DNA from: Escherichia coli
Lineage (GTDB): Bacteria; Pseudomonadota; Gammaproteobacteria; Enterobacterales; Enterobacteriaceae
DNA: 41,974 nucleotides
Assembly (NCBI GenBank): GCA_026712335.1
Contig: GCA_026712335.1_4695.1
Strand: one strand, 5' to 3'
The notes under the pieces were generated by a model. That model was not told the DNA's origin, searched no databases, and saw nothing but the letters and a program-made list of their open reading frames with translations. Both the position numbers and the translations under genes were made by a program. Below, in pieces: positions 1-41,974 of this stretch (position 1 is the first letter of the stretch; the number at the start of each line of letters is the position of its first letter).

Positions 1-1
1 C

Positions 2-271
2 GTCAATAAGAATGCTGGGTGGGCTGAGGTCTGGAAAGGCTCTGCTGGTGGTGGTGTCTCGGTAGGTCTCTCACAGGATGTTCGTTGGAGAACCATCTGG
101 ATTCAGACCAATGGTCGCTGGAACGCCGTTCCTATTGGTGGCAATGCGGCTTACTTCATCTCGTCTGATGGTGGTTGGTTGAAGTTCACAATCTCCAACA
201 ACGGCAGAACTTTCCGTAACGACAAAGACGACCGTTCAGTCCCTACGCGAATCTTAGTTCAAAACCAATAA
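2..271 (+). CDS. 17: Tail fiber protein gp17, 3' fragment (overlap copy of 41511..41780, differs at 2 codons)
   Basis: Near-identical to the end of ORF 39855..41780; C-terminus resembles the T7 gp17 tip (KGSAGGGVSV...); stop TAA 269..271. Confidence 0.8.
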   Translation, partial: VNKNAGWAEVWKGSAGGGVSVGLSQDVRWRTIWIQTNGRWNAVPIGGNAAYFISSDGGWLKFTISNNGRTFRNDKDDRSVPTRILVQNQ

Positions 272-565
272 GGACAACATATAGACCACGGATGGTCTCA
301 ACAATAAGGAGGACACAATGTTGTCTTTAGATTTTAACANTCGCTGGAACGCCGTTCCTATTGGTGACAATGCGGCTTACTTCATCTCGTCTGCTGGTGG
401 TTGGTTGAAGTTCACAATCTCCAACAACGGCAGAACTTTCCGTAACGACAAAGACGACCGTTCAGTCCCTACGCGAATCTTAGTTCAAAACCAATAAGGA
501 CAACATATAGACCACGGATGGTCTCAACAATAAGGAGGACACAATGTTGTCTTTAGATTTTAACA
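115..565. repeat. Direct duplicate 115..339 = 341..565 with single N at 340 (scaffold overlap, probable artifact)
   Basis: Read directly: the two ~225 bp copies differ only at the two tail-fiber SNP positions; N at junction. Confidence 0.9.
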
Positions 566-750
566 ACGAGGTAGTGAAGGCTGCACCGATTGTAGGGACA
601 GGCGTAGCCGATGGTGCTGCCCGTCTGTTCTTCGGCCTGTCACTCAACGAGTGGTTCTATGTAGCCGCAATTGCCTACACAGTGGCTCAAATTGGTGCCA
701 AGGTAGTCGATGTGATTATCAAATGGAAGAAGGAGGGCAAAGATGTCTAA
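544..750 (+). CDS. 17.5: Type II holin gp17.5
   Basis: 68 aa, closely matches T7 gp17.5 (MLSLDFNNE...FGLSLNEWFYVAAIAYTV...); one TM segment; RBS AGGAGG upstream. Confidence 0.93.
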   Translation: MLSLDFNNEVVKAAPIVGTGVADGAARLFFGLSLNEWFYVAAIAYTVAQIGAKVVDVIIKWKKEGKDV

Positions 751-1012
751 CGATAAATCATTAATCCAATTCCTTGAGATGCTGGATACTGAGATGGCTC
801 AACGTATGCTGAAAGACCTTCAGGATGACGATAAGCGCACACCTCAACTGTACAACGCAATCGGGAAACTGTTAGAGCGCCACAAGTTCCAAGTCTCCAA
901 GTTACAGCCAGACCGTAACATCCTTGGTGGACTGGCAGATGGACTCGAAGAGTACCAGAACATGGTAGGTGCCGATGGTCTCACTGAAGATGAGAAGTAC
1001 ACGCTGAACTGA
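743..1012 (+). CDS. 18: Terminase small subunit gp18
   Basis: 89 aa, same length and clear similarity to T7 gp18 (SLI.FLEMLDT.MAQRML.DL...LGGLA..LEEY); start overlaps holin stop. Confidence 0.92.
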   Translation: MSNDKSLIQFLEMLDTEMAQRMLKDLQDDDKRTPQLYNAIGKLLERHKFQVSKLQPDRNILGGLADGLEEYQNMVGADGLTEDEKYTLN

Positions 1013-1020
1013 TGGAATAA

Positions 1021-1065
1021 CTCAAGGCCACTACATCTAGTGGTCTTTATGATATTTCAACACAA
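1021..1065 (+). promoter_or_regulatory. Putative RNase III processing hairpin upstream of Rz (second copy ~1227..1271)
   Basis: Hairpin of the T7 R-site type (CTCAAGG...TCTTTATGAT); position equals T7 R18.5. Confidence 0.45.
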
Positions 1066-1448
1066 CTCACGGTGACGCTACGTGAAATCTGAAAATACGG
1101 GAGGGTAGTTATGCTCAAGAATTTAAAGAGCTACGCCATAATCGCTGCGTTTGCCTTGGGTATTACCCTTGCGTATAACCACGGATATGACAAAGCTAAC
1201 ACTAAATGGGAACAGGAGGTGCACAATGAGTACGTTAAGAAANTAGTGGTCTTTATGATATTTCAACACAACTCACGGTGACGCTACGTGAAATCTGAAA
1301 ATACGGGAGGGTAGTTATGCTCAAGAATTTAAAGAGCTACGCCATAATCGCTGCGTTTGCCTTGGGTATTACCCTTGCGTATAACCACGGATATGACAAA
1401 GCTAACACTAAATGGGAACAGGAGGTGCACAATGAGTACGTTAAGAAA
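1038..1448. repeat. Direct duplicate 1038..1242 = 1244..1448 with N at 1243 (scaffold overlap)
   Basis: Read directly; duplicates the Rz start region. Confidence 0.9.
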
Positions 1449-1760
1449 GTTAAGGCGACTGAGGATAAACAGATTGCTATCAATGAAGTCTCACGACAAT
1501 ACCAAGAAGACCTTGCGGCGCTGGAAGGCAGCACTGATAGGGTCATTAATGATTTGCGTAACGATGGTAAGCGCTTGCGCGTCAAACTATCAGCCACCTC
1601 ACGAGAACTCCAAGCTAACGGTGGATGCCTCGTTGATGGTCGAGCCGAACTTGACGAAGAGTTTAGTAAGCGTCTTATCGGAGTAACTCAAAGAGGGGAT
1701 GCGTGGATTAAGGCGCTCCAAAATACAATAACTGAAATGCAATCTAAGAAGGAGAAATAA
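1317..1760 (+). CDS. 18.5: Rz-like spanin (inner-membrane subunit) gp18.5
   Basis: 147 aa; N-terminal TM helix; strong similarity to T7 gp18.5 (KWKQEVHNEYVK...YQEDLAALEGSTDR...GRAELD...GDAWI.ALQ.TI.E.Q); a duplicated start also at 1111. Confidence 0.9.
   Translation: MLKNLKSYAIIAAFALGITLAYNHGYDKANTKWEQEVHNEYVKKVKATEDKQIAINEVSRQYQEDLAALEGSTDRVINDLRNDGKRLRVKLSATSRELQANGGCLVDGRAELDEEFSKRLIGVTQRGDAWIKALQNTITEMQSKKEK
1432..1686 (+). CDS. 18.7: Rz1-like outer-membrane lipoprotein spanin gp18.7, embedded in Rz in the +1 frame
   Basis: Internal ATG of ORF 1357..1686 preceded by GGAGG; MSTLRKLR...WKAALIGSLMICV..SAC lipobox-like; matches T7 gp18.7 (SLMVEPNLT). Confidence 0.85.
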   Translation: MSTLRKLRRLRINRLLSMKSHDNTKKTLRRWKAALIGSLMICVTMVSACASNYQPPHENSKLTVDASLMVEPNLTKSLVSVLSE

Positions 1761-1761
1761 T

Positions 1762-2319
1762 ATGGCTACTACAAACTCAAGAACCCGCACACTATGGACC
1801 ATCAATGGTCGCTCGCCAGACAGTCGTGATGTGTATGACCTCAACAATATTGGTATTCGTGTTGGGCGTATCGACATCCCAGCTTCGGAGATGGTTAAGG
1901 TAGAGGGGTACTCTAAGGTTGAATACGTTGTTCAACTTAGCGATGGCACCACTGAGCAACATGCTACGTTCGAGACCCTTATGTCCACTTGGGGTGGCTC
2001 CGTCGAGTCTAAACCGGGTAGCGGGTTCATGACGGTGTTCCTGAATGAGCAAAGCGCTGAGCGACTCGGTATGGTTCGAATCGACGTATACAAAGAGTGG
2101 ACTGGTGCTGACCCTGAACCTGAAGGTGGTATGGCTTCCTTAGTTGGTGCAACGCTTTCTGCGTCTGATAGTGAATTTGGTACACAGTTCGTGGACAGCG
2201 AAGGGAAGAGCGCTTCCGTTATGTTCCAACCTAGTAACATCGACGGGGCTGTATCTAAGACCGACACTATCAAGGCTCTAGAGAAGCGCATTGCTGCCTT
2301 AGAGAAACCTGCCAAGTAA
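1762..2319 (+). CDS. Hypothetical protein (185 aa) between Rz and large terminase; no counterpart in T7 that I recall
   Basis: Clean ORF with strong RBS AAGGAG 8 nt upstream; TAATATG junction with Rz stop; no recognisable motif. Confidence 0.65.
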   Translation: MATTNSRTRTLWTINGRSPDSRDVYDLNNIGIRVGRIDIPASEMVKVEGYSKVEYVVQLSDGTTEQHATFETLMSTWGGSVESKPGSGFMTVFLNEQSAERLGMVRIDVYKEWTGADPEPEGGMASLVGATLSASDSEFGTQFVDSEGKSASVMFQPSNIDGAVSKTDTIKALEKRIAALEKPAK

Positions 2320-2334
2320 CAATAGGAGGCCACA

Positions 2335-4092
2335 ATGTCTACTCAAGCAAACAAGAATGCGCTCATCGTGGCGCAACTTAAGGGTGACTTCGTGGCCTTC
2401 CTGTTCGTCTTATGGAAGGCTCTGAACTTACCTAAACCAACCAAGTGTCAGATTGATATGGCACGTACACTCGCTAACGGCGACCACAAGAAGTTTATCC
2501 TTCAGGCGTTCCGTGGTATCGGCAAGTCCTTTATCACCTGTGCGTTCGTCGTGTGGGTCTTATGGCGAGACCCTCAACTTAAGGTTCTCATCGTGTCTGC
2601 CTCTAAGGAACGTGCTGATGCTAACTCCATCTTCATCAAGAACATCATCGACCTCCTTCCGTTCCTCTCTGAGTTGAAACCTCGACCGGGACAGCGTGAC
2701 TCCGTGATTAGCTTCGATGTTGGCTTGGCTAAACCCGACCACTCACCCTCTGTGAAGTCTGTAGGTATCACTGGTCAGTTAACTGGTAGCCGTGCTGACA
2801 TCATTATCGCAGATGACGTTGAGGTTCCCGGTAATAGCTCTACGAGTTCTGCTCGTGAGAAGCTCTGGACGTTGGTAACTGAGTTCGCTGCATTACTTAA
2901 GCCGCTGCCTACCTCTCGTGTTATCTACCTTGGCACACCTCAAACTGAGATGACGCTCTACAAGGAACTTGAGGATAACAAAGGGTACAGCACAGTAATC
3001 TGGCCAGCACAGTATCCACGTAATGACGCTGAGGCTCTCTATTATGGCGACCGACTGGCTCCTATGCTCAAGCAAGAGTATGATGAAGGCTATGAGTTAC
3101 TTCGCGGTCAACCTACTGACCCTGTTCGATTCGATATGGATGACCTCCGTGAACGTGAACTCGAATATGGTAAAGCTGGCTACACACTTCAGTTCATGCT
3201 TAACCCGAACCTTAGTGATGCCGAGAAGTACCCGCTACGACTCCGTGATGCTATCGTGTGCGCTGTGGACCCTGAACGTGCCCCATTGTCTTACCAGTGG
3301 TTGCCGAACCGTCAGAACCGCAATGAGGAACTCCCTAACGTTGGTCTGAAGGGTGACGACATCCATGCGTTCCATACGTGCTCTTCTCGTACCGCTGAGT
3401 ATCAGTCTAAGATTCTGGTCATTGACCCAAGTGGTCGTGGTAAGGATGAGACCGGGTACGCAGTCCTCTACTCACTTAATGGTTATATCTACTTGATGGA
3501 AGTCGGTGGGTTCCGTGGTGGTTACGATGATGCTACCCTAGAGAAGCTCGCTAAGAAGGCCAAGCAGTGGAAGGTACAGACAGTAGTCCACGAGTCCAAC
3601 TTCGGTGACGGTATGTTCGGTAAGATTTTCTCTCCGATTCTCCTGAAGCACCATAAGTGTGCCTTAGAGGAAATCCGTGCTAAGGGCATGAAGGAGATGC
3701 GAATCTGCGATACTATCGAACCGTTGATGGGTGCCCACAAGCTGGTCATTCGTGATGAGGTTATCCGTGAGGACTACCAGACTGCTCGTGACCTTGATGG
3801 GAAACATGATGTCCGCTACAGTGCGTTCTATCAGATGACCCGTATGACCCGTGAGCGAGGCGCTGTGGCACACGATGACCGCATTGATGCTATCGCATTG
3901 GGTATCGAGTTCCTTCGTGAAGGGATGCTTGTGGACAGCCGTGTAGGTGAAGAAGAGATGACCCTTGAGTTCCTTGAACACCACATGGAGAAACAGACCA
4001 TTGGTGGTGATGCTATCCATAGCTACGATGTTGGTGGCGTGGACATCTACTATGAGGATGATGGAGACTCTAGCTGCTTCATTGAGTGGTAA
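2335..4092 (+). CDS. 19: Terminase large subunit gp19
   Basis: 585 aa; near-collinear with T7 gp19; Walker A FRGIGKS; RBS AGGAGG. Confidence 0.97.
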
Positions 4093-4179
4093 TAGATAAG
4101 TATGCGGGAAAGGTGCATAGGTAAGCACTTAGTACCGCTACGTTACCGTTAAGTAACTTACTGATATACATGAAGAAAT

Positions 4180-4202
4180 TAATACGACTCACTATTGGGA
4201 AG
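4180..4202 (+). promoter_or_regulatory. Phage RNAP promoter (phiOR-like)
   Basis: TAATACGACTCACTATT GGGAAG; 17/17 to the internal consensus. Confidence 0.8.
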
Positions 4203-4358
4203 GGCACCCTAAGACAACTTAAAGACACTTAAAGACTGCATATGCAAAGTGCATACTTAGTGACTAACTCTTAGAGACCTTACAGTGAGGGATGATGGTA
4301 ATAGTAATTACATCCCTACTATCAGTGTAACCATCAAGTATAACAAGGAGGACGCTCT

Positions 4359-4514
4359 ATGCGCTTACTATCCGTGCTCAAGACACTGGCAACGCATCGA
4401 GTGACCTACAAATTTCTCGTTGTACTTGCTGCTTCCATTGGCCTCGCATCTAGTGCTGAACACATCGGTGAACTGGAGACTCTGCTTTGTTCTCTACTCA
4501 CTTGTGTTTCTTAG
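4359..4514 (+). CDS. Small hypothetical protein (51 aa), gene 19.5 position
   Basis: ATG with strong RBS AAGGAGG; downstream of phiOR-like promoter; below the ORF-track size cutoff. Confidence 0.5.
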   Translation: MRLLSVLKTLATHRVTYKFLVVLAASIGLASSAEHIGELETLLCSLLTCVS

Positions 4515-4589
4515 ACTACTCATTGGCGCTTAGTGCGCTCTTAGTGATTATGGTCGATATTCATCTTCCCTATAATCACTGTAAGAAGT

Positions 4590-5060
4590 CAACTCTAAGA
4601 GTAACCCTTATGTACCCTCTATGGTCTACAGGGTCTCTTAGGGTCTCTCACGTAGTCTCACCTTATGATATAGCCTCTGTGGTTAACCTTATGAGACTTG
4701 ATGTACCCCTTTAAGAATCCTACAGAAAAATCTGAGTGAGTATCTCATAGTTCATAAACACCGAGTCCCCCCCCCTATGGCCTCCTTCAGTCCACCCAAA
4801 GAGCCTTCCTCTATGGTAACTCATGGTTTACCTGAAGTCAATCCTTTTGTGAGACATTGGGTTAACTCTAGGTGTAACCACTAGATATTGTGCTTAGTGA
4901 TACCTTATGACCACTATATGTAGTCCTCTCTGTGTCCCTATCTGTAAGTGACCCTAGAGTTATCACCTTATGTCACCTCCTTATGTCTATCCTTATGGCT
5001 GCCTATCCTTATGTTAACCTTCAGTCAGTGCCTTATGTTTATCAGTGACCAATAGGCTTC
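4590..5060. repeat. Terminal-region array of CCTTATG heptamers (at least 8 copies), analogous to the CCTAAAG array at T7 ends
   Basis: Read directly: ACCTTATGA, CACCTTATG, TCCTTATG (x3), GCCTTATG etc.; noncoding; contains a T7 left-end-like motif TCTCATAG at 4743. Confidence 0.7.
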
Positions 5061-5443
5061 GTCACAAAGGGAAATCACTATCTCACTCTGTTTAGCAGTC
5101 CCTGNCCCCCCCCCTATGGCCTCCTTCAGTCCACCCAAAGAGCCTTCCTCTATGGTAACTCATGGTTTACCTGAAGTCAATCCTTTTGTGAGACATTGGG
5201 TTAACTCTAGGTGTAACCACTAGATATGGTGCTTAGTGATACCTTATGACCACTATATGTAGTCCTCTCTGTGTCCCTATCTGTAAGTGACCCTAGAGTT
5301 ATCACCTTATGTCACCTCCTTATGTCTATCCTTATGGCTGCCTATCCTTATGTTAACCTTCAGTCAGTGCCTTATGTTTATCAGTGACCAATAGGCTTCG
5401 TCACAAAGGGAAATCACTATCTCACTCTGTTTAGCAGTCCCTG
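4767..5443. repeat. Direct duplicate 4767..5104 = 5106..5443 with N at 5105, beginning at a C9 homopolymer (scaffold overlap or doubled terminal repeat)
   Basis: Read directly; copies differ by one SNP (T at 4889 vs G at 5228). Confidence 0.85.
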
Positions 5444-5516
5444 AGTGATGAGAGGGACAAGTAGAATCGACTGAGTGCCTATAGTGCCTTAAAGGTGGCT
5501 GATAGTCAATAGCCTT

Positions 5517-5539
5517 TAATGCGACTCACTATTGAGGAA
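5517..5539 (+). promoter_or_regulatory. Phage RNAP promoter-like element (phiOL-like, origin-associated)
   Basis: TAATGCGACTCACTATT GAGGAA; deviates at -13 and +2. Confidence 0.6.
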
Positions 5540-5570
5540 TAGCTAATACTGGTCATCCTCTCTTTATGTC

Positions 5571-5600
5571 CACTATAAGAGACTATAAGAGACTATAAGA
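5571..5600. repeat. Tandem 10-bp repeat (C/G)ACTATAAGA x3 downstream of the phiOL-like promoter
   Basis: Read directly; position corresponds to the T7 primary origin region. Confidence 0.7.
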
Positions 5601-5640
5601 CCACTTAAAGAGAGACTTTGAGATTCTTTAAGATTGAGGG

Positions 5641-5669
5641 TTGACATTGATAATAGCTTATGAGACTAT
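5641..5669 (+). promoter_or_regulatory. Putative host sigma70 early promoter (A1-like)
   Basis: -35 TTGACA at 5641; 17-nt spacer; weak -10 GACTAT. Confidence 0.45.
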
Positions 5670-5775
5670 AGCAACCGTTGAGAGACACAGCGCTACCAAC
5701 CACTAGACAAGACCTAGAGTTATCTGGTGAGGCGGGAATGTCTCAAGTAGTCATCAACCAGACACACGAAAGTGG

Positions 5776-5804
5776 TTGACTCAACGAAAGCAATAACGTA
5801 GTAT
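5776..5804 (+). promoter_or_regulatory. Putative host sigma70 early promoter (A2-like)
   Basis: -35 TTGACT, 17-nt spacer, -10 TAGTAT. Confidence 0.65.
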
Positions 5805-5814
5805 AGCAGTCGTC

Positions 5815-6267
5815 AACAACTGGTCGCCCTCTGAAACAACATGAGGTGTCACGGTGAGAAACAAAAGTAGTTGACAAGTAGCAACAACAAGATGTAAGAT
5901 GTACGACATAACGTTCTTGTGAAGTCCTACACTGAAAGGGACTCGGTGCTAACAAACCTGCACTTAAAGCTCTTTAACAATTTGGTGACAATAGCACTCT
6001 TGAGATGGCGGCACTAGCGATTAACTCAAGGTGACTCGAANAACAACTGGTCGCCCTCTGAAACAACATGAGGTGTCACGGTGAGAAACAAAAGTAGTTG
6101 ACAAGTAGCAACAACAAGATGTAAGATGTACGACATAACGTTCTTGTGAAGTCCTACACTGAAAGGGACTCGGTGCTAACAAACCTGCACTTAAAGCTCT
6201 TTAACAATTTGGTGACAATAGCACTCTTGAGATGGCGGCACTAGCGATTAACTCAAGGTGACTCGAA
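5815..6267. repeat. Direct duplicate 5815..6040 = 6042..6267 with N at 6041 (scaffold overlap)
   Basis: Read directly; duplicates the A3-like promoter. Confidence 0.9.
5871..5900 (+). promoter_or_regulatory. Putative host sigma70 early promoter (A3-like; duplicate copy at 6098..6127)
   Basis: -35 TTGACA, 18-nt spacer, -10 TAAGAT. Confidence 0.65.
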
Positions 6268-6292
6268 AGAGAAGCCTTTATGATAATCACTG
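6247..6292 (+). promoter_or_regulatory. Putative RNase III site (R0.3-like)
   Basis: AACTCAAGGTGACTC...GCCTTTATGATAATCAC hairpin, same family as T7 R0.3. Confidence 0.5.
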
Positions 6293-6315
6293 TAACCAAC
6301 ATCGAGGCAATCATC

Positions 6316-6774
6316 ATGATTCACACTAAAGAGCAAGCTAATGTTTTCTATGTACTGGTAAGCGCATTCCGTTCTAACCTCGACGATGAGGTCAACATGA
6401 GTCGCCACCGCCACATGGTTAACAACCTGCGCAACGCACCGGGTCTTTATGGTAGCGTTGAGTCTACCGATTTAACTGGCTGTTACCGCGAAGCCATCTC
6501 AAGTGCACCAACTGAAGAGAAAACAATCCGTGTACGTTGTAAAGACAAGGCACAGGTTCTCAATGTCGCACGTCTGGCATGTAATGAGTGGGAACAAGAT
6601 TGCGTGCTGGTCTATAAATCACAGACTCACACGGCTGGCTTAGTGTACGCTAAAGGCATCGACGGGTACAAAGCTGAACGTCTACATGGTAGCTTCCAAG
6701 AAGTCCCACGCACCGAGGCACTGAAAGGCTGCTTCACTATTGATGAGTTCGGTCGCCGCTGGCAAGTACAGTAA
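6316..6774 (+). CDS. 0.3: S-adenosylmethionine hydrolase/lyase (T3-type gene 0.3, anti-restriction)
   Basis: 153 aa from the internal ATG with RBS GAGG; strong match to T3 SAMase as recalled (ANVFYVLVSAFRSNL...YKSQTHTAGLVYAKGIDGYKAERL...FTIDEFGRRWQVQ); unrelated to T7 Ocr. Confidence 0.85.
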   Translation: MIHTKEQANVFYVLVSAFRSNLDDEVNMSRHRHMVNNLRNAPGLYGSVESTDLTGCYREAISSAPTEEKTIRVRCKDKAQVLNVARLACNEWEQDCVLVYKSQTHTAGLVYAKGIDGYKAERLHGSFQEVPRTEALKGCFTIDEFGRRWQVQ

Positions 6775-6780
6775 GTGATA

Positions 6781-6826
6781 AACTCAAGGTCGCTCAATAT
6801 GAGTGGCCTTTCATGATTATCATTTA
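6781..6826 (+). promoter_or_regulatory. Putative RNase III site
   Basis: AACTCAAGGTCGCTC...GTGGCCTTTCATGATTATCA hairpin. Confidence 0.55.
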
Positions 6827-6847
6827 ACATGCAATAGGACTAACACC

Positions 6848-7048
6848 ATGAGTAAACTTCTGGCAACATCTAAAATCAAAGGTCAATGCACTGTAACACT
6901 GCGAGAGTATGATCACGGGGCAATGGGTAGCACCTACGTTGTACGATACGGTAAACAAGTCACGCATTGGGTGAACGAGGTTTTGGCGCAGGAAGAATAC
7001 CAAGCCTGCGTGATACACCAAGCAACATGTGCAGGCTGGAATGACTGA
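6848..7048 (+). CDS. Hypothetical early protein (66 aa)
   Basis: Internal ATG of ORF 6803..7048; lies between RNase III sites in the early region. Confidence 0.5.
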   Translation: MSKLLATSKIKGQCTVTLREYDHGAMGSTYVVRYGKQVTHWVNEVLAQEEYQACVIHQATCAGWND

Positions 7049-7093
7049 TGGCGCGATTTGCACGCACTGGACAATAGCCTTTTAGTCTAACCA

Positions 7094-7140
7094 GTGATAA
7101 ACTCAAGGTCGCTCCTAGCGAGTGGCCTTTATGATTATCA
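7094..7140 (+). promoter_or_regulatory. Putative RNase III site
   Basis: AAACTCAAGGTCGCTCCTAGCGAGTGGCCTTTATGATTATCAC, identical in form to the T7 R0.5 hairpin. Confidence 0.6.
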
Positions 7141-7169
7141 CTTTTGAAACAACGCACGGGATTAATATC

Positions 7170-7307
7170 ATGCTGAAACATTACGTTATGCCTATCCATA
7201 CCAAGAACGGCGCTACAGTTTGCACACCTGATGGCTTCGCAATGAAACAGCGAATCGAACGCCTTAAGCGTGAACTGCGCACCAACCGCAAGCTCAACAA
7301 CATCTAA
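7170..7307 (+). CDS. gp0.6-like small early protein
   Basis: 45 aa MLKHYVMPIHTKNGATVCTPDGFAMKQRIERLKREL... matches T7 gp0.6A as recalled. Confidence 0.7.
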   Translation: MLKHYVMPIHTKNGATVCTPDGFAMKQRIERLKRELRTNRKLNNI

Positions 7308-7332
7308 ATCTAACTAAATAGGACACAATCTA

Positions 7333-8418
7333 ATGAACTACACCGACATTCAGGCACGTCTGGAAATCATCAAGTCTCTTCCGATTAGTGACTTGGACAA
7401 GCGCCAGCCTCTTCTGGTTGCACTGGCTGCTGACATCGTGAACGGTGAAACATGCGATGGTAACGATACAAACGGGTCGCAGTGTCTTGAGTATCAGGAC
7501 TGGTGGAACACCTTGGGCGCTCTCATGCGTGATGCAGGTTTTCGTATGTTGGGTAATGGTCATTTTAGTGCGGCCTACTCGCACGAAATGTTACCGGGTC
7601 GAGTCATCAAGGTTGGCTTTAAGAAAGAGGATTCAGGCGCAGCATACACTGCATTCTGTAGGATGCACCAAGGCCGAGCGGGTATCCCTAACATCTATCA
7701 CGTAGCACGTCATGCAGGTTGCTATACGGTCGTACTGGACCGCTTACATAGCTGTGACGACGATAATTATGACCATGAGGTATACGCTGACCTCGCACGT
7801 TACTTTGTGGAGTCGGATTGCCATGACGCAAGCGACTTTGCACCGGGTGACTACGAGTTCATCGAGACTTGCAAAATGATTCGTGAGTTCTTCAAAGGGA
7901 TTGCATCTTTCGACATGCACAGCGGGAACATTATGTTCGACGATAACGATGTTCCGTACATCACTGACCCAGTCAGCTTCTCACATGACCGTGAACGTGA
8001 GGACGGTTTCCCTCTGGACCCTGAAGCACTGCTGGCCGAGGTCGAGGCTGTAGCGCAAGAACGCATGATTGAACGATGTCGCAACCGCAAGGCCAAGCGT
8101 GACCCTAACGGCTCCTTTCAGGTTAACCGCAAGGCCGCAATGAAACGCCGCAAGCGTAACCGTAAGTTACACGTCAAAGGTATGGCACAGTTTGTTAAAG
8201 GTCGCATCGAACGCAGGGCCATTGATAGGAACGAACGCCGCGCTGAGATGCTCATGGGGTCTGCATGGAATAACTTCTGGTTCCGCAATGGTCCCTCAGC
8301 GGCACGCAAGGTTGAACAAGTGAACGGCCTCAAGTGGCAACTAGGGGACCGCCTAGCAATCCAAGCGGGTCTCCCTCTGAACATTGACAAGTTACTTGAC
8401 GCACAACTGCAAGGCTGA
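7333..8418 (+). CDS. 0.7: Serine/threonine protein kinase / host shutoff protein gp0.7
   Basis: 361 aa; collinear with T7 gp0.7 (GNGHFSAAYSH...VIKVGFKKEDSGAAYTAFCRM...FDMHSGNIMF...VPYITDPVSFS). Confidence 0.93.
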   Translation: MNYTDIQARLEIIKSLPISDLDKRQPLLVALAADIVNGETCDGNDTNGSQCLEYQDWWNTLGALMRDAGFRMLGNGHFSAAYSHEMLPGRVIKVGFKKEDSGAAYTAFCRMHQGRAGIPNIYHVARHAGCYTVVLDRLHSCDDDNYDHEVYADLARYFVESDCHDASDFAPGDYEFIETCKMIREFFKGIASFDMHSGNIMFDDNDVPYITDPVSFSHDREREDGFPLDPEALLAEVEAVAQERMIERCRNRKAKRDPNGSFQVNRKAAMKRRKRNRKLHVKGMAQFVKGRIERRAIDRNERRAEMLMGSAWNNFWFRNGPSAARKVEQVNGLKWQLGDRLAIQAGLPLNIDKLLDAQLQG

Positions 8419-8427
8419 TAAGGTGTA

Positions 8428-8470
8428 TCTTCAAGGTCGGCACTGACTGCTGGCCTTTATAGATAAACTT
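8428..8470 (+). promoter_or_regulatory. Putative RNase III site (R1-like)
   Basis: Hairpin TTCAAGGTCGGCACTGACTGCTGGCCTTTATAGATAAAC upstream of gene 1. Confidence 0.55.
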
Positions 8471-8491
8471 TCTTAACAACGTGAGGCAACA

Positions 8492-11354
8492 ATGACTAAC
8501 GTAATCAACGCACCAAAGAACGACTTCTCTGACATCGCTAACGCAATCATGCCATACAACATTCTGGCTGACCATTACGGCGCACAGCTTGCAGCTACGC
8601 AGTTACAGCTTGAGCACGAAGCGCACACCGAAGGCGAGAAGCGTTTTCTTAAGGCAATGGAACGTCAAATCAAAGCGGGTGAGTTCGGTGATAACGCAGT
8701 GGCTAAACCGCTCCTGTCATCTCTCGCACCGAAGTTTATCGAGGCGTGGAACGATTGGTTCACTGAAGTGGAAGCGAAGCGTGGCAAGCGTCCAGTAGCC
8801 TACAATCTGGTACAGAAGGTTGCACCTGAAGCTGCTGCATTTATCACACTGAAGGTCACACTCGCTTGCTTGACGAAAGAAGAGTTCACCAACCTGCAAT
8901 CGGTCGCCACTAAGATTGGTCGCAGTATTGAGGATGAACTGCGTTTTGGTCGCATCCGTGACGAAGAAGCGAAGCACTTTAAGAACCACGTACAGGAGGC
9001 ACTGAACAAGCGCGTTGGTATCGTCTACAAGAAAGCATTCATGCAAGCTGTAGAAGGCAAGATGCTTGATGCTGGTCAACTGCAAACCAAGTGGACCACA
9101 TGGACACCTGAAGAATCAATTCACGTTGGTGTGCGCATGTTGGAACTGCTCATTGGGTCTACTGGTCTCGTTGAGTTACACCGCCCGTTCGCTGGGAACA
9201 TCGAGAAGGATGGCGAGTACATCCAACTGACCGAACAATACGTTGACCTGTTATCTAAACGTGCTGGTGCACTGGCTGCAATCGCTCCAATGTATCAGCC
9301 TTGCGTGGTCCCACCTAAGCCTTGGACTTCTCCGGTCGGTGGTGGCTATTGGGCTGCTGGTCGCAAGCCTCTCTCTCTGGTTCGCACTGGTAGCAAGAAG
9401 GGACTTGAGCGTTACAACGATGTGTACATGCCTGAAGTTTACAAGGCCGTGAACATCGCACAGAATACTCCTTGGAAGATTAACAAGAAGGTTCTGGCAG
9501 TGGTCAACGAGATTGTGAACTGGAAGCATTGCCCGGTTGAAGATGTACCCGCTCTGGAACGTGGAGAACTCCCGGTCAAACCTGATGACATCGACACGAA
9601 CGAAGCGGCTCTGAAAGCGTGGAAGAAAGCGGCCTCCGCAATCTACCGCAAAGAGAAGGCACGAGTGTCACGCCGCATGAGCATGGAGTTCATGTTAGGT
9701 CAGGCCAATAAGTTCGCACAGTTCAAAGCTATCTGGTTCCCAATGAACATGGACTGGCGCGGTCGTGTGTATGNGAGAACTCCCGGTCAAACCTGATGAC
9801 ATCGACACGAACGAAGCGGCTCTGAAAGCGTGGAAGAAAGCGGCCTCCGCAATCTACCGCAAAGAGAAGGCACGAGTGTCACGCCGCATGAGCATGGAGT
9901 TCATGTTAGGTCAGGCCAATAAGTTCGCACAGTTCAAAGCTATCTGGTTCCCAATGAACATGGACTGGCGCGGTCGTGTGTATGCTGTGCCGATGTTTAA
10001 CCCGCAAGGCAACGACATGACCAAAGGCTTGCTGACGTTGGCTAAAGGTAAACCAATCGGTGTCGATGGGTACTACTGGCTGAAGATTCACGGTGCTAAC
10101 ACTGCTGGCGTGGACAAGGTGGACTTTGCAGAACGCATCAAGTTCATTGATGACAACCATGAGAACATCATGAGCGTTGCGGCTGACCCGATTGCTAACA
10201 CTTGGTGGGCCGAGCAAGATTCTCCGTTCTGCTTCCTCGCGTTCTGCTTCGAGTATGCAGGTGTGCAACACCACGGGATGAACTACAACTGCTCTCTTCC
10301 GCTGGCGTTCGATGGTAGCTGCTCCGGTATTCAGCACTTCTCCGCGATGCTCCGTGATGAGATTGGTGGTCGTGCGGTTAACCTGCTGCCAAGCAAAGAG
10401 GTACAAGACATCTACCGCATCGTAGCGGAACGTGTCAACGAGATTCTGAAGCAAGATGTAATAAATGGCACCGACAACGAAGTCGAAACCGTGACCAATA
10501 AGGACACAGGGGAAATCACTGAGAAGCTCAAGCTGGGCACGAAGGAACTGGCTGGTCAATGGTTAGCATACGGTGTTACTCGTAAGGAGACTAAGCGTTC
10601 CGTTATGACCTTGGCGTATGGTTCCAAAGAGTATGGCTTCCGTGACCAAGTGCTAGAGGATACAATTCAGCCAGCTATCGACGATGGCAAGGGCTTGATG
10701 TTCACTCAACCGAACCAAGCGGCTGGCTACATGGCTAAACTGATTTGGAACGCGGTAACGGTGACAGTGGTCGCTGCGGTTGAAGCAATGAACTGGCTGA
10801 AGTCTGCTGCTAAACTGCTGGCTGCTGAAGTCAAGGACAAGAAGACAAAAGAGGTTCTGCGCAAACGCTGTGCGGTACATTGGGTTACTCCTGATGGCTT
10901 CCCGGTCTGGCAGGAATACAAGAAGCCAGTACAGACACGCTTGAACCTGATGTTCTTAGGCCAGATTCGTCTACAGCCTACCGTGAACACCAACAAGGAT
11001 AGCGGAATTGATGCTCGTAAGCAGGAGTCAGGCATCGCACCTAACTTTGTCCACTCAATGGATGGTAGCCACCTGCGCATGACTGTGGTCCGCTCCAATG
11101 AGGTCTACGGTGTGGAATCGTTCGCACTGATTCACGACTCCTTTGGTACTATCCCTGCTGATGCTGGCAACCTGTTTAAAGCAGTGCGTGAAACGATGGT
11201 CAACACTTACGAAGAGAACGATGTACTTGCAGACTTCTATGAGCAATTTGCTGACCAGTTGCACGAATCACAGCTTGACAAGATGCCTGAGATGCCAGCT
11301 AAAGGTTCTCTGGACCTGCAAGAAATCCTTAAGTCAGACTTTGCGTTTGCCTAA
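8492..11354 (+). CDS. 1: Single-subunit DNA-dependent RNA polymerase gp1 (ORF split by duplication artifact 9564..9984; true length about 883 aa)
   Basis: ORFs 8492..9796 and 9765..11354 together are collinear with T7/T3 RNAP (PCVVPPKPW, WFPMNMDWRGRVYAV, ALIHDSFGT, C-terminal SDFAFA); removing one 211-bp copy restores frame. Confidence 0.97.
9564..9984. repeat. Direct duplicate 9564..9773 = 9775..9984 with N at 9774 inside the RNAP gene (scaffold overlap artifact)
   Basis: Read directly; copies identical; period 211 is not a multiple of 3. Confidence 0.92.
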
Positions 11355-11361
11355 CGGAATC

Positions 11362-11384
11362 TAATACGACTCACTATTGGGAGC
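11362..11384 (+). promoter_or_regulatory. Phage RNAP promoter (phi1.1A-like)
   Basis: TAATACGACTCACTATT GGGAGC. Confidence 0.8.
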
Positions 11385-11443
11385 CTTCGGGCTTCCTAAA
11401 CTTTAAGATACTTTAAGTTCTAACTTTAAGAGGAAACACAATC

Positions 11444-12001
11444 ATGTTTACTTTAATCACTTCAGTAGGCGCTCTCGTATCAACCATTCTTGCAGCAACA
11501 TACTATAATCGTTCAAAGGTATTTCTCACTAAGCTAATCAAAGAAGAGAAGAACTCTCATGCACTCAAAGAGAGACTTGAAGATGGTTGGCGAGAGAAGC
11601 AGGAACTAGCTGGTCGAATCCGTACCTTAGAGTTCGAACAACAATATGACATGTCGAACCAACGAGAACTCATCGAGCGTCTACGCGCTGAGGCAGTGGA
11701 GTACCGCAAGGAACTTAAAGAGGCAAAGAGTACCATCCGTGAGTACACTCACAGTGACATCACGTCTATCAAGTTTACTGCTCACATACCGGATGCTGGC
11801 TGGAAGCGCACTGAGTTCAAGCTGGGTCTTGGCTCATGTGGTAAGCAAGTCACTTGCCTACATTGGGTTGAACAAGCCGACCGCTATCTGCTGACACAGA
11901 CGTGCACTGATGGTGAGCGCAAAGAGTTCACCTATTATAAGAAAGATGTAGCGGGTCGCATTGAGATTGCACGTAAGGTTGCAGACAATACGACTCACTA
12001 A
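11444..12001 (+). CDS. Hypothetical protein (185 aa; N-terminal hydrophobic segment plus predicted coiled coil); gene 1.05 position
   Basis: ORF after the phi1.1A-like promoter; start MFTLITSVGALVSTILAATYY; no T7 counterpart; T3-lineage phages carry a gene here. Confidence 0.6.
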   Translation: MFTLITSVGALVSTILAATYYNRSKVFLTKLIKEEKNSHALKERLEDGWREKQELAGRIRTLEFEQQYDMSNQRELIERLRAEAVEYRKELKEAKSTIREYTHSDITSIKFTAHIPDAGWKRTEFKLGLGSCGKQVTCLHWVEQADRYLLTQTCTDGERKEFTYYKKDVAGRIEIARKVADNTTH

Positions 12002-12008
12002 TGGGAGA
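11986..12008 (+). promoter_or_regulatory. Phage RNAP promoter (phi1.1B-like)
   Basis: CAATACGACTCACTAAT GGGAGA, overlapping the stop of the upstream ORF. Confidence 0.75.
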
Positions 12009-12014
12009 CACTGA

Positions 12015-12060
12015 AAGTTAAACTCAAGGTCATCACATTTGGTGGCCTTCATGATTAACT
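12015..12060 (+). promoter_or_regulatory. Putative RNase III site (R1.1-like)
   Basis: AAACTCAAGGTCATCACATTTGGTGGCCTTCATGATTAAC hairpin. Confidence 0.55.
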
Positions 12061-12090
12061 GTCATTAACTACACAGAAGGAAATAACATT

Positions 12091-12240
12091 ATGCGTACCA
12101 ACTTTGAACCAACCACTAAGCGCAACAACGTAAGCAATGAACACGGTGCTGAATGGCAGGAACGTAAAGACCGCATGAAGAAACGCCACAAGACACAACG
12201 TGGCAACGCTGAGAAACGTAACTGGAAGGAGGCACTCTAA
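12091..12240 (+). CDS. 1.1: gp1.1-like small basic protein (49 aa)
   Basis: MRTNFEPTTKRNN...KRHKTQRGNAEKRNWKEAL; resembles T7 gp1.1; below ORF-track cutoff. Confidence 0.7.
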   Translation: MRTNFEPTTKRNNVSNEHGAEWQERKDRMKKRHKTQRGNAEKRNWKEAL

Positions 12241-12512
12241 TGGGTCGCTTATACAGTGGTAACTTAATAGCATATAAAGACGCTATCGAACGACTTAAAG
12301 AAGACCACGATGCAAATGTGGTCGTTGAGACTTATCGCTATGAGGACTTCGCACAGCGTCGGATGGTAGCCGGAGAGACACTTCGAGTGACCTTGCGGAA
12401 TGGCTTAATGCTGACCGCTAAGTGTTTCGAACAGTCAGACGAAGACGTTCGCTGTAATGCACAGACTGAATGGCTCCGTAAGGTTCACAGTGACCTGAAG
12501 CACTGGAAGTAA
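12240..12512 (+). CDS. 1.2: gp1.2 (host dGTPase inhibitor family)
   Basis: 90 aa; N-terminus MGRLYSGNL identical to T7 gp1.2, C-terminal DLKHWK similar. Confidence 0.8.
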   Translation: MGRLYSGNLIAYKDAIERLKEDHDANVVVETYRYEDFAQRRMVAGETLRVTLRNGLMLTAKCFEQSDEDVRCNAQTEWLRKVHSDLKHWK

Positions 12513-12532
12513 TACGACTCACTATTGCGAAA
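12510..12532 (+). promoter_or_regulatory. Phage RNAP promoter (phi1.3-like)
   Basis: TAATACGACTCACTATT GCGAAA. Confidence 0.7.
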
Positions 12533-12580
12533 GAGTTAAACTAAAGGTCATCTTAATGGTGGCCTTTGTGATTAACTTTT
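12533..12580 (+). promoter_or_regulatory. Putative RNase III site (R1.3-like)
   Basis: GAGTTAAACTAAAGGTCATCTTAATGGTGGCCTTTGTGATTAAC hairpin. Confidence 0.55.
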
Positions 12581-12613
12581 GTTTACTTAATAACCAACAA
12601 TAGGAGTTCCATC

Positions 12614-13645
12614 ATGGAAATCACATTCAAGACTAACCCTTTTAAAGCTGTATCCTACGTTGAGTCTGCCATTAAGAAAGCACTCGACAAAGCTGGCTAC
12701 CTGATTGCTGACACTAAGCATGATGGTGTACGTGGTAACATCGTGGTTGACAATACGGCTGACTGCCTGTGGCTATCCCGCGTCTCCAAGACCATACCCG
12801 CGCTTGAGCACCTTAATGGGTTCGACCAACGCTGGGCTAATGTTCTCAAAGATGACCGCTGGATTTTCCCTGATGGCTTCATGCTGGATGGTGAACTGAT
12901 GGTCAAAGGCGTAGACTTCAACACAGGGTCTGGACTACTGAGAACCAAGTGGCTCAAGAAGACAAACTGTGGATTTGATATTGGTGGAGTAGAGCCTCTC
13001 AAGGGGAGTAAAGTAGACTTCTGCTTAGACCCTAAGAAACTTAAGGTTGTCCTGTATGCTGCTATGCCGTATCACGATATGGTAGAAGGCAAAGAGTACG
13101 GCGTTATGTCCCTCCTGATGCAAGAGCATGTGCGTTCCCTCATTCCGGTTCTTAGTGAACACTTCCCGGAAATCACTTGGGAACTATCTGAGGCCAAAGA
13201 AGTCTACGACATGGTAGAACTTCAGGAACTCTACGAGAAAGCCCGTGCCGATGGTCATGAAGGTCTGGTCGTCAAAGACCCGCTGGAAGTCTACAAGCGT
13301 GGCAAGAAGTCTGGCTGGTGGAAGATGAAGCCTGAGAATGAAGCTGATGGTGTCATCGTTGGACTCAATTGGGGTACTCCGGGTCTGGCTAATGAAGGTA
13401 AAGTGATTGGCTTCGAGGTTCTCTTGGAGTCCGGTCGTGTAGTCTCTGCCAACAACATTAGCCAAGCGTTGATGGATGAGTTCACTGCTGCCGTCAAACA
13501 TGCTGAGTCTGTGGGTATGGGTATGCCGTACACTGGCTTCGCCTGTCAGGTTGCCTACATGGAGGAAACTCCAGACGGCTCTCTGCGTCACCCATCGTTC
13601 GTTATGTTCCGTGGAACTGAGGATAACCCAAAGGAGAAAATGTAA
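12614..13645 (+). CDS. 1.3: ATP-dependent DNA ligase gp1.3
   Basis: 343 aa; adenylation motif KHDGVRG (KxDG); collinear with T7 ligase. Confidence 0.93.
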   Translation: MEITFKTNPFKAVSYVESAIKKALDKAGYLIADTKHDGVRGNIVVDNTADCLWLSRVSKTIPALEHLNGFDQRWANVLKDDRWIFPDGFMLDGELMVKGVDFNTGSGLLRTKWLKKTNCGFDIGGVEPLKGSKVDFCLDPKKLKVVLYAAMPYHDMVEGKEYGVMSLLMQEHVRSLIPVLSEHFPEITWELSEAKEVYDMVELQELYEKARADGHEGLVVKDPLEVYKRGKKSGWWKMKPENEADGVIVGLNWGTPGLANEGKVIGFEVLLESGRVVSANNISQALMDEFTAAVKHAESVGMGMPYTGFACQVAYMEETPDGSLRHPSFVMFRGTEDNPKEKM

Positions 13646-13827
13646 TGCTTATCTTTGACGAGAACGGTTGGAGAGTGTATCAACACCCACACCTGATGAT
13701 ATTCCACATATCAAAGTGGATGGAAGGAGATGACCGGAGAAGCTACGGGAGAACTTGGGACTACTTTACTGTCCATGAGTGCCATAGTATTAAGGAAGTC
13801 AAAGAGTACCTACGAAACAATATGTAA
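13645..13827 (+). CDS. Hypothetical protein (60 aa)
   Basis: ATG overlapping ligase stop (TAATG) with AAGGAG RBS; followed directly by the terminator hairpin. Confidence 0.5.
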   Translation: MLIFDENGWRVYQHPHLMIFHISKWMEGDDRRSYGRTWDYFTVHECHSIKEVKEYLRNNM

Positions 13828-13835
13828 AGACAAAT

Positions 13836-13866
13836 GGTCAGTCCTTAACGGGGCTGGCCTTTTTGC
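13836..13866 (+). terminator. Rho-independent terminator (early terminator TE-like)
   Basis: GGTCAGTCC TTAAC GGGGCTGGCC stem-loop followed by TTTTT; same position as T7 TE after gene 1.3. Confidence 0.7.
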
Positions 13867-13870
13867 GTTT

Positions 13871-13893
13871 CTATACGACTCACTATGGAGGAA
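13871..13893 (+). promoter_or_regulatory. Phage RNAP promoter-like element (variant, class II)
   Basis: CTATACGACTCACTATG GAGGAA; lacks the T at -1. Confidence 0.55.
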
Positions 13894-13900
13894 CTACCTC

Positions 13901-13981
13901 ATGCTATTTCTAATTGCTGCTGCTATCTTTGCCACGTTTGCCTTCGTTATCATTGACGACAACTGCTGGCCGGATTGCTAA
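13901..13981 (+). CDS. Small hydrophobic peptide (26 aa)
   Basis: MLFLIAAAIFATFAFVIIDDNCWPDC; ATG 8 nt after GGAGGA; the longer track ORF 13730..13981 spans the terminator and promoter. Confidence 0.4.
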   Translation: MLFLIAAAIFATFAFVIIDDNCWPDC

Positions 13982-14002
13982 TACGACTCACCTATGGAGG
14001 AC
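13979..14002 (+). promoter_or_regulatory. Degenerate phage promoter-like element with a 1-nt insertion
   Basis: TAATACGACTCAC-C-TATGGAGG; insertion shifts the -12..-8 block. Confidence 0.35.
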
Positions 14003-14008
14003 ACAACT

Positions 14009-14272
14009 ATGTTAAGACTTCACTTCAACAAATCTAATGGCATCTTCTCTGCGCGTGGCGCTGACCGCTCTACTGTTCTGGCCTCTGAGAAACACGCAGT
14101 CATCCCTAAAGTGCTTGGCTCGACCATTGAGTTAGCACCTCGTGTTCACGCTGTAATCACCACTGGCTTATATAAAGAAGCGACCACTGGCTCCCGGCCT
14201 TTCATTCCGGTTCTCGTCACCCGTTTTCCTAAAGTCCGTCTGGTAATTGCACGTATCAAGGAGGTGTTCTAA
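14009..14272 (+). CDS. gp1.6-like protein (87 aa)
   Basis: ATG 7 nt after GGAGGA; same size as T7 gp1.6 (88 aa); sequence similarity not confirmed from memory. Confidence 0.6.
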   Translation: MLRLHFNKSNGIFSARGADRSTVLASEKHAVIPKVLGSTIELAPRVHAVITTGLYKEATTGSRPFIPVLVTRFPKVRLVIARIKEVF

Positions 14273-14583
14273 TGGTCTGCATGGCATGTTTAGAGAATGA
14301 TGACCGCTACCCTCACACCTGTGAACCTGTAGCTAAACCACAAGATATAGAGGGTGTTCGCAAGCCGAGCCACTATATGTTGTTTGATGACATTGAGGCT
14401 ATCGAGGTGATTGCCCGTTCGATGACCCGTGAACAGTTCAAAGGGTACTGCTTAGGGAATATCCTTAAGTACCGCCTCCGTGCTGGTAAGAAATCCGAAC
14501 TGGCATTCTTAGAGAAGGACATGGCGAAAGCTGGGTTCTACGGTGAACTGTACGAGAAACATAAAGGTAAATGCCATGCTTAA
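14272..14583 (+). CDS. Hypothetical protein (103 aa), possibly related to the C-terminal region of T7 gp1.7
   Basis: ATG overlapping upstream stop, RBS AAGGAGGTG; motif GNILKYRLRAGKK; shorter than T7 gp1.7 (196 aa). Confidence 0.55.
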   Translation: MVCMACLENDDRYPHTCEPVAKPQDIEGVRKPSHYMLFDDIEAIEVIARSMTREQFKGYCLGNILKYRLRAGKKSELAFLEKDMAKAGFYGELYEKHKGKCHA

Positions 14584-14674
14584 ACCTAGCGAATGGTGTG
14601 AGCGTATGTTTGAAAAGACAGGCAACACCGACTACCTTGAATTATATAATCACTGGAAGGAGAGAGGACAATGA
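14576..14674 (+). CDS. Small ORF (32 aa), gene 1.8 position
   Basis: ATG overlaps upstream stop; stop overlaps gene 2 start (ATGA); below the ORF-track size cutoff. Confidence 0.35.
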
Positions 14675-14862
14675 GCACTCTGAATAAAGGGTCACTGGTA
14701 AACGGTGACAAGAAGTTCTTCGCTACGGTAGAAGGCCAAGGCCAATCGTTCGAAGTACCTGTGTTCGCTACGTCTCTTGAAGAGGCCAATGAGTTAGCTG
14801 AGTGGCAATACGTCCCTGCTGGCTTCGCTGTAACACGCATCCGTCCAGACCGTAAGGTTTAA
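14671..14862 (+). CDS. 2: Host RNA polymerase inhibitor gp2
   Basis: 63 aa; strong match to T7 gp2 (GSL...KKF.ATVE...[26 protein letters not shown]). Confidence 0.9.
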
Positions 14863-14882
14863 TAGGACTCACTAATGGGAGA
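14860..14882 (+). promoter_or_regulatory. Phage RNAP promoter (phi2.5-like)
   Basis: TAATAGGACTCACTAAT GGGAGA. Confidence 0.75.
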
Positions 14883-14929
14883 CACAGCGTTTCCCACTTT
14901 TAACTTTCAGAAACTAAAGGAGAATCATT

Positions 14930-15628
14930 ATGGCATTCGCAAAACGTAAAGTATTCACTTCCGCTCGTGGTGTTGCTGAACCTTACTGCTATCTGGCAAA
15001 GCCGGACTTCGGTAGTGGTGACTTCAAGAACGAACGTGGTGTCTACAAAGTATCACTGACTGTATCCAACGACGACCCTCGCTGTCAGAAGATGATTGAC
15101 GAGATTGTCGAAGCCCATGAGACGGACTACGCTGCTCGACTCGAAGAGTACGAAGCGAACCCGCCGAAGGTTGTCAAGGGTAAGAAACCGCTGAAGCCAT
15201 ATGTTGGCGACATGCCTTTCATGGATAACGAAGATGGAACCACTACGTTCAACTTCAAGTGCTACGGCTCGTTCACTGACAAGAAGACTGGTGAGAACAA
15301 ACCAATCGACTTGGCTATCGTGGACTCCAAAGGTAAGCGCATTCGTGGTGAGCGTCCAGCTATCTCTGGTGGCTCTGAACTGAAGATTAAATACACTCTG
15401 TTCCCTTATGGCTGGTCTGCTGTGGCAGGTGCTTCCGTTAAGCTGCAACTGGATTCCGTGATGCTGATTAAGCTGGTTGAGTTCGGTGGTGGTGATGACG
15501 ATTGGGGTGATGAAATCGAAGAAGACGGCTACGAAGCTGATGAAGCACAGACCCGCAAGCCTCAAAACGACTCTGGCTGGAATGAAGAACCAGAAGAGGA
15601 CGATGAAGACGAAGACGGTGACTTCTAA
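14930..15628 (+). CDS. 2.5: Single-stranded DNA-binding protein gp2.5
   Basis: 232 aa, same length as T7 gp2.5; acidic C-terminal tail ending DGDF. Confidence 0.95.
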   Translation: MAFAKRKVFTSARGVAEPYCYLAKPDFGSGDFKNERGVYKVSLTVSNDDPRCQKMIDEIVEAHETDYAARLEEYEANPPKVVKGKKPLKPYVGDMPFMDNEDGTTTFNFKCYGSFTDKKTGENKPIDLAIVDSKGKRIRGERPAISGGSELKIKYTLFPYGWSAVAGASVKLQLDSVMLIKLVEFGGGDDDWGDEIEEDGYEADEAQTRKPQNDSGWNEEPEEDDEDEDGDF

Positions 15629-16074
15629 TGGCTAAGGGTTATGCAGGTCGAGGCACTCGTGTGGGTGCCTTTCGCTCTGGCTTGGAGGATAAGGTAAGTA
15701 AGCAACTCGAAGGGAAGAACATTAAGTTCGACTACGAGCGCTGGCGTGTACCATATGTTGTTCCTGCAAGCAACCATACCTATTGCCCGGACTTCCTGTT
15801 ACCTAATGGCATCTTTGTGGAAACCAAAGGTCTGTGGGATAGTGACGACCGCAAGAAACACTTACTGATTCGTGAACAGTATCCTGAACTTGATGTGCGC
15901 ATCGTGTTCTCTTCAAGCCGCTCCAAGCTGTACAAAGGGTCTCCGACCAGCTACGGTGAGTGGTGCGAGAAGCATGGCATTCTGTTTGCTGATAAATTAA
16001 TTCCAGTTGATTGGCTGAAAGAGCCTTCTAAGGATGTTCCATTCGATAAATTTAAAGAGGTGAAGAAGAAATGA
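15628..16074 (+). CDS. 3: Endonuclease I (Holliday junction resolvase) gp3
   Basis: 148 aa; size, position and similarity to T7 gp3 (YERWRVPYV...YCPDFLLPNGIFVETKG). Confidence 0.92.
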   Translation: MAKGYAGRGTRVGAFRSGLEDKVSKQLEGKNIKFDYERWRVPYVVPASNHTYCPDFLLPNGIFVETKGLWDSDDRKKHLLIREQYPELDVRIVFSSSRSKLYKGSPTSYGEWCEKHGILFADKLIPVDWLKEPSKDVPFDKFKEVKKK

Positions 16075-16526
16075 GTAAGGTACAATTCAAACCACGCGCT
16101 GTGACAGAAGCAATCTTTGTCCACTGTAGCGCAACCAAGGCGTCCATGAATGTTGGACTGCGTGAAATCCGTCAGTGGCATAAAGAACAGGGCTGGCTTG
16201 ATGTAGGCTACCACTTCATTATTCGCCGTGATGGTACAATCGAAGAAGGCCGTCCGGTCGATGTCGTTGGGTCTCACGTTAAGGACTGGAACAGTAAGTC
16301 TGTCGGTGTGTGCCTCGTTGGTGGTATCGACGATAAGGGCAAACACGAAGCTAACTTTACGCCAGCACAGATGCACTCTCTTAAAGAGAAACTAGCAGAC
16401 CTGCTGGACATGTATCCAGATGCTGAAGTGAAAGCTCACCATGACGTTGCGCCTAAAGCGTGTCCGTCTTTCAACTTGAGTCGCTGGCTTAAGACTGGCG
16501 AATTAGTAACTAGTGATTGGGGTTAA
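16071..16526 (+). CDS. 3.5: Lysozyme / N-acetylmuramoyl-L-alanine amidase gp3.5
   Basis: 151 aa; near-collinear with T7 lysozyme (AIFVHCSATK...IRQWHKEQGWLDVGYHFII.RDG...HHDVAPKACPSF). Confidence 0.96.
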   Translation: MSKVQFKPRAVTEAIFVHCSATKASMNVGLREIRQWHKEQGWLDVGYHFIIRRDGTIEEGRPVDVVGSHVKDWNSKSVGVCLVGGIDDKGKHEANFTPAQMHSLKEKLADLLDMYPDAEVKAHHDVAPKACPSFNLSRWLKTGELVTSDWG

Positions 16527-16530
16527 TACT

Positions 16531-16623
16531 ATGATGATTATTCACGAGATGGGCCTGTATGATTTGATTTATCGCCTCGCATTCATGCTGGCAATGGTCT
16601 ACATTCTGACCCGCAAGGATTAA
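16531..16623 (+). CDS. Small hydrophobic ORF (30 aa)
   Basis: MMIIHEMGLYDLIYRLAFMLAMVYILTRKD; compact spacing. Confidence 0.35.
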   Translation: MMIIHEMGLYDLIYRLAFMLAMVYILTRKD

Positions 16624-16643
16624 TAGAACTCACTATGGGAGGA
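16621..16643 (+). promoter_or_regulatory. Phage RNAP promoter-like element (variant) upstream of gene 4
   Basis: TAATAGAACTCACTATG GGAGGA; differs at -12, -11 and -1. Confidence 0.55.
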
Positions 16644-16693
16644 CCGAAAGGTTTCTCCCTTTGTTCGCTAAAATTGTATAAGGAGTAACCACT

Positions 16694-18503
<1,810 letters not shown>

Positions 18504-18647
18504 GGACAATGATTGGTTGCTGACAACTCAATGTAGCTGCCCTTGGGATGCACCTTGTGTGTGTCCTGAGCGTGTACAGCATGGAGACTTACTAACTCCT
18601 GAACAGGCGTACATATACGGTCATTGGGAGCCAAAGAATAAATAAAT

Positions 18648-18670
18648 CAATACAACTCACTAATGGGACA
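18648..18670 (+). promoter_or_regulatory. Phage RNAP promoter (phi4.3-like)
   Basis: CAATACAACTCACTAAT GGGACA. Confidence 0.65.
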
Positions 18671-18713
18671 GACACTCTGTTCCCACTTATCAATCCACTT
18701 AAGGAGAATCACA

Positions 18714-18926
18714 ATGTTTAAATTCATCAACACTCTTGGTAAGCTGGTAGTTAAAATGTACTTCCGTGAAGCTAAACGTCTGAACGACAAGGCACGTAAG
18801 GATGCAGAACAGGCTCAACGCTTGGCTAAACAGGCGCGTCTGCTGTCTGAAGATGCAAGCGCTGGCGTTACGTCTGCTGCTAATATTGCAGCGAAAGCAA
18901 CCGACCTGAACAAGTTCTTCCTGTAA
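18714..18926 (+). CDS. gp4.3-like protein (70 aa)
   Basis: ATG after AAGGAG; MFKFINTLGKLVVKMYFREAKRLNDKARK... resembles the T7 gene 4.3/4.5-region protein as recalled. Confidence 0.6.
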   Translation: MFKFINTLGKLVVKMYFREAKRLNDKARKDAEQAQRLAKQARLLSEDASAGVTSAANIAAKATDLNKFFL

Positions 18927-19105
18927 TGGTTACGATAACCCTTGTGCTCACTCTGATAACTGTGAGCGGACAAACAATAAGTCAAGTCCCTATCACGGCA
19001 CCAAAGGCTGAGGCATACGAGATATGCGAACAGCAAGGGCGCTCATGGTCTAAGGACTTGATGAAGAACGGCAGGGTTTTCACTGCCAACTACAACTGTA
19101 TCTAA
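18926..19105 (+). CDS. Small ORF (59 aa) with signal-peptide-like N-terminus
   Basis: MVTITLVLTLITVSGQTIS...; ATG overlaps upstream stop (TAATG); just below the ORF-track cutoff. Confidence 0.35.
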   Translation: MVTITLVLTLITVSGQTISQVPITAPKAEAYEICEQQGRSWSKDLMKNGRVFTANYNCI

Positions 19106-19120
19106 TAGGAGTAATATAAC

Positions 19121-19423
19121 ATGGCTATTAAATTCCCCGGTAACACTATCCGTCTGTCTGACACCATCGACCAGTATGCTCGTCGAGTGCACATCAACGT
19201 TCGCAATGGCAAGGTAACTCTGGTCTACCGTTGGAAAGACCACAAGTCCACCAAGGCTCACACACAGCGTGTGACTCTGGATGACACACAGGCAGGTCGT
19301 CTGCTGGCTTCCGTTGCTGTAGCTGCTTCCGTTGCTGTAGGTGAAGACAATGTTCGTCAGGCTCTGCTGGGTAAGACCGTGGAGTCTGAGGGAAACATGC
19401 TTGCTGACAAGTGTGAAGAGTAA
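19121..19423 (+). CDS. Hypothetical protein (100 aa)
   Basis: ORF with RBS AGGAG; internal repeat ASVAVAASVAVG. Confidence 0.55.
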   Translation: MAIKFPGNTIRLSDTIDQYARRVHINVRNGKVTLVYRWKDHKSTKAHTQRVTLDDTQAGRLLASVAVAASVAVGEDNVRQALLGKTVESEGNMLADKCEE

Positions 19424-19425
19424 GA

Positions 19426-19470
19426 GTTAAACTAAAGGTCATCTCCGGGTGGCCTTCGTGATTAACTTTT
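19426..19470 (+). promoter_or_regulatory. Putative RNase III site
   Basis: GAGTTAAACTAAAGGTCATCTCCGGGTGGCCTTCGTGATTAAC hairpin, near-identical to the 12533 site. Confidence 0.55.
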
Positions 19471-19479
19471 GTATGAAAT

Positions 19480-19502
19480 CTATTCAACTCACTAATGGGA
19501 GA
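19480..19502 (+). promoter_or_regulatory. Weak phage RNAP promoter-like element
   Basis: CTATTCAACTCACTAAT GGGAGA; 12/17 to consensus. Confidence 0.4.
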
Positions 19503-19510
19503 ACAACACT

Positions 19511-19912
19511 ATGCGTAATCGTAATGTAATCGAAGCTGAAATCGCTAAACTGGAAGCTGAACTGGCAGACATCAAGGAATACGAATGTGCTCGTGACTCC
19601 GCTGTCCACATCCTGAAGAACTTAGGGTGGACTCGTGTTCGCGGTAAGTGGGTGCAACCAGTGAATCGTCCTGACCTGAAGGTATTCGATAAGGACACCA
19701 TGACCCACATTAAGGCTGGTGACTTCTGCACATCAACTGAGACATCCTCTCTATGGTTCGTGCGCACTGTCGCTGGCAACATCTGCTGGTGCTCACGAGT
19801 GTCCCGCATTGCTCCTAATGGAACCTTAGTGACCAGCAACAACGTTGGAATCAAAGCTGAGAACCTGAAGGTAATCAACGTGAAAGACTATATGGGATAC
19901 ACCCATCGTTAA
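19511..19912 (+). CDS. Hypothetical protein (133 aa), gp4.7 position
   Basis: ORF immediately upstream of DNA polymerase; size matches T7 gp4.7 (135 aa). Confidence 0.6.
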   Translation: MRNRNVIEAEIAKLEAELADIKEYECARDSAVHILKNLGWTRVRGKWVQPVNRPDLKVFDKDTMTHIKAGDFCTSTETSSLWFVRTVAGNICWCSRVSRIAPNGTLVTSNNVGIKAENLKVINVKDYMGYTHR

Positions 19913-19931
19913 ACTTTAAGGAGTAAACACA

Positions 19932-22046
19932 ATGTTACTATCCGACATCGAAACAAACGGGTTGCTGCACAACGTTAGTCAATTTCACTGTGCGGTGACT
20001 TACGACTACACAACCGACCAGTACATCCGTTATCGGCCTGATGACTTTGGGGCATACATTGATGCACTCGAAGCTGAGGTTGCTCGCGGTGGTCTCATTG
20101 TGTTTCACAACGGGCATAAGTATGACGTTCCGGTTATCGAGAAGCTGGCAAAGCTGATTCTTAATCGTGACGTTAAGTTCCCGAAAGAGAACGTCTTGGA
20201 CACCTTAGTGATGTCCCGACTGATTTACTCTAACATCAAAGACACCGATGCTGGTCTGCTCCGTGCTGGCAAGCTACCGGGACAACGCTTTGGGTCTCAC
20301 GCTCTGGAAGCATGGGGCTACCGCTTGGGTGAAATGAAGGGTGAGTACAAGGACGACTTTAAGAAGTCACTGGAAGAGTCTGGTGAAGAATACGTTGATG
20401 GGATGGAGTGGCTGTTCTTCAATGAAGACATGATGGAATATAACGTTCAAGACGTTGTAGTCACCAAGGCACTCTTTGAGAAACTGTGTAGTAACACTTT
20501 CTATTTCCCTAACGAGACACCCGCTGGAAGCACAGAAGCAGACCGTTTCTGGAATGGTAGCATTGAGGCTGTCAAACTGGAACATGATGCTGCATGGTTG
20601 TTAGCTAAGATGGAACGTAATGGTTTCCCGATTGACATTAAGTCTCTTGAGAACCTGTACGCAGAACTCGCTGGTAGACGTGGTGAGCTACTCGTAGAGT
20701 TAACCAATACGTTTGGCTCATGGTACTCCGCTAAGGGCGGTACTGAAGCATTCAGGCATCCTCGTACCGGAAAGCCGCTCACCAAGTATCCTCGTGTGAA
20801 GTATCCGAAACAGGGTGGCATCTTTAAGAAGCCGAAGAACAAGAAGCAACGTGAAGGTCTGGAACCTTGTGAACTGGACACTCGTGATTATGTAGAGGGC
20901 GCTCCGTATACTCCTGTAGAGCACGTTGTATTTAACCCTGCAAGTCGTGAACACATCACCCGTGTGCTTACCAAGGCTGGTTGGGTTCCCGTTGAGTTCA
21001 CCCCAAGTGGTGCACCAAAGGTAGATGATGAGGTCTTAGAGCACGTTAAGGTAGACGACCCGGATGCACAGCGTTGCATTGAGTTGATTAAAGAATACCT
21101 TATGATTCAGAAGCGTATCGGTCAGGTTGCTGAAGGTGATAACGGCTGGCTCCGAATGATTGGAGAAGATGGTCGTATTCACGGAAGCGTTAACCCTAAC
21201 GGTGCGGTAACTGGACGTGCAACCCATAGCTTCCCTAACGTGGCACAGGTGCCTTCAATCCGTGCTGCATATGGTGAACCTTGCCGTGCTGCTTTCGGTG
21301 CCGAGCATAACCTGAAAGACGGTAAGCCAGACCCTTGGATTCAAGTGGGTGTGGATGCGTCCGGCCTTGAGCTACGTTGCTTAGGTCACTTCATGTATCG
21401 TTATGATGAGGGTGAGTACGTTGAGACTATCCTCACTGGTGACATCCATACGAAGAACCAATTGGCTGCGGGTCTACCAACTCGTGACAACGCTAAGACG
21501 TTTATCTATGGGTTCCTCTATGGTGCTGGTGCTGCGAAGATTGGACAGATTGTTGGTGGTACTGCCGAAGATGGTAAGCGACTCATCAAGAACTTCCTTG
21601 ACCAAACTCCTGCTATCGCTGCGTTACGTGAAGCAATCACAGGGACACTCGTCAAGGACTCCAAGTGGGTTGGCGGTGAACAGAAAGTAACTTGGAAGCG
21701 CCGTTGGGTTCGTGGCTTGGATGGTCGTAAAGTCCACGTCCGTAGTCCTCATGCTGCGTTGAACACCTTGTTGCAGTCCGCTGGTGCTCTTATTTGTAAA
21801 CTGTGGATTGTTGAGACTGAACGTCTGTTACTGGAAGCTGGCCTTAAGCATGGCTGGGATGGTGACTTTGCGTACATGGCTTGGGTCCACGATGAGATTC
21901 AGGTAGCTGCCCGTACTCAAGAGATTGCCGATAAGATTGTCGAGTTGGCACAGCAAGCAATGCGTAATGTGGGAGACCACTTTAACTTTAGATGTCAGTT
22001 AGATACCGAAGGTAAGACTGGCGCAAACTGGAAAGATTGTCACTAA
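19932..22046 (+). CDS. 5: DNA polymerase gp5
   Basis: 704 aa, same length as T7 gp5; extensive identity (LIVFHNGHKYDVP, FGSHALEAWGYRLGEMKGEYKDDFK, YGFLYGAG, AYMAWVHDEIQV). Confidence 0.98.
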   Translation: MLLSDIETNGLLHNVSQFHCAVTYDYTTDQYIRYRPDDFGAYIDALEAEVARGGLIVFHNGHKYDVPVIEKLAKLILNRDVKFPKENVLDTLVMSRLIYSNIKDTDAGLLRAGKLPGQRFGSHALEAWGYRLGEMKGEYKDDFKKSLEESGEEYVDGMEWLFFNEDMMEYNVQDVVVTKALFEKLCSNTFYFPNETPAGSTEADRFWNGSIEAVKLEHDAAWLLAKMERNGFPIDIKSLENLYAELAGRRGELLVELTNTFGSWYSAKGGTEAFRHPRTGKPLTKYPRVKYPKQGGIFKKPKNKKQREGLEPCELDTRDYVEGAPYTPVEHVVFNPASREHITRVLTKAGWVPVEFTPSGAPKVDDEVLEHVKVDDPDAQRCIELIKEYLMIQKRIGQVAEGDNGWLRMIGEDGRIHGSVNPNGAVTGRATHSFPNVAQVPSIRAAYGEPCRAAFGAEHNLKDGKPDPWIQVGVDASGLELRCLGHFMYRYDEGEYVETILTGDIHTKNQLAAGLPTRDNAKTFIYGFLYGAGAAKIGQIVGGTAEDGKRLIKNFLDQTPAIAALREAITGTLVKDSKWVGGEQKVTWKRRWVRGLDGRKVHVRSPHAALNTLLQSAGALICKLWIVETERLLLEAGLKHGWDGDFAYMAWVHDEIQVAARTQEIADKIVELAQQAMRNVGDHFNFRCQLDTEGKTGANWKDCH

Positions 22047-22063
22047 TACAGGAGAAACATATC

Positions 22064-22357
22064 ATGGCTATTACTAAACGTTTTAAAGTATCATTCGAAA
22101 TGACCGTTAAGGTTGACTCTGAGACCGAAGTTATGATTCAGGAACGCATCTTGGATTTGGCTCGTAGCGTTCGTGATGGTGAGGAAGTTAGCGCACAGGA
22201 CAAAGAGTTGCTCGTTCAGGCTCTGACTTATGGTGCCGATGGTGTTGTTGCCTTTGCTGTTAAGCAGGGCATTCGTAATGAAATCCGTGAGATGGGCATT
22301 GAGCACCACGGTGAGGGCATTAAGTTTGCACCTGCAACTATCCGTGAGGTGAAGTAA
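22064..22357 (+). CDS. gp5.5-like protein (T7 gp5.5 is H-NS binding)
   Basis: 97 aa from ATG with RBS GGAG; MAITKRFKVSFE...ATIREVK resembles T7 gp5.5 as recalled. Confidence 0.7.
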   Translation: MAITKRFKVSFEMTVKVDSETEVMIQERILDLARSVRDGEEVSAQDKELLVQALTYGADGVVAFAVKQGIRNEIREMGIEHHGEGIKFAPATIREVK

Positions 22358-22566
22358 TGGGTGATTATCTACGTGTACTGGCGGCTATCAAAAGCTGCCC
22401 TAAGACCTTTCAGTCGAACTATGTGCGCAACAATGCGTCACTGGTGGCTGAGGCTGCGAGTCGTGGCCATATCTCTTGCCTATCAGTCGATGGGCGTAAT
22501 GCTGGCGCTTGGGAAGTAACAGGCGCTGGTGTCCGATTCCTGAAGAAGATGGGAGGTTGCGTATGA
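22357..22566 (+). CDS. 5.7: gp5.7
   Basis: 69 aa, near-identical to T7 gp5.7 (AIKSCPKTFQSNYVRNNASLVAEAASRGHISCL). Confidence 0.9.
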   Translation: MGDYLRVLAAIKSCPKTFQSNYVRNNASLVAEAASRGHISCLSVDGRNAGAWEVTGAGVRFLKKMGGCV

Positions 22567-22745
22567 GTATATCTAAAAGCGACACTGTAACGATGCCTCG
22601 TGAAGCATGGAATGATGTTAACGCATATATTGAGTTCCTTGAGGGTCGCCTAGCGAAGCTGAATGCTCTTGAGGCCCACGGTGTAGACAATTGGTGTGGC
22701 TACGATGATGCTGTAGCTGAACTCTTTACGGAGGATGACCTATGA
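22563..22745 (+). CDS. gp5.9-like protein (RecBCD inhibitor family)
   Basis: 60 aa from ATG overlapping gp5.7 stop; position and partial similarity to T7 gp5.9. Confidence 0.6.
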   Translation: MSISKSDTVTMPREAWNDVNAYIEFLEGRLAKLNALEAHGVDNWCGYDDAVAELFTEDDL

Positions 22746-23656
22746 GCGCATTAACTCTGAAGGAGTTCTATGAGTTACGCCAAGGGAAATCAGATAAGGG
22801 TGTTCTCGTAATGGATGGTGACTGGTTGGTATTCCAAGCGATGGCAGCAAGTGAAGTCGAGACCGATTGGGGCGATGATTGCTGGACCTTAGAGTGTGAC
22901 CACGGGAAAGCGTGGAACATTCTGGTTGACTCTATCAAGTCCTATGCGAGCCGTAAGAAGGCTTGGCGTGATGCACCTATCGTACTGGCCTTCACTGACG
23001 CTGTGAACTGGCGCAAGGAACTGGTGGACCCAACCTATAAGGAGAACCGTAAGGCATCCCGTAAGCCTGTAGGCTACCGTGCGTTCGTCGAGCGTGTTCA
23101 AGCCTTTGAGGACTGGACGTCTATCCTTGAGCCTCGCTTAGAGGGTGATGACGTAATGGGAATCATTGGGTCTGGTGCTAAACACTTTGGTTTCAAGAAG
23201 GCTGTACTGGTCTCCTGTGATAAGGACTTTAAGACCATCCCTGATTGTGACTTCTTGTGGTGTACCACTGGTAACATCTTGACTCAAGACCAGACGACTG
23301 CCGACTACTGGCACATCTATCAGACCATCAAAGGTGACTTGACAGATGGCTATGGTGGCATTCCGGGCTGGGGAGAGACTACCGCTGAGTGGCTGGAGAA
23401 CCCGTATGCCTTTGAACAGGTTGAGAAAACTTTCAAGTCTGGTGCTCGTAAGGGACAGACAGTTCTCGAATGGAAAAAGGTTGACATGGGTGAGCGAACC
23501 CTATGGGAAGCTATTGTGACACTTGGTGCAAAAGCTGGGATGACCGAAGAGGAAATCATTAAGCAAGGCCAGATGGCTCGCATCCTGCGTTTCGAAGAGT
23601 ACAACTTTATCGACAAGGAGATTTACCTATGGTCGCCGGAACAGTTGCGTTCGTAG
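22742..23656 (+). CDS. 6: 5'-3' exonuclease gp6
   Basis: 304 aa; collinear with T7 gp6 (VMDGDWLVFQAM, PIVLAFTD.VNWRKELVDP.YK.NRK, DFLWCTTGNILTQ, IIKQGQMARILRF.EYNFIDKEIYLW). Confidence 0.96.
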   Translation: MSALTLKEFYELRQGKSDKGVLVMDGDWLVFQAMAASEVETDWGDDCWTLECDHGKAWNILVDSIKSYASRKKAWRDAPIVLAFTDAVNWRKELVDPTYKENRKASRKPVGYRAFVERVQAFEDWTSILEPRLEGDDVMGIIGSGAKHFGFKKAVLVSCDKDFKTIPDCDFLWCTTGNILTQDQTTADYWHIYQTIKGDLTDGYGGIPGWGETTAEWLENPYAFEQVEKTFKSGARKGQTVLEWKKVDMGERTLWEAIVTLGAKAGMTEEEIIKQGQMARILRFEEYNFIDKEIYLWSPEQLRS

Positions 23657-23715
23657 TGTTCGCAATCGTAGCCTTCTCTATGGTGTGGGCTGCATTTATA
23701 GCTAAGAGTGTGTAA
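23629..23715 (+). CDS. Small hydrophobic ORF (28 aa), gene 6.3 position
   Basis: MVAGTVAFVVFAIVAFSMVWAAFIAKSV; overlaps 3' end of gene 6 in another frame. Confidence 0.35.
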   Translation: MVAGTVAFVVFAIVAFSMVWAAFIAKSV

Positions 23716-23743
23716 CTCTAGGCATTCTTCTCGATAGTGAAAT

Positions 23744-23766
23744 CAATACGACTCACTATTGAGAGG
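23744..23766 (+). promoter_or_regulatory. Phage RNAP promoter (phi6.5-like)
   Basis: CAATACGACTCACTATT GAGAGG. Confidence 0.75.
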
Positions 23767-23817
23767 GGTGCCTATATGATACCTACTTTAAGTTTAACTT
23801 TAAGGAGAACATTAATT

Positions 23818-24063
23818 ATGTTAACCCCTATCAAGAAGTATATGGAGAACCCACAAGATATTCCTAATGTTCCTCGGAGTGTTATGGAGTACCTACAGGT
23901 TCAGTACAATGCTGGATATGCTATTCAGTCAGGACTAATCAACCGATTAAAACAGGCTGGATGGTCTGAAAGCTACATCGCTGGGTTCCTCGCGGGTCTC
24001 AACTATGCGTCTCAAACTCTGGACGACATGGAGGCAATCCGTAAGGAACAGGCTGAGTCCTAA
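23818..24063 (+). CDS. gp6.5-like protein (81 aa)
   Basis: ATG after TAAGGAG; the track's longer ORF start lies inside the promoter. Confidence 0.65.
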   Translation: MLTPIKKYMENPQDIPNVPRSVMEYLQVQYNAGYAIQSGLINRLKQAGWSESYIAGFLAGLNYASQTLDDMEAIRKEQAES

Positions 24064-24078
24064 TCGTATGGAGGTCTT

Positions 24079-24354
24079 ATGTGCTTTTCACCAAAGATTA
24101 AGACACCTAAAGTAAAGACTGAATCCATCCGAGCTATCGACCCTGCTCCACTGACTGAGGAACCGAAAGGTATTCTCTTTGGTGGCGAAGAGGACAATGA
24201 TAGCGGAACCTCTTCTGAGGTGCCAACGGGTGGCAAGAAGTCCCTGAAGGTGAAACTGGATGACTCCGTTGAGAAGTCCAAGAAGGCAGACTCCGATGCT
24301 GCCAAGAAGAAGTCTAAATCTGGTATCCGTACCAGTATCTTTAAGAAGAAATAA
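24079..24354 (+). CDS. 6.7: gp6.7 (virion-associated protein)
   Basis: 91 aa; N-terminus MCFSPKIKTPK identical to T7 gp6.7. Confidence 0.85.
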   Translation: MCFSPKIKTPKVKTESIRAIDPAPLTEEPKGILFGGEEDNDSGTSSEVPTGGKKSLKVKLDDSVEKSKKADSDAAKKKSKSGIRTSIFKKK

Positions 24355-24368
24355 ATAGGAGGTCTATC

Positions 24369-24671
24369 ATGGGTTGGGGTAAAAAGATTCGCAAATCAGT
24401 TAAGAAGGCTATCAAGAAAGTAACCAAGCCTATCGAGAAGGTAGTCAAGGAAACTGGTAAGGCAGTCGAGAAGGTCGGGAAGGAAGCTGGTAAGGTCGTT
24501 GGTGGCGTTCAAGCTGCACCTCCTGCTGCACAAATTATCGAGCCACCGAGTAAAGACGATGTAGACTCCGATGATGATGCACAGACTGAATCCGGTAAGA
24601 AGAAAGCCCGTGCTGGCGGTAAGAAATCACTGAGTGTCGCTCGTAGTTCTGGCGGTGGTCTTAATATCTAA
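24369..24671 (+). CDS. 7.3: gp7.3 (tail/host-range associated virion protein)
   Basis: 100 aa; lysine-rich N-terminus; C-terminus DAQTESGKKKARAGGKKSLSVARSSGGGLNI matches T7 gp7.3. Confidence 0.85.
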   Translation: MGWGKKIRKSVKKAIKKVTKPIEKVVKETGKAVEKVGKEAGKVVGGVQAAPPAAQIIEPPSKDDVDSDDDAQTESGKKKARAGGKKSLSVARSSGGGLNI

Positions 24672-24685
24672 CAAGGAGGCGCTAA

Positions 24686-26293
24686 ATGGCAAGCTCACAG
24701 AAACGTGAAGGCTTCGCTGAGAATGGTGCCAAGGCGGTGTATGACGCATTGAAGAACGACCGGAACTCCTATGAGACCCGTGCGGAAAACTGTGCGAAGT
24801 ACACCATCCCTTCGTTGTTCCCTAAAGACTCCGACAACGCCTCTACTGACTACACCACTCCGTGGCAAGCAGTTGGCGCTCGTGGCTTGAACAACTTGGC
24901 CTCTAAGCTCATGCTCGCTCTGTTCCCTATGCAGACGTGGATGAAGCTGACCATCTCTGAGTTCGAAGCGAAACAATTGGTTGCACAGCCAGCCGAACTA
25001 GCGAAGGTCGAAGAAGGTCTCTCAATGGTCGAGCGAATCTTGATGAACTACATCGAGTCCAACTCGTACCGTGTGACACTCTTTGAGACCCTCAAGCAGT
25101 TGGTCGTTGCAGGTAACGCTCTGCTCTACATTCCTGAACCTGAAGGTACTTACAATCCCATGAAGCTATACCGCCTGTCTTCTTATGTTGTCCAACGAGA
25201 CGCATTCGGCACGGTGCTACAGATTGTAACCTTAGATAAGACTGCCTATGCAGCACTTCCAGAAGACGTTCGAAACTCTATGGACTCCGGTCAGGAACAT
25301 AAAGGCGACGAAATGATTGATGTGTACACTCACATTTATCTTGCCGAAGAATCTGGTGAGTACCTCAAGTACGAAGAGATTGATGGTGTTGAAGTCGATG
25401 GTACAGATGCTTCTTATCCGGTGGACGCTTGTCCTTATATCCCGGTTCGCATGGTACGCATTGATGGAGAATCATATGGTCGTTCTTACTGTGAGGAATA
25501 CTTAGGTGACTTACGGTCCCTTGAGAACCTCCAAGAAGCTATCGTTAAGATGTCAATGATTAGTGCTAAAGTTATTGGCTTGGTTAACCCGGCTGGTATC
25601 ACACAGGTTCGTCGTTTGACCAAAGCACAGACTGGTGACTTCGTGTCTGGTCGTCCAGAAGACATCTCGTTCCTTCAGCTTGAAAAGGCCGCAGACTTCT
25701 CTGTAGCGAAAGCTGTGAGTGAACAGATTGAGGGCCGACTGTCCTATGCCTTTATGTTGAACTCCGCTGTGCAACGCACTGGTGAGCGTGTGACTGCCGA
25801 AGAGATTCGATATGTTGCATCTGAACTCGAAGATACCCTTGGTGGTGTCTATTCGATTCTCTCACAGGAACTTCAGTTGCCAATGGTTCGTGTCCTGCTG
25901 AAGCAACTTCAAGCGACCAATCAGATTCCTGAGCTACCGAAAGAGGCCGTTGAGCCTACTATCAGTACCGGGATGGAAGCACTGGGTCGTGGTCAAGACC
26001 TCGATAAGCTGGAACGTTGTATTGCTGCTTGGTCTGCTCTTGCTCCTATGCAGAATGACCCGGACATCAACATTGCGACCATTAAGTTGCGCATTGCGAA
26101 CGCTATCGGCATCGACACTTCCGGTATCCTTAAGACACCTGAAGAGAAACAACAGGAGATGGCTGAGGCTGCACAGGGTACGGCTATGGAGAACGCTGCT
26201 GCGTCTGCTGGTGCTGGTGCTGGTGCACTTGCCACTGCAAGCCCTGAGAACATGCAAGCGGCTGCTGAACAGGCTGGAATGGTTCCAAATTAA
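24686..26293 (+). CDS. 8: Portal (head-tail connector) protein gp8
   Basis: 535 aa; long identical stretches to T7 gp8 (IPSLFPKDSDNASTDY.TPWQAVGARGLNNLASKLMLALFPMQTWM). Confidence 0.98.
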   Translation: MASSQKREGFAENGAKAVYDALKNDRNSYETRAENCAKYTIPSLFPKDSDNASTDYTTPWQAVGARGLNNLASKLMLALFPMQTWMKLTISEFEAKQLVAQPAELAKVEEGLSMVERILMNYIESNSYRVTLFETLKQLVVAGNALLYIPEPEGTYNPMKLYRLSSYVVQRDAFGTVLQIVTLDKTAYAALPEDVRNSMDSGQEHKGDEMIDVYTHIYLAEESGEYLKYEEIDGVEVDGTDASYPVDACPYIPVRMVRIDGESYGRSYCEEYLGDLRSLENLQEAIVKMSMISAKVIGLVNPAGITQVRRLTKAQTGDFVSGRPEDISFLQLEKAADFSVAKAVSEQIEGRLSYAFMLNSAVQRTGERVTAEEIRYVASELEDTLGGVYSILSQELQLPMVRVLLKQLQATNQIPELPKEAVEPTISTGMEALGRGQDLDKLERCIAAWSALAPMQNDPDINIATIKLRIANAIGIDTSGILKTPEEKQQEMAEAAQGTAMENAAASAGAGAGALATASPENMQAAAEQAGMVPN

Positions 26294-26313
26294 TACGACT
26301 CACTAATGGGAGA
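26291..26313 (+). promoter_or_regulatory. Phage RNAP promoter (phi9-like, late)
   Basis: TAATACGACTCACTAAT GGGAGA. Confidence 0.8.
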
Positions 26314-26369
26314 GACAATACGTCCTCCCTTTGAGTTCAACTTTATGAAATCTAAAGGAGATAACAATT

Positions 26370-27281
26370 ATGGCTGGTGAATCTAACGCTGACGTATACG
26401 CATCTTTTGGTGTGAACTCTGCGGTTGTAGGTGGGTCTACTCCTACTGACCACGAACAGGCTATGCTTGAACTCGACGTTGCTGCCCGTGATGGTGATGA
26501 CGCAATCGAGTTAGTTGGCAATGATGACCCTTATGGTAATCCAGACCCGTTTGGTGAAGAAGACGAGAATCGTACTGAGATTCGTATCTCCACTGATGGT
26601 GAACCTGAAGAGACCGAAGAGGGCGAGATTGATTACTCCGAAGGCAACGAAGAAGGTTCCGAAGAGTTTGAACCTGTGGGTGACGTTCCAGACGAACTGA
26701 ATGAAGCCTCAAGTCAACTCGAAGAGCATGAAGCTGGCTTCGAAGAGATGGTCAATCAGGCTGCTGAACGTGGTCTGTCCGAAGAAACTATCGTCCGTAT
26801 CCAACAGGAATATGGTGAAGATGGTCTGTCCGAAGAGTCCTATGAAGAACTGGCTAAGGCTGGCTACTCTAAGTCCTTCGTTGACTCCTACATCCGTGGT
26901 CAGGAAGCACTGGTAGAACAGTATGTTCAGTCCGTTATGGAGTACGCTGGCGGTGAAGCACAGTTCCAAGCAATCTACAATCACCTCGAAGTGTCCAACC
27001 CGGATGCTGCCGAGTCTCTGATTAGTGCCTTGGAGAATCGTGACCTCGCAACAGTTAAGGCTATCGTTAATCTCGCTGGTGCAAGCCGTGCGAAGACTTT
27101 CGGTAAACCTGCTGCCCGTAGTATCTCTAAACGTGCCGTCCCTGCTGCACCTGTACGAGCCAAACAGTCTGGCTTTGAGTCACAGGCTGAGATGATTGCT
27201 GCAATGTCTGACCCTCGCTACCGTTCGGACTCTAAGTTCCGTGCTGAAGTTGAGCGTAAGATGATGTACAGTAACTTCTAA
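26370..27281 (+). CDS. 9: Capsid assembly scaffolding protein gp9
   Basis: 303 aa; acidic; collinear with T7 gp9 (MAGESNADVYASFGVNSAV, FVDSYIRGQEALVEQYV). Confidence 0.95.
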   Translation: MAGESNADVYASFGVNSAVVGGSTPTDHEQAMLELDVAARDGDDAIELVGNDDPYGNPDPFGEEDENRTEIRISTDGEPEETEEGEIDYSEGNEEGSEEFEPVGDVPDELNEASSQLEEHEAGFEEMVNQAAERGLSEETIVRIQQEYGEDGLSEESYEELAKAGYSKSFVDSYIRGQEALVEQYVQSVMEYAGGEAQFQAIYNHLEVSNPDAAESLISALENRDLATVKAIVNLAGASRAKTFGKPAARSISKRAVPAAPVRAKQSGFESQAEMIAAMSDPRYRSDSKFRAEVERKMMYSNF

Positions 27282-27284
27282 AAT

Positions 27285-27307
27285 TAATACGACTCACTAT
27301 TGGGAGA
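27285..27307 (+). promoter_or_regulatory. Phage RNAP promoter (phi10-like, late)
   Basis: TAATACGACTCACTATT GGGAGA. Confidence 0.85.
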
Positions 27308-27475
27308 GAGATGGAATCCCACGATTGGAGGTCACACAGACCATTAAGTTGCTGTGACATCTGGCTTCCGGGCTTGTCGTGGGAATGCTCCCTTTGAGTG
27401 ATACACAATGAGAACCAACTCGTTTCAAGTAGTACCTCACACATTAAACTTTAAATCAACAGAAGGAGATTCAAC

Positions 27476-28519
27476 ATGGCTAGCATGAATGGTGGACAAC
27501 AGATGGGTAAAGACCAAGGTAAAGGTATGAGCGCTGGTGATAAACTGGCTCTGTTCCTGAAGGTCTTCGGTGGTGAAGTTCTGACTGCATTTACCCGTAC
27601 CTCCGTAACTATGAACAAACACCTTGTTCGCTCTATCCAGTCCGGTAAGTCCGCGCAGTTCCCTGTGCTGGGTCGTACCAAAGCTGCTTACCTGCAACCG
27701 GGTGAGAACCTCGATGACAAACGTAAAGACATGAAGCACACTGAGCGTACCATTAACATTGATGGTCTGCTGACTGCTGACGTTCTGATTTACGACATCG
27801 AAGACGCAATGAACCACTATGACGTGCGCTCCGAGTATACCGCACAGTTGGGTGAATCTCTTGCGATGGCTGCTGATGGCGCGGTTCTGGCTGAAATGGC
27901 TAAACTGTGTAACCTGCCGTCTGCGTCTAACGAGAACATCGCTGGTCTCGGTAAGGCTCATGTACTGGAAGTTGGCAAGCAGTCTGAGCTTCGGGGAGAC
28001 CAAGTTAAGCTGGGTCAGGCTATTATCGCACAGTTAACTCTGGCTCGTGCCAAGCTGACTGGCAACTATGTTCCGTCTGCTGACCGTGTGTTCTACACCA
28101 CTCCAGACAACTACTCTGCTATTCTGGCTGCTCTGATGCCTAACGCTGCAAACTATCAGGCTCTGATTGACCCGTCTACTGGCTCTATCCGCAACGTTAT
28201 GGGCTTCGAAGTTATTGAGGTTCCGCATCTGACTGCTGGTGGTGCTGGCGAAGACCGTCCAGAAGAGGGTGCAAATCCGACTGGTCAGAAACATGCGTTC
28301 CCTGAGACTTCCTCTGGTGACACCCGTGTTGCTCTGGACAACGTTGTCGGTCTGTTCAATCACCGCTCTGCCGTTGGTACTGTTAAGCTGAAAGATATGG
28401 CACTGGAACGTGCTCGTCGAGCTAACTTCCAAGCAGACCAGATTATCGCTAAGTATGCTATGGGTCACGGTGGTCTGCGCCCTGAAGCATGTGGTGCGCT
28501 GGTTTTCAACAAGGCTTAA
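27476..28519 (+). CDS. 10: Major capsid protein gp10A
   Basis: 347 aa; N-terminus [11 protein letters not shown] and the body near-identical to T7 gp10A. Confidence 0.98.
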   Translation: MASMNGGQQMGKDQGKGMSAGDKLALFLKVFGGEVLTAFTRTSVTMNKHLVRSIQSGKSAQFPVLGRTKAAYLQPGENLDDKRKDMKHTERTINIDGLLTADVLIYDIEDAMNHYDVRSEYTAQLGESLAMAADGAVLAEMAKLCNLPSASNENIAGLGKAHVLEVGKQSELRGDQVKLGQAIIAQLTLARAKLTGNYVPSADRVFYTTPDNYSAILAALMPNAANYQALIDPSTGSIRNVMGFEVIEVPHLTAGGAGEDRPEEGANPTGQKHAFPETSSGDTRVALDNVVGLFNHRSAVGTVKLKDMALERARRANFQADQIIAKYAMGHGGLRPEACGALVFNKA

Positions 28520-28653
28520 CTTCTCGCAAACTCGTAGGGGACACTGAGTCCCTTACTGAAGTTGAGCAAGAGCTAACGCCACAACAGAAAGCTGCCCGTA
28601 CCCGTGCGGCAAACAAGGCTCGAAAGGAAGCTGAGTTAGCTGCTACTGAATGA
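27476..28653 (+). CDS. 10: Minor capsid protein gp10B via -1 programmed frameshift at G GUU UUC (28501..28507)
   Basis: Slippery heptamer 12 nt before the 10A stop; -1 frame open for 48 codons to TGA 28651..28653; T7 does the same. Confidence 0.6.
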
Positions 28654-28662
28654 TAACTATAT

Positions 28663-28708
28663 GAAACCCCTTGGGTGCCTTCGCGGGTGCTTGAGGGGTT
28701 TTTTTTCG
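28663..28708 (+). terminator. Late transcription terminator (Tphi-like hairpin plus U-tract)
   Basis: AACCCCTTGGGTGCCTTCGCGGGTGCTTGAGGGGTTTTTTTT; resembles T7 Tphi. Confidence 0.85.
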
Positions 28709-28729
28709 CTACAACAGGAGGATACCAAC

Positions 28730-29320
28730 ATGCGTTCCTATGAAACAACCCTAGAGACAGGCGAAGAGTTGGCTGCGGTCAATGACATCTTGGCCTCTAT
28801 CGGTGAACCGCCAGTCTCCACTTTGGAGGGTGACTCTAACGCCGATGTTGCCAACGCCCGTCGAGTTCTCAATAAGATTAACCGACAGATTCAGTCTAAG
28901 GGCTGGACGTTCAACATTGAGGAAGGTCAGCAGTTGCTGCCTGATGTGTTCAACGGATTGATTCCCTATATGTCTGACTACCTGTCCGTACTGTCTGAAG
29001 GAGGCGCGACCGCTTACGTTAACCGTGGTGGTTACGTCTATGACCGGACTACAGGAACCGATGTGTTCCAGAACCCTATCACTGTGACCATCATTAAACT
29101 GAGAGAGTTCTACGAGATGCCTGAATGCTTCCGCTTCTGGATTGTAACTAAAGCTGCCCGTCAGTTTAACAACAGGTTCTTCGGTGCACCTGAGATTGAC
29201 GCTGTGTTGGCTGAAGAAGAACAGGAAGCGAAGATGCAGTGTCACGAGTACGAACTTGACTTCGGTAACTTCAACATGCTTGATGGTGATGCCTTCACTG
29301 GTGGTCTGCTGTCTCGTTAA
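28730..29320 (+). CDS. 11: Tail tubular protein A gp11
   Basis: 196 aa from ATG with RBS AGGAGG; near-collinear with T7 gp11 ([41 protein letters not shown]). Confidence 0.96.
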
Positions 29321-29339
29321 TAACTTAAGGAGGTCTCTA

Positions 29340-31718
29340 ATGGCTCTTATTTCACAATCCGTCAAGAACCTGAAGGGCGGTATCAGTCAACAGCCGAACA
29401 TCTTAAGGTTCCCCGAACAGGGTTCCGAACAGATTAACGGTTGGTCTTCGGAGACTGAGGGTCTTCAGAAGCGTCCACCTTTTGTCTTCACTAAGACCAT
29501 TGGAGACCAGAATGCCCTTGGTACAAAACCGCTCATCCATTTAATCAACCGAGATAGCGTAGAACAGTATTACGTTGTGTTCACAGGACAGGCAGTCCGA
29601 GTGTTCGACCTCAATGGCAAAGAGTACACAGTGAAAGGTGACTTGAGCTACGTGAAGGTAGGAAACCCTCGTGACGACCTGCGAATGGTAACGGTGGCTG
29701 ACTACACGTTTATCGTTAACCGAAACATGGTTGTGCGTGCCGATAAGACACCGCTCTATACTCTGAAAGAGAACGGAGACTGTTTGATTAACGTTCGTGG
29801 TGGACAGTATGGGAGAACACTTGCATTCACAATAAACAACGTTCGCATTGAGTACAAGATTGCACAAGGTGACAAGCCTGAACATGTACAAGAGACCGAT
29901 GCACAATGGCTCGTTAAGAAACTTGCAGGTCTTGCTCGTGCTCACGGCTCCTTCAAGGACTGGAGGTTCGACGAAGGGTCTGGCTTCATACACATAATCG
30001 CTCCGGGTAACAGTCAGATTAACCAGTTGTCCACCGAGGATGGCTATGCTAACCAGTTGATGAACGCTGTAATGCACACAAGCCAGTCATTCAGTAAGTT
30101 GCCAATCGAGGCTCCTAATGGGTACACTGTGAAGATTGTTGGTGACACCTCTAAGACTTCCGACATGTTCTATGTCCAGTATGACAACGTTAAGAAAGTC
30201 TGGAAGGAAGTCGCCGGATGGGGAGTTGAGAAGGGTCTCAATGGTGACACCATGCCACATGCTTTGGTACGCCAACCAGACGGCTCATTCACTATGCAAT
30301 CCCTTCCGTGGTCACAGCGTACCTGTGGCGACATGGACACTAACCCTACTCCGTCTATTGTTGACCAGTCGATTAACGATGTGTTCTTCTTTCGTAACCG
30401 CTTAGGGTTCCTCGCTGGTGAGAACATTGTAATGTCCCGTACATCAAAGTATTTCTCACTGTTCCCTGCGTCCGTGGCTAACCTGTCCGACGATGACCCA
30501 ATTGACGTGGCTGTGTCCCATAACCGAATCTCTATCCTGAAGTACGCTGTACCGTTCTCCGAAGAGTTGCTCCTATGGTCAGACCAAGCACAGTTCGTGT
30601 TGTCTGCTCAAGGTATCCTCTCACCGAAGTCAGTAGAGTTGAACCTCACGACAGAGTTCGATGTGTCAGACCGAGCGAGACCTTTTGGCGTTGGGCGTGG
30701 TGTGTACTTTGCGTCACCTCGTGCTTCCTATACGTCACTTAACCGTTACTATGCGGTACAGGATGTTAGCTCCGTGAAGTCTGCTGAGGATATGAGTGCT
30801 CACGTTCCAAGTTACATTCCGAACGGTGTGTTCTCCATTCGTGGCTCCGGTACTGAGAACTTTATCTCCGTGCTCTCTGCGAACGCTCCGAGTAAAATCT
30901 TCCTGTACAAATTCCTGTACCTCAACGAAGAGATTGCTCAACAGTCGTGGTCACATTGGGAACTTGGAAGTAACGTAACGGTTCTGGCTTGTGACTCTAT
31001 CGGCTCAACGATGTACCTTGTGTTGCGCAACCAGTCCCACACTTGGATGTGCCGAGCACACTTTACGAAGAACTCCATTGACTTCAACGATGAACCATAT
31101 CGGCTGTACATCGACAACAAGATAAAGTATGTGATTCCTAAAGGTGCCTACAACGATGACACTTACACTACCACTGTGAAGCCTGTAGACATCTATGGGA
31201 TGCAATATTGGACTGGTAGGTTCTACATTGTGGCCTCTGATGGTCTGGTCTCGTGGTTCGACCCTCCGCGTGGTGGTTGGCCTAATGGTGTCCCTGTGTT
31301 GTCAATGAGTGGGAACCGTGAGGATGAGACAATCTACGTTGGCTTGGCTATCAACTTCCGTTATGTGTTCTCTAAGTTCCTCATCAAGAAGACTGCTGAT
31401 GATGGCTCGACAGCTACCGAGGATATTGGGCGCTTGCAGTTACGCCGAGCGTGGGTGAACTATGAGGACTCTGGTGCATTCACTGTAGAAGTGGAGAACA
31501 CCTCTCGACTGTTCAGCTATGACATGGCGGGTGCTCGCTTGGGTTCCAATGCGTTACGCTCTGGTGGGCTTAATGTTGGTACTGGTCAGTTCCGCTTCCC
31601 GGTCGCTGGCAACGCACAGTTGAATGAAGTACGTATTATCTCTGACCATACTACGCCACTGAACGTTATTGGTTGTGGCTGGGAGGGTAACTACCTGCGT
31701 CGTTCTTCTGGTATCTAA
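29340..31718 (+). CDS. 12: Tail tubular protein B gp12
   Basis: 792 aa from ATG with RBS AAGGAGG; MALISQSVKNLKGGISQQP, C-terminus GCGWEGNYLRRSSGI as in T7 gp12. Confidence 0.97.
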   Translation: MALISQSVKNLKGGISQQPNILRFPEQGSEQINGWSSETEGLQKRPPFVFTKTIGDQNALGTKPLIHLINRDSVEQYYVVFTGQAVRVFDLNGKEYTVKGDLSYVKVGNPRDDLRMVTVADYTFIVNRNMVVRADKTPLYTLKENGDCLINVRGGQYGRTLAFTINNVRIEYKIAQGDKPEHVQETDAQWLVKKLAGLARAHGSFKDWRFDEGSGFIHIIAPGNSQINQLSTEDGYANQLMNAVMHTSQSFSKLPIEAPNGYTVKIVGDTSKTSDMFYVQYDNVKKVWKEVAGWGVEKGLNGDTMPHALVRQPDGSFTMQSLPWSQRTCGDMDTNPTPSIVDQSINDVFFFRNRLGFLAGENIVMSRTSKYFSLFPASVANLSDDDPIDVAVSHNRISILKYAVPFSEELLLWSDQAQFVLSAQGILSPKSVELNLTTEFDVSDRARPFGVGRGVYFASPRASYTSLNRYYAVQDVSSVKSAEDMSAHVPSYIPNGVFSIRGSGTENFISVLSANAPSKIFLYKFLYLNEEIAQQSWSHWELGSNVTVLACDSIGSTMYLVLRNQSHTWMCRAHFTKNSIDFNDEPYRLYIDNKIKYVIPKGAYNDDTYTTTVKPVDIYGMQYWTGRFYIVASDGLVSWFDPPRGGWPNGVPVLSMSGNREDETIYVGLAINFRYVFSKFLIKKTADDGSTATEDIGRLQLRRAWVNYEDSGAFTVEVENTSRLFSYDMAGARLGSNALRSGGLNVGTGQFRFPVAGNAQLNEVRIISDHTTPLNVIGCGWEGNYLRRSSGI

Positions 31719-31745
31719 ATGAAACACCCCGACTCAATTAGTGAA

Positions 31746-31768
31746 CAATACGACTCACTATTGGGGAG
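31746..31768 (+). promoter_or_regulatory. Phage RNAP promoter (phi13-like, late)
   Basis: CAATACGACTCACTATT GGGGAG. Confidence 0.8.
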
Positions 31769-31794
31769 GGGTTTATACTTAAAGGAGAAACTCT

Positions 31795-32208
31795 ATGTTA
31801 ATAATCAGACCTACTAAAGAATCAGACTTTGCTAGGTTCACTCCGTCACCTGAAGACATCGCTGAGGCACATGCCTACGGGATTGAACCATCATTTCCAC
31901 CAGCTAACGAGTGTGTCACTATGTCACTTCATGGTATGCCAGTAGCTATAGGCGGTAACTGTGGGGACCAAGTGTGGTTCGTAACGTCCGCTCGTGTGTG
32001 GAAACTAAGTATGAAGACCCGAAGAGAGTTCCGAAAGCTCATTCTGGAGTATCGAGATACCATGCTCAAACAGTATCCGATTATCTGGAACTACGTTTGG
32101 GTCGGCAACAAGTCCCACATTAGGTTCTTGAAGTCTATCGGTGCGGTGTTCCATAATGAGTTTACTGGTGACAGTAATCAATTCCAACTATTCACAATAG
32201 GAGGTTAA
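31795..32208 (+). CDS. 13: Internal virion protein A gp13
   Basis: 137 aa; position and size match T7 gp13. Confidence 0.8.
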   Translation: MLIIRPTKESDFARFTPSPEDIAEAHAYGIEPSFPPANECVTMSLHGMPVAIGGNCGDQVWFVTSARVWKLSMKTRREFRKLILEYRDTMLKQYPIIWNYVWVGNKSHIRFLKSIGAVFHNEFTGDSNQFQLFTIGG

Positions 32209-32210
32209 CT

Positions 32211-32816
32211 ATGTGCTGGATGGCTGCAATCCCTATCGCTATGCAAGGCGCTTCCATGATTATGGGAGGTATGCAGGGTGAACAGGCAAAGGCCGCACAG
32301 ATTGACCAAGGTCGTCGCCAAAGTTGGCAGATGGTAAAGGAGATGAATTATAACGATGCTAATCTCAAGTTAGAATCGCGTGACCTCATTGACTCCACTG
32401 TACAGGAGATGACCCAAGCGAATATGAACCGTGTGAGAAACATGGGGACTATCCGAGCGGCAATCGGTGAAGGGATGCTTGAAGGTAACTCTATGGACCG
32501 CGTACAACGCGTTACCGAGGGTGACTTCCTTCGAGAGTCTCAAGGTCTCACTGAGAACTACCAACGTGACTATAGTGTCATCTTAGGGAAGCGTTTAGCT
32601 AACCACGAGAACACAGTGAGTCAGATTAAAGAAATCAACAACTCTGAGCCACGGCTTAAAGGCAAGCTGGAACAAATTATCGACCCATTAGGCTTAGGCT
32701 TAACGAAGCTGGTTGATGTTGCAACTGCTGGTAGTCCTCTAACCAATAAGTTAGGTAAGAAGGCTGCTGCTAAGGTCAAGGCTTCAGATGCCAAGTCAAC
32801 AGGCCAAGGTAAATAA
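32211..32816 (+). CDS. 14: Internal virion protein B gp14
   Basis: 201 aa; MCWMAAIPIA...IRAAIGEGMLEGNSMDR..RVTEGDF matches T7 gp14. Confidence 0.92.
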   Translation: MCWMAAIPIAMQGASMIMGGMQGEQAKAAQIDQGRRQSWQMVKEMNYNDANLKLESRDLIDSTVQEMTQANMNRVRNMGTIRAAIGEGMLEGNSMDRVQRVTEGDFLRESQGLTENYQRDYSVILGKRLANHENTVSQIKEINNSEPRLKGKLEQIIDPLGLGLTKLVDVATAGSPLTNKLGKKAAAKVKASDAKSTGQGK

Positions 32817-32830
32817 AGGAGGTACAGTTT

Positions 32831-35110
32831 ATGAGTAAGTTAGCTCAAGCATTGGGTAGCATGAATGCTCCGACTACCAGTCGTCTGCGTGGCACTGGTC
32901 GTATGGAAGTTAAGGCCGCAGCAGTCTATGAAGACCCTAAGTATGCCAAGAAGTCCGCACTGATTGGGACTGTGGGTAAACTTGCTGAGATGGGTGCGGA
33001 TGCCTATATGAAGTATGACCAGCACCAGAAGGACAAGGCAGACGAACGCTCAAACGAGATTATTCGTAAGCTGACTCCTGAACAACGCCGAGAGGCCATT
33101 AAGAATGGAACCCTGTTATATCAGGACGACCCATACGCAATGGAAGCACTTAAGGTGAAGACTGGTCGTAACGCTGCGTATCTCGTTGATGACGAGGTAG
33201 CACAGAAGGTTAAGAACGGTGAGTTCCGAACCCGTCAAGAGATGGAAGAGTTTCGTCATAGTCGCCTACAGGAATCCGCTAAGAATTATGCTGAACAGTT
33301 TGGTATCGACGAGACCGATGAGCACTACCAGAAGGGATTCAACTCTGACATCACCGAGCGTAACATTGCTCTCTATGGCGCTCATGATAACTTCCTGAGT
33401 GACCAAGCTAAGAAGGGTGCTGTCATCAACAGTCGCGTAGAGTTGAACTCCGTGTTGAACGACCCGGAAACCCTGCGCTCTCCGCATGCTGGTGAGTTCT
33501 TTGAGAACTACTTCAGTGCCGGATTGACTACAGGAAGTATCCCTAGTGATGACCAAGCGTTCACAATGATTAGCCAAGGTCTCTCTGACGTGGTTAACCG
33601 TGAGGGCGGTGGTCAGTTCCTGCAACAGATTGAGAACCGAAAGGTAAAACTGCATGGCAAGGAGACTACCTTCAAGGAACTGATGGGTGCCGAACAGTGG
33701 AACAATCTGATGGTTAAGGCTCAACATAATGAGTTCCAGTTGAATGCTAAGAAGACCGAGGCGTTCCAACTTAATGTGAACTCTGCGTTGAACCAAGAGA
33801 ACGTGAACACTGGCTGGGAACAGTTGCAATCCATAAAAGCTGAACTGGACACACTGCAACCGGGCGAAGAGATGACACCTGAACGTCAGGCGTTAATCAA
33901 TGCACAGACGCAGATGCAGGACAGGATGAAGCTGGAGACCGCTGAGTTAGCCAAGCAGATGGACAAGCAACAGAAGTCGATGAACAAGATGAACGTCATT
34001 GACGCACAGTTCCAGAAGCGGCTCAATGGTCAGTATGTGTCTACTGCGTATGGCGATATGCCTACCAACGAGAACACTGGTGAGTTCACCCATAGTGACA
34101 TGGTTAACTATGCGAACAAGAAGCTGGCTGACATTGACGCTATGGACATCCCTGATGCACAGAAGGACCGCATGAAGTTGGACTACCTCAAGGCTGACTC
34201 CGAGAAGGGCGCTTTCCGTACTGCGGTTGGTGAACTGATTGGTGACGCTGAGAAGGAATGGACGTCCGCTGTGATTAACGGGAAGATGCCAGAAGATGGT
34301 GGTGTGGCTCTTAATGCCCTGCGACGTGTTCGTAATGCTGACCCTGAGTTATTCGCTGCACTCTATCCTGATAAAGCCGAGATGTTCCTCACTATGGACA
34401 TGATGGACAACCAAGGGATTGACCCGCAGATTCTCTTAGATGCGGATAAGGCTCGTAAGTCTCTTACCAAAGAGATGCAGTACGAGGATGACAAGGCGTG
34501 GACTTCCCTGAAGAACAACTCCGAGTCTCCTGAACTGTCCCGTATGCCAGCTACATTGGATGCAGGTGCTCGTAAGATTTATGACTCCGTTAAGTACCGC
34601 ACAGGTAATGCTGATTCGGCAATGCAACAGGTCGATAAGTATCTCAAAGAGAACACAACGACTCTCACTGCTGATGACGTTGATGGTGATACCATTGGTG
34701 TCTTGACGAGAAACTCTTTGCGTGTGACTGATGACCCGGACTCTTGGAAACAAGGTAAGGACATTATCGACACAGCCGCTAAGAAACTCGCTGAGACTAA
34801 CCCTTGGGTTACTAACAAGCAACTCACTGTGTTCGAGCGTGGTGACTCTATCTACCTGATGGACACGACCGGACAGGTAAACATTCGGTATGACAAGCAG
34901 TTGCTCTCTAAGATGTATCAAGAGAACCAAGCGAAGCTGGATGAGGAAGCCCGTAATAAGGCACTCAAAGATGCCAACAAGCGAACCCTACATACACGAG
35001 CTATGAACCGCAAGCGTGAACGTGAAGCTAAGAAGCCTAAGCGCTCTGGCAGCATGTACGATAGCGTGAGTGGCAAAGGTATTCTGGATACGCTGACTGG
35101 TAAAGACTAA
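32831..35110 (+). CDS. 15: Internal virion protein C gp15
   Basis: 759 aa; position between gp14 and gp16; size close to T7 gp15 (747 aa). Confidence 0.9.
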   Translation: MSKLAQALGSMNAPTTSRLRGTGRMEVKAAAVYEDPKYAKKSALIGTVGKLAEMGADAYMKYDQHQKDKADERSNEIIRKLTPEQRREAIKNGTLLYQDDPYAMEALKVKTGRNAAYLVDDEVAQKVKNGEFRTRQEMEEFRHSRLQESAKNYAEQFGIDETDEHYQKGFNSDITERNIALYGAHDNFLSDQAKKGAVINSRVELNSVLNDPETLRSPHAGEFFENYFSAGLTTGSIPSDDQAFTMISQGLSDVVNREGGGQFLQQIENRKVKLHGKETTFKELMGAEQWNNLMVKAQHNEFQLNAKKTEAFQLNVNSALNQENVNTGWEQLQSIKAELDTLQPGEEMTPERQALINAQTQMQDRMKLETAELAKQMDKQQKSMNKMNVIDAQFQKRLNGQYVSTAYGDMPTNENTGEFTHSDMVNYANKKLADIDAMDIPDAQKDRMKLDYLKADSEKGAFRTAVGELIGDAEKEWTSAVINGKMPEDGGVALNALRRVRNADPELFAALYPDKAEMFLTMDMMDNQGIDPQILLDADKARKSLTKEMQYEDDKAWTSLKNNSESPELSRMPATLDAGARKIYDSVKYRTGNADSAMQQVDKYLKENTTTLTADDVDGDTIGVLTRNSLRVTDDPDSWKQGKDIIDTAAKKLAETNPWVTNKQLTVFERGDSIYLMDTTGQVNIRYDKQLLSKMYQENQAKLDEEARNKALKDANKRTLHTRAMNRKREREAKKPKRSGSMYDSVSGKGILDTLTGKD

Positions 35111-35133
35111 CAGACCACGATAGGAGGTTCCAA

Positions 35134-38100
35134 GTGGATAAGTATAACCCGAACGAATCGCATGAATATGATGCGTTATTTCAACAAGCTGCTGACACAC
35201 ATGGAGTCTCCTATGGCCTTCTTCGGAAGGTCGGTTGGGTAGAGTCCCGCTTTAAACCTACGGCTCAATCACCAACAGGGCCACGAGGTGTCATGCAGTT
35301 CACTAAGGCAACTGGTCAGGCTTATGGTCTCCAGAACGATGAGGACTTCGCTGACCCGGCTAAGTCCATTGATGCTGGTGCTCGTTACCTTGCAGACCTC
35401 GTTAAGAAATACAATGGGGATGAACTTAAAGCTGCCCTAGCGTACAACCAAGGTGAAGGGAGCAACGGTAAGCCACAACTGGAAGCCTACGATTCTGGTA
35501 ACTTTGCTGGCATCGGTGATGAAGGTCGTAACTATCTGCGTTCACTTCTGGATGTCGCTAAGTCACCTAAGAGTGGGGACATCGAGTCATTCGGTGGTAT
35601 CACCCCAAAGGGTAAAGGGATTCCGTTTGATGCTGCGATGAGTGGTATCGGGAAGAAAGGAAAGGTAACAACTGAACTCCCTGAGTCTCACGAAATGTCC
35701 TTTCAAGGTAAAGAACAGGCCGCTCCCAATCAGCCGTTCGGAAAAGATTATTGGGAAGCCAAAGGTACAACTCTTGACGAAGCAAACGAGCGTTCAACCT
35801 TCTTCGGATTCGGTAGTGCTGCTGAAGCAGAACTCTCAAACTCAACCTTGGGTGTTGCCTTCCGTGCTGGTAAGCGTGACAATGGTTTTGATGTGCTCAC
35901 TGATGTACTTCAACCGACACGGTTTAACAGCCACATTTGGTCGCCTGAAGAACTCGATAAGATTCGCAAAGAAGTGAAGAACCCTGCGTACATGAACGTT
36001 GTGCTTGGTGGTTCCGCTGAGAACCTTGACGAGCTAATCAAGATGGCTAATGAGAACTTCGAGTTGGACTCTAAGGCTGCTGATGCGGGTCTAGGTGCCA
36101 AGCTGTCTGCTGGTCTTATTGGTGCTGGTGTTGACCCGTTGACCTACGTTCCTATCGCTGGGACTGCGGCTAAAGGGTTCAAGCTGGTTAACAAGGCGTT
36201 GATTGTAGGTGCTCAAGCTGGTGCACTTAACGTTGCCTCTGAAGGTCTGCGTACATCGGTTGCTGGTGGTGATGCACATTATGCTGAAGCTGCCCTTGCT
36301 GGGATGTTACTGGCTGGTGGACTGACTTCTGTGGCAGATGGCGTTGCTGCGGGTCTCCGTAAGTCTGGTGCTGAACAGATTGAGAACCCCTTTGCTGCTG
36401 CACAGATGCGCTTTGAGACTCGTGAGACTGCACGTAACACTGGTGGTTATGACGCAAGCCGTATGCCTCCTAGTGAAGACCGAGTGTTCTCACAGCACAA
36501 CGGCGTTGAGTATGCACCACTGGAAACTGAACCGGGTGCTGTAGTGTTGCGTGATGGTTCCATTATCAGTGACACAAACTTGGCTAACCCGATGACAGCC
36601 AAAGAGTTCGAAGAAGTAGACCCTGAACGTGCTGCGTGGGGCTTGCCTATGCGTGGATTGAGTGAAATCGGCTTGAGGACTTTACGTTCTGAACATGCTG
36701 AAATCCGTGGTCTCGCTAAGGACTTAGTGCGTTCACCTACAGGTATGGAGTCAGGCTCACATGGTAAGTTTGGTTCCACTACATCGGACATCATAGAGCG
36801 ACTGCGCAGTCTCAATCATCGAACCTACAATAACCTATATGGTGCAATGAAGGAAGCGATGGCTGACCCTGAGTGGTCTGTTGGTATGTTCAAGAGTGGT
36901 GCTCAAGGTGCCCGTCAACAAATCTATCGTCGTACTAGTGAGGCTATCGAGAGACCTGAACTTCAGGCCAACTTGACCAAGGCAGAACGTAAGGTGATGG
37001 ACATCGTGAAGGAACACTATGACCTCAAGCGTGAGATGATGGAGAACCCGTCGATGTTCGGTAACAAGGCCACCTCTATCTTCCCTAACAGTCGTCACAA
37101 AGGGACTTACGTTCCTCATGTGTACTCACGGGAAGCCAAGCAGTTGTACTCACAGGCTCTTGGGGGCACTGATGGTTTACAGGAAGCAGTTGCTGCAAGC
37201 CTGATGGCATCATATCATGCACGCCCTGAAGTTAAGGCCCGTATTGATGAGATGCTGGCAGAGCAGTTACGGGTATCCAAACCAGCGGGTAAGACTGCGG
37301 GTACTACACCCAATAAGCCCTCTTCTGTCAACACAGCAAGTTACCAGATGAAACTGGACGATACAGCTACACAGGCAAGTGATAAGGTATTGGAACTAAA
37401 AGACGTCATGACCAACGCTGAGAAGCGAGTTGCGGACCGTGAAAGGAAACTCCAGAACTCCAAGGACAGACTGGCTTCGCATGAGGCTAAACTGAAGGAG
37501 TTGGAAGAAAAACTAGCTGCTAAACCTAATAGCAAAACCATTCCTGTTAAGATTGAGAGCCGGAAGCAGATGATTGAGACCCAGAAGTCTCACATCCGTA
37601 TTAACACAGAGCGTCTCGACTACATGAAAGGACAGGCTGCTAAGGTCCAAGACAGAATCACCAAAGCAACCGCCGAAGCTGAGGAAGCCGCCTCTGCTGC
37701 CAAAGGGCAGAAGACTACTGGTGGCGGTGAAGACACTATCGTTGGTGAAGCCACATCGGGTAATGCACCTCAATCAGTACAAGAGGTGACTATGGATATG
37801 GTCGAGAAGTACGCTATGGACAAGGCTTACGGTATTACGAAGACCGATGAGTTCAACTCTTCAAGTGTCATTGACGATAACATTGAGGGTCTCGTTGGGA
37901 TTGAGAACAACTCATTCCTTGAAGCCCGTAACCTGTTTGATTCTGACGTGCCAATCACTCTACCGAACGGGCAACAGTTCTCTGTGAATGACCTCCGTGA
38001 CTTCGATATGAAGCATGTGATGCCAGCATATGACCGCCGTGTTGATGGTGATATTGCTATCATGGGAGGCACAGGTAAGACTACTGCTGAACTCAAGGAC

Positions 38101-39782
38101 GCTATTATGGCTCTTGATAAGAAGTCTGAAGGTAAAGGTACAATGAAAGGTGAAGTGGAAGCACTTAAGGATGTCGTTAAGATTGNGTGAATGACCTCCG
38201 TGACTTCGATATGAAGCATGTGATGCCAGCATATGACCGCCGTGTTGATGGTGATATTGCTATCATGGGAGGCACAGGTAAGACTACTGCTGAACTCAAG
38301 GACGCTATTATGGCTCTTGATAAGAAGTCTGAAGGTAAAGGTACAATGAAAGGTGAAGTGGAAGCACTTAAGGATGTCGTTAAGATTGTCACTGGTCGTG
38401 CTCGACGCAATCAGGATACTGTAGGTGACACTATGGTCCGTGCTCTGTCCGATATGTCCTTCTTCACGAAGAACGCATATATGGGCTTGCAGAACCTAAC
38501 CGAAATCTCCGGTATGTTGCAGAAGGGTAATATCCGTGCGATGCTTCATGGCATTCCGGTACTGCGTGACTTAGCGTTCCGCAACAAGCCAGTCTCTGGT
38601 AGTGAACTCAAAGAACTCCACTCTATGGTGTTCGGTAAAGAGTTTGATGACTTAGTCCGACCTACTCGTCAAGACATCATTCAGCGACTCCGTGAGTCCA
38701 CTGATACACCTGATGTTGCCGCAAAGGTTGTTGGTTCTATCAAGCACACAACTCAAGAACTGGCGGCTCGCTCACCTCTCACCAAGTTCCTCAATGGTAC
38801 GTCAAACTACCTTCTGGACATGGCCCGACAGGGTGTGATGGGTGATGTGGTAACTCATGCTATCACTGGAAAGGGTGCCAACAAGTGGATTAAAGGTGAC
38901 ATGTTGAAGTCTGCGAGTATCTCTAAGGAACAGTGGGAAGGCATTCAGGCTCTCATCCGTGAGAACGTTACCCGTGGGGAAGATGGTAAGTTTACCTTCA
39001 AGGATAAGAAGGCTCTGGCTAATGACCCTCGTGCTATGGACTTGTGGCGTTTGGCTGACAAGGTTGCTGATGAAACGATGCTTCGACCTCATAAGGTTTC
39101 CTTACAGGATTCCCATGCGTTTGGTGCCACCGCTAAGTTAGTCCTTCAGTTTAAGTCGTTTGTCATCAAGTCGATGAACTCTAAGTTTATCCGCTCCGGT
39201 CACGAAGCCTTTAAGAACCAGCGTGCTATGGACATGGCGCTGACCTATGCAATCTCTGGTGGTATCGCTGGCTCCTACTATGTGGCACAGGCCCACTTGA
39301 AGGCTGCTGGTCTTCCTAAAGAGCAACAGAAGGATTACTTGAAGAAAGCTCTCGACCCGAAGATGATTGCCTACGCTGCGGCCTCCCGAAGTTCACACTT
39401 AGGGTCGCCTCTGAGTATCGCTAACTTCGCTATGGGTGCTGCTGGTTACGACCAAGGTCTTATGGTTCGCTCTACGATTCTACCGAAAGGTGATGACAAG
39501 CGTGAGCGCAACAAGGCGGTGACTTCTCGTGACATGGGTGATTCCATTATGGGCGCTATTGGTGAACAGGTTCCTGCTCTTGGCTTCGCTGGTGCTGCTC
39601 TAGCTACTGGTCGAAATGCTTATGGTGTCCTTACGGCTCCTAACAAACCGACCGAGCGTGAGATGATGACTGGCTTAATGAATGCTCACCGAGAGATGAT
39701 TCCTAACGATCCAATCTCTCAACAGATGCTCATTAAGTTCTATGAGGCCAACGGTGTTCACATTAAGGCTGACAAGAAGTAA
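35134..39782 (+). CDS. 16: Internal virion protein D gp16 with N-terminal lytic transglycosylase domain (ORF split by duplication artifact 37984..38388; about 1481 aa after de-duplication; GTG start)
   Basis: ORFs 35134..38190 and 38187..39782 together are collinear with T7 gp16; SLT motifs ESRF...MQFTKAT...AYNQGEG; C-terminus YEANGV; removing one 203-bp copy restores frame. Confidence 0.95.
37984..38388. repeat. Direct duplicate 37984..38185 = 38187..38388 with N at 38186 inside gp16 (scaffold overlap artifact)
   Basis: Read directly; copies identical; period 203 is not a multiple of 3. Confidence 0.92.
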
Positions 39783-39783
39783 A

Positions 39784-39806
39784 CAATACGACTCACTATT
39801 GGGAAG
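39784..39806 (+). promoter_or_regulatory. Phage RNAP promoter (phi17-like, late)
   Basis: CAATACGACTCACTATT GGGAAG. Confidence 0.8.
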
Positions 39807-39854
39807 GCTCTCACAGCTTCCCTCCTATTATATCTAACCGAAAGGAGGCTACAG

Positions 39855-41780
39855 ATGGCTAACAAAATTTCCACTGTACGTACTTACCCGCTGAACGGTG
39901 CCGTGAACTTCACGATTACCTTTGAGTATTTAGCACGTAAGTTCGTCCAAGTGACACTCATCGGGAAAGACCGTAAAGAGTTGGTTCTCAATCAGGACTA
40001 TCGCTTTACCACTAAGACCCAAATCACAACCTCCCGTGCGTGGACTGCTGCCGATGGTTATCAGATGATTGAGATTCGTCGATTCACTTCTGCAACCGAC
40101 CGTCTGGTTGACTTTGCTGATGGCTCAATCCTTCGTGCGTATGACCTTAACATCTCACAGATTCAGACGCTGCACGTAGCTGAAGAGGCACGAGACCTAA
40201 CTGCGGATACCATTGGTGTCAACAATGATGGTCACTTGGATGCCCGTGGTCGTAAGATTGTGAACCTAGCGTTCGCTACCAGTGACTACGATGCTGTCCC
40301 TCTGAAGCAAGTAAAAGAGCGCGAGTCGTCTGCTTGGAACGCTGTTAACAAGGCCAATGAACACGCTAACCGCTCTAACACTGAGGCTAACCGATCGCGA
40401 GATGAAGCTGACCGTGCAAAACGTGAAGCTGACCGCTCAACCCAACAGGCAGGTGTCTCTACGGCACAGGCGGTTGAGTCCAAGAAGCAAGCTGACCGTT
40501 CCAACTCTGAGGCTAACCGAGCTAAAGGTTATGCTGATAGTATGACCGCAAGTGTAGCTGAGGCCAAGAAGCAAGCTGACCGTTCTAACTCTGAGGCCAA
40601 TCGTGCCCGTGATGAGGCCAATCGTGCTGCCGGAGAAGTGACTAAGGCTGCTGCTGAGGTTGCCAAAGCCGCTGCACACGTTGCTACCGCTGATGGACAT
40701 GCTGACAGAGCCAACACTGAGGCAAACCGCTCCAAGAGTGAAGCTGACCGTGCAAAGACCGAGGCTGACAAGTTAGGGAATATGAATAACTTAGCGGGAA
40801 CCATTAAAGCGGTTAATGGTGAGAACGTTGTTTTTAAGAATGATGTTGTAGCACCCGGACAGATTACTGGTGAAAAGGAAGTAAGGGCTGGCGCAGGTCA
40901 ATCGTTTAGCGTGTTAACAAGGAACTCGTTGCAGCTTGTGAACCAGAACTTCGCTGATAGAAATATGAGGTTCTTCGTATGGGGGAATGACCAAGGACGT
41001 GCAAACGTATTTGAGTTAGGTGGTAGCGGTAATGGGTACTATATGTATATCCAGAAGGCTAACCTTAACGACACATTTTGCCAGATGCGAGTGAATGGAC
41101 ATATGGAGGCTGCTGGTGGGCTTACGGTTGGACAATCAGGTGACTTCACTGGAATCTTACAGACTCGCTCACAGAACCTGCTGATGATTAACTCTGCTCG
41201 TCGACATATTCAAATGAAAACCAGCGATAACTACACCGATGGTTATCTTTACAAAGACCCCGGCGCTGGGGCGTGGAGGCTTAACTTTGGTCAGGCAGCT
41301 AACAGGGAGTATACGTTTGATTCAAATGGTACATTAACATCCAACTCAGGCTGGTACATTCCACCAGATGGTAACTTATACATCACGAAGTATGATTCTT
41401 ACATCGACGGTTGGGTCAACAAACGCCTTGGAGAACATGCCTACAATAAAAGCGAAGTAAACAACCTAGTCAATGGACGGTTAACTCAAGCGCAAGCTGA
41501 TGGTCGATACGTCAATAAGAATGCTGGGTGGGCTGAGGTCTGGAAAGGCTCTGCTGGTGGTGGTGTCTCGGTAGGTCTCTCACAGGATGTTCGTTGGAGA
41601 ACCATCTGGATTCAGACCAATGGTCGCTGGAACGCCGTTCCTATTGGTGACAATGCGGCTTACTTCATCTCGTCTGCTGGTGGTTGGTTGAAGTTCACAA
41701 TCTCCAACAACGGCAGAACTTTCCGTAACGACAAAGACGACCGTTCAGTCCCTACGCGAATCTTAGTTCAAAACCAATAA
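39855..41780 (+). CDS. 17: Tail fiber protein gp17 (641 aa, with expanded central repeat region)
   Basis: N-terminal domain FEYLARKFV.VTLIG.DRK...DGSILRAYDLN..QIQT.HVAEEARDLT.DTIGVNNDGHLDARGR.IVNLA and C-terminal tip match T7 gp17. Confidence 0.96.
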   Translation: MANKISTVRTYPLNGAVNFTITFEYLARKFVQVTLIGKDRKELVLNQDYRFTTKTQITTSRAWTAADGYQMIEIRRFTSATDRLVDFADGSILRAYDLNISQIQTLHVAEEARDLTADTIGVNNDGHLDARGRKIVNLAFATSDYDAVPLKQVKERESSAWNAVNKANEHANRSNTEANRSRDEADRAKREADRSTQQAGVSTAQAVESKKQADRSNSEANRAKGYADSMTASVAEAKKQADRSNSEANRARDEANRAAGEVTKAAAEVAKAAAHVATADGHADRANTEANRSKSEADRAKTEADKLGNMNNLAGTIKAVNGENVVFKNDVVAPGQITGEKEVRAGAGQSFSVLTRNSLQLVNQNFADRNMRFFVWGNDQGRANVFELGGSGNGYYMYIQKANLNDTFCQMRVNGHMEAAGGLTVGQSGDFTGILQTRSQNLLMINSARRHIQMKTSDNYTDGYLYKDPGAGAWRLNFGQAANREYTFDSNGTLTSNSGWYIPPDGNLYITKYDSYIDGWVNKRLGEHAYNKSEVNNLVNGRLTQAQADGRYVNKNAGWAEVWKGSAGGGVSVGLSQDVRWRTIWIQTNGRWNAVPIGDNAAYFISSAGGWLKFTISNNGRTFRNDKDDRSVPTRILVQNQ

Positions 41781-41826
41781 GGACAACATATAGACCACGG
41801 ATGGTCTCAACAATAAGGAGGACACA

Positions 41827-41974
41827 ATGTTGTCTTTAGATTTTAACAACGAGGTAGTGAAGGCTGCACCGATTGTAGGGACAGGCGTAGCCGATGGTGC
41901 TGCCCGTCTGTTCTTCGGCCTGTCACTCAACGAGTGGTTCTATGTAGCCGCAATTGCCTACACAGTGGCTCAAA
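41827..41974 (+). CDS. 17.5: Holin gp17.5, 5' fragment (wrap-around copy of 544..691)
   Basis: Identical to the start of ORF 544..750; window ends inside the gene. Confidence 0.85.
   Translation, partial: MLSLDFNNEVVKAAPIVGTGVADGAARLFFGLSLNEWFYVAAIAYTVAQ

What the first reader, a model, noticed from the sequence alone, without database searches (positions are those of the whole stretch)
40360..40790. Expanded repetitive coiled-coil shaft in the tail fiber
The fiber is 641 aa versus about 553 aa recalled for T7. The extra length is a run of imperfect repeats of the form (S/T)EANR(S/A)(K/R)xEADRAK, visible at DNA level as two ~38-bp near-identical units (40484..40521 and 40566..40603). Such repeats are prone to expansion and contraction by slippage or recombination and may tune fiber length.
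Basis: partly seen in the sequence, partly recalled or inferred. Interest (0 to 1): 0.5.

Follow-up and report, generated by a model that had tools for sequence, protein, structure and literature searches.

The report
Standard Berlinvirus tail-fibre coiled-coil shaft
The repeats are the ordinary heptad pattern of the rod-like coiled-coil shaft of a T7-family phage tail fibre; the shaft is six heptads longer than T7's, but that length is the fixed norm for this phage's genus, not a peculiarity of this genome.

Summary
gp17 (window 39855-41780) is 641 aa against 553 aa in T7. Residues 150-303 form an unbroken heptad array of 22 heptads, with Ala/Val at position a and Ala/Ser at position d. An AlphaFold2 monomer model gives one continuous helix, 151-316. 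The two DNA units exist, but copy 1 is 2 nt off: 40482-40519 matches 40566-40603 at 35/38, 84 nt apart.

- Only 42 of the 88 extra residues (six heptads) lie in the shaft. The rest are in the distal half.
- The 154-aa shaft is not an expansion in this phage. All eight Berlinvirus-type isolates fetched, all 31 listed full-length blastn hits and 26 independent 90% protein clusters have the same length, and most carry different receptor-binding ends.
- Tandem Repeats Finder finds no tandem array.

Repeat-driven change is real but rare. One metagenomic relative lost exactly 21 nt between a perfect 15-nt direct repeat (40592/40613). Phage CICC 80001 lacks another heptad. The near-identical DNA units look like a ~45-nt gene-conversion patch.

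Elongated Berlinvirus-type fibres are already published (Sxt1). This is ordinary and of low interest.

The parts
39784..39806 (+). phage-RNA-polymerase promoter upstream of gene 17 (phi17-type, CAATACGACTCACTATTGGGAAG)
   Evidence: Pattern match. BA14, Yepe2 and FE44 annotate a promoter (phi17 in BA14 and Yepe2) at the equivalent position.
39855..41780 (+). gene 17, tail fibre protein gp17, 641 aa
   Evidence: ORF. Pfam PF03906, E = 7.6e-50. 39% identical to T7 gp17 end to end. P0001 is 99% identical.
39855..40301 (+). N-terminal tail-attachment domain (aa 1-149)
   Evidence: PF03906 covers aa 1-154. Matches T7 gp17 N-terminal chains 7boz/7ey9.
40302..40802 (+). proximal coiled-coil shaft (aa 150-316). 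22 in-phase heptads lie between the DAVP and ADKL anchors (aa 150-303).
   Evidence: Heptad table and period-3.5 z = 20. AF2 gives a single helix 151-316. Shaft is 154 aa vs 112 in T7.
40380..40421 (+). [quoted passage not shown]
   Evidence: DNA family D2, 40357-40433 vs 40693-40769, 74% identity, 336 nt (16 heptads) apart.
40716..40757 (+). second strict TEANRSKSEADRAK block (aa 288-301), at the C-terminal end of the shaft, followed by the family-wide EADKLGN end motif
   Evidence: The EADRAKxEADKL end is conserved in nearly all length classes, T7 included.
40464..40547 (+). 84-nt unit A (aa 204-231, AQAVESKKQADRSNSEANRAKGYADSMT). The near-identical core is 40479-40523.
40548..40631 (+). 84-nt unit B (aa 232-259, ASVAEAKKQADRSNSEANRARDEANRAA). 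The core 40563-40607 is a probable gene-conversion patch copied from unit A.
   Evidence: B core vs A core 39/45, against 26-31/45 to orthologous B cores. B flanks vs orthologous B flanks 24-32/39, against 17-20/39 to A flanks. Synonymous-codon null P = 0.011.
40592..40627 (+). perfect 15-nt direct repeat TGAGGCCAATCGTGC at 40592-40606 and 40613-40627 (21-nt spacing). This is a slippage site for loss of one heptad.
   Evidence: Relative P0030 (locus L010) lacks exactly these 21 nt.
40803..41777 (+). distal half-fibre (aa 317-641). aa ~316-440 is a divergent mosaic patch. aa 541-641 is a T7-type tip domain.
   Evidence: Sliding identity. Match to 4A0T/4A0U, aa 541-641, E = 5e-24 to 7e-24. Beta-rich AF2 model.

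Best explanation
The feature is the proximal rod of the T7-family tail fibre. Residues about 150-316 of gp17 form one long alpha-helix. By homology with T7 gp17 it is inferred to pair as a parallel trimeric coiled coil. Its heptads read g-a-b-c-d-e-f = E-A-(N/D)-R-(S/A)-(K/R/N)-x. That gives a small Ala/Val and Ala/Ser core and E(g)/K,R(e) charges that could form inter-helix salt bridges.

The 'repeats' are this heptad pattern. They are inherited as part of the conserved N-terminal-domain-plus-shaft module of Berlinvirus-type gp17, which is 22 heptads between conserved anchors against 16 in T7. Different receptor-binding distal modules are recombined onto this module right at the end of the shaft.

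At about 0.15 nm rise per residue (textbook coiled-coil value), six extra heptads make the proximal rod about 6 nm longer than T7's. This is inferred, not measured.

The low-complexity heptad DNA does occasionally undergo intragenic recombination: a ~45-nt gene-conversion patch that created the near-identical DNA units, and rare losses of one heptad between adjacent in-phase direct repeats. Even so, the length is stable across the genus.
For: - Gene and domain identity.
- Unbroken heptad phase and composition.
- Single predicted helix 151-316.
- T7's proximal section is a triple-helical coiled coil by AFM, MD and AlphaFold (PMC13485008; bioRxiv 10.1101/2025.10.22.683886).
- Shaft is exactly 154 aa in Q, BA14, Yepe2, BSP161, 285P, FE44, nasanit, S523 and PZJ0206.
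- The same 154 aa occurs in 26 of the measurable 90% clusters, whose total lengths run from 554 to 674 aa.
- 71 phage records cover at least 80% of the shaft DNA. All 31 of these that are listed align ungapped with identical span.
- Homology to BA14, FE44 and the Yersinia phages ends at gene nt 933-951, which is aa 311-317.
- Conversion patch.
- 21-nt deletion between the 15-nt repeats in P0030.
- CICC 80001 lacks EVAKAAA.
Against: - Trimerisation and the coiled-coil geometry were not tested. The AF2 run was a monomer with moderate confidence in the helix (pLDDT about 54-73).
- An all-Ala/Ser core is unusually small for a stable trimeric coiled coil.
- The direction of the conversion (A to B) rests on outgroup parsimony, not on a dated phylogeny.
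- The functional effect of the extra ~6 nm is not shown.
Confidence: 0.85

Rival explanations
1. One reading: the shaft is an actively expanding and contracting repeat tract. Slippage or unequal recombination often changes repeat number and so tunes fibre length, and this genome carries an expanded allele.
For: - In-phase short direct repeats exist: 15 nt at 21-nt spacing, and 22 nt plus 11 nt at 84-nt spacing.
- One relative lost exactly one heptad between such repeats and another lacks a different heptad.
- Across the whole family, shafts range from 112 to at least 183 aa, and about 260 aa in a chimera.
Against: - No tandem array by Tandem Repeats Finder.
- Units are only 61-74% identical outside a 45-nt patch.
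- Every Berlinvirus-type isolate checked has the same 154 aa, despite 80-97% DNA divergence and different distal domains.
- No variant longer than 154 aa was seen among close relatives.
- The shaft here is 100% identical in protein to PZJ0206 up to about aa 260, with only isolated differences after that.
Confidence: 0.1
2. The repeat count is an assembly artefact (collapse or expansion of repeats).
For: The record is a permuted assembly with a 465-nt end overlap, so it is an unpolished contig.
Against: - The repeated units are 38-45 nt at 84-nt spacing, well within single short reads.
- The same length and near-identical sequence occur in independently sequenced phages (PZJ0206 96.9%, BA14 94.7% DNA identity, ungapped).
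- A 99% identical protein, P0001, occurs in another assembly.
Confidence: 0.01
3. The 22-heptad length is a selected 'ruler'. It would be matched to virion geometry (fibres stowed against the capsid) or to the depth of the host surface layer, and is therefore held constant in the genus.
For: - Strict length conservation despite sequence drift and distal-domain swapping.
- Purely helical length classes differ by whole heptads: 112, 119, 147, 154.
- T7 fibres are proposed to use the coiled coil as a torsionally compliant element (PMC13485008).
Against: - Berlinvirus-type shafts function on other virion backbones: Sxt1, a Teetrevirus, and CICC 80001, a Teseptimavirus, with one heptad fewer.
- Constancy is equally explained by simple co-inheritance with the N-terminal domain.
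- Whole-heptad quantisation is required merely to keep the two conserved ends in register.
Confidence: 0.12

Closest known systems
Bacteriophage T7 gp17 tail fibre (Teseptimavirus T7; PDB 4A0T/4A0U tip, 7BOZ/7EY9 N-domain)
   Same: - Same gene position, after gp16 and before the 17.5 holin, behind a phi17-type promoter.
- Same PF03906 N-domain.
- Heptad shaft ending in EADRAxxEADKLxNxNxLAG.
- Homologous tip domain.
   Different: - The shaft is 154 vs 112 aa (22 vs 16 heptads).
- It uses EA(N/D)R(S/A) heptads with an Ala/Ser core, in place of T7's FRNEAEx heptads with aromatic core positions.
- The central shaft sequences are not meaningfully alignable.
- The distal half is about 46 aa longer net.
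Berlinvirus gp17 (BA14, 285P, FE44, BSP161, PZJ0206, Yepe2, Yep-phi, Berlin)
   Same: - Identical shaft length and repeat layout.
- aa 1-315 are about 95-100% identical to BA14 and PZJ0206.
- The same 84-nt unit pair is present.
   Different: - Distal segment aa ~316-440 differs from all of them, at 10-60% identity.
- The Yersinia phages keep a non-converted unit-B core, GHAESASKEA.
Phage Sxt1 / Sekstaphage-1 'extended lateral tail fibre' (Viruses 2024, PMC11680406)
   Same: A Berlinvirus-type gp17 with the same 154-aa shaft (P0012). It is published as longer than the T3 and T7 fibres.
   Different: - That paper attributes the extension to pyramid-domain insertions and a 27-aa insert in the helical linker. 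It does not mention six extra heptads in the proximal coiled coil.
- Unit B there carries the GHADRSNKEA allele.

Membership tests
T7-type tail fibre protein gp17 | N-terminal tail-attachment domain (Pfam PF03906) | tested here: met
   E = 7.6e-50, aa 1-154. phmmer to T7 gp17 chains gives 1.9e-100.
T7-type tail fibre protein gp17 | Gene lies between gp16 (internal virion protein D) and the gp17.5 holin, behind a phage-polymerase promoter | tested here: met
   Upstream ORF 38187-39782 and the downstream ORF start at 41829. Promoter match at 39785. Same order in BA14, Yepe2, 285P and BSP161.
T7-type tail fibre protein gp17 | Alpha-helical heptad-repeat proximal shaft after the N-domain | tested here: met
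   Heptad statistics. AF2 helix 151-316.
T7-type tail fibre protein gp17 | Homotrimeric assembly (parallel three-stranded coiled coil) | not testable with these tools
   Only monomer AF2 is available. Inferred from T7.
T7-type tail fibre protein gp17 | C-terminal tip domain of the T7 gp17 type | tested here: met
   aa 541-641 match 4A0U/4A0T, E = 5.1e-24 and 7.2e-24.
Berlinvirus-type gp17 N-domain + shaft module | 154-aa shaft between the DAVP and A[DE]KL anchors with the same block order | tested here: met
   Identical length in 8 isolates and 26 clusters. Ungapped DNA alignments.
Slippage-prone tandem-repeat (contingency-type) tract | Head-to-tail tandem DNA repeats of high identity | tested here: not met
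   Tandem Repeats Finder returns 0 rows at minimum score 30. Direct-repeat families are 61-74% identical except for a 45-nt patch.
Slippage-prone tandem-repeat (contingency-type) tract | Repeat-number polymorphism among close relatives | tested here: not met
   All 31 listed full-length hits have identical span. Only P0030 (one heptad fewer) and CICC 80001 (one heptad fewer) deviate.

The most novel reading that the evidence does not exclude
Shaft length in T7-family fibres may be a heptad-quantised, selectable trait. Under this reading it acts as a spacer or torsional spring matched to host envelope depth or to fibre stowing. The in-phase short direct repeats (for example the 15-nt pair at 40592/40613) would be built-in slippage sites giving one-heptad steps, and intragenic gene conversion would keep those sites homogeneous.
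Probability: 0.12. Interest if true: 0.35.

Novelty: already known. Interest (0 to 1): 0.12.

Why it matters
It matters little for discovery. The gene, its domain plan and the longer Berlinvirus-type fibre are all already in the databases and the literature.

The practical points are these:
- The shaft ends at aa ~311-317, which is the natural recombination and engineering junction for swapping receptor-binding modules.
- Annotation pipelines can mislabel this coiled coil. One record calls it 'smc: chromosome partition protein'.
- The real peculiarity of this gp17 is the divergent distal segment at aa ~316-440, not the shaft.

Tried and rejected
- Tandem Repeats Finder on the gene found nothing, so 'tandem repeat array' was dropped.
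- My first regex anchors for shaft length failed and were redone. 47 of 122 sequences could not be measured with the strict end motif. They were inspected by eye. Several are also 154-type.
- I tried to map the 42 extra residues to a specific insertion relative to T7. This was rejected because the central shafts of T7 and this phage are not alignable. BLAST simply scatters gaps across them.
- Pfam found no domain in the shaft or the distal half at E <= 0.1.
- The PNAS paper on the T7 gp17 C-terminal domain structure (PMC3386108) is not held.
- The MAFFT DNA alignment for the CICC 80001 deletion was mis-sliced. That deletion is therefore supported at protein level only, plus the 21-nt span difference.
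- Assembly artefact was considered and rejected (see rival explanations).

Full report
**What is there.** The finding lies inside one ORF, window 39855-41780 (+), 641 aa.
- Pfam places the T7 tail-fibre N-terminal domain (PF03906) at aa 1-154, E = 7.6e-50, and nothing else.
- The protein aligns end to end with T7 gp17 (553 aa, from NC_001604) at 39% identity.
- Solved-structure searches hit the T7 gp17 N-domain (7BOZ/7EY9) and the T7 tip domain (4A0T/4A0U, query aa 541-641).
- The gene follows the gp16 homologue and a phage-polymerase promoter (39785). It precedes the holin gene, as in BA14, Yepe2, 285P and BSP161.
- The window as a whole is a Berlinvirus-like genome (nasanit 95%, PZJ0206 96.5%).

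**Checking the observation.** The lengths 641 and 553 aa are right.
- Written in rows of seven from the residue after the conserved DAVP, aa 150-303 is an unbroken heptad array. Column 1 is A/V in 21 of 23 rows, column 4 is A/S in 20 of 23, column 7 is mostly E and column 3 mostly R/K.
- All twelve A[ND]R[SA] motifs fall in one phase. Hydropathy power at period 3.5 is 20 SD above shuffles, against 9.9 for T7's shaft.
- An AlphaFold2 monomer model (33-sequence alignment A1) gives one continuous helix, 151-316, with moderate confidence as expected for a chain that needs partners.
- The two DNA units are real, but copy 1 is mis-registered by 2 nt. 40482-40519 vs 40566-40603 match at 35/38, 84 nt (four heptads) apart.
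- Tandem Repeats Finder sees no tandem array.

**Where the extra length is.** I measured the shaft between two anchors conserved across the family: the end of DAVP and the start of A[DE]KL.
- The shaft is 154 aa here and 112 aa in T7. The difference is exactly 42 aa, or six heptads.
- The other ~46 of the 88 extra residues are insertions in the distal half, for example a ~23-aa helical segment before the tip domain.
- The central parts of the two shafts use different heptad families: EA(N/D)R(S/A) here and FRNEAEx in T7. They cannot be aligned, so the difference is not a simple insertion of repeats into a T7-like shaft.

**Is it an expansion in this phage? No.**
- BA14, Yepe2, BSP161, 285P, FE44, nasanit, S523 and PZJ0206 all have a 154-aa shaft with the same block order.
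- Among the 120 best 90%-identity clusters from 5.8 billion proteins, 26 measurable clusters share 154 aa. Several unmeasured ones do too by inspection. Their total lengths of 554-674 aa show different distal modules.
- In blastn of the shaft DNA, 71 phage records cover at least 80% of it. All 31 listed, including Berlin, Yep-phi, YpP-G and PYPS50, align in one ungapped piece of identical span.
- Megablast homology to BA14, FE44 and the Yersinia phages stops at gene nt 933-951, which is aa 311-317. The shaft end is therefore the mosaic junction where receptor-binding modules are exchanged.
- Other family members have shafts of 112 (T7 and 558-aa T3-length proteins), 119, 124-144 (these contain a non-helical WAxNP...SAKHW insert), 147 and 183 aa, and about 260 aa in a chimeric T7+Berlin shaft, P0040.
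- The purely helical classes differ by whole heptads.

**Do the repeats recombine? Occasionally.**
- P0030, from a metagenome contig (locus L010), has a 147-aa shaft. Its DNA lacks exactly 21 nt, bounded by the perfect 15-nt direct repeat TGAGGCCAATCGTGC that sits at window 40592-40606 and 40613-40627. This is a textbook slippage or short-homology deletion of one heptad.
- CICC 80001 lacks the heptad EVAKAAA, which lies between two similar heptads.
- The near-identical DNA units are best read as a gene-conversion patch. The 45-nt core of unit B is 39-40/45 identical to unit A in this phage and in the BA14-type phages, while the flanks are about 20/39.
- Orthologous B cores in Yepe2, Sxt1, CICC 80001 and PcCB251 are only 26-31/45 identical to this B core. 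Three of them (Yepe2, Sxt1, CICC 80001) are 36-40/45 identical to one another. The B flanks are conserved at 24-32/39.
- The A/B core identity exceeds what identical amino acids would give under this gene's codon usage (39 vs 33.2 +/- 2.4, P = 0.011).
- The outgroups keep a GHADRS.KEA-like B core, so the direction A to B is the parsimonious one.

**Mechanism.**
- Shown: a continuous heptad helix of about 166 residues joins a conserved tail-binding domain to a swappable distal module.
- Inferred from T7: the helix is a parallel trimeric coiled coil. T7's proximal section is a triple-helical, torsionally compliant coiled coil by AFM, MD and AlphaFold, and has not been resolved at high resolution (PMC13485008; preprint).
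- Inferred from geometry: at about 0.15 nm per residue, six extra heptads add about 6 nm to the rod.
- Whether this matters for adsorption is unknown. Sxt1 (a Teetrevirus) and CICC 80001 (a Teseptimavirus) carry Berlinvirus-type shafts, so the length is not strictly tied to one virion backbone.

**Comparison with what is known, and novelty.**
- The protein is 99% identical to a database entry, and its shaft is essentially that of BA14 and PZJ0206.
- A 2024 paper on Sxt1 already describes 'extended' Berlinvirus-type fibres relative to T3 and T7 (PMC11680406). It credits pyramid-domain and linker insertions rather than the proximal coiled coil.
- The six-heptad difference, the conversion patch and the slippage deletion are small refinements, not a new kind of thing.

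**Verdict.** A real but ordinary, already known feature. Interest 0.12.

Noticed in passing
window 1-465 and 41510-41974: The last 465 nt of the window are identical to the first 465 nt. The record is a circularly permuted assembly with an end overlap. The unique genome is 41,509 bp, and the record starts inside the 3' end of gene 17.
   Followed up: partly
window ~40800-41174 (gp17 aa ~316-440): This distal-fibre segment is only 10-60% identical to every phage record. That includes PZJ0206, whose aa 1-315 and aa 441-641 are mostly 85-100% identical in 20-aa windows. It is a mosaic patch, shared only with a 99% identical protein (P0001) from an E. coli assembly contig. It is the truly distinctive part of this gp17 and a likely host-range determinant.
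   Followed up: partly
window ~40787-40805 (gene nt 933-951): DNA homology to BA14, FE44 and about 40 Yersinia phages stops abruptly right after the EADKLGNMN end of the shaft. This marks the recombination junction for distal-module exchange.
   Followed up: partly
P0040 (758 aa), P0070 and P0079 (701-704 aa): P0040 has a chimeric shaft: a T7-type start, then an internal duplication, then a complete Berlinvirus-type shaft, about 260 aa in all. P0070 and P0079 have 183-aa shafts. Much longer shafts than this one therefore exist in the family.
   Followed up: partly
L011 (Sekstaphage-1, Teetrevirus) and L013 (CICC 80001, Teseptimavirus): Phages of other genera carry Berlinvirus-type gp17 shafts, so the N-domain-plus-shaft module moves between genera. 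The CICC 80001 record starts inside gene 17.
   Followed up: partly
MT374859.1 (Yersinia phage vB_YpP_T3), hits H25 and H69: gp17 is annotated there as 'smc: chromosome partition protein'. This is probably a mis-annotation driven by the coiled-coil composition.
   Followed up: no
window 4180, 11362, 12510, 23745, 26291, 27285, 31747, 39785: Eight T7-type phage-polymerase promoter cores (AATACGACTCACTA...) are spread through the window. The last is the phi17 promoter.
   Followed up: no
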